Assembly (NCBI GenBank): GCA_042216015.1
Contig: JBDGUI010000023.1
Span: 1 to 31,775, forward strand
DNA: 31,775 nt
Source: Halodesulfurarchaeum sp.
GTDB taxonomy: Archaea; Halobacteriota; Halobacteria; Halobacteriales; Halobacteriaceae
Direction: 5' to 3'
Under the pieces are notes generated by a model. It was given only the letters and a program-made list of their open reading frames with translations. It was not told where the DNA came from and did not search any database. Each line of letters starts with the position of its first letter. Positions within the stretch are counted from its first letter, which is position 1. This document shows positions 1-31,775 of the stretch, one piece after another. A program made the position numbers and the translations under genes.

Positions 1-253
1 CCTCGCATTCCTTGGCCAAGCGAATCTCCCCCTCCTCCTCGTAGACGACCATCGGGACGACCATCGACTCGTGATCCCCGTCGGCCACGCAGGCCGGACA
101 GAGACTGTCGGTTACCTTGAGATACCTGTCCGCGTCCGGCGCGAGCCGCGTGGCCAGTTTATCCGGTTCCGAACAGTGGGTTGACCGGTTTGCTTCGACC
201 AATTCGGATTGTGCCGCCGATTGGTCCAGTGAAAGTCGGACATTGCCTTTCAT
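1..253 (-). CDS. Partial gene (N-terminal 84 codons; runs off the left edge): Tes/GDGT-MAS (MJ0619)-like radical SAM protein
   Basis: Not in the ORF track; hand-translated from ATG at 253: MKGNVRLSLDQSAAQSELVEANRSTHCSEPDKLATRLAPDADRYLKVTDSLCPACVADGDHESMVVPMVVYEEEGEIRLAKECE. TxSLCPxC ... V-Y-E-E-E-G-E-I-x-L-x-K-x-C matches the N-terminal rubredoxin-like metal site (TxSxCPxC...KxCxxHG) of the MJ0619/Tes family. The radical SAM core itself lies outside the window. Confidence 0.65.
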   Translation of the reverse strand, partial: MKGNVRLSLDQSAAQSELVEANRSTHCSEPDKLATRLAPDADRYLKVTDSLCPACVADGDHESMVVPMVVYEEEGEIRLAKECE

Positions 254-372
254 CACGTTACCCACCCACAAGAAAATATATGAGATCTATCACCAAAAAG
301 GTACGTTGAAAATGTGTTACACCTTACCAAATCCAGGGGTACGGCGGCAGCCTTTCGCCGACGACCCGATTC

Positions 373-1428
373 TCAGGCCCGATCCTCTTCGAACGATGAT
401 CTGTCGAGGGGCTGGTCGTGAACGCCCGATTCGGTCACGAGATGGTCGACGAGAGTCATCGGGGTCCTATCGAAGGCGGGGTTTCGAACCGGAACGTCCG
501 CCGGTGCATTCTGCGTGCCGTAAATCTCCCGGAGTTCGGTCGGATCTCGCTCCTCTATTTCGACATCGTCGGCGTTCCGATCGGTGTCGACGGTGGAATT
601 CGGGGCGGCAACGACGAACGGAATGTCGTGGCGATCCGCAAGCACCGCGTGCTTGTACGTCCCGATCTTGTTGAACACCACGCCCTGCTCACCGAAGGTG
701 GAGCCGCCATCGAGGACGACACGATCCGCTCCCACGACGACCGCGTCGATTTCTCCCTCCTGCATGAGGAGCCCACTCGCGTTGTCCGGGATCAGGGTCG
801 TTGGGACGTCCCGCTCCATGAGTTCCGTCGTCGTGATCCGTGATCCCTGGTTGAGTGGTCGCGTCTCGTTCGCGACGACGTCGATCTCCTTGCCGGCCTC
901 GCGAGCGGAGTACACGACCCCGAGCGCGGTTCCCCAGTCGACCGTCGCCAGTGCGCCAGCGTTACAGTGGGTCATGACCGTGTCCTCGGGCCCGAGCAAT
1001 GCGGCCCCGTGTTGCCCGATCGCCCGATTTCGCTCGACGTCCCGATCGGCGAGCGCTTCGGCCGCCTCGAGTGCCAGCCCACGAATCTCTGTGGGGACCT
1101 TTCCCTCCCGTGCCGCCGCAAGTGCCTCCTCGACGCCCCGTTCGAGATTGACGGCCGTCGGTCTGGCCGTCGCGATCCGTTCGGCGTCCCGTTCGACGGC
1201 CGCGAGCAGGGATTCCCGATCCGTCCCGGTGCGCCGATGGGCCGAGAGGGCAACGCCATACGCCCCGGCCGCACCCAGTGCCGGCGCGCCCCTGACCCGG
1301 AGCACCTCGATGCTCTCGACGAGTTCCGAGACCGTTTCGACCCGAACCCTCCGGATGTCCTCGGGAAGCGCCGTCTGATCGACCATCTCGATGCAGTCTC
1401 GGTCGGCGTCCCAGGAGATCGTCCGCAT
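373..1428 (-). CDS. mtnA: S-methyl-5-thioribose-1-phosphate isomerase (eIF2B-like family)
   Basis: Motifs DQTALP, VRGAPALG, ARPTAVNL, THCNAGALATVDWGTALG, ETRPLNQGSR, GADR, NKIGTY, NPAFDRTP. Start moved to MRTISWD (ATG at 1428). Confidence 0.9.
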   Translation of the reverse strand: MRTISWDADRDCIEMVDQTALPEDIRRVRVETVSELVESIEVLRVRGAPALGAAGAYGVALSAHRRTGTDRESLLAAVERDAERIATARPTAVNLERGVEEALAAAREGKVPTEIRGLALEAAEALADRDVERNRAIGQHGAALLGPEDTVMTHCNAGALATVDWGTALGVVYSAREAGKEIDVVANETRPLNQGSRITTTELMERDVPTTLIPDNASGLLMQEGEIDAVVVGADRVVLDGGSTFGEQGVVFNKIGTYKHAVLADRHDIPFVVAAPNSTVDTDRNADDVEIEERDPTELREIYGTQNAPADVPVRNPAFDRTPMTLVDHLVTESGVHDQPLDRSSFEEDRA

Positions 1429-1497
1429 ACCCCTGGATACCCCGGCCCGGCGTATCAATGTGCCCGGTTCGGCTGGCCAGATGCGCGAAACGCCCCC

Positions 1498-2199
1498 TCA
1501 CTGGGGATCTGTTCCATTTCGAGTGGCCGTATCGGACTGGCCGTAGGACTCGAATCGAGCGACTGCATCCTGGAACTCGTCCGTGGACACCTCCACCGGG
1601 TCACCGACCGAACTGGCCTGAACGTACACACGGGCCGTCGATTCGACCGCGATGGCGGTTTCGAGAGCGTCCGCCACATCGGAGCCCCCGGCGATCAATC
1701 CGTGATTCGCCAGCAAGCAGGCCGTTGTTCCAGCCTCTTCCATCGCACTGACGGCGTTTTCCGCGAGTTCCGTCGTCCCGAAGGGTGCATACGGTGCGAG
1801 GGGAACGGCTCCGCCCGCTGCCGCGAGCATATAGTGAACCGGTGGGAGTTCCTCCCCCAGGACGGCGAGCGTCGTCGCCCAGGGGGAGTGGACGTGGACG
1901 ATCGCACCGACCTCAAGGGATCGATAGATTCCGAGATGCATCGGGGTCTCCGAACTCGGCTCGAGCGAACCAGCGATTCGGTCGCCGTCGACGGAGAGAA
2001 CTGGAATAGCACCCGGTTCGATCTCCTCGTACGGAACTCCGGAGGGCGTGATCGCCACCATCTCGTCCGCGCGAACACTGAGGTTTCCGGTCCGGCCTGG
2101 AGTCAGTTCCGCGAGATCCGGAAGGAAAGTGACGACTGACTCCTGCAGTTCGGCAGTCGGTTTCGTCGCTCCTCCCCCTTCGGGATCCAAATCGCTCAT
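1498..2199 (-). CDS. Class II aldolase (FucA-like; candidate 5-deoxy/5-methylthio-ribulose-1-phosphate aldolase)
   Basis: GNLSVR, ITPSG, PSSETPMH, HVHSP (metal-binding His pair) and LANHG motifs; adjacent to mtnA. Confidence 0.85.
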   Translation of the reverse strand: MSDLDPEGGGATKPTAELQESVVTFLPDLAELTPGRTGNLSVRADEMVAITPSGVPYEEIEPGAIPVLSVDGDRIAGSLEPSSETPMHLGIYRSLEVGAIVHVHSPWATTLAVLGEELPPVHYMLAAAGGAVPLAPYAPFGTTELAENAVSAMEEAGTTACLLANHGLIAGGSDVADALETAIAVESTARVYVQASSVGDPVEVSTDEFQDAVARFESYGQSDTATRNGTDPQ

Positions 2200-2257
2200 G
2201 GACTGACTTGGAGGTCCGGGTCCTTCAGGCTACCCGAATGCGAAAATCGATCGCCAT

Positions 2258-3310
2258 TCACGTGACCACCTCGATCTCCCGCCCGCAGGGACAGGAATCC
2301 TCGAGATCGACGACCGGAGTCGAATCGAAACCTGCACGCCGAATCCAGGTCTGTCCGCAGTCGGGACAGACCGTCGAGTTGAACCGTTGATCGCGAATGT
2401 TTCCAACGTAGACGAACTCCAGACCCGCCTGGACGGCGATCTCGTGGGCCCGCTCGAGTGTCTCCATCGGGGTCGGTGGGCGATCCCGCATCTCGTGGTC
2501 GGGATGGAACCGGGAGAAGTGCACCGGAATCGATGGATCGATCCCAGCCACCCAGTCGGCGAACTCCCGGAGTTCTTCGGGGTCGTCATTGAGATCCGGA
2601 ATGACGAGGTAGGTGACCTCCAGGTGGATATCGCGCTCGGCGACCCGTTCGACCGAATCGAGGGTCGGCTGCAACTGGCTCCCCATGTACTTGCGATGGG
2701 GGTCCTCGCGGAATCCCTTGACGTCGATGTTGATGGCATCGATATGGGTCCCGACCTCTTCGAGGAACTCCTCGGTGAAGTACCCATTCGAGACGAGACT
2801 CGTATAAAGGCCAGCGTCCTGTGCGACGTTTGCGCCGTCCCTGACGTATTCGGCATAGATCGTCGGCTCGTTGTAGGTCCAGGCGATTCCGTCCGCGCCC
2901 TGTTCGATCGCGCTCTCCACGGCTTCCTCGGGTGAGACCTCCCGGAGTTCGAGTTCCTCTGGTGGACTGAACGCCAGATGGTTGTTCTGGCAGAACTGAC
3001 AGGCGAAATTACAGGACGCCCCGCCGAAACTCAGCACGTCCGATCCGGGCTCGTAGTGGTAGAGTGGCTTCTTCTCGACGGGATCGATCGTTCCAGCGGG
3101 GCCAACGGGCGTGTCGTAAACCTTCCCGTAGGTGAGCAACCGCAACTCCCCCTCGACGTTCTGTCGGACCCGACAGATCCCCCGTTGGCCCGGATCGAGG
3201 ACGCACCGATGGGCACACGCCGTGCACTCGACCAGATCACCATCACGCTCGGTGACGAGTGTCGCCCGCACGCCCTCGGTGTCCGGGGAAGCCGCGTTCG
3301 GAGACGACAT
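2258..3310 (-). CDS. amrS: AmmeMemoRadiSam-system radical SAM enzyme (PFL-activase-like)
   Basis: N-terminal CTACAHRC...GICRVR, IDPVEKKPLYHY, radical SAM triad CNFACQFCQN, TYNEPT, HFSRFHP, YVGN and C-terminal CPDC...CPC. Likely start MSSPN at 3310. Confidence 0.85.
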   Translation of the reverse strand: MSSPNAASPDTEGVRATLVTERDGDLVECTACAHRCVLDPGQRGICRVRQNVEGELRLLTYGKVYDTPVGPAGTIDPVEKKPLYHYEPGSDVLSFGGASCNFACQFCQNNHLAFSPPEELELREVSPEEAVESAIEQGADGIAWTYNEPTIYAEYVRDGANVAQDAGLYTSLVSNGYFTEEFLEEVGTHIDAINIDVKGFREDPHRKYMGSQLQPTLDSVERVAERDIHLEVTYLVIPDLNDDPEELREFADWVAGIDPSIPVHFSRFHPDHEMRDRPPTPMETLERAHEIAVQAGLEFVYVGNIRDQRFNSTVCPDCGQTWIRRAGFDSTPVVDLEDSCPCGREIEVVT

Positions 3311-3391
3311 CGGTGGGAGATATGCACTCCGGGGCAAAAGGTCGTTTGGCCAGTGGGCCACGCCGCCAGCAAGGAGGACAACCGGTAGATC

Positions 3392-4372
3392 TCAAAAGAG
3401 CGCTTCCGCTTCCGAAAGCACGGTGGCAGGCCCGCCGACCGACCACGTCCGCGTTTCGACGCCGACCTCCCTGACCGCCCGCTCGACACGGTCGACGTAC
3501 GCGCTGGTCGTGTTGACGTACACCGTCGCCCCCGTATCAGTCGAGAAGTATGCCGGAACCCCGTCCTCACGAAGTGTTCGAACCGCCTCGAAGATCTCCA
3601 GTGTCCGCGGCTTCCAGTAGATCCAGGCCTCGGGCCCGGTCATCGTCGTCGCGGCGAGACTCAGGGTGTCCTGCTCGGCGACGTCGAATGCCGTCTCGAA
3701 GTCACCCTCCCGAAGCGCCTGTCGCATCGCGGCCAGCTGGTCGTGAACGTGGGCCAGTCGTGACTGCCAGAGGTGGCTTTCGGTCGCCTCCTCGTGAGCC
3801 CATCCCGTCTCCTTGTAGGCCGGGACGATTCCGATCACGATGGCGAGGTCCTCCTCGAGGGGCGAGGGAATCCGCTCCGACCGGCAATCTTCGTCGGTCG
3901 TGCCGGCCCGGAGATCGGAGAAGCCACCGGTCACCGACCGGGCGGCCGAAGCGGAACCCAACCGGGCAATCGTCGAGATTTCGGGACGCGAGAGGTCGAG
4001 TCCGGCGGCGTCGACGGCTGCCATCGCGGCGGCGGCAAAGCCCGAGGACGAGGATCCGAGGCCCACGTTCGTCGGCATCGTGTTCTCGCTGACCAGTTCG
4101 ACCGGGCCGTCGAGAGCCGGGTCCTCGGCGATCGCTCGAACTCGGTCGAGAACCCGCTCGACCCGGGAGGCGCCCTCGCCAGTGAGTTCCTCGCCGTCGA
4201 GCACGTATCGCGAGGAATCGAGATCCGTGTCGAAGGAGACCGTGGTCACCGTCTCTGCCGGGGCCGTCGCGACGCTGATACTGTCGTGATACGGGAACCG
4301 AAGCGCCTCGTCGCGGAGCCCGTGGTACTTGACGAGTCCCTGGATGGGATGTGCCCGGGCGGTGGCCTTCAT
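3392..4372 (-). CDS. mvaD: Haloarchaeal-type ATP-dependent phosphomevalonate decarboxylase (GHMP kinase family)
   Basis: MKATARAHPIQGLVKYHG, PYHDSIS, GLGSSSSGFAA ATP loop, ARLGSASAARS, YFSTDTGATVYVNT. Start at ATG 4372; frame intact. Confidence 0.92.
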   Translation of the reverse strand: MKATARAHPIQGLVKYHGLRDEALRFPYHDSISVATAPAETVTTVSFDTDLDSSRYVLDGEELTGEGASRVERVLDRVRAIAEDPALDGPVELVSENTMPTNVGLGSSSSGFAAAAMAAVDAAGLDLSRPEISTIARLGSASAARSVTGGFSDLRAGTTDEDCRSERIPSPLEEDLAIVIGIVPAYKETGWAHEEATESHLWQSRLAHVHDQLAAMRQALREGDFETAFDVAEQDTLSLAATTMTGPEAWIYWKPRTLEIFEAVRTLREDGVPAYFSTDTGATVYVNTTSAYVDRVERAVREVGVETRTWSVGGPATVLSEAEALF

Positions 4373-4396
4373 GCTCGGGGAGGGGTGCGGACGGCG

Positions 4397-4403
4397 CATA
4401 AAC
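4397..4403 (-). promoter_or_regulatory. Putative TATA box of mvaD (leaderless transcript)
   Basis: Minus strand reads GTTTATG about 25 nt upstream of the mvaD ATG, the typical spacing for haloarchaeal leaderless mRNAs. Confidence 0.5.
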
Positions 4404-4445
4404 GTCACGCATGCCCGAATCCCTGCCCGTTTCGATGATCGGGAT

Positions 4446-5051
4446 TCACGCGCCGGACGAGTCCGGATCCCACCCAGCATATCGGTCGTGTTCCAGATCG
4501 AATCGATCGAGGACGGTCCCGACGATCCGGTCGATCACGTCCCCGATTCCCTGTGGATCGTAGTAAAAGCCAAGAACCGGTGGAACGACCGCGACGCCAC
4601 GCCGCCGGAGCGCAAGAAGGTTCTCGAGATGCGCCTCGTTGAGCGGGGATTCTCGGGGAACCACCACCAGTTGTCGGTCCTCCTTGAGCGTGACGTCTGC
4701 TGCCCGAACGAGCAGGTTTTCCGCATACCCGTTCGCGATCGCCGCGACGGACTTCATCGACCCCGGAACGACGACCATCCCGACCGTCTCGACGGTTCCG
4801 GAGGAGAGCGGCGCTGCCAGTTCGGAGCCATCATAGACGCGTTCGGAGGCCGTCTCGACGGTTTCCACCGTTGCCGCTTCCGAATCCGTTTCGTGGCTCA
4901 TCACCGCTCGCGCACCGTCCGTGAGAACCGTATGCACGGCGAAGTGCTCGCTCAGTGCCCGTATCGTTTCGATCCCGATCGGAATTCCCGAAGCACCCGA
5001 GAGCCCTACCACGAAGCGTTCCCGTTCGGATGTGCTAGCTGGCTCACTCAT
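4446..5051 (-). CDS. ubiX: Flavin prenyltransferase (prFMN synthase)
   Basis: VVGLSGASG, APLSSG, PGSMKSVAAIANG, RAADVTLKE, VPRESPL, PPVLGFY. Start MSEPAS at 5051 overlaps the upstream gene by 8 bp. Confidence 0.92.
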   Translation of the reverse strand: MSEPASTSERERFVVGLSGASGIPIGIETIRALSEHFAVHTVLTDGARAVMSHETDSEAATVETVETASERVYDGSELAAPLSSGTVETVGMVVVPGSMKSVAAIANGYAENLLVRAADVTLKEDRQLVVVPRESPLNEAHLENLLALRRRGVAVVPPVLGFYYDPQGIGDVIDRIVGTVLDRFDLEHDRYAGWDPDSSGA

Positions 5052-5469
5052 CGTCGAGTCGGGTGATCGTCCCCTCGGTCGCGTCGACCCGCACCCGGTC
5101 GCCATCCGAGAATCGGGAAACGGCGTCTTCGATGCAGTCGACACAGGGAACCTCGCCGAGAATGGCCCCGGTCGCGACGATGGTCTCGGTCTCATGGTTG
5201 ATTATCGCGGCCGGTGCGGTCCCCTCCTGTGCCAGCCCGTAGATGACGTACGAGCCGACCGTCGAGCCTTTCCCCCTCGGGAAAACGAGTACCTTTCCGG
5301 CGACGTTCTCCCCGGTCAGGTGATGGTCTTCCTCGATGAATTCGCCGGTCTTCGTCTCCACCGCTCCGTAGAAGCTGATCGGCTCCGGGGAGACCAGCAC
5401 CTCCCCCTCGCCGACGTCACCGGCGATGGGTCGCCCGTTCACCGTGACCGGGTCCTCGGTGTCGGTCAT
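5044..5469 (-). CDS. Phosphomevalonate dehydratase small subunit (aconitase X swiveling domain, DUF126)
   Basis: ISFYGAV..TG, HHLTGENVAGKVLVFPRGKGSTVGSYVIYGL, APAAII, IVATGAILGEVP; 4-bp overlap with the large subunit. Confidence 0.9.
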   Translation of the reverse strand: MTDTEDPVTVNGRPIAGDVGEGEVLVSPEPISFYGAVETKTGEFIEEDHHLTGENVAGKVLVFPRGKGSTVGSYVIYGLAQEGTAPAAIINHETETIVATGAILGEVPCVDCIEDAVSRFSDGDRVRVDATEGTITRLDDE

Positions 5470-6653
5470 TCCTCGATCGCCTCCTCGAGCAGCGAGAGCT
5501 TGTCGTCGAAGCGCACGGTCTGGTCGCCGAATCCGGGGAGGTAACTGGCCGCCTTCGCGGAGTCCGTGGCGGTCGACTCGTAGCCAAGCTCCTCGATCGG
5601 GGCGACCACGTTGCAGGTGTCACTGAGCACCATCCCACCCGCCTCCTCGATCGTCTCGGTGTAGCCCATCCGATCGGCCTGGGACTTCACCGAGTGACTG
5701 GTGCAGACCCAGAGATCCCGATCCAGGGACTCGCCCTCGAGCCGGTCTGCCACGGTCCCGATCTCGTCAACCGAGGAATGGGGGCAGCCGAACACGATGA
5801 GATCGGTGTCCCCGGTGTCGGAGAGGTCACTGTACTCCCGCTCGAGTTCGTCCGCCCCGAATTCGAGGGTTTCGGCGTTCTCGGGTGGATCACTCTCCGT
5901 CGTCACCCCCTCCACGAAGTGCAGGGCGACCGCGCCGGTCGCGGCCATCGCGGCCCCGAGGGACTTCAGCTGATCCGTTGTCGCTCTTTCGACGCCGGCG
6001 AAGTACGGGTTCCCGTCCTCGACGATCCGACCGGTCCAGGATCCCAGTGCGGCGAAGTCCGCCTGGGTCTCGAGTGGGGCATCGACCTCGATCAGGTGTG
6101 TCGGCTCGCGGTTTTCCTCGAGGTGGAGCCCGTATTTCGGGGTCCGGCCGGTGATCGCCGCCGCGAGCGCCGATGGGCCGCCCTCCCGGTTCGTCCGGGC
6201 GCCGATGACGCTGTTCGCAAACGAGACTGCGGATGATTCGGCCCACGCGATGTGCTCGTTCGGACCGGGAAGGTTGCCGGCGAGATACGGCGTACACGTG
6301 AACGAGACGGTCACACCCATCTCGGAGAGAGCGGCGACGATCCGTCGCTGTTTTTCGGCGAACGCCTCGTCGACTCCCATCTCCTGCCAGCGGTCGAGGT
6401 CCATCCCGGCCGGGTTCGCGAAGGTTTGCACCTGGACTGTGGCACCCTCCTCGGCGAACCCCTCGAGAAACTCGACGCCCGGGTCCCCAATCGATTTGTA
6501 GGAGATCCCGGAGGCCTGCGCCGAGCCGATCTCGACGAACTCCTCGGCGCCATAGATGTCCCCGAGCCTGAGGAGCAATTCCATCGACTTCCGTTCGGCC
6601 GGAACGTCGGATTCGAGAAGCGCTTCTTCCTCGGCAGTGAGATCCATTGACAT
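5466..6653 (-). CDS. Phosphomevalonate dehydratase large subunit (aconitase X catalytic domain, DUF521; Fe-S)
   Basis: SGISYKSIGDPG, NPAGMD, FTCTPYL, WAESSAVSFANSVIGARTNREGGPSALAAAITGRTP, FGCPH, DTCNVV, TDSAKAASY; three candidate Fe-S Cys ligands. Start at ATG 6653 or 6647. Confidence 0.9.
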   Translation of the reverse strand: MSMDLTAEEEALLESDVPAERKSMELLLRLGDIYGAEEFVEIGSAQASGISYKSIGDPGVEFLEGFAEEGATVQVQTFANPAGMDLDRWQEMGVDEAFAEKQRRIVAALSEMGVTVSFTCTPYLAGNLPGPNEHIAWAESSAVSFANSVIGARTNREGGPSALAAAITGRTPKYGLHLEENREPTHLIEVDAPLETQADFAALGSWTGRIVEDGNPYFAGVERATTDQLKSLGAAMAATGAVALHFVEGVTTESDPPENAETLEFGADELEREYSDLSDTGDTDLIVFGCPHSSVDEIGTVADRLEGESLDRDLWVCTSHSVKSQADRMGYTETIEEAGGMVLSDTCNVVAPIEELGYESTATDSAKAASYLPGFGDQTVRFDDKLSLLEEAIEE

Positions 6654-6672
6654 TGTTCGTTCTGTGGGTATC

Positions 6673-7977
6673 TTACCTGTAGTCCTCGAGTGAAACGTCT
6701 TCGACACCCGGCACCGTTGCCTCCCTGAAATCGGCTGGGTCCCGGTGTTCCGGGATCGTGGCGTCCACGATCCACTTCGTGAGTGTTCCGGTCTCGAAAT
6801 GCTGTGACGGATCGAGCGAGGATCCCTTCGCGTTCTCGATCGTCGTGACGTCCCGATCGGGCTGAACCCGTGTCGCAACCGCCCACTCCACGGAATCCGG
6901 ATCGGTGGGGTCGATGTCCCTATCGACGACCACCACCCGCTTCATGGACGGGTGAGCGGCGAGTGCGGCCATCCCGGCGTTCTTCGCGTCGCCCTCGGTC
7001 CGCTTCTCGATGGAGACGGCGCCGTGCAGCCACGAACACCCACCCGGAGTGAGCACCACCTCCCGAACGGTCGGGACCGTGTTCTGGACGATGCGATTGA
7101 TTCGCGGTTCCTGGGGGAGGCCCATCAGGTGTGCGTGTTCCCGCCTTCCCGGGACGACGACCCTGACGATGGGGTCCGGTCGAAGGTGAAGCGCCGTGAT
7201 CTCCACGACGGGCTGCTGGCGAATGGTGTCCCAGGTCCGAGAGAGATCCACGAACGGTCCCTCCTCGCGAGTTTCCTCGAGGATCCGGCCGGTCATCACC
7301 AGTTCGGCCGCCGCGGGAACGATAATGCCGCCGTTCACGGTCGTCGTCTCCAGGTCACCCTCCCGCAACGCGTTGGCGACCTCCAGCTCGCTCATGTCGG
7401 GACTGCCCGACGTCGCCGCCGCAAGTTCGACGGCCGGGTGAACCCCGACCACGATGGCGACGTCGAGTGGGCCCTCGGTTCGCTCCCGAATGTCGTGGAG
7501 GTGCCGTTCGACCAGCCGCATGACGAACTCGGAGCCACCGTCGTACATCAGCCGATGGAAGGAGAGGTTGTGCACGCCGGTGTCCGGGTCCCTGGCGATC
7601 ACGATGCCGGAGGCGATGTACTGGCGCTCGTGTTCGGCATAGTAGGTCGGGATCGGAACGTAATCCGCGACGGTCGGTGAATCGGCGACGTGCTCGAAGG
7701 CAGCCTCGGTCGAATCGGCGAGCGGGCGGGGATCGGTCGTCGCCTGCCGCAGCGCGGAGACGACTTCACTCGACCCGACTCCCAGTGCCTCCCCAATGCG
7801 TTCCCGAGAGGAGACCACGTTCGTCACGGCACGGACCGCCGGGTATCCCGCCACGGACTCGAAGACGAGTGGGCGGGACTCGTCCTTCCCGGCGAGTGCC
7901 GCCAGTTCGAATCGGGGATCGACCGGTTCGGTCAGTTCCGTGACGGACGATCCCGACAGGACGGTTCGCAGGCCCAT
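6673..7977 (-). CDS. UbiD-family prFMN-dependent decarboxylase, likely trans-anhydromevalonate-5-phosphate decarboxylase
   Basis: NLSFHRL, RLVERHL, EEGPFVDLSRTWD, GGCSWLH, AHPSMKRVVVVDRDID, VEWAVATRVQPDRD, GSSLDPS; 19 bp upstream of the AcnX genes. Confidence 0.85.
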   Translation of the reverse strand: MGLRTVLSGSSVTELTEPVDPRFELAALAGKDESRPLVFESVAGYPAVRAVTNVVSSRERIGEALGVGSSEVVSALRQATTDPRPLADSTEAAFEHVADSPTVADYVPIPTYYAEHERQYIASGIVIARDPDTGVHNLSFHRLMYDGGSEFVMRLVERHLHDIRERTEGPLDVAIVVGVHPAVELAAATSGSPDMSELEVANALREGDLETTTVNGGIIVPAAAELVMTGRILEETREEGPFVDLSRTWDTIRQQPVVEITALHLRPDPIVRVVVPGRREHAHLMGLPQEPRINRIVQNTVPTVREVVLTPGGCSWLHGAVSIEKRTEGDAKNAGMAALAAHPSMKRVVVVDRDIDPTDPDSVEWAVATRVQPDRDVTTIENAKGSSLDPSQHFETGTLTKWIVDATIPEHRDPADFREATVPGVEDVSLEDYR

Positions 7978-7999
7978 GGCGGCACTTTTCCGGCCGACC

Positions 8000-8007
8000 C
8001 ATTAAGC
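8000..8007 (-). promoter_or_regulatory. Putative TATA box of the ubiD-acnX-ubiX cassette
   Basis: Minus strand GCTTAATG about 24-30 nt upstream of the ATG at 7977, inside the 119-bp divergent spacer shared with nth. Confidence 0.45.
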
Positions 8008-8096
8008 ATTCCCAACCTATTCCCCACCGATTTCGGAAAATTCGCACGGGTGGCCGGTGTCGAACGGCTCAAGTTCCCCCCTGCCCACCGCCCCGT

Positions 8097-8756
8097 ATGG
8101 GCACGCCGCGGGAGGATCGACACGAACAGACCGCCGTCGTCATCGAGCGACTGGAGGAGGCCTATCCAAACGCGACGATTTCGCTCGAGTATTCGAACCG
8201 ATTCGAACTGTTGGTCGCCGTGGTGCTCTCCGCTCAGTGTACCGACGAACGGGTGAATCAGATCACCGATGAACTCTTCACCCGATATCAATCTCCCCGA
8301 GATTTTGCAACTGCCGATGAGGAGACCGTGGCCGACGTTATCGGTTCCTGCACGTACCCGAACAGCAAGGCGTCCTCTCTGATCGGGATCGGCGAACGGC
8401 TTCTCGAGAGTCACGACGGACACGTGCCGGACACGATGGAAGAACTGACCGAATTGCCCGGCGTCGGACGGAAAACGGCGAACGTCGTCCTGCAACACGG
8501 CCACGATACCGCCTCGGGAATCGCCGTCGACACCCACGTGAAGCGGCTCTCGAGACGGCTCGGCCTGACCGACGCTGAGGACCCGGAAAAGATCGAGCGG
8601 GACCTCCTCGAACTCGTTCCGGAAGACGACTGGAAGTTGTTCACCCACTGGCTGATCTCCCACGGCCGAGCGGTCTGTACCGCCCGCTCGCCGGACTGTG
8701 AGTCGTGTGTTCTCGAGGACGTTTGCCCGGCATCACGCCTCGAGGAGGTGGAGTGA
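8097..8756 (+). CDS. nth: Endonuclease III
   Basis: LVAVVLSAQCTDERVN, HhH motif LPGVGRKTANVVL, VDTHV, 4Fe-4S motif CTARSPDCESCVLEDVC. Confidence 0.95.
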   Translation: MGTPREDRHEQTAVVIERLEEAYPNATISLEYSNRFELLVAVVLSAQCTDERVNQITDELFTRYQSPRDFATADEETVADVIGSCTYPNSKASSLIGIGERLLESHDGHVPDTMEELTELPGVGRKTANVVLQHGHDTASGIAVDTHVKRLSRRLGLTDAEDPEKIERDLLELVPEDDWKLFTHWLISHGRAVCTARSPDCESCVLEDVCPASRLEEVE

Positions 8757-8834
8757 TCGTGCGAGCAGTCCTACACCCCGCAGCCTTTTGCCGACCCCGT
8801 TCAAACCACGAGCAATGAATCGGGAGGGCGTTCG

Positions 8835-9575
8835 ATGAAAGTTGGCCTGTTCGATCCAGTGGGACGGATCGATCGGGGAGCGCACGTCCGGGAAACAGAC
8901 GGTATCGAACTCGTCCGGATGGAGACGGTCGCGGACGTTTCGAAGCGAGTTTCCGACCTCGAATGGGTGCTCCCCGTGGGAGAGGAGGCACTGCTCTCGA
9001 TCGTTCGGTCCGGCATCGGGATACCAGTCGTCCCGGTCGGGGTCGACACCGGCGTCCCTGGCGTGGAGGAGCGGGCACTGGGGGCAGGTCTGGAATCGCT
9101 CGCGAGCGGTGAGGTGGAGTCGATCGCGATCCCGACGATCGACGTGTCGCTTGGCGAGAGCGCCTCCCGGGCCCTGATGGACGTCATGGCCGTGACGGCC
9201 GAACCCGCCCGGATCTCCGAGTTCCGGACCACCACCGGTGACGGAACCGTCGTGGACACGGTCCGTGCCGACGGCATCGTGGTCTCGGGGCCAGGGGGAA
9301 CACCGGGGTACGGGACCGCCGTCGACGGGCCGATTCTCGACCCTGCCGTCGAGGGGATGGCCGTCGTGCCGGTGGGCCAATTCCGGACGACCCACCCTCG
9401 ATGGGTACTCTCCCCGCCGGTGGAAATTGCGGTCGTCCGTGATACCGTCCCGATCTCGCTCGTCGTCGACGATCGCGAGGTCGAGACGATGCCCCCGGAC
9501 ACGGCGCTTCGACTCACGTGGGGGACCCCGGTCGAAGTTGGGGTCCTGGAACAGTCGACGACGGGGCTTGGCTAA
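8835..9575 (+). CDS. NAD(+) kinase-like protein (degenerate motifs)
   Basis: VRADGIVVSGPGGTPGYGTAVDGPIL resembles the NAD kinase ADG...TPTGSTAY..SAGGP region; the GGDG motif is absent (PVGEEALL). Confidence 0.65.
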   Translation: MKVGLFDPVGRIDRGAHVRETDGIELVRMETVADVSKRVSDLEWVLPVGEEALLSIVRSGIGIPVVPVGVDTGVPGVEERALGAGLESLASGEVESIAIPTIDVSLGESASRALMDVMAVTAEPARISEFRTTTGDGTVVDTVRADGIVVSGPGGTPGYGTAVDGPILDPAVEGMAVVPVGQFRTTHPRWVLSPPVEIAVVRDTVPISLVVDDREVETMPPDTALRLTWGTPVEVGVLEQSTTGLG

Positions 9576-9618
9576 GGAGCCAGCCACGTTTCTCGGTCCG
9601 AAGTCGTCCCATGACCTC

Positions 9619-9879
9619 TCAGCCCTCCAGTTCCCCCTCTTCCCGGAGTGCCCCCATGATATCGTCCACCAGGGAGTCGACGTCTTCGTAGGGAAAGTTC
9701 GCGTGGCTGCCGAGTTTCGAGGCCAATTCCATAACGGAGAAGGAACGATCGCCGGCCTCGAAGGTGGTTCGGGGACCCTTCGGCAGGGCCGGGACGAGAT
9801 CCATCTGCCCCATGACGGGATACTCGGCGTCCTCGAATGCCGCGACGAATTCCGCACGGAGATCCTCTTCGACGGTCAT
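9619..9879 (-). CDS. MTH865-family small protein
   Basis: AFEDAEYPVMGQMDLVPALPKGPRTTF...FPYEDVDSLVDDI; start MTVEED at 9879. Confidence 0.8.
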   Translation of the reverse strand: MTVEEDLRAEFVAAFEDAEYPVMGQMDLVPALPKGPRTTFEAGDRSFSVMELASKLGSHANFPYEDVDSLVDDIMGALREEGELEG

Positions 9880-9991
9880 ATTCCCGACTTTTGGTCCACT
9901 CAAAAAAGCATTGTGAATCGATCGGGATGGGGGCCCTACTATAGAAACGCCGAACTCAAGTTTTTTGGTCACAGCCGGCCACCTGAGAGAC

Positions 9992-11056
9992 ATGCGGGAT
10001 GCGTTGACTGCGTGGCGGACGGACGTGGATCGAGAGATCGCGAAGCTCCTGCCACGGACGATCACCGACGAGAAGCTGGCCGAGTTGTTCGGAGCGCCCC
10101 GTTTCGAATACGACACGGAGGCGATCGAACGCGCCCTCTTCGAACCGGTCTGGGACCTGCTTGACCGCGGGGGAAAGCGCTGGCGGCCGGTTCTCTTTCT
10201 CGAACTCGTCCGGGCACTGGAGGTGGACCCCAACCAGTATCTTTCGTACGCCACGATCCCCGAAATCCTTCACACCGGAACGATCATCGTCGACGACGTG
10301 GAGGACGACGCCACTCTCCGTCGCGGCGAGGAGGCGATTCACCTCCGGTATGGAACCGACATCGCACTGAACGCTGGAAACGCCCTCTACTTCGTCCCCC
10401 TGAAGATCATCTCCCAGAATCCGGCGGACCTCGAGCCGTCCCAGCAGCTTTCGATCTACGAGATGCTGACCTTCGAACTCAATCGCACGCACCTCGGCCA
10501 GGGGACCGACATCGTCTGGCACAACACCCCGAGCGTCGAGATCACCGAGGAGCAGTACCTCGAGATGAGCGCGTGCAAGACGGGCTGTCTCGGTCGGATC
10601 GCCGGCCGACTCGCGGCCCTCGTCACCGACCGAGGCGAGGCTGTGGAGGAGGCATTTGCGGCCTACGCCGAATCACTCTCGATCGCGTTCCAGATCGGCG
10701 ACGACATCCTCGACGTGAAAAATTCACTCGACCAGGCCGGCGAGTTCGGAAAGGCCTTCGGAAACGACATCCGCGAGGGCAAACGGACGCTCCTCGTTAT
10801 CCACGCCCTCAGAAACGCCAGTCCGGCGGATCGGGAGCAACTCGAAGCGACGCTCGACGCGGACGAGGTGACCGACGAGGAGATCACGGCGGTCCTCGAT
10901 CTCCTCCAGGAGACGAACAGCGTCGCCCACGCCCGCGAAACCGCCGAGGAACTGGCAGCGGACGCCAGGTCCCATCTCGAGGGCCTGGATCTCGATCCGG
11001 AGGTGAAAGCTTCCCTCGATGAGTTCACCCACTACGTCATCGAACGGGATCGGTAG
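9992..11056 (+). CDS. trans-polyprenyl diphosphate synthase (IdsA/GGPP synthase family)
   Basis: GGKRWRP, first Asp-rich motif HTGTIIVDDVEDDATLRRG, GQGTD, KTG, second motif FQIGDDILD, DIREGKRT. Start MRDAL at 9992. Confidence 0.9.
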   Translation: MRDALTAWRTDVDREIAKLLPRTITDEKLAELFGAPRFEYDTEAIERALFEPVWDLLDRGGKRWRPVLFLELVRALEVDPNQYLSYATIPEILHTGTIIVDDVEDDATLRRGEEAIHLRYGTDIALNAGNALYFVPLKIISQNPADLEPSQQLSIYEMLTFELNRTHLGQGTDIVWHNTPSVEITEEQYLEMSACKTGCLGRIAGRLAALVTDRGEAVEEAFAAYAESLSIAFQIGDDILDVKNSLDQAGEFGKAFGNDIREGKRTLLVIHALRNASPADREQLEATLDADEVTDEEITAVLDLLQETNSVAHARETAEELAADARSHLEGLDLDPEVKASLDEFTHYVIERDR

Positions 11057-11080
11057 GTTGCTCCGAGTTGCTCTGTCGAC

Positions 11081-11563
11081 TCACCTGCTTCCATCTCCCG
11101 ATGCTTCGAGATCGGCGAGGAGTCCGTCGAGCACTCGTTCCATTTCGCGCTTGGCAAGGGCCTCGGCCTTCGATCGGACCCATTCGACCGACAGACCGAA
11201 CGGGAGGGAGATGGCGTTCGAATCGAGCGATTCCGGGTCGTAGTCGATCCACACGTCGATACGGGACCCAGCCCGGTTTTCGATCGCCGTAATCTCGATG
11301 GATCCGGTTGCCGTGAGATCCCCGAGGAGCGTCCACGAGATCTCCCGTGGCGGGTCGACGGCGGTGAGTCGGGTTCGAACGTCGGCTGACAGTCCCAGCG
11401 CCGCGACTCGAAGCTCGTATTCTGTCCCGACATCGCCGTCGCCGGCCCTGGAGACGGACTCGAGGTGTGGCGTGTGGGCGGGATAGGCCTCGAAATCACT
11501 CACCTCCTCGAACACGACGACAGGCGGGAATTTCACGGTTCGGCTGGTCTCGATTCGGGTCAC
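11081..11563 (-). CDS. SRPBCC/START-like (polyketide cyclase/Coq10-like) protein
   Basis: PPVVVFEEVSDFEAYPAHTPHLESV pattern and C-terminal amphipathic helix; probable GTG start at 11563. Confidence 0.75.
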   Translation of the reverse strand: MTRIETSRTVKFPPVVVFEEVSDFEAYPAHTPHLESVSRAGDGDVGTEYELRVAALGLSADVRTRLTAVDPPREISWTLLGDLTATGSIEITAIENRAGSRIDVWIDYDPESLDSNAISLPFGLSVEWVRSKAEALAKREMERVLDGLLADLEASGDGSR

Positions 11564-11633
11564 GCGTGGCTGGTCCGGTTCGGCGACCAATGAGCGTGCC
11601 GACTGGGCCCGTCGTGGGGCCAGCATCGCGCAG

Positions 11634-11639
11634 TTTTAT
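11634..11639 (+). promoter_or_regulatory. Putative TATA box of coaBC
   Basis: TTTTAT about 27 nt upstream of ATG 11667. Confidence 0.55.
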
Positions 11640-11666
11640 CCCGGTCGCCCCCAAATTCGGCGTATC

Positions 11667-12836
11667 ATGCTCGACGGGACGAACGTGGCGCTCTGTGTGA
11701 CCGGGAGCGTCGCGGCCGTGAAAGTCGTCGAACTGGCCCACGAGCTTCGCCGACGCGGAGCGACCGTCCGTGCGGTCATGACCGAATCGGCCCGCGGAAT
11801 CGTCCATCCGGACGCCGTGACGTACGCCACTGACGCCCCGGTCGTCACGGAACTCACGGGTGACGTCGAGCACGTGGAACTCTGCGGTGCTGATGGATGG
11901 GCTGACGTCTGTCTGGTGGCCCCGGCGACGGCCAACACGATCGGCAAAATCGCGAACGGGATCGACGACACTCCCGTAACGACGGTGGTCACGTCGGCTC
12001 TCGGGACGGGCCTTCCGCTGGTCGTCGCACCGGCCATGCACGAGGGGATGTTCGATCACCCGGGCGTGGGCGAAAACATCGACACGCTCGAGCGCTGGGG
12101 CGTCACCGTGGTTCCACCCCGGGTCGAGGAGGGGAAGGCGAAGATTGCCGACGCTGACACGATCGCCCTCGAGACCGCCAGGGCAACACCACCCTCGCCA
12201 CTCGCCGGGACCCGCGTCGTGGTCACCAGCGGCGCAACCGCGGAGCCGATCGATCCCGTTCGCGTCCTCACGAACCGGGCGAGTGGACGAACGGGCCGAG
12301 CCGTCGCTCGAGGGATCTACGTGAACGGCGGAAACGTGACGCTGGTTCACGATGGAGACCGGGTTCCGTACGCCGACGTGGTTCGGGTTCGGACCGCCAG
12401 CGAGATGATGGAGGCGACGCTCGAATGCGCCCCCGACAGTGACGCGTTCGTCTCCGCGGCGGCCGTCTCGGATTACACGGTCGAACCCGCCGGAGAGAAA
12501 CTCAACTCCGGCGAGAAACGAACGCTCGAACTCGAACCGACACCGAAACTCGTGGATGCGGTGCGGGACATGGCTCCCGACCTGCCCATCGTCGGGTTCA
12601 AGCTGGAGAGCAATTCTGACCGGCTACTCGCCGCCGCCAGGGAGCTTCGCGACCGAGTCTCGATGGCCTTCGTCGTGGCGAACGAGACGACGGCGATGGG
12701 CGGAACCGACACGAGTGCCTCTTTCGTCTTCCCGGACGGTACCCGCTCCTTCGAGGGCGATAAATCCGCACTCGGACTCGAAATCGCCGACGAACTCGCC
12801 GCTCGGATCGCCTCAGACGAGGAGGCCGAAGAGTAG
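11667..12836 (+). CDS. coaBC: Bifunctional phosphopantothenoylcysteine decarboxylase/phosphopantothenate-cysteine ligase
   Basis: VTGSVAAVK, VEHVEL, APATANTIGKIANGIDD, PAMH, TSGATAEPIDPVRVLTNRASGRTG, AAAVSDY, VGFKLE. Confidence 0.95.
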   Translation: MLDGTNVALCVTGSVAAVKVVELAHELRRRGATVRAVMTESARGIVHPDAVTYATDAPVVTELTGDVEHVELCGADGWADVCLVAPATANTIGKIANGIDDTPVTTVVTSALGTGLPLVVAPAMHEGMFDHPGVGENIDTLERWGVTVVPPRVEEGKAKIADADTIALETARATPPSPLAGTRVVVTSGATAEPIDPVRVLTNRASGRTGRAVARGIYVNGGNVTLVHDGDRVPYADVVRVRTASEMMEATLECAPDSDAFVSAAAVSDYTVEPAGEKLNSGEKRTLELEPTPKLVDAVRDMAPDLPIVGFKLESNSDRLLAAARELRDRVSMAFVVANETTAMGGTDTSASFVFPDGTRSFEGDKSALGLEIADELAARIASDEEAEE

Positions 12837-14549
12837 CCCGCTCAAGACGACCACGAGAATTCCAATACTCGCCGCGATCGTCGCCCTGAGACTGCCCCGC
12901 GTGACATCCGGTCCGTTCGGCCAAATCGCGGTCCGGAGGTCCGTCAACAGGCGATAGGGTGAGGAGAGCGTTTCTGCTATCGCGTAGGACCACGAGGAAA
13001 CGACGCGATCAACGCCCGCAAAGAGGGTAGTCGTCCCGCGCACCAGACCGCGCGTTCCGTAGAACACCGCGGGATTGTAGATGGCATCCACGTCCGGCAC
13101 CCGCCCGACGTGTGAGAGCGGCTTCTTGACGATCACGAACCCGATCACCCCGAGTGCCGCGAGGATCAACCCCTCCGCGATGTGGCTCAGGGAGAACGTC
13201 GCGAACCCGTGGGTGGCTCCCGGCAGAATCGAGTAAAGCAGGTCGGGGTACACCCCAAAGAGGACCAGCAGCGAGGCGACACCCAGCATGGATACGGCCT
13301 GACCGACAGTGGCCCGTTCCACCTCGTACTCCCGATCGGCGTGGCGGAAGAAGGCGTAGTAGCCGAACTTGATGAAGGACATGAACGTCCCCACGCCCGC
13401 GGCGAGAAGCAGGTAATAGATCCCCATGAGGTGCTCGTGGTGGGCGGCGGCACCGATTAGCCCCTTGCTGACGAAGCCGTTGAACCCGGGGAATCCGCTG
13501 ATCGACAGCGCCGCGACGGTAAACGCGAGGGCCGTGATCGGGAGATGCTCCTTGAGAGCCCCCAGATACTTGAGGTTCTCCTCGCCCGTTTTCGCGACGA
13601 CCACGCCCGCGGTCATGAACAGGAGCGCCTTGTAGAGGATGTGATTGAAGACGTGGGCGAACGCGCCGGCGGTCGCGAGCGCCGTGCCGATTCCGACGCC
13701 TGCTACCATGTAGCCGACCTGGGACTGAATGTGGTAGGAAAGCAGCCGACGCATGTCGTTCTGGAGCAACGCGTAGATGACCCCAATCATCGCCATCGCG
13801 GCACCCATGTAGGCGACAGCGAGGTTCCCATCGGGAAACACGCGTGCGAGCCCGTAGACGCCGGTCTTGGTCGTGTACACCGAGAGGAACACGCTCGCCG
13901 CGACGTGAGGACGGGGATACGTGTCGGGCAGCCAGGTGTGCAGCCCCACGAACCCGACGTTGATCCCGATGCCGACGGCGGCGAGTGCCGTCGGGATACC
14001 CGGCGAGAGCCCATGACTCGCGCTGAAGAGGAACGACCCCACCTCCATGTAGTGCCAGACGATCGCGGCCATGAGCAAACTCCCGCTGATCCCGTGGTAA
14101 ATCGCGTACCGAAAGCCCGCTCTGACGGCTTCGCCGCCGTAGTCCCAGACCAGGAGGGTGCTGGTCACCGCCATGAGCTCCCAGAAGAACACCATCGTCA
14201 ACCAGTCCCCGGCGAAGACCGCACCGAGACTGGTGCCGACGTAGCCGAGCGCGAAGCCGGTCTGTCGGTTGCTGGCTCCCGTCGAGAAGGAGTAAAGCAC
14301 GGCGGCGGCCCCGATCAACCCGAAGATCACGCCCATCAACCGCGAGAGCGTATCGACCTGGAGCAAGACGGCATCGAAGCCGAGGAACTGCATCGGAATG
14401 TGAACGCCAGCCGGCGCGAGCAGCGACCAGACCGACGCACCTCCGGTCGCAAGGAACCCGAGACCGTGTCCCGCTCGCCGCGGGAGCAACGGCATGAGAA
14501 CCGCGACCGCGAGGACCACGAAGGCCGGAACGATTAGCGGAACGTCCAT
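12813..14549 (-). CDS. Mrp/Pha Na+/H+ antiporter subunit D-like (third NuoL/M/N-family paralog)
   Basis: Hydrophobic; FWELMAV, LHTWLPDTYP, RRLLSYHIQSQVGYM, HILYKALLF, GFVSK. 3' end overlaps the convergent coaBC by 24 bp. Confidence 0.88.
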   Translation of the reverse strand: MDVPLIVPAFVVLAVAVLMPLLPRRAGHGLGFLATGGASVWSLLAPAGVHIPMQFLGFDAVLLQVDTLSRLMGVIFGLIGAAAVLYSFSTGASNRQTGFALGYVGTSLGAVFAGDWLTMVFFWELMAVTSTLLVWDYGGEAVRAGFRYAIYHGISGSLLMAAIVWHYMEVGSFLFSASHGLSPGIPTALAAVGIGINVGFVGLHTWLPDTYPRPHVAASVFLSVYTTKTGVYGLARVFPDGNLAVAYMGAAMAMIGVIYALLQNDMRRLLSYHIQSQVGYMVAGVGIGTALATAGAFAHVFNHILYKALLFMTAGVVVAKTGEENLKYLGALKEHLPITALAFTVAALSISGFPGFNGFVSKGLIGAAAHHEHLMGIYYLLLAAGVGTFMSFIKFGYYAFFRHADREYEVERATVGQAVSMLGVASLLVLFGVYPDLLYSILPGATHGFATFSLSHIAEGLILAALGVIGFVIVKKPLSHVGRVPDVDAIYNPAVFYGTRGLVRGTTTLFAGVDRVVSSWSYAIAETLSSPYRLLTDLRTAIWPNGPDVTRGSLRATIAASIGILVVVLSGLLFGLLV

Positions 14550-16159
14550 CAGATCACCACCCCCGTCGCGCCGGTCACGACCTGCTGGATGAGTTCGAGG
14601 AAGATCGCCCCGGCCGGATCGATTCCGAGCACGACCGCACCGGCGACGGCGACCACGATGGGACCGAGCATGAACCAGGAACTCTCTTCACCAAACCCAC
14701 GCTTCTCCCAGCCGCCGGGTGGCGGACCGCCGTGATGATCACCCGCCTTCTCCTGCGTCGAACCGCCGTCGGCCCGACTCGTCGAACCGCCGAGCTTGAA
14801 CTCCACGAGTGGCTTCTCGTCGGCATCGTCGGGAGACTGGAAAAACGCCTGGTAGACGATCGGCCAGAAGTAGGCGATGTTCAGCAGGCCGGAAGCGAGC
14901 AACACGACGACGAACACCGGCTGACCGGCGTCGAGGCTGCCAACGAGGAGGTACCATTTGCTGACGAACCCGGCGACGAGTGGCAACCCGGCCATTCCGA
15001 CGCTCGCGAGAGCGAAGGCCGCCATCGTGAGGGGCATGCGCCGCCCGATCCCGGCCATGTCGCTGATGTCGTCGGTGTGGGTCTCGACGTGGATCGCCCC
15101 GGCGGCGAAGAACAGCGTGAGTTTCATGAACCCGTGGGCAGGGATGTGGAGCAACCCGCCGACGAGCGCCGCGGGGGAAAGCAAGCCGAGCCCGAGGACG
15201 ATGTAGGAGAGCTGGCTGATGGTCGAGTACGCGAGCCGCCGCTTGAGGTTGTCCTGGCGCAGGGCGATCACGCTCGCCACGATGATCGTGAATCCGGCCG
15301 CGACGGCGAGCGGGAGACCGAGCCCGAGTTCGGCCATTCGCTCCGGGCCGTAGACGTCGATCACGACCCTGGCGATCGCGAAGACGCCGCTCTTGACGAC
15401 CGCGACCGCGTGGAGCAGCCCGGAAACCGGCGTCGGGGCGACCATCGCGTCGGGGAGCCAGGAGTGAATCGGCATGACTGCCGCCTTCACGCCGAAGCCG
15501 ACGGCCAGAAGCGCGAATGCGACCTGTCCGATCAGGGGATCGGTCCCGACGAGTTCTGCTATGCCGCCCCGAGAGAAGGTCACCGTTCCCGCAGCCACGT
15601 AGATCAGTGCGGTCCCGGCGAGGGCTGCGACGCCACCACCGAACGTGTACGCCAGGTACTTGCGACCCGCGATCCGGGCCTCCTCGGTTTCATCGTGCGT
15701 GACCAGGGGATACGTCGCGACGGTCAACAGCTCGTAGAACACGTAGAGGACGATCAGGTTCGCCGCGAAGGCGACGCCGACGGCCGAGGCGATGCTCCCG
15801 GCGAAGGCCGCATAGTAGCGCGTCTGGGAGTGCTCCTCGAGCCCCCGCATATACCCGATGCTGTAGAAACTCGTGATCACCCAGAGGAAACTCGCGAGCA
15901 GGCCGAAGATCATCCCGAGCGCGTCAGCCCGAAGCACGAAGGGGACACCCGGCACGAACGTGCCGAGAGCGGTCGTCGGCACGTCACCGGCCAAGACGGA
16001 CGGAACCATGGCGGCGACGGTCACCAGGGTGAGCAGCGCGGTGGCGATCGTGATCGATTCGCGAAGGTTCGGCGACTGGCGCGTCGCGACGATCCCGAAG
16101 ACGCCGAGAATCGGGATGCCGACGGCCACCAGGGGAAGGAGCGAACCAACGTCGGTCAT
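14549..16159 (-). CDS. Mrp/Pha antiporter subunit D-like (second paralog)
   Basis: FYELLT, HSWLPDAMVAPTPVSGLLHAVAVVKSG, LKRRLAYSTISQLSYI, HGFMKLTLF. Confidence 0.9.
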   Translation of the reverse strand: MTDVGSLLPLVAVGIPILGVFGIVATRQSPNLRESITIATALLTLVTVAAMVPSVLAGDVPTTALGTFVPGVPFVLRADALGMIFGLLASFLWVITSFYSIGYMRGLEEHSQTRYYAAFAGSIASAVGVAFAANLIVLYVFYELLTVATYPLVTHDETEEARIAGRKYLAYTFGGGVAALAGTALIYVAAGTVTFSRGGIAELVGTDPLIGQVAFALLAVGFGVKAAVMPIHSWLPDAMVAPTPVSGLLHAVAVVKSGVFAIARVVIDVYGPERMAELGLGLPLAVAAGFTIIVASVIALRQDNLKRRLAYSTISQLSYIVLGLGLLSPAALVGGLLHIPAHGFMKLTLFFAAGAIHVETHTDDISDMAGIGRRMPLTMAAFALASVGMAGLPLVAGFVSKWYLLVGSLDAGQPVFVVVLLASGLLNIAYFWPIVYQAFFQSPDDADEKPLVEFKLGGSTSRADGGSTQEKAGDHHGGPPPGGWEKRGFGEESSWFMLGPIVVAVAGAVVLGIDPAGAIFLELIQQVVTGATGVVI

Positions 16160-17631
16160 GCGAAGTACACCTCCAGGACCGGCTCGAAAATCGAAATCAG
16201 GTCGGCCGCCCAGATGCCGAGTGCGAGGGCGAGGAGGGCAGCGAGGACCACGATCGCCCGGCTCGTGACCTCGACTCCCTGCCTTTTGCCCCCGTCAGTC
16301 GAAACCGGTTCGGTGTGCTCGACGCCCGTGAAGTACATGCGCTCGAGCAGACGCCCGAAGTATCCCAGTGTGAGCAACGAACTCGCCACGACGATCGCGG
16401 CGAGGAGCCATTGATCCGCGTAGATCGCTCCCATCAGAATGTTCCACTTCCCGGGGAACCCGACTGCCGGGGGAACCCCGACCATGGAGAACGCGAGCAC
16501 CGCGAAGGCGGCACTCGTGATGGGCAACCGACTGGCGATTCCCTCGAGGTCGTCGATCGTGCGCACGCCCGCCCCCGCAGCGAATACGCCGACAGCGACG
16601 AAGAGGCCGGCCTTCATCACGCCGTGACCGACCAGATGAACCAGCGCGCCGGTGACGGCGGTGTGATTGCCGATGGCCAACCCGACCACGACGAGCCCGA
16701 AATGCGAGACCGAGGAATACGCCAGCATCCGCTTCAGATCCCGCTGCATCACCGCGAGCACCGCACCGGCGATCACGCTCGTCCCGGCGACAAGCAGAAG
16801 CCCAGTCCGGGCAATGGGGACCGCCTCGAAGAAGTTTACGGTGAACACTCCGTACAGGATTCGAAAGAGGGCGTAGGCAGCGGCCGTCGAGACGAGCGCG
16901 GCGATGTGCGCGCTGACGGCATGGGGCGACTCGGCGTAGGCGTCCGGCTGCCAGGTGTGGAGTGGGAACAGCGCAATCTTGACGCTCAACCCCACGACGA
17001 TCAGGGCGAACCCGGCGAGGATCAGCGGCGAGGTGTACCCGACCGCCGGAATTTCGACCGCCAGATCGGCCATGTTGAGCGTCCCGGTGGCCACCAGCAG
17101 GTAGCCCACGCCCAGCAGGTAAAACGACGCACCGATGGTCCCCACGACGAGATACTTCAGACTCGCGTATGCCGCCTCCGGCGACGGATCGCTCGCGACC
17201 AGTGCGTAGGTCGCGAGACCGGTGATCTCGAGGAACACGTAGAGATTGAACACGTCGCCCGTGGCGATAAGTCCGGACAGGCCGGCGGTGAGAAAGGCGA
17301 GTTCACCATAGAAGGTGTCGGATCTGGGGCCGGCGTGGAGCGAATAGACGACGATGGCCAGGGTCGTCCCGGCGACGAGCACGAGCAGCGGGGCGGAGAC
17401 GCCGTCGCCCACCAGTTCGATGCCGAATGGAGGCACGTATCCGGCGACCTCGTAGGAGAACCGACCCGATTCGAGCACCTTCCCGAGGACGACGAGCGAC
17501 AGCGCCACCTGGAGGAGCGCCATCGCGGATGCGGTGAACCGGCCGCTTCCACTCCGAAACAGACCGATCGCCACCGGGAGAATCCCGAAGACGATGGGCG
17601 AGACGATCAGGAGCACGAGTGCGTCAGTCAT
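16156..17631 (-). CDS. mrpD: Mrp/Pha antiporter subunit D
   Basis: GDVFNLYVFLEI, GTLNMADL, KIALFPLHTWQPDAY, LKRMLAYSSVSHFG; start MTDAL at 17631. Confidence 0.9.
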   Translation of the reverse strand: MTDALVLLIVSPIVFGILPVAIGLFRSGSGRFTASAMALLQVALSLVVLGKVLESGRFSYEVAGYVPPFGIELVGDGVSAPLLVLVAGTTLAIVVYSLHAGPRSDTFYGELAFLTAGLSGLIATGDVFNLYVFLEITGLATYALVASDPSPEAAYASLKYLVVGTIGASFYLLGVGYLLVATGTLNMADLAVEIPAVGYTSPLILAGFALIVVGLSVKIALFPLHTWQPDAYAESPHAVSAHIAALVSTAAAYALFRILYGVFTVNFFEAVPIARTGLLLVAGTSVIAGAVLAVMQRDLKRMLAYSSVSHFGLVVVGLAIGNHTAVTGALVHLVGHGVMKAGLFVAVGVFAAGAGVRTIDDLEGIASRLPITSAAFAVLAFSMVGVPPAVGFPGKWNILMGAIYADQWLLAAIVVASSLLTLGYFGRLLERMYFTGVEHTEPVSTDGGKRQGVEVTSRAIVVLAALLALALGIWAADLISIFEPVLEVYFA

Positions 17632-17983
17632 CGGTCCGCACCTCCCGAATGACCGACTCGTCGAGGGAGCCGTAGCCGTCGTATATTCGCACGATGAGTG
17701 CGAGCGCAACGGCCGTGAGACTCACCCCGACGACGATCGCGGTCAGGATCAACACCTGCGGGAGGGGGCTCACGTACGGTCCGGGCCCATGGGTCCCGAT
17801 CGGCGGCTCACCGCCTTCGACGAATCCGCTCCCGATGAAGAACAGAAAGATCCCCACCTGGAAGACGTTGAGTCCCACGACTTTCTTCACGAGGTTCGGG
17901 CTCGCGATCACCCCGTACAGCCCCACCGAGAGCACGACCATCGCGGCGACGTGGATGTAGTGGCTGGCCAACAGGTCGATCAC
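17624..17983 (-). CDS. mrpC: Mrp antiporter subunit C
   Basis: NLVKKVVGL, PLPQVLILTAIVVG. Confidence 0.92.
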   Translation of the reverse strand: MIDLLASHYIHVAAMVVLSVGLYGVIASPNLVKKVVGLNVFQVGIFLFFIGSGFVEGGEPPIGTHGPGPYVSPLPQVLILTAIVVGVSLTAVALALIVRIYDGYGSLDESVIREVRTDD

Positions 17984-18444
17984 GCCTGCTCACCCCCCGT
18001 CTCCTCCGACCATTCGTAGCCGGCAGACAGACTCATGAACAGCGAGAGGATGACGCCGAAGACGATGGCCCCGATTCCGAGTTCCACGAGTTCGATCGCG
18101 TACTTGGGTCCGTGGTGAAACGTGTACATGTCGTATTCGAGGAACACGCCGCCGAGTGCCAACGGTATCAGGCCAATCGAGACGAAGGTGGCCCCGCCGG
18201 CGACGATCAACACCCTGGCGGGCCGGTCGGCGAGCCACTCCCGAGTCGGCTCGATGCCGAAGGCAAACGCGACGAGGATCAGACTCGCCGCGAGAATTAC
18301 GCCACCCTGGAAACCGCCGCCGGCCGACGCCGAACCGTGGAACATGATGTAGAGGCCGTAGGTGAAAACGAACGGGCTGATCACTCGCACCGTCGTCATG
18401 ATGATCGTGCTCTCGACGTAGGTCGGCGCACGCGATTCGCTCAT
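17980..18444 (-). CDS. mrpB: Mrp antiporter subunit B (MnhB domain)
   Basis: HGSASAGGGFQGG motif; real start MSESRAP at 18444 (the upstream part of the 424-aa track ORF is spurious). Confidence 0.88.
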   Translation of the reverse strand: MSESRAPTYVESTIIMTTVRVISPFVFTYGLYIMFHGSASAGGGFQGGVILAASLILVAFAFGIEPTREWLADRPARVLIVAGGATFVSIGLIPLALGGVFLEYDMYTFHHGPKYAIELVELGIGAIVFGVILSLFMSLSAGYEWSEETGGEQA

Positions 18445-18983
18445 ACGTACACCTCCCGTCTGAGGACCAGCGCGACCGCCGTCCCGGCCGCGATCACGAC
18501 CGTCGCCTCGCCGAGCGTGTCGAATCCACGGTAAGCGGCAAGCACGGCGGTGACGACGTTTTCCACCCCGGTCTGGGCCGTGGCCATCTCGAGGTAGTAC
18601 CTGGTCACTTCGCCGGCGACGATCGGCGAATCGGGGGACCCGACTGGCGGAATCGACGGGAGCGTCAACGCCATGCCACCGAAGAACACGGTGACGAGGG
18701 CGAGCGGCCCCCAGCGAATGCGCTCGAAGTCGTCGTCGCCGGGTGGTCGGACCGTCTTGACGATGGTGACGAGAAAGAGAATCGTCGTCACACCGGCCCC
18801 GACCGCGGCCTCGGTGAGTGCCACGTCCGGTGCCCTGAGGAGCACGTAGACCACCGCCGCGCCGAAGCTGAACCCCGCAAGGGCGATGATCGCGCTCAGC
18901 ACGTCGCGCAATCCGACCGAGACGATGGCGGTCAGCACGACGAAGACGAGCAACGCGAGGAAGAGGGCAAACTGCACGGTCAC
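18441..18983 (-). CDS. Mrp antiporter subunit B1 / MrpA C-terminal-like (DUF4040)
   Basis: APDVALTEAAVGAG and NVVTAVLAAYRGFDTLGE motifs. Confidence 0.88.
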   Translation of the reverse strand: MTVQFALFLALLVFVVLTAIVSVGLRDVLSAIIALAGFSFGAAVVYVLLRAPDVALTEAAVGAGVTTILFLVTIVKTVRPPGDDDFERIRWGPLALVTVFFGGMALTLPSIPPVGSPDSPIVAGEVTRYYLEMATAQTGVENVVTAVLAAYRGFDTLGEATVVIAAGTAVALVLRREVYV

Positions 18984-19291
18984 TCACCCTCCTCCGTCGT
19001 CCACGGTTCGATTCCCTGGTCGTAGGCCGCCCGGGTGATCGCGTGGGCGGCCGTCGGATTCGTGAGGAACATGAATAACACGAGAAAGACCGTCTTGATC
19101 GTGTGGATCTCCAGTCCGAACACCAGTGCGACGCCGGTAAGCGAGAGCACCGTGCCGAGCGTGTCGCTCTTGGAAGTGGCGTGAGCACGGGAGTAGAGGT
19201 CCGGCAGCCGAATGATCCCGACGGTTGCGACGAACGTGAAGAACACGCCAGCACCGACGAGCGCCACGATCAACAGCTCGAGTGGCGTCAC
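18980..19291 (-). CDS. mrpG: Mrp antiporter subunit G
   Basis: GIIRLPDLYSRAHATSKSDTLG, LTNPTAAHAITRAA; GTG start at 19291. Confidence 0.9.
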   Translation of the reverse strand: MTPLELLIVALVGAGVFFTFVATVGIIRLPDLYSRAHATSKSDTLGTVLSLTGVALVFGLEIHTIKTVFLVLFMFLTNPTAAHAITRAAYDQGIEPWTTEEGE

Positions 19292-19563
19292 AGGACACCA
19301 CCTCGTTCGACGATGAACTTGGAGATGGCGATGCTCGTCAGGAAATTGAGCAACGCGTAGACGATGGCGATGTCCAGAAACGTCGGTCGGTCGAGGGCCG
19401 CAGCGAGGAGCGCCAGCACGACGACCGTGTTCGTGCCGACCGCGTTCATGGCGATAACTCGATCTTCCATCGTTGGCCCGACGGCCACGCGAAAGAGAAG
19501 AACGAGTGCGAATGTCACGATCAGGACGGCCGCCCCGAGGAGGACGTCGTCGAGCCCGATCAT
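19288..19563 (-). CDS. mrpF: Mrp antiporter subunit F
   Basis: GPTMEDRVIA, FLDIAIVYALLNF. Confidence 0.9.
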   Translation of the reverse strand: MIGLDDVLLGAAVLIVTFALVLLFRVAVGPTMEDRVIAMNAVGTNTVVVLALLAAALDRPTFLDIAIVYALLNFLTSIAISKFIVERGGVL

Positions 19564-20705
19564 CGCTGATCCCGCTCTGAGGCCTCCGGGACGGCAATTC
19601 GGTCCTGTTCGGTCAGTCTCCGCACGGCCTCCTGCAACCCGAGTCGTTCGATCTCCGGAATGATGTCCTCGAGTGCGTCTCGTTCGGCGGGCGAAGGAAG
19701 CGAGCGCCCTTTGCGGCCATAATACACGAATCGCACGCCGCGCTCCAGGCCGCCCCCGGCGAGTCCGTCTCTGGCCGACTTGGTCAGCGAGTGGATGTAG
19801 AGGCTGTCCCGGCGGACGTCGACCGTGAGCGTCCCCGGCGTGAGCGTGATGCTATTCGCCAGCGTCGTGACGGATACGTCCCCCCAGACCGCTGCCCGAT
19901 ATCGCTGCATCCCCGGATCGATCGGGAGATCGGGGTGAAGGGTGATGTAGGCGACGCTGAGGTTCGCCTTGGCGATCTCCCAGAGCAGGTACATTCCGTA
20001 GAGAAGCAGACGTCCGAATCGGAAGAGAAGCGTCGAGATCGACTGCCGACCGGTGACGGTGATGCCGGTGAAGATCCCGGCAACGAGAGCGGCCGAAATC
20101 GCCCCCGTGATCAGGTTGTAGACGCTCGCATTGCCGGAGACCAGCAGGTAGAACACGAATGACCCGCCGTAGACGAGTCCTGCCTTCGCCATCGTCGATC
20201 GCCTGGGAAGGGGTGAGCGCTGGGTCGGCCGAGTCACCGGCGCCTCCTCGACCGCCAGCCCTTCGACGGCAAGCGCGTTCTTCAGCGGTTCGATCATCGG
20301 CGCGGAGACGCCCGGTGCGTATTCCGGATCGAGAATCAGGCGCTCGAGGTCGTGGGACTCTGCATACTGGCGCACAACCGTGGCGTAATCGTCCGGCGAG
20401 AAGAGATATCGATCGCTGCCGACGGTGTCAGTGACGATCCGTATTCGATCGGCCTCCGGAACGTCCTCGAGATCCTCCCCCGCCCAGACCTCGATGCGAT
20501 CGAGGAGTTCCTGGGCGTCCTCCGGAACCGCCATGGCCCCCTCGATCGGTCGCCAGCGAATCGGATAGACGAAATGGACCGTCGTCCTCGTCCCCCGTTC
20601 CTCGGCTCTGTCCAGAGCCTCTCGAACGGCGTGGGCGACGGTGTTTCTGAACGTCTCGGATTCCCCGGCCGGAACCAGTACGTCCGTGGATGATGGTGGC
20701 ATCAC
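19560..20705 (-). CDS. mrpE: Mrp antiporter subunit E with an N-terminal soluble (USP-like) domain
   Basis: C-terminal WEIAKANLSVA and LANSITLTPGTLTVD; about 170-aa acidic N-terminal domain starting DVLVPAGESETFRNTV. Confidence 0.88.
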   Translation of the reverse strand: MMPPSSTDVLVPAGESETFRNTVAHAVREALDRAEERGTRTTVHFVYPIRWRPIEGAMAVPEDAQELLDRIEVWAGEDLEDVPEADRIRIVTDTVGSDRYLFSPDDYATVVRQYAESHDLERLILDPEYAPGVSAPMIEPLKNALAVEGLAVEEAPVTRPTQRSPLPRRSTMAKAGLVYGGSFVFYLLVSGNASVYNLITGAISAALVAGIFTGITVTGRQSISTLLFRFGRLLLYGMYLLWEIAKANLSVAYITLHPDLPIDPGMQRYRAAVWGDVSVTTLANSITLTPGTLTVDVRRDSLYIHSLTKSARDGLAGGGLERGVRFVYYGRKGRSLPSPAERDALEDIIPEIERLGLQEAVRRLTEQDRIAVPEASERDQR

Positions 20706-20922
20706 TCACCCCCTCCTCGCCCGCAACGACAATCGGTTCCATCGTTCGAGCATCGTCTTACCCTTCTCTTGCGAATGGGGAACAAAACCATTTCCGCTCT
20801 GCGGGCACAGTTGCCAATTTAGCTATAGAGCCCCTCAGGTGCCCCATATCACCGTTTAAACCGCGTCCGAGTGTGTTGCTGCGGCGCAATCACCCGGGAG
20901 AGGGGCGTCGAGAACCGCCACA

Positions 20923-20928
20923 TTTTAT
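20923..20928 (+). promoter_or_regulatory. Putative TATA box of the purine PRTase gene
   Basis: TTTTAT about 24 nt upstream of ATG 20952. Confidence 0.55.
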
Positions 20929-20951
20929 TCGCGACCGCGGGTACACACGAC

Positions 20952-21512
20952 ATGGATCAGCTCGAACGGTCACTTCTCTCCGCGCCGATCATCGAGAAGG
21001 GGGACTACCAGTACTTCGTCCACCCGATCAGCGACGGCGTTCCGATGCTTGAACCGGGACTGCTCCGAGAGATCGTGATCAAGATCATTCGGAAGGCTCA
21101 GCTCGAGGATGTCGATAAGATCGTCACCCCCGCGGCGATGGGCATCCACATCTCGACGGCGGTCTCCCTCATGACGGACATTCCCCTCGTCGTCATCAGA
21201 AAACGGCAGTACGGTCTCGACGGCGAGGTCGCGTTGACCCAGCAGACGGGATATTCCGAGGAGGAGATGTACATCAACGATGTCGAGGAGGGCGACCGCG
21301 TCCTGGTCCTCGACGACGTGCTCTCGACCGGCGGCACACTCAGGGCGATCATCGGAGCCCTCAAGCACATCGGTGCGGATGTCGTCGATACGGTTGCCGT
21401 CATCAAGAAGGCCGGACCGAACGAACTCGACGAGACCGATCACGACGTCAAGACGTTGATCACGGTCGAGGTCGAGGAGGGCGAAGTGGTCATCGTCGAG
21501 GAAGGGCACTGA
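20952..21512 (+). CDS. hpt: Archaeal purine (hypoxanthine/guanine) phosphoribosyltransferase-like protein
   Basis: [30 protein letters not shown] motif [13 protein letters not shown]. Confidence 0.85.
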
Positions 21513-21611
21513 GCCGGTCGGGTCAGCGATCCTCCATTCACTGTGGTCGATCGCTGTCCGTTTTGGGCGAATGTTGGTGGTCCCGCTACCCGCGAACGAA
21601 AAATCGGGCAC

Positions 21612-22088
21612 CTACCGGTGGACACGCCAGGTGAAGAGGCTCTCCGCGACGTAATTGATCGTCATGCCGGCCCCGATCCCGATGATATTGGCGATCGTCG
21701 GCCAGAAGTTCGTCCCCAAGATCACGAGTTCGATCCCGGTCCAGGACGTCAGCACGTAGAGCGTGAGGAAGGCCACGGCCAGTCCGCCGATCCTGACGAT
21801 ATGTGACTTGAGATATCTGTGGCCCATCGCCGAAAGCCCCGTCCCGCCCTCGCCCGAAAACGTCCACCGATCGTTCAGCAGGAACATGAGCGTGATCGAG
21901 GCCTCCGCCCCGACTGCCTTTGCCGGAAGCGGCGGAATCGTGATGATCCCTGTCAGCACAAACACGATGATCGTCTCGAGGGTCGCTCCGCTGATACCGA
22001 CCGAGACGAACTGCCCGATCCGGGCTCCCGAGACAATGGCCCGAAGCCGGACCTGAATCCCGACAGCGAGGTCGTCGAGCCCGATCAT
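21612..22088 (-). CDS. GtrA-family membrane protein (candidate lipid-P-sugar flippase)
   Basis: Four TM segments; QFVSVG, FLLNDRWTF, NYVAESLFTW. Confidence 0.85.
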   Translation of the reverse strand: MIGLDDLAVGIQVRLRAIVSGARIGQFVSVGISGATLETIIVFVLTGIITIPPLPAKAVGAEASITLMFLLNDRWTFSGEGGTGLSAMGHRYLKSHIVRIGGLAVAFLTLYVLTSWTGIELVILGTNFWPTIANIIGIGAGMTINYVAESLFTWRVHR

Positions 22089-22879
22089 CGCGAGCGCTCC
22101 ACGAGTGGGCGATCGTCCCGCGGGAACGACGGTTCTTCGGCAGAGCCTTCACCGGCGGACTCGGTCACGTCGACTCCCGCTCGACGCAACGTTCTGGCTC
22201 GTTTGCGAGCGGAGAATAGGGCCCCCAGTAGTTCCGGAATCGCCCGCGTGGTCGTGACCGTCGATTCGGGATGGTCCACCCAGATGATCGGCACTTCCTC
22301 GATATCGAAACCGAACGCGTCGGCCATCGCGATCACCTCGACGTCCCACGCGAAACCGGGTTCGTAGAGGTGCTCGCGGATGGTCTCCCAGGTCTCCCGG
22401 GTCATGGCTTTGGCACCACACTGGTAATCCCCCAGATCGACGGCGAGGAAGCGGCGAGCGATCCAGGCGAATGCGTCCCCGAGGTGTTGTCTGAGGACGG
22501 TCTGGTGGGAGCGCACCTCGGCCTCTGCATGGCGTCGTGATCCGACCGCCACGTCGGTCCCCCCATCTCGAACGGGCTCGATGACCGACCGGATCGATTC
22601 CGCCGGGGTGCTGCCGTCCGCGTCGGCGAAGGCGAAGACATCGGTGGAGAGGGCTTCGAATCCCGCCGTCACGGCGGCTCCCTTCCCCCGTCGGGTCGTG
22701 ACCGCATTGATCGTGGCCGAGGTTTCATCCAGCGCGTCGAGGGTGGCGGTCGTCGGCGAATCGAGTTCGACCCGGAGCGTCGCTGGCTCGAGTTCCCGCT
22801 CGAGCGCCTCGAGATAGTCCACGAGGACGGACACATCCGGTCGATAGGCCGGAACGACGATCCCGACGCTCCGCGTCAT
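22085..22879 (-). CDS. GT2 glycosyltransferase (dolichyl-phosphate glycosyltransferase-like)
   Basis: VVPAY, GKGAAV, DADGS, GSR, DYQCGAKA, FAWDVE; start MTRSV at 22879; 4-bp overlap with gtrA. Confidence 0.88.
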   Translation of the reverse strand: MTRSVGIVVPAYRPDVSVLVDYLEALERELEPATLRVELDSPTTATLDALDETSATINAVTTRRGKGAAVTAGFEALSTDVFAFADADGSTPAESIRSVIEPVRDGGTDVAVGSRRHAEAEVRSHQTVLRQHLGDAFAWIARRFLAVDLGDYQCGAKAMTRETWETIREHLYEPGFAWDVEVIAMADAFGFDIEEVPIIWVDHPESTVTTTRAIPELLGALFSARKRARTLRRAGVDVTESAGEGSAEEPSFPRDDRPLVERSR

Positions 22880-23041
22880 TTCCCGGAACTCTTCCACACA
22901 TCGAGTAAAAGCATTCGATACCGAGTTCGTCGGGACAACAGTCGAGGACAATTCGCCGGACCCGTCAATCAGTGAGGTGGGGAACCCATTCGCCGATCCG
23001 GTCCACAAGGTGTATAGGGGAATCCGGAAGAAAGCACTCCT

Positions 23042-25468
23042 GTGGAACTCGTCCTGATCGTCCTCTGGCTCGGGCTCTTCCTGGGGCTCGGAGCACTGGC
23101 GCTCCCGTTCGCGAGCCTCCTGTTCTCGTCGGTCGCCGATCGGGGCGCGGGACTCGCGATCCCGCTCTCCTTTGCGGTCGTGGCGTTTACCGTCTACTGG
23201 CTCGGTCAGGTCAGGTTTGGGTTGGTGTCCGCAGTGGGGGCGGTTATCGCTCTGGGCGGGCTATCCGCTCTCTCGGTTCGCCGGGGTGTCTCGATCGACA
23301 CTCGCCGATTTCGGAGTGCAATCGTCGTGTTCACGCTCGCGTATCTCTTCTTGATCCTCATCCGATTGTTTCGCCCGGGCGCGTTCCCCGGTGGTGGCGA
23401 GAAATTCCTCGATTTCGGCCTGCTGGCGTCACTGCTCCGAACGGATGTCCTGCCGCCGGAGGACATGTGGTTCGCCGGTAAGCCGGTGAGGTATTACTAT
23501 GGCGGCCACATGCTGGCGGCGACATTCGCCACGCTCACAGACACCGCGCCCAGGTACGCGTATAACACCGCCCTGGCCGGCTACTACGCTGCGTACGTCA
23601 CGGCTGCCTGGGGGCTCGCCGGAGCCCTCTCGTCGGAGCTCGATCGGCCTTACTGGCTGGGAGGTGCGCTGGGAGCGTTCTTCGTCGGACTCGCGAGCAA
23701 CCTCTCGACACCGGCACGACTGCTCGTGTGGATTCTTCCACGACGGATGGGGGGATGGGTCGCCGATCTCCTTGGAATCAAGGTCGTGGGCCTCGCGACC
23801 GGCCCGATGCATTTCAATTACTGGTATGCGAGCCGGGTGATCGACGGAGACGTGGCCGGTGACTGGCAACTCATCACCGAATTTCCGTTCTTCGCATTTC
23901 TCAACGGTGACCTCCACGGACACATGATGAGTCCGGTGTTTCTCCTGCTGGGCGTGGGACTCTCCTTCGCCATCTGGAAGCGACCGGCAACCGACCGCAG
24001 CGGCCGGCTCCTCCGACTCCTGGCCATCGCTCCCCTCATCGGGTTACTGATCGTGACGAACACGTGGAGTGCCCCCGCACTCTTCGGGATGACGGCATTG
24101 GCCCTCGTATTCGCCCCTGGGGCTCCCTGGACTCTCCTCCCAAATGCGATCCGAGACCGGATCGAGGCGTCCATCGGGAACCGCCCACTTGCATCCGAAA
24201 CCGCCCGCATCGCGATGGGCACGGGGCTCGCACTCGTGGTGACCGTTCTAGGGGCCCTCTCCGTGTACCCGTTTCTTCTCGGGGCCGCAAGTGGCCGATC
24301 GATTGGCCTCCTGCCGACGCCGCGAAGCGGTCTGGGTGGCCTCCTCCTCGTGTACGGAGCATTCCTCGCCATCAGTGCGGCCTATCTCGCCGGCAAATCG
24401 CGACATCGTCGGTCGTGGAAACTCGGCGTGATTGTGGCCGTTCTGCTCGTCGGGTCCACGTTCGTTCGGGCGCCGGCTGTGGGACTGTTCCTCCCGCCCC
24501 TGCTCGGTGGCTGGTACCTGCTTCGAACCCGCGAGGACGTCTCGTTCGAACTCGTCCTGCTGGTGGGTGCACTCGGCCTCTTGCTCCTCGTCGAATTCGT
24601 GTACGTCATCGAGAGGGCGGGACCGGGCCGAATGAATACCGTCTTCAAGATCTCCGCGCAGGCCTGGGCGCTCCTGTCCGTTGCTGGAGGGGTCATGGGT
24701 GCCTGGCTGGTCGGGCCGAACGGCCCAGGGCCAGCTCTCGCCGGAGCGAGACGGACCGTCGAGCAGAAACTCCCCCCCGTGGGATCTCGAGATGAGCGGG
24801 AGTCGAACGCGGATGAGGTGACTACGACGAAACGAACGCGACTCGCGACGGTGCTGTTCCTCGTCCTGATCGTCTCACTCTCGATTTACCCCGTCCTCGG
24901 AACGATCTGGGCGATCGGAAGCGGAACGACGGGCCCCACCCTCGATGCACATGCCTATATCCACGAGGAGCATCCAGAGGAGGCATCGGCGATCAGGTGG
25001 CTCGCCAACCGAAGCGGTCAGCCCAACATGGTCTCGGCCCCGGGAACGGAGATCTATCGATGGGTCAACGCTCCATCGAGCATGACGGGGATTCCGACAG
25101 TCGCCGGCTGGGTGCACGAGGTCGGCTATCGGGGGCCAGAGCCGTACTGGGACCGGGTGCGAGACGTCGAGATCATCTTCGAGACGAGTGATCCCAGATC
25201 TCGGAGACTGCTCCTCGAACGGTACAACGTGACGTACATCTACGTCGGCCCGATCGAGCGTGAGCGGTACGAACTCCCTAATATCACGACCGAATCCGGG
25301 ATATCGGTCGCCTATTCGGACACCCACGTGACCATCTATCGGGTGAATCGATCCATCGGGCGAATCGATCCATCGGGTGAATTGATCCATCGGGCGAACC
25401 GGACGAATCGGATGGATCGACCCATCGAACGGATTGATTCGTGCGGGTGTGGTGATCCAATCGGGTAG
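23042..25468 (+). CDS. DUF2298 (YYY-domain) polytopic membrane protein, GT-C-like
   Basis: GGEKFLDFG, PPEDMWFAG..YYYGGH, ITEFPFFAFLNGDLHGH, NTW, RMNTVFK, TGIPTVAGWVHE, YNVTYIYVGPIER. Confidence 0.85.
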   Translation: MELVLIVLWLGLFLGLGALALPFASLLFSSVADRGAGLAIPLSFAVVAFTVYWLGQVRFGLVSAVGAVIALGGLSALSVRRGVSIDTRRFRSAIVVFTLAYLFLILIRLFRPGAFPGGGEKFLDFGLLASLLRTDVLPPEDMWFAGKPVRYYYGGHMLAATFATLTDTAPRYAYNTALAGYYAAYVTAAWGLAGALSSELDRPYWLGGALGAFFVGLASNLSTPARLLVWILPRRMGGWVADLLGIKVVGLATGPMHFNYWYASRVIDGDVAGDWQLITEFPFFAFLNGDLHGHMMSPVFLLLGVGLSFAIWKRPATDRSGRLLRLLAIAPLIGLLIVTNTWSAPALFGMTALALVFAPGAPWTLLPNAIRDRIEASIGNRPLASETARIAMGTGLALVVTVLGALSVYPFLLGAASGRSIGLLPTPRSGLGGLLLVYGAFLAISAAYLAGKSRHRRSWKLGVIVAVLLVGSTFVRAPAVGLFLPPLLGGWYLLRTREDVSFELVLLVGALGLLLLVEFVYVIERAGPGRMNTVFKISAQAWALLSVAGGVMGAWLVGPNGPGPALAGARRTVEQKLPPVGSRDERESNADEVTTTKRTRLATVLFLVLIVSLSIYPVLGTIWAIGSGTTGPTLDAHAYIHEEHPEEASAIRWLANRSGQPNMVSAPGTEIYRWVNAPSSMTGIPTVAGWVHEVGYRGPEPYWDRVRDVEIIFETSDPRSRRLLLERYNVTYIYVGPIERERYELPNITTESGISVAYSDTHVTIYRVNRSIGRIDPSGELIHRANRTNRMDRPIERIDSCGCGDPIG
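25334..25401. repeat. 4 x 17-bp direct tandem repeat (consensus ATCCATCGGGYGAATCG)
   Basis: Units: 25334 ATCTATCGGGTGAATCG; 25351 ATCCATCGGGCGAATCG; 25368 ATCCATCGGGTGAATTG; 25385 ATCCATCGGGCGAACCG. No spacers. Confidence 0.9.
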
Positions 25469-25558
25469 GGCCCTCGAATGGAGCGATCGGTGTGGAGCGA
25501 TAAAAAGCCGGACCGACCCGTCGAGAGAAGCGGCGACGAATCCGTAAAATGGAGACGC

Positions 25559-25825
25559 CTAAACCGCCAGATCGCCCGCTCGCTTTTTGACCTCGACGTC
25601 CTCGGCGTCCACGGTCTCCACGTCGAGGAAGTGCGGGATGTAGTTCCGTTTCTCGAAGTCATCCTGCTCGTCGGGCTGGCCGGCGATACACCACAGCTGG
25701 ACCCGGTCCGGCCCGTGCCAGTCACCGTTCCGGGTGACCTGGAACAGCGTGTACTCCTCGCCGTCGACCTCGACGATGCCGTCCTTGCGCACGCCCGGGT
25801 CGCCGTGGATAATGAGCCGCTTCAT
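25559..25825 (-). CDS. Conserved haloarchaeal small protein (HAH_0734-like)
   Basis: MKRLIIHGDPGVRKDG...GDWHGPDRVQLWC...FEKRNYIPHFLDVE; start at 25825; divergent from rpl44e. Confidence 0.8.
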   Translation of the reverse strand: MKRLIIHGDPGVRKDGIVEVDGEEYTLFQVTRNGDWHGPDRVQLWCIAGQPDEQDDFEKRNYIPHFLDVETVDAEDVEVKKRAGDLAV

Positions 25826-25974
25826 ACGGGCCGCTTCGACGGACCGGGGAGTAAACGTTTCGAAGCTCTCCTCGTGACGGTGAGGGCGCGGGATTCCGGG
25901 CCCGCTGGCCGGACGGCGAACCAAACGCGTTTTAACTCCCCCTCACCAACCCCACTTCAACAGGGCTGATTTCC

Positions 25975-26256
25975 ATGGAGATGCCACGCCGGATCAATAC
26001 GTACTGTCCGCACTGTGATACACACACCCAGCACGAGGTCGAGAAAGTCCGCCGCGGTCGCGAGACCGGAATGAAGTGGGCGGACCGCCAGGAGAAGCGG
26101 GGCAAGTCCACCATCGGGAACGCCGGCAAGTTCTCGAAGGTGCCCGGTGGAGACAAACCCACGAAGAAGACCGACCTCAAATACCGGTGCAGCGAGTGTG
26201 GAAAGGCCCACCTCCGGGAGGGGTGGCGGGCCGGCAAACTCGAACTCACGGAGTAA
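25975..26256 (+). CDS. rpl44e: 50S ribosomal protein L44e
   Basis: [33 protein letters not shown]. Confidence 0.97.
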
Positions 26257-26259
26257 AGC

Positions 26260-26433
26260 ATGCCAGGAAGCTTCCTCCGCGTCGAGTGTCCGGACTGTGA
26301 GAACGAACAGACCGTCTTCGAGAAGGCGTCCTCGGAGGTCACCTGTGCCGTCTGTGGCACGACGCTCGCCACGCCGACCGGTGGCATGGCGGAACTCGAC
26401 GCCGAGGTACTCGAGGTCGTCGAAGAGCGATGA
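26260..26433 (+). CDS. rps27e: 30S ribosomal protein S27e
   Basis: Below the ORF-track cutoff; hand-translated [57 protein letters not shown]. Confidence 0.95.
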
Positions 26434-27230
26434 AGTACGAGGGCTGGCCCGACCCCGGGGAACTCGTCGTCGGCAAGGTCGAGGAGATCGAGGACTTCGG
26501 CGTCTTCGTGGACCTCGAGGAGTACGAAGGGAAACGAGGGTTGGCCCATATCAGCGAGGTCGCCTCCGGCTGGATCAAGAACATCTCCGATCACGTAAAG
26601 GAGGACCAGACCGTCGTCGCGAAGGTTCTCGACGTCGACCGCTCCTCACAGCAGATCGACCTCTCGATCAAGGACGTCAACGATCATCAGCGTTCGGAGA
26701 CCATCCAGCGATGGAAAAACGAGCAAAAGGCAGATAAGTGGCTCACGCTCGCGTTCGGCGAGGACATGGCCGACGATCGGTTTCGGGAGGTGGCCGACGA
26801 ACTCCTCGAGGAGTTCGGCAGCCTCTATGACGGCTTCGAACAGGCCGCGATCCACGGCCGACCGGCACTCGAGGACGTCGACCTCCCCGACGAGGATTTG
26901 ACCTCGATCGTGGAGACGGCCCGCGACAACGTCTCCGTTCCCTACGTCACCGTCACCGGCTACGTCGACATCCAGTCGCCACACTCAGACGGAGTCGACG
27001 ACGTACGGGAGGCCCTCAAAGCCGCGGAGGGAAACGGCGAAATTCCGGAGGAGGTGGACCTCGAGGTCACCTACGTTGGGGCACCAGAGTACAGAATCCG
27101 GATTCAGGCACCGACGTACAAGACGGCCGAATCGGAACTCGAGGCCGCCGCCCACCGCGCGATGGAGGCGATCGAGGCCGCCGGTGGCACGGGCGAATTC
27201 CACCGCGAGCGGCGGACCGACGACGAATAG
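26430..27230 (+). CDS. eif2a: Translation initiation factor aIF2 alpha subunit
   Basis: S1 domain [10 protein letters not shown]...[28 protein letters not shown]. Confidence 0.96.
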
Positions 27231-27234
27231 GCCC

Positions 27235-27417
27235 GTGAAATCCGACATTCGCGTTTGTTCGGCGTGGGAATCGAATCACGAGCGACCGGTATACACGCTT
27301 GCGGATTCCTGTCCCGCGTGTGGAGAAAAGGCGGTAAACAGCGCCCCCGCGAAATTTGATCCGGGAGACCCCTATGGCGAGTACCGACGCGCTCTTAAGG
27401 AGCGTCGCCAAGCCTAG
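27235..27417 (+). CDS. nop10: H/ACA RNP protein Nop10
   Basis: GTG start; YTL..SCPACG...SAPAKFDPGDPYGEYRR; conserved position after aIF2a. Confidence 0.92.
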   Translation: MKSDIRVCSAWESNHERPVYTLADSCPACGEKAVNSAPAKFDPGDPYGEYRRALKERRQA

Positions 27418-27421
27418 GGAC

Positions 27422-28177
27422 ATGAACGAGATCGAGGTGGAGCAGGTCGAAGACGCCGACCTCGAGGAGCCGGTTTTCGTGGAGGGGTTGCCCGGCGTGG
27501 GTCACGTCGGCAAACTCGTCGCCGAACACCTGATCGAGGAGACGGAGAGCACGCTTCTCTCCCGCGTCTACTCGGAACACTTTCCCCCGCAGGTCGGGGT
27601 CGACGAGACTGGGGCTGCGAGCCTGGCCCACGCGGAGATTTACGCCGTCCCAACTGACGGCCGGGATCTGGTGGTGCTAACCGGCGATCACCAGTCGGGA
27701 AGCAACGAGGGTCACTACCGTCTCGCCGCGACATTTCTCGACGAGGCCGAACGACTGGGTGCCGAGACGGTCTACTCGCTCGGTGGAATCCCGACCGGTG
27801 AACTGATCGAGGAGTACAGCGTGCTCGGTGCCGTCTCCAAAGACTCGCTCATCGACGACCTCGAGGCAGCGGGCGTGGAGTTCCGATCCGAGGAACCCAC
27901 CGGCGGAATCGTCGGGACGAGCGGGCTCCTGTTGGGACTTGGTGCACGACGGGAACTCGATGCCGCCTGTCTGATGGGTGAAACGAGTGGTTACCTTGTG
28001 GACCCGAAAAGTGCCCGGGCCGTCCTCGACGTGCTTCAGGAGCGACTGGGATTCGATATACCGGTCGAGGCACTCGACGAACGGGCCGACGAAATGGAGG
28101 AGGTCATCAGTCGCCTCCAGGACATGGAAGAAGCCCAGAGTCCGGGGAGTGGTGAAGACCTGCGGTATATCGGGTAG
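27422..28177 (+). CDS. PAC2-family proteasome assembly chaperone-like protein
   Basis: EGLPGVGHVGKL, HFPPQV, GDHQ, GGIVG, CLMGETSGYLVDPKSA, LRYIG C-terminus. Confidence 0.9.
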   Translation: MNEIEVEQVEDADLEEPVFVEGLPGVGHVGKLVAEHLIEETESTLLSRVYSEHFPPQVGVDETGAASLAHAEIYAVPTDGRDLVVLTGDHQSGSNEGHYRLAATFLDEAERLGAETVYSLGGIPTGELIEEYSVLGAVSKDSLIDDLEAAGVEFRSEEPTGGIVGTSGLLLGLGARRELDAACLMGETSGYLVDPKSARAVLDVLQERLGFDIPVEALDERADEMEEVISRLQDMEEAQSPGSGEDLRYIG

Positions 28178-28191
28178 GGTTGCCACGTGGT

Positions 28192-28968
28192 TCAATCCCG
28201 CACCGTGTAGGCCGTTCCGGCCTCTCGGAGGGGATCAGTGACCCGTCCCACTTCGTCGGCCGTCGCGACGACTGTCACGTCGACACCCCGTTCTGCAGCC
28301 CGTGCAGCGACCGATCCGACGGCGAATCGGCCGTCGGGTTCCCGTCCAATGCGATCGAGAGCGATGACCGCCTCCACGCCGGCTGCAAGCACCAGGGCGG
28401 CGTCGACACAGGCCCGTTCCAACTCCTCGCTGTCGACACTCCGGCTCCCACCGCTTCGCACCGGCGGGACCTGATAGACCGTGACCGATCCCGGGGAGAA
28501 ATCGATGACACCCTCGAACCCCGAGACTCCGACCTCCTCGCCCGCCTCCGCGTCGGTCGTCGCGGTCCCCGTTGCCGGTCCTTCGTCCCCGGGGGTGGCA
28601 TGGAGCATGCCATCGCGCATCTCGAGGGTGACAGGCTCACCCGCCTCGATCTCGGCGGTGGCGATGGCCGCGTCCTCCTGAACACCACCGAGCACGTCGT
28701 CTGCCACCCGCTCGGTGAACCGACGGATGTCGGTGGTGTGCCCCAGGAGCCAGTCGACCCCCTCGTTCGTCACCTGATAGCGCGAGCGACCATGCTTCAC
28801 CACGAGGCCGTCCTCGACCAGTTCACGGATGTACTCCGAGACGGCCTGGCTGGTTACCCCGACGACCTCCGCGATTTCCCCCTGGCTCACCGCCGGCTGT
28901 CGATCGGCGATCTCGACCAGGATCCGGTATCGAGTCGCCTCGCGTTTGTCATCGAGAACCTCGACCAT
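28192..28968 (-). CDS. Winged-helix (MarR/AsnC-like) transcriptional regulator
   Basis: KREATRYRILVEIADRQPAVSQGEIAEVVGVTSQAVSEYIRELVEDG; start MVEVL at 28968. Confidence 0.85.
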   Translation of the reverse strand: MVEVLDDKREATRYRILVEIADRQPAVSQGEIAEVVGVTSQAVSEYIRELVEDGLVVKHGRSRYQVTNEGVDWLLGHTTDIRRFTERVADDVLGGVQEDAAIATAEIEAGEPVTLEMRDGMLHATPGDEGPATGTATTDAEAGEEVGVSGFEGVIDFSPGSVTVYQVPPVRSGGSRSVDSEELERACVDAALVLAAGVEAVIALDRIGREPDGRFAVGSVAARAAERGVDVTVVATADEVGRVTDPLREAGTAYTVRD

Positions 28969-29074
28969 GATTTGGGGCTCGAAGGCGGCGATGAAAACTG
29001 CACCGGTCGAGATGGCACAGCACCGATCCGCTCGAGAGGGGACACCTTTTTGCCACGGACACCGAGGGTCACGT

Positions 29075-29770
29075 GTGGCATCGTTCGAAGACGCACACTT
29101 CGAGGATCGAGCAGTCCTGTTCCCCGGGACCGAAACGCTGATCCTCGCAGACGTCCATCTGGGGCGGGTCAGGAACTCCAGAGTCGACCACCCGATCGGC
29201 AGCCACGCTGATTTTCTCGACCGACTCGACGCGCTCATCGACGAGCACGGACCCGAGCGGGTCGTGATCGCCGGCGACCTCGTCCATGACTTCGAATCGG
29301 TCCCTCGTGCTGTCGCCGAAACCGTGACGGAACTCGTTGGGCTGGTCGAGAGATCGGGTGCAGAATTCGTCGGCGTCGCCGGAAATCACGACACGGTGCT
29401 CTCCCGGGTGACGTCGATTGAGCCCGTGACGGATTGCCGGATCGGGGAGGAGACGCTCGTCCATCACGGGCACGCCCTCCCCGAGAGCGAGGGATCGCGG
29501 TACGTGGTCGGCCACGACCACCCCGCGATCACGATCGAGGGGGCCAGGCGACCCTGTTATCTCGACTGCCCCGATCAGTACGAGGGACGACCAGTGTTGG
29601 TATTGCCGGCCTTCAGCCGCGTGGCCGTGGGGACGACCGTCAATGGCCGGTCCACCGCGGACCTGATGACGCCACTGGTGACCGATCTGGGACCGTGTCG
29701 CCCCATCGTCACGACCGACGAGAAACGGCTGGTATTCCCACCCCTCGAGGAGTTAGCGCCCCACCTCTGA
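29075..29770 (+). CDS. Calcineurin-like metallophosphoesterase
   Basis: ADVHLG, AGDLVH, GNHD, HGH, GHDHP, LPAF; probable GTG start at 29075. Confidence 0.88.
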   Translation: MASFEDAHFEDRAVLFPGTETLILADVHLGRVRNSRVDHPIGSHADFLDRLDALIDEHGPERVVIAGDLVHDFESVPRAVAETVTELVGLVERSGAEFVGVAGNHDTVLSRVTSIEPVTDCRIGEETLVHHGHALPESEGSRYVVGHDHPAITIEGARRPCYLDCPDQYEGRPVLVLPAFSRVAVGTTVNGRSTADLMTPLVTDLGPCRPIVTTDEKRLVFPPLEELAPHL

Positions 29771-31027
29771 GTCGAGGATGGCCCTCGAGGCGCGTCTTCC
29801 GCTCAAAAGCGCGCCGTTGATCGAGGAATCGGTCGTAATGTCCCCAGCGAGGTAGACCGACCCCTGGGGCGCTGTCACCGACGGCAGCGAGTCGTGTGTT
29901 CCAGGGGGTTGGGCATACTGGGCGAACGGAACATCGACCGTTTCGAGCAGACGGAGTCCGTCAAAGGATGCCGCTGGATACCATGACGCGATCGTTTTGC
30001 GAGTCCGCTCGGCCTGCGTTTCCGGATCCAGGTCGGGCTCACCCGGCGTACTCGCCGCGAGAAGCGCCCGCCCATCCGGTGTGAAGGAAGGCGCCACGGC
30101 CGAGAGACTCGCCACGATATTCGGAACGCTGCCCTCGGCGTTGAGATGGATTCGGGTCCGGTCCGCGATCGGGTTGTCCACGGAGACCGCGAAGTACTGC
30201 GTTCGAACCGATTTGCCGGCGGTTGGTATCGATTCGACGCCCGTGAGACGCCTGCTCGCTTCCGGCCCGGCGGCGACGATCACCGAATCGGCAGTGACGG
30301 ATTCCCCGCCGAGGTCGACGGTCACCGGTCCGGTCCCGTCGATCGACTCGACGGACGTGTCCGTTTCGATCCTCGCACCGTTCCTTCGGGCGTGAGCGAC
30401 CAGTTGTTCGGGAATGGCTTGCATCCCGGCCGCCGGGAGCGCCGCCGCCCCCTCCGAGAGCATTCGGAAGGTGAACCGAAAGATCCGACTCGAGGTCTTC
30501 AATGATCGATCGAGAGTGATTCCGCCATACAGCGGTCCCGCGAAGGACCCGAGGAACCGATCCGAGAACCCCTGTGCCCGCAGATACGAATCGATCGGTT
30601 CGTCCGGGCCAGAAAAAATTTCCTGCCGGGAACGACCCGTGATCGCCCGTCTGAGTGCAAGGATCCGGAATTTGTCCCTCATCGTCAGATCCCGCGAGAG
30701 CGCCGTTTCGACCGCCCGGTACGGATCGCGGAGCGGGTCCACGATGACGCTTCGATGATTCGAACGGCACACGACCGCCCCGGATGGAAACCGCTTCAAT
30801 TCGAGGTCCGGGAGGGAAAGTGCACGGGTGACCTCGGGATAGGCCGTGAACAGGACCTGAAATCCCCGATCGAGGGTGAAGCCGTCGACGTTCTTCGTTC
30901 TGACCCGGCCCCCGACCGTCGGGCCCGCCTCGAATACCTGCACCGAGAGCCCCTCGTTCGCCAGTCGTCTCGCAGTCTCGAGGCCAGCGAGCCCTGCACC
31001 CACGACAGCGATCCGAGTGTCAGTCAT
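29753..31027 (-). CDS. FAD-dependent oxidoreductase (amine oxidase/phytoene desaturase/protoporphyrinogen oxidase-like)
   Basis: VVGAGLAGL, VGGRVRT, LDRGFQVLFTAYP, LAGD...SSINGALLSGRRA. Confidence 0.85.
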   Translation of the reverse strand: MTDTRIAVVGAGLAGLETARRLANEGLSVQVFEAGPTVGGRVRTKNVDGFTLDRGFQVLFTAYPEVTRALSLPDLELKRFPSGAVVCRSNHRSVIVDPLRDPYRAVETALSRDLTMRDKFRILALRRAITGRSRQEIFSGPDEPIDSYLRAQGFSDRFLGSFAGPLYGGITLDRSLKTSSRIFRFTFRMLSEGAAALPAAGMQAIPEQLVAHARRNGARIETDTSVESIDGTGPVTVDLGGESVTADSVIVAAGPEASRRLTGVESIPTAGKSVRTQYFAVSVDNPIADRTRIHLNAEGSVPNIVASLSAVAPSFTPDGRALLAASTPGEPDLDPETQAERTRKTIASWYPAASFDGLRLLETVDVPFAQYAQPPGTHDSLPSVTAPQGSVYLAGDITTDSSINGALLSGRRASRAILDSEVGR

Positions 31028-31094
31028 TGATGAACGGCTCTCGGGGCGGCTGCAAAACGATGTGGGTTATCACCACTGCAGCACCAACCTTGGG

Positions 31095-31775
31095 TGCCTT
31101 GTTTTGCTGCCGAATGACGACAGTTTCAGACGCTCTCACGGTTATCTTCCGTCAGATTAACCGGGAAATGGACGCCGTCTGGCGATATGGCATCGCTCAG
31201 ACGGCTAGCGCGAATGTGTCGAGACCTTGCCAAACTGCACGTTGACGATCCGGATGTACCCGCCGCGCCGGATGGCGCGGGCGGGTACGCCAAGTGGACA
31301 CAGATCGCGTTAATTCTGTTCCGCGTCGAACTGGAGAAGAGCCTCCGGGAAACTGAAGACTACCTCAACGAGATGGCAGGTGTTCTTGCTGTATTCGACC
31401 TTGACGAGGCACCGAACTACAGCTCGTTGTGCCGGTGGGAACAAGAGTATCGGATGCGTGAACTCCGCCGCCTGCTCCGCGCTTCGGCGGAGCAGGCGGG
31501 CTGGAGTGGTGAAGCCGCAATTGACGCGAGTGGCTTCCAGCGCGATCAAACCAGCTACCACTACCGCGACCGCGCGAATTACTCGTTCCAGTCGATGAAG
31601 ACGACGATCTTGATCGACGTGAACTCGCTAGCGATCAAGGACGTTCACTACACGACGCAGAAGGCGTGGGACGGCCACATCGGGATGCAGGTCTTCCGCC
31701 GGAACGCGGAAGACCTGCAGGTACTGTCTGCTGACGCGAACTACTCGTGGAGCGATCTCCGTGAGGAGTGTCGCT
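31095..31775 (+). mobile_element. IS5-family (ISH1-like) insertion sequence, left part
   Basis: Begins TGCCTTGTTTTG, matching the ISH1-type terminal inverted repeat as I recall it, 92 bp before a transposase ATG; the right end is outside the window. Confidence 0.75.
31187..31775 (+). CDS. IS5-family DDE transposase (partial, runs off the right edge)
   Basis: Not in the ORF track; hand-translated open frame MASLRRLARMCRDLAK...APDGAGGYAKW...PNYSSLCRW...AAIDASGFQRDQTSYHY...KTTILID...LSADANYS with the first two catalytic Asp motifs (IDASG, ADANY). Confidence 0.88.
   Translation, partial: MASLRRLARMCRDLAKLHVDDPDVPAAPDGAGGYAKWTQIALILFRVELEKSLRETEDYLNEMAGVLAVFDLDEAPNYSSLCRWEQEYRMRELRRLLRASAEQAGWSGEAAIDASGFQRDQTSYHYRDRANYSFQSMKTTILIDVNSLAIKDVHYTTQKAWDGHIGMQVFRRNAEDLQVLSADANYSWSDLREECR

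Follow-up and report, generated by a model that had tools for sequence, protein, structure and literature searches.

The window, a stretch of 31,775 nucleotides from a Halodesulfurarchaeum sp. assembly (GCA_042216015.1), starts with the first base of contig C20 in the source genome (G000; 1.68 Mb in 51 contigs, with listed completeness of 86.6% and contamination of 0.08%). A minus-strand reading frame runs from an ATG at position 253 to this edge, remains free of stop codons over 84 residues and, as seen on translation, encodes both motifs quoted in the sequence-only reading of this DNA, TDSLCPAC and VVYEEEGEIRLAKECE. The frame had been described there as missed by the ORF track; this reflects no more than its being open at the contig edge, and the exact 84-aa product (P0001) is already present in the protein collection as an NCBI call. 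Three of the four ligands of an N-terminal rubredoxin-like site are visible (Table 1); the fourth, His, would be residue 86, beyond the edge. Since the window opens at base 1 of the contig, the gene (tes, tetraether lipid synthase) is cut by the assembly.

Table 1. Positions of the genes and sequence elements considered in this work (window coordinates unless a genome, contig or locus is named)
Feature	Position	Strand	Basis
tes, 5' end, haloarchaeal clade, 84 codons	1..253	-	translation, profiles
Rubredoxin codons C52 (98-100), C55 (89-91), C83 (5-7)	5..100	-	ligand motif, available text of PMC9433317
AT-rich gap, 119 bp, mtnA stop to tes ATG	254..372	-	GC dip to 0.49
Purine-rich RBS-like octamer	260-267
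TATA-like octamer	273-280
Near-palindrome GTGTTACAC	about 304-312 (window 296-310)	+
mtnA-family isomerase gene, left flank of insertion	373..1428	-	family profile match, genus synteny
Two clustered mevalonate-route endings	3392-7977
tes, 3' end, last 44 codons and TAA	G000:C50:3-137	+	P0009 match
P0122-family genes	L024:6983-8479, L025:6037-7542, L027:2029-3513, L327:7790-9361, L328:564-2087
Degenerate-branch genes	L033/L319 (G397), L317 (G715), L320 (G721), L321-L324 (G671, G665, G655, G660)
mtnA matched in two frames	L093/L094, G001:C2:1553319-1554364

The spacer upstream of tes, a putative promoter region, harbors a TATA-like octamer 27 to 20 bases before the ATG and, closer to it, an RBS-like octamer. 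The near-palindrome in the same spacer has resembling short words upstream of some relatives' tes, as judged by eye only, and no common promoter palindrome was evident by eye among 14 upstream regions compared. A sigma-70 promoter scan, the model of which does not cover archaeal promoters, found none. Farther into the window, a haloarchaeal phosphomevalonate decarboxylase gene (MvaD, 546 bits) adjoins genes for UbiX, a UbiD-family protein and subunits of the DUF126 and AcnX-like types; the latter group resembles the archaeal anhydromevalonate route, and the AcnX-like gene occurs in 11 of 12 genomes of the genus.

The two ends of tes and the insertion site

The full-length haloarchaeal Tes protein P0009, used as a query against G000, matched with its residues 572-615 the first bases of another contig, C50. 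The identity of C50:3-134 to this part of Tes proteins is 59-77% and a stop codon follows; the tail obtains 54.5 bits on a profile of haloarchaeal Tes and less than 3 bits on four other profiles. An AIR-synthase/HypE-like gene starts 88 bases after the TAA. Retrieval of the rest of the gene from an adjacent window had been proposed earlier; C20 offers no such continuation, as it ends at base 1, and the 3' end was found on C50 instead.

The gene order in the genus is informative here. The mtnA gene is found in 10 of the 11 relatives searched and is directly followed by the AIR-synthase-family gene in nine of these ten; in the tenth, G007, tes lies at this place. On C50, the DNA ahead of the AIR-synthase-family gene is similar to that separating mtnA and AIRS in G010 and G001. 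Because of this adjacency in the relatives and the spacer likeness, C20 and C50 are very likely neighbors in the genome, with tes predicted to be inserted alone between mtnA and the AIR-synthase-family gene. The genomes closest by mtnA (G010, G001 and G008) lack the insertion. In G001, mtnA itself is matched in two frames, which represents a frameshift or a sequencing error.

Between the tes ends of C20 and C50, about 486 codons of a frame expected to span about 615 are absent from the assembly: BLAST and HMM searches of G000 returned only the two ends, and an exact-DNA scan of metagenome contigs for the middle part gave no matches. A scan with the P0009 protein returned 80 loci, among which the six best haloarchaeal-type matches were at most 71% identical. 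A homolog search restricted to 46-147 aa returned only P0001 itself, the sole member of its cluster. Metagenome contigs covering the window start carry up to 30 loose letters, and in the loose end of a related contig the frame continues past a His that takes the place of the fourth ligand.

The behavior of these contigs in runs X1 and X2, which come from a single study, possibly the source of the genome itself, suggests how the gap arose. In X2, a contig with a depth of 16.5 matches window positions 26-700 exactly and then stops; an 89-base contig with a depth of 128 matches 1-55 and passes the edge, and a third one, with a depth of 107, comes in at 26-65. A more abundant population thus shares this coding DNA of tes, and the assembly branches there. 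In X1, a contig matching 34-700 extends by another 146 letters, which disagree with window positions 1-33, so the tes alleles may be mosaic. Several contigs per run of the same salt-lake study overlap window positions 1-65 with 90-100% identity and depths up to 294, and several tes-bearing populations appear to coexist in the lake.

The near-identity of window positions 1-65 to higher-depth contigs of other populations might also mean that the tes ends were brought into G000 from a co-occurring organism by misassembly or misbinning. This we regard as very unlikely: in both runs, contigs agree without a single difference from the end of mtnA through the spacer and over most of the start of tes, both flanks fit the synteny of the genus, and the listed contamination is minute. 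A recent insertion disrupted in its unseen middle, or never expressed, is improbable too, though to a lesser degree. The length of the unseen part, the lack of the insertion in the three closest relatives and the non-fitting X1 letters would all be compatible with such a broken or silent copy; both visible ends, however, are open, conserved and oriented as expected, the gap falls on DNA common to more abundant populations, which points to an assembly cause, and tes is likewise broken across contigs in other MAGs (G005, G705). With good confidence, the G000 copy is taken to be intact.

Haloarchaeal Tes and its look-alikes

The fragment matches the zinc-ribbon family PF23545 of Pfam (30 bits at a cut-off of 27) and, with an E of 1.1e-4, the Tes model NF045702 over its positions 2-31. 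On the latter, the cut-off of which (450 bits) is set for the whole protein, it obtains 21-23 bits. Taken together, these matches argue for more than a chance resemblance. A phmmer search of the fragment against the PDB gave no match; its best matches are full-length haloarchaeal Tes proteins (P0009, 62% over 84 aa; P0008, 83% over 47 aa).

Proteins with a similar N-terminus but another nature are also encountered in this class. A scan of 401 Halobacteria genomes (394 with a completeness of 90% or more) with NF045702 at E <= 1e-40 returned matches in 25 genomes, in three of them over the cut-off and in 22 at 232-263 bits, covering only part of the model; Haloferax volcanii, used as a control, gave no Tes match. 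In an alignment of 24 low-scoring proteins, the N-cluster Cys were lacking and Thr and Val occupied the columns of Met439 and Tyr459; for the one low-scoring protein scanned against the model collection, the nearest family was TrsS (NF045646). These TrsS-like proteins share with Tes the N-terminal rubredoxin motif and the radical-SAM core; unlike Tes, they comprise about 460-520 aa, lack the N-cluster Cys and score 230-282 bits on NF045702. Their named carriers include H. regularis (WP_092691939, L045), Haloquadratum walsbyi and Halobellus ruber.

An assignment of the window fragment to the TrsS-like paralogs, which would disconnect it from tetraethers, draws on the common rubredoxin motif and on the greater frequency of these paralogs in Halobacteria. 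It was tried and rejected, and we consider it barely credible. The fragment obtains 82.7 bits on the profile of haloarchaeal Tes (built on 25 rows), 40.9 on that of Thermoplasmatota, 38.3 on that of other archaea, 14.6 on that of other Halobacteriota and only 10.7 on the TrsS-like one. In the fragment, 27 residues separate the second rubredoxin Cys from the third, as in 25/25 haloarchaeal Tes rows and in 10/10 Thermoplasmatota rows, vs. 20 residues in 27/27 rows of other Halobacteriota, in 23/24 TrsS-like rows and in MJ0619. The identity of the fragment to the paralog of G038 is 32%, and the C50 tail is specific to haloarchaeal Tes. Judging from these profiles and spacers, the fragment almost certainly belongs to the Tes clade, in line with the family call made before.

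What the unseen part of the protein might look like can be judged from full-length relatives. These comprise MAG proteins of Halodesulfurarchaeum and Halanaeroarchaeum and those of three named species, Halalkaliarchaeum desulfuricum (P0004, WP_119818579), Natronobacterium gregoryi (P0015, WP_005581564) and Salinilacihabitans rarus (P0294); NCBI already lists several of them as "tetraether lipid synthase Tes". The four scored in one set obtained 641-682 bits on NF045702 (641-683 over all those scored), so the full-length relatives scored pass the equivalog cut-off of the family represented by the Tes proteins of Zeng et al. 2022 (Saci_0703, MA_1486 and Maeo_0574, as given in the available part of PMC8941075).

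The ligands were numbered according to the accessible text of Lloyd et al. 2022 (PMC9433317) and an alignment to the structure of MJ0619 (GDGT-MAS) from Methanocaldococcus jannaschii (PDB 7TOL, 7TOM); the three Cys columns of the C-terminal cluster were picked by conservation. Of 20 distinct proteins of the haloarchaeal clade, 19 retain all 16 columns checked, i.e., those of the ligands, Met439 and Tyr459 (24 of 25 rows with duplicates). The N-terminal auxiliary ligands (C73, C77, C80 and His) are likewise retained in 19 of the 20, the CX3CX2C motif and the fourth rubredoxin ligand His in all 25 rows. The Tes of G003 aligns to 7TOL over residues 37-545 (E 1.6e-115), and the structure model of P0009 (mean pLDDT 65) has 7TOM and 7TOL as top matches (E 1e-36).

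The window fragment has in common with MJ0619 the three Cys of the rubredoxin pattern C-X2-C...C-X2-H, and its full-length relatives further resemble MJ0619 in the N-cluster Cys3/His, the CX3CX2C motif, Met439, Tyr459 and the overall fold. Haloarchaeal Tes is about 37% identical to MJ0619. It differs in that its rubredoxin loop is longer by seven residues and its N-terminus by about 40, its composition is acidic and its C-terminal tail is specific to the clade. The substitution pattern (dN/dS of 0.09-0.35 in 15 of 21 pairs of seven tes genes, the other six being saturated) indicates purifying selection on the full-length genes.

A sister branch of the clade, represented in two families by seven genomes, retains both the rubredoxin and the radical-SAM motif; most or all Cys of the N- and C-clusters are lost there and Met439 is replaced by Arg or Lys. 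Probably, these degenerate proteins catalyze another reaction. With 450.5 bits, one of them just clears the Tes cut-off; members of the branch count as false positives when Tes is annotated. Its ligand loss suggests that function can drift in the haloarchaeal Tes clade.

Distribution, partner gene and origin of the clade

Haloarchaeal Tes, whole or partial, was detected in 12 of 401 genomes evenly sampled from the order, and the degenerate type in seven. In the phylum, the NF045702 cut-off is passed in 176 of 251 genomes, all of them outside Halobacteria. Within the genus, tes is present in four of 12 genomes and is absent from all three that are 98-99% complete, so the gene is dispensable. 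G007 harbors two full-length copies (C9 and C112; L026 and L027), about 70% alike, one of them with the partner gene described below, and a partial copy at a contig end in G017 (L065, contig C21) has an internal TGA and ends early near residue 442, possibly being a broken tes.

The presence of such genes in Halobacteria is not new. Zeng et al. 2022 (PMC8941075, in the part available) listed 20 Halobacteria genomes with Tes homologs of unclear function and reported no GDGT; N. gregoryi SP2 is among the labels of the supplementary tree. The novelty of the locus is hence less than the sequence-only reading had assumed. Compared with our classification, that list, as available, pools two families, i.e., true Tes and the TrsS-like proteins of H. 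regularis, Haloquadratum and Halobellus ruber. In this host group, the homologs had been noted and never explained; with the ligand-complete Tes clade set apart from its paralogs, a B12-type partner gene travelling with it and three cultured carriers, the rule that Halobacteria make only diethers is open to a direct test.

The partner is a radical SAM gene of about 498 aa (the P0122 family), located directly after tes in G003, G020 and G007 and directly before it in G681. It was found in five of the 401 genomes of the order, in three families; all five carry haloarchaeal Tes, with the two genes adjacent in four (these relatives are not independent). In G000, of which 86.6% is recovered, protein and alignment queries did not find the partner, and the tes locus has no room for it. 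Outside haloarchaea, the nearest relatives (40-46%) come from Nitrososphaerota and Geothermarchaeales and are annotated as B12-binding radical SAM proteins; homologs occur in genomes of Ferroglobus, Bathyarchaeia and Thermoplasmatales; the family-model matches are weak and of the B12/MiaB type. This spread fits the distribution of Grs as given in the available part of PMC8473941. According to the accessible text of a recent preprint (bioRxiv 10.1101/2025.10.20.683597), the known ring synthases and methylases of GDGT as well as a desaturase belong to the B12-type radical SAM enzymes. The P0122 family is possibly a ring synthase (Grs), a methylase or a desaturase, with Gmm, Cgm and Ted among the candidates. 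Gms was considered as well and rejected: it is described as a SPASM-domain enzyme (PMC11186832, in part available), and the partner matches the B12/MiaB type.

Phylogenetic evidence on the origin of the clade comes from a main tree (47 of 120 rows; quick LG+G4, insertion columns removed). The eight rows of haloarchaeal Tes form one clade (SH-aLRT 100) nested in a group of Thermoplasmatota, DPANN and Hydrothermarchaeota (SH-aLRT 99), apart from the 14 rows of other Halobacteriota, and Tes is split from the TrsS-like proteins (SH-aLRT 100). A 103-row tree, with 16 TrsS-like rows and one partial row left out, gave the same pattern. The placement in a tree together with MJ0619 and validated Tes proteins, as proposed earlier, was thus achieved in part: haloarchaeal Tes nests among archaeal Tes, but MJ0619 (7TOL) was compared by alignment only and the validated proteins are absent from the tree.

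Under LG+G4, the AU test rejected the union of haloarchaeal Tes with the 14 other Halobacteriota rows (p 0.0076), also after adding Archaeoglobi (p 0.0007), so vertical inheritance from methanogen relatives was discarded; the groups had been chosen after seeing the first tree. Haloarchaeal Tes and TrsS-like proteins as one side of a branch, which equals rooting on the haloarchaeal branch, were not rejected (p 0.099). Since the acidic rows fail the composition check, acquisition of tes from outside Halobacteriota is considered only likely, with no donor named. The tree region is that of Thermoplasmatales Tes (e.g., P0057 of Thermoplasma volcanium), sharing the 27-residue spacer at about 51% identity; tes is core in Thermoplasmatales, whereas it is patchy and dispensable in haloarchaea. 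Thermoplasma membranes are dominated by GDGT.

Within the clade, the Tes of Ha. desulfuricum falls together with one from Halodesulfurarchaeum (99), and the genes flanking haloarchaeal tes vary between loci, which fits transfer of the gene between haloarchaea. The clade would have entered haloarchaea once, from outside Halobacteriota, and moved between their genera afterwards.

Possible activity of haloarchaeal Tes

In the explanation that we prefer, by a modest margin of belief, the lone tes between mtnA and the AIR-synthase-family gene encodes an enzyme that likely joins the tail ends of saturated isoprenoid ether lipids, and likely only conditionally or at a trace level. Its directly observed part comprises both gene ends, the insertion site, the subclade and the ligand sets of the full-length relatives. 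Biphytanyl-forming activity under some condition, taken by itself, appears slightly favored over its absence. With the unassembled middle taken as intact, the enzyme would bind two archaeal lipids of the saturated isoprenoid ether type, by homology to MJ0619 (PMC9433317, in the part available), and two SAM-derived 5'-deoxyadenosyl radicals would abstract hydrogen from two terminal methyls. The first substrate radical may be held as a carbon-sulfur adduct on the C-terminal [4Fe-4S] cluster until the second one displaces the sulfur, so that a C-C bond is formed to give macrocyclic archaeol, GTGT or GDGT. The saturated substrate could be supplied by GGR-family genes, three matches to which score over the cut-off in G000.

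Published lipid data on one carrier of the gene gave a negative result. Bale 2019 (PMC6423904), in its accessible part, reports on 13 strains, with GDGT only in the four methanogens and macrocyclic archaeol in one methanogen; in Ha. desulfuricum AArc-Sl, cultured at 37 C under anaerobic conditions with sulfur and pyruvate, neither was found. The chromosome of AArc-Sl (3,313,120 bp; PMC6176080) bears the gene for P0004, a ligand-complete Tes. A negative result for Hd. formicicum HSR6 may have no bearing here, since near-complete genomes of its genus lack tes. The proteomes of Sorokin 2018 are from AArc1, not AArc-Sl, and so have no bearing on Tes expression. No halobacterial tetraether is reported in the available parts of PMC8941075, PMC6423904 and PMC10704169; a search of titles and abstracts, with most subscription journals outside its range, found none on tetraethers in Halobacteria or on a separation of Tes from TrsS-like proteins.

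The AArc-Sl result can be read in two ways. It is compatible with activity in view of the precedent of M. acetivorans, which has a validated Tes and makes trace GDGT until tes is overexpressed (bioRxiv 10.1101/2025.10.20.683597, in part available). It would also be expected if haloarchaeal Tes had altered chemistry or another substrate, yielding a different isoprenoid or a minor product and no ordinary GDGT or macrocyclic archaeol. Such a change would also accord with the long stem and the private C-terminal tail of the clade, with the loss of auxiliary clusters in the sister branch and with MA_1114, a Tes homolog of M. acetivorans that gave 0.03% macrocyclic archaeol and no GDGT (PMC8941075, in the part available). 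It is at odds with the retention of the ligand and active-site columns in nearly all distinct proteins and with the putative GDGT-modifying type of B12 radical SAM protein travelling with tes. Altered chemistry is the strongest of the alternatives, being nevertheless rather unlikely, and conditional or trace joining of lipid tails is retained as the preferred reading.

On a broader scale, scattered haloarchaea, Halodesulfurarchaeum lineages among them, may make membrane-spanning lipids via a horizontally spreading tes, under conditions not sampled so far; we offer this only tentatively, holding the contrary to be likelier. As C20-C25 extended archaeol is present in relatives like Hd. formicicum, the products could then include extended tetraethers or macrocycles. 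Halobacteria are diether-only by the textbook, and Ha. desulfuricum, N. gregoryi and S. rarus allow a direct test. If they proved negative, even a Tes that satisfies all sequence tests would be no sure sign of GDGT, a point of importance to surveys that assign sources from genomes. Archaeol-to-GDGT ratios serve as salinity indicators. If tetraethers are made, the source assignment of GDGTs in hypersaline sediments would change, and haloarchaea would become a possible source, and their Tes a possible enzyme, for extended tetraethers of the kind described in 2026 (PMC13003381, in the part available). In lineages with the B12-type partner, further ring closure or methylation might be expected, and the diether-only rule for Halobacteria would be broken.

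Follow-up and report, generated by a model that had tools for sequence, protein, structure and literature searches.

A predicted archaeal mevalonate cassette in front of an intact mvaD gene in a Halodesulfurarchaeum-type haloarchaeon

Gene organization of the locus

The window, i.e., the whole 31,775-nucleotide stretch of DNA that was analyzed, belongs to a Halodesulfurarchaeum-type MAG. It carries five genes in the order ubiD-acnX(L)-acnX(S)-ubiX-mvaD, all on the minus strand, together with the landmark gene nth and two promoter-like boxes:

6673..7977, minus strand: ubiD, 434 aa (TIGR00148/PF01977 UbiD, 320 bits, cut-off 245)
5466..6653, minus strand: acnX-L, predicted phosphomevalonate dehydratase large subunit (PMDh-L), 395 aa (PF04412 AcnX, 484 bits)
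5044..5469, minus strand: acnX-S (DUF126), predicted PMDh-S, 141 aa (PF01989/NF003046, 165.8, cut-off 163)
4446..5051, minus strand: ubiX, predicted flavin prenyltransferase supplying prFMN to UbiD, 201 aa (TIGR00421, 189 bits, cut-off 109)
3392..4372, minus strand: mvaD, haloarchaeal ATP-dependent phosphomevalonate decarboxylase, intact, 326 aa (NF040704, 546 bits, cut-off 475)
8097..8756, plus strand: nth, endonuclease III (TIGR01083)
4397..4410, minus strand: predicted leaderless promoter of mvaD, a TATA-like box (TTTATG) preceded by GCGTGACG, with 24 nt between its end and the mvaD ATG
8000..8005, minus strand: predicted leaderless promoter of the cassette, a TATA-like box (TTAATG) with 22 nt between its end and the ubiD ATG

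All five reading frames run in frame from ATG to stop with zero internal stops. A 19-bp gap separates ubiD from acnX-L, the two acnX genes overlap by 4 bp, acnX-S and ubiX overlap by 8 bp, and a 73-bp gap precedes mvaD; an earlier note on this DNA had described this tight coupling ahead of an intact mvaD, and its coordinates and junction sizes were correct. The mvaD box sits inside the 73-bp gap, with the same spacing in cassette carriers and in mvaD genes of non-carriers, and an AT-rich box was seen by eye at a similar place upstream in 23 carrier loci. In 7 of 14 mvaD loci of non-carriers (5 families), nth lies no more than 1.5 kb away in divergent orientation; given this head-to-head arrangement, the cassette sits between nth and mvaD. 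The GC and GC3 of the cassette equal those of the flanking genes, its codon use is fully ameliorated, and D+E make up 15-19% of its acidic proteins. The arrangement is neither a product of chance nor an artefact of assembly. Of 25 other haloarchaeal carriers, closed genomes among them, 23 have the four cassette genes intact in this order; one exception lacks ubiX at the site and the other is split across contig ends.

Assignment of the cassette enzymes

AcnX is divided into a large (DUF521) and a small (DUF126) subunit, as in AcnX type IIb. The best PDB match of both is Thermococcus kodakarensis AcnX, namely 7CNR for AcnX-L (E 3e-102, versus 1e-53 for hydroxyproline dehydratase) and 7CNR_B for AcnX-S (E 2e-36). 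Thirteen MVA5P-binding residues of the T. kodakarensis enzyme were compared (G48, V49, S50, N53, N79, E129, S130, S131, K361, and Y365; S62, T63, and V64 of the small subunit), and 11 are identical. The V49 position, a main-chain contact, is Ile, and the phosphate-binding Asn53 position is Ser; most methanogen rows have Thr there, and every DPANN and Theionarchaea-type row has Ser. In AcnX-S the GKGSTVGS loop is identical, including the Ser62/Thr63/Val64 equivalents, and the Leu27 position is Tyr. AcnX-L retains Cys120/290/347, Glu139, Ser140/141, Asn80, Lys367, Tyr371, and Ser51. C120, C290, and C347 are the cluster cysteines, and the type-I CxC is absent, with Val at position +2. The cluster cysteines of Aeropyrum pernix PMDh are given as C122/C297/C356, and PMDh is described as sensitive to O2 and H2O2 (PMC10040528). 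In the tree, AcnX-L falls with archaeal AcnX and not with bacterial forms; the sequences from A. pernix, T. kodakarensis, and Methanosarcina mazei were outside this tree, and the PDB ranking stands in for them. Judged from sequence, AcnX L/S keeps the active site of the archaeal phosphomevalonate dehydratase.

UbiD clusters with AcnX-linked archaeal UbiDs, and four close homologs are named AMPD in UniRef. It carries the HR and EGPFVD motifs, presumably the catalytic Arg/Glu sites; EGPFVD is common to 38 of 39 aligned rows, the exception being the genome's own aromatic-type paralog on contig C16. Because none of the PDB matches of UbiD is named AMPD, the PDB ranking cannot test this identity. 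The cassette UbiD is a predicted anhydromevalonate phosphate decarboxylase (tAHMP to IP). Active-site residues, phylogeny, and the MVK and IPK neighbors of the sister clade described below support the mevalonate assignment first made in the earlier note, which is a well-supported prediction.

Coexistence with MvaD

The motifs of mvaD (HPIQG/KYH, P-loop, Arg, His, STD) equal those of carrier and non-carrier haloarchaea. The gene is intact in the host genome and in 25 of 25 other carriers, and its dN/dS is 0.08-0.11 in 5 of 5 genus-level pairs. The cassette genes gave dN/dS values of 0.00-0.25 in 39 of 40 pairs, one value having been dropped because its HSP held a stop. MVK and IPK are both on host contig C10, above cut-off, and both occur in 5 of 5 carriers tested. 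The archaeal mevalonate pathway has been described as a sole route with no DMD/PMD homolog (PMC9254496); as mvaD is intact in the host and all other carriers, the present system is a variant of that pathway. The coexistence of the predicted archaeal route and an intact mvaD in one haloarchaeon, as proposed earlier, is supported. The adjacency that had been offered as support is real, but the cassette adjoins mvaD in only 12 of 25 other carriers and mvaD has its own promoter-like box, and the DPANN neighborhood is the stronger independent support.

Taken together, the four genes likely encode an archaeal (anhydromevalonate) module that is adapted to salt and was likely gained by lateral transfer, with a predicted ATP-free conversion of MVA5P to isopentenyl phosphate that likely runs parallel to, and does not replace, intact MvaD; we give this reading a probability of roughly two in three. 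First, the AcnX L/S dimer, its [4Fe-4S] cluster bound by Cys120/290/347, would dehydrate MVA5P to tAHMP, as its residues and kin suggest. UbiD, with prFMN from UbiX, would then decarboxylate tAHMP to IP, which would enter IPK. By arithmetic, this route would save 1 of 3 ATP per C5 unit, or 8 ATP per C20-C20 archaeol. MvaD, keeping its own promoter-like box, would be made at the same time as the cassette and might be an oxygen-proof partner that carries the flux if the Fe-S enzyme is oxidized, or if iron or prFMN is short.

Published proteomes of relatives of the host (H. formicicum HTSR1, Halorhabdus tiamatea, and AArc1) bear on how the two routes share the flux. H. formicicum, an obligate anaerobe, produces MvaD and a second MvaD paralog alongside UbiD, UbiX, and AcnX-L when oxygen is absent. 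The anoxic counts of HTSR1 on S8/thiosulfate/DMSO are 13/22/13 for UbiD, 2/0/3 for AcnX-L, 5/3/4 for UbiX, and 8/9/7 for MvaD. AcnX-S was not detected in this proteome (0/0/0), with only 2 tryptic peptides of 7-30 aa expected. Given the low AcnX-L counts and the undetected AcnX-S, flux through the cassette may be small. MvaD might then carry nearly all flux, with the cassette a low-flux accessory or even running in reverse or sideways, UbiD carboxylating IP to tAHMP and PMDh rehydrating it to MVA5P in a buffering or salvage role. Reversibility is common among UbiD enzymes, UbiD counts are 5-10-fold above AcnX counts in HTSR1, and Halodesulfurarchaeum gained a second mvaD; in the host, this divergent mvaD-like gene on contig C8 scores 385 with NF040704, under the cut-off of 475. 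The PMDh equilibrium is also reported to lean to MVA5P (~88%; PMC10040528). However, spectral counts are not flux, a reverse cycle alongside MvaD would burn ATP in cells at their energetic limit, and in DPANN the sister cassettes appear to be the only forward route, so that we regard this alternative as unlikely.

Distribution, oxygen, and expression

Surveyed as the earlier note suggested, Halobacteria rarely carry the cassette: it was found in 17 of 400 other genomes (~4%) from six genera, mostly anaerobic or low-oxygen. H. volcanii, used as a control, had no PF04412 match. Hydrogenase is present in 10/17 carriers versus 26/383 others, and hydrogenase or class III RNR in 15/17 carriers. The carriers are kin, and counted by genus the figures are 4/6 versus 15/84 (p ~0.02). 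This distribution supports the proposed link to anoxic life. Halococcoides carries the cassette with neither anaerobic marker. Life without oxygen does not require the cassette: it is missing from 26 hydrogenase-bearing genomes, and AArc1, a facultative sulfur reducer, produces MvaD under anaerobic conditions with none of its proteins annotated as AcnX (PMC6176080 supplement; annotation only).

The earlier note went further and proposed an oxygen switch, with the ATP-saving route used in anoxia and MvaD otherwise. The separate TATA-like boxes would allow separate control, and each of the 13 complete carrier genomes checked in the Haloarculaceae-type family and Halalkaliarchaeum has a heme-copper oxidase match. 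In H. tiamatea, where protein identities were checked by pI, neighbor, and peptide, the O2/anoxic ratios at 2% and 5% O2 were 1.30 and 2.48 for MvaD (one peptide) and 1.03 and 0.80 for UbiD; the table has no AcnX-named row and no HTIA_036x row except 0365 and 0366. A graded version of the oxygen response fits these single-peptide MvaD values. The opposite trends at 5% O2 speak for a strict switch with opposite regulation, but UbiD scarcely moves with O2. Moreover, mvaD is under purifying selection in three complete genomes without a heme-copper oxidase (PF00115) match (G002, G011, and G019), and MvaD and its paralog were detected in three anoxic conditions in H. formicicum, which did not grow at 0.1-5% O2 (PMC5437934). 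The strict switch is thus largely refuted for Halodesulfurarchaeum and quite improbable overall, and the best reading is that both routes run side by side, MvaD being the oxygen-proof one.

Still less probable is that the cassette acts on another substrate, such as cis-3-hydroxyproline, aromatic acids, or a menaquinone precursor. The top NCBIfam match of AcnX-L is a hydroxyproline dehydratase model, but the scores are 252 bits (AcnX-L) and 78 bits, far from its cut-off of 700. The type-I markers (Asp203, Ile206, Thr72, Trp35, and CxC, C508/C510) are replaced, as in T. kodakarensis AcnX. Hydroxyproline-type enzymes share superfamilies with the cassette proteins and differ in marker residues, model scores, and gene context. 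The top PDB match of UbiD is 6H6X (E 2e-81), not an AMPD, which we take to be the furandicarboxylate decarboxylase HmfF, and some UbiD homologs carry that label at JGI. However, a separate aromatic-type UbiD/UbiX pair lies on contig C16, MVK and IPK genes flank the sister cassettes, and the menaquinone and aromatic UbiD models score far under their cut-offs (TIGR03701, 112 against 496; VdcC, 215 against 650; PRK10922, 108 against 788). H. formicicum is described as using the classical men pathway, for which no UbiD is needed (PMC5437934).

Origin of the cassette

The nearest kin of the cassette are brine DPANN, and the haloarchaeal and DPANN sequences form one clade (100/100 for AcnX-L, 100 for UbiD). 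IPK lies beside the cassette in 5/5 scanned DPANN loci and MVK in 4/4 candidates, all above cut-off, and mvaD is absent from 4/4 DPANN MAGs, which are incomplete. Monophyly of DPANN was not rejected (p 0.057). A vertical relic of a methanogen-like ancestor's pathway is scarcely credible and, on these comparisons, the cassette is not one: AcnX occurs in 124/132 sampled genomes of other Halobacteriota outside the order and the pathway has been mapped to the last archaeal ancestor (PMC13473441), but identity is 64-68% with brine DPANN and ≤50% over full length with other Halobacteriota (methanogens and Archaeoglobus), whose copies form their own clade (100/99), and AU tests under the models used reject their union with the haloarchaeal ones (p 6e-6 for AcnX-L and 3e-112 for UbiD).

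The module would have entered haloarchaea from a lineage near brine DPANN, landed in front of mvaD, and persisted chiefly in lineages of anoxic brines where energy is scarce; its donor, direction of transfer, and date are inferred. Two distant lineages, Halodesulfurarchaeum/Halanaeroarchaeum and genome G558, have the cassette at one and the same site and form the deepest split of its tree (97/96), and between-family identity is 65-76%, at the housekeeping level. Tentatively, a symbiont lineage of brine DPANN may have passed the cassette just once to an early Halobacteriales ancestor, at the nth/mvaD site, followed by loss in ~95% of descendants as they turned aerobic, although we doubt this history more than we credit it. 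An alternative is old stepwise transfer among anoxic-brine haloarchaea, as EF-2 also seems to show. If the single-entry reading is true, the haloarchaeal ancestor lived at least partly in anoxic brine with an oxygen-sensitive lipid-precursor route beside MvaD, and DPANN passed a membrane-lipid pathway to the host, against the usual direction of dependence.

Known systems and significance

The archaeal mevalonate pathway (A. pernix, T. kodakarensis 7CNR/7CNS, and M. mazei PMDh, AMPD, and UbiX) shares with the cassette the four families, the two-subunit AcnX, the three cluster cysteines, and the MVA5P residues, and MVK and IPK are present here. In contrast, the present cassette occurs in Halobacteria beside an intact MvaD that is expressed in relatives, encodes acidic proteins, has Ser at the Asn53 position, and belongs to a clade common to haloarchaea and brine DPANN, not a methanogen one. 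Relative to the haloarchaeal pathway (Haloferax volcanii MvaD/PMD and IPK), mvaD passes NF040704 and keeps its ancestral, nth-adjacent place and promoter-like box, but an ATP-free bypass is predicted in front of it, and Halodesulfurarchaeum also has the second, divergent mvaD. Two lower-mevalonate routes per genome are likewise reported for Hodarchaeales MAGs, in which one contig carries eukaryote-type PMK/DMD along with archaeal AMPD/AcnX (PMC11052028); however, these are uncultured Asgard with a eukaryote-type and archaeal pair, whereas the carriers here include cultured strains with proteomes. UniRef already names the cassette enzymes automatically.

No paper that we found mentions that both routes coexist in Halobacteria; two sources name this group as an exception to the archaeal pathway (PMC10040528, PMC9385802). 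The enzymes themselves are known. At least six genera keep both routes and are exceptions to the view of reviews and enzyme papers that Halobacteria replaced the ancestral route with MvaD. Arguments about the trade-off between ATP and oxygen have until now relied on distributions and on constructs in E. coli; with both routes in cultured organisms, it becomes directly testable. The cassette is also a candidate for recognizing haloarchaea that live without oxygen. It could supply halophilic PMDh/AMPD and offers an example of genes passing between brine DPANN and haloarchaea.

Gene Organization of the Locus

The cassette and mvaD lie in the source genome G000 (1.68 Mb, 86.6% complete; the window is its contig C20) as follows, each gene running unbroken from ATG to stop and scoring above the curated cut-off of its family.

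7977-6673, minus strand: ubiD, UbiD family
6653-5466, minus strand: acnX-L, AcnX family
5469-5044, minus strand: acnX-S, DUF126 family
5051-4446, minus strand: ubiX, UbiX family
4372-3392, minus strand: mvaD, haloarchaeal MvaD family

The successive junctions are +19, -4, -8, and +73 bp, in agreement with the five genes and spacings of the earlier note. The 73-bp gap between ubiX and mvaD contains a TATA-like box that ends 24 nt before the mvaD start, the same as in genomes lacking the cassette (non-carriers), and ubiD has its own TATA-like box 22 nt before its start, so that the locus likely comprises two transcription units. These archaeal boxes were compared by eye; a sigma-70 promoter scan was set aside as not applicable to archaea. 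The GC3 and acidity of the cassette are those of the neighboring genes. Across the cassette genes, 39 of 40 dN/dS values fall at 0.00-0.25; the other one, for ubiX between the window and locus L017, was left out as an artifact. For mvaD the values are 0.08-0.11. No mobile elements were found at the window site, and one IS605-type gene lies near one Halorhabdus cassette. Downstream of mvaD and co-directional with it, positions 373-3310 (minus strand) carry genus-conserved genes for methylthioribose-1-phosphate isomerase, ribulose-1-phosphate aldolase, and an AmmeMemoRadiSam radical SAM protein.

Predicted Function of the Cassette

The earlier note had assigned the cassette to the mevalonate route; AcnX L/S would be phosphomevalonate dehydratase (PMDh) and UbiD anhydromevalonate phosphate decarboxylase (AMPD). 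AcnX-L matched Thermococcus kodakarensis AcnX (7CNR) at E 3e-102, compared with only 1e-53 for hydroxyproline dehydratase. PMC8184944 lists 13 substrate-site residues of the mevalonate-5-phosphate (MVA5P) complex, and 11 of them are identical in the cassette AcnX; the exceptions are Val49, replaced by Ile, and Asn53, replaced by Ser, a position occupied by Thr in most methanogen rows and by Ser in the sister clades. The three cluster cysteines of AcnX-L are kept, and type-I marker residues are missing. The cassette UbiD scores far under the menaquinone and aromatic UbiD models and clusters with AcnX-linked archaeal UbiDs; its EGPFVD motif is common to 38 of 39 rows and is missing from the aromatic-type UbiD paralog of G000 on contig C16. 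G000 and all four other carriers tested encode mevalonate kinase (MVK) and isopentenyl phosphate kinase (IPK), and the automatic UniRef names of several homologs are PMDh and AMPD.

The strongest contextual evidence for the mevalonate assignment is the MVK/IPK neighborhood of the nearest non-haloarchaeal cassettes, found in MAGs labeled Aenigmatarchaeota, Micrarchaeota, or Iainarchaeum, with AcnX 64-68% identical. IPK adjoins the cassette in 5/5 of these DPANN loci scanned, and MVK is nearby in 4/4 candidates, all above cut-off. No mvaD match was found in four such MAGs, which are incomplete. Together, the AcnX residues, the UbiD grouping, and these neighbors support the assignment, and MVA5P and trans-anhydromevalonate-5-phosphate (tAHMP) are very probably the substrates, as predicted from sequence.

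Several related loci differ in composition. The aromatic-type UbiD/UbiX pair of G000 (G000:C16:9497-12056; L063) adjoins an ABC transporter and is likely an aromatic-acid decarboxylase locus. Genome G356, of another haloarchaeal family, has a divergent AcnX L/S pair (L076/L096) without ubiD and without the phosphate-binding residues. In the Aenigmatarchaeota cassettes, an HD-domain gene stands between ubiD and acnX-L (L023:6424-7011, L024:6424-7014, L022:3600-4181); haloarchaeal cassettes have no such gene, and L032 has a PF21758 gene at the equivalent place.

Distribution and Coexistence with mvaD

Among 400 other Halobacteria genomes, evenly sampled and each at least 85% complete, a full-length close AcnX-L was found in 17 genomes of six genera, a count that leaves out G356 and two genomes with weak matches (G114 and G273). 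The earlier note had tied the novelty of the arrangement to its not being common in Halobacteria, and at this frequency it is rare. Carriers include 10/11 genomes of Halodesulfurarchaeum, 7/7 of Halorhabdus, and 6/9 of Halapricum, along with Halanaeroarchaeum, Halalkaliarchaeum, Halococcoides, and a MAG titled Natrialbaceae (G558; L030). The control, Haloferax volcanii, gave no AcnX match. The four-gene order is unbroken in 23 of 25 other carriers; locus L026 (G004) has no ubiX between acnX-S and mvaD. All 25 keep mvaD above cut-off, which bears out the proposed coexistence of the two routes.

The cassette adjoins mvaD in 12 of the 25 (Halodesulfurarchaeum, Halanaeroarchaeum, and G558), always between nth and mvaD wherever the flank is assembled. 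In non-carriers, nth stands head-to-head with mvaD at no more than 1.5 kb in 7 of 14 loci, from five families, so the cassette is an insertion into an old nth/mvaD gene pair. In the remaining 13 carriers it lies away from mvaD, at genus-specific sites.

In addition, G000 has a second, divergent mvaD-like gene at G000:C8:20717-21676, plus strand (L062:6718-7677; 53% identical, 385 bits). It occurs in ten genomes of the genus Halodesulfurarchaeum including G000 (9/11 relatives, one partial; homologs L154-L161) and was absent from the 29 genomes of other genera compared. Its catalytic motifs are retained, it branches as a separate clade beside the mvaD of G035, and cobalamin salvage genes lie nearby.

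PMC10040528 and PMC9385802 assign Halobacteria to the haloarchaeal route and treat them as an exception to the archaeal route (further background in PMC9254496, PMC11332174, PMC13413810, PMC13473441, PMC9726719). The broad survey of PMC11052028 includes only four Halobacteria genomes, none of a carrier genus, and reports two routes, a eukaryote-type and an archaeal one, together in Hodarchaeales MAGs. In our literature search no account of the cassette in haloarchaea turned up, though a mention may exist in figures, in Hayakawa 2018, or in Kanno 2024. The coexistence of the cassette and MvaD is real and rare, and it is probably undescribed in print.

Origin of the Cassette

The cassette could be a relic shared with other Halobacteriota or a later acquisition. 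In the AcnX-L tree (53 rows picked from 123 locus matches, many of them duplicates), the 14 haloarchaeal rows form one clade (100/99) with brine DPANN rows as sister (100/100), and Theionarchaea/Thermococci-type MAGs branch next. The 14 rows from other Halobacteriota cluster apart, in a clade of their own. L037, titled Halobacteriota, had been grouped on identity with the Theionarchaea-type rows ahead of tree building, and the tree placed it there. AU tests under a mixture model, run on AcnX-L (28 rows) and UbiD (26 rows), rejected the union of haloarchaea and other Halobacteriota (p 6e-6 and 3e-112, respectively). Thus the cassette is a re-acquisition rather than a relic, and we hold its lateral origin to be highly likely. 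In the UbiD tree, haloarchaea are nested in DPANN rows with support of 80-89, but the test does not reject a monophyletic DPANN (p 0.057). An acidic composition may also draw rows together to some extent, although the DPANN proteins retain 6-10% lysine, versus 2-4%.

In the four-gene tree, G558 splits first, then Halobacteriaceae from the rest. On the RpoA' tree, whose backbone lacks resolution and whose G417 row contains inserted sequence, the carriers need 5 changes, 4 of them forced by starred branches. EF-2 was dropped as a species marker (conflict with family labels; 3/30 rows missing). Both a single early gain followed by many losses and an old stepwise transfer therefore fit. EF-2 of Halodesulfurarchaeum, G417, G558, and G028 forms a 100/99 clade across families, unlike RpoA' (L173, L175, L177, L178, L181, L183, L172), and looks to have been transferred among these lineages.

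Association with Anoxic Life

A [NiFe]-hydrogenase was detected in 10/17 carriers versus 26/383 non-carriers; by genus, this is 4/6 versus 15/84 (p about 0.02), with kin not independent. Hydrogenase or class III (anaerobic) ribonucleotide reductase (RNR) is present in 15/17 carriers. G223, the one complete Halapricum lacking the cassette, likewise gave no hydrogenase match. The association with anoxia runs in one direction: many anaerobe-capable haloarchaea have no cassette. Class III RNR was dropped as an anaerobe marker, as all 6/401 Halobacteria genomes bearing it are Halorhabdus (G086, G120, G134, G190, G200, G353), so one event accounts for it.

The type species of Halodesulfurarchaeum reduces sulfur, is an obligate anaerobe, and did not grow at 0.1-5% O2 (PMC5437934). 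A strong heme-copper oxidase match does occur within this nominally anaerobic genus, in G009 (G009:C6:9503-10828). G000 has a 765-aa ORF (G000:C8:10550-12847, minus strand; L231:2051-4348) with a weak match to PF00115 (COX1 family), and its 446-aa matched part gave no NCBIfam match at E 1e-20. From its length we take it to be probably a qNOR, which speaks neither for nor against oxygen respiration in G000.

Expression in Relatives

The earlier note had proposed that the cassette operates in anoxia and MvaD otherwise. In the anoxic proteome of Halodesulfurarchaeum formicicum HTSR1 on sulfur/thiosulfate/DMSO, UbiD (13/22/13), UbiX (5/3/4), and MvaD (8/9/7) were detected together, with values of 3/6/10 for the second MvaD, 2/0/3 for HTSR_1040, and 0/0/0 for HTSR_1041 (PMC5437934, Table S11). 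The last two, assigned by gene order to AcnX-L and AcnX-S, are labeled hypothetical there, and "mevalonate" is absent from the main text of that paper; just 2 tryptic peptides of AcnX-S fall in the usable length range. Anoxic cells thus make the enzymes of both routes at the same time, and a strict oxygen switch falls away; mvaD is also kept in three complete carriers that gave no heme-copper oxidase match. The facultative Halorhabdus tiamatea leans to MvaD with rising oxygen: in growth at 0, 2, and 5% O2, the changes were 1.03 and 0.80 for UbiD and 1.30 and 2.48 for MvaD, the latter from one peptide, and no AcnX row was found in the same table (PMC4257568, Table S2). The identities of these two proteins were confirmed from pI, neighbor, and peptide. 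AArc1, a facultative sulfur reducer, produces MvaD aerobically as well as on DMSO and on sulfur, and its proteome supplement has no AcnX-annotated protein (PMC6176080). The identity and coexistence put forward in the earlier note stand, and its view of regulation was too simple.

Two RNA-library contigs span only the cassette of a Halorhabdus (G134), at 7596-11133 and 7635-11195 of L090 (genes 7591-11078). They come from two runs of one sample, in which strandless, level-less contigs, possibly DNA, blanket most of 19 kb, and were set aside as support for transcription, being a weak hint only. In the Halorhabdus cassettes (L088-L093, L095), the ubiD TATA-like box is immediately preceded by a common TTCYCA-N5-GGGAG-like motif, a candidate regulator site.

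Proposed Role of the Two Routes

We favor parallel routes with MvaD as backup, at a probability of roughly 0.6-0.7. This reading builds on the genes and their residues, selection, co-occurrence, co-detection in relatives, and a non-methanogen ancestry. PMDh would dehydrate MVA5P to tAHMP, and prFMN-dependent AMPD would decarboxylate this to isopentenyl phosphate, saving one ATP per C5 unit. Synthesis of prFMN depends on a prenyl donor that comes out of the mevalonate pathway itself, and MvaD may also prime it. Air and H2O2 inactivate PMDh (PMC10040528, PMC12547664), and MvaD would for that reason be retained as the oxygen-proof partner of the cassette. Class III RNR gives the carrier genus Halorhabdus another oxygen-sensitive biosynthetic alternative. 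The saving of ATP would matter in sulfur respirers and fermenters.
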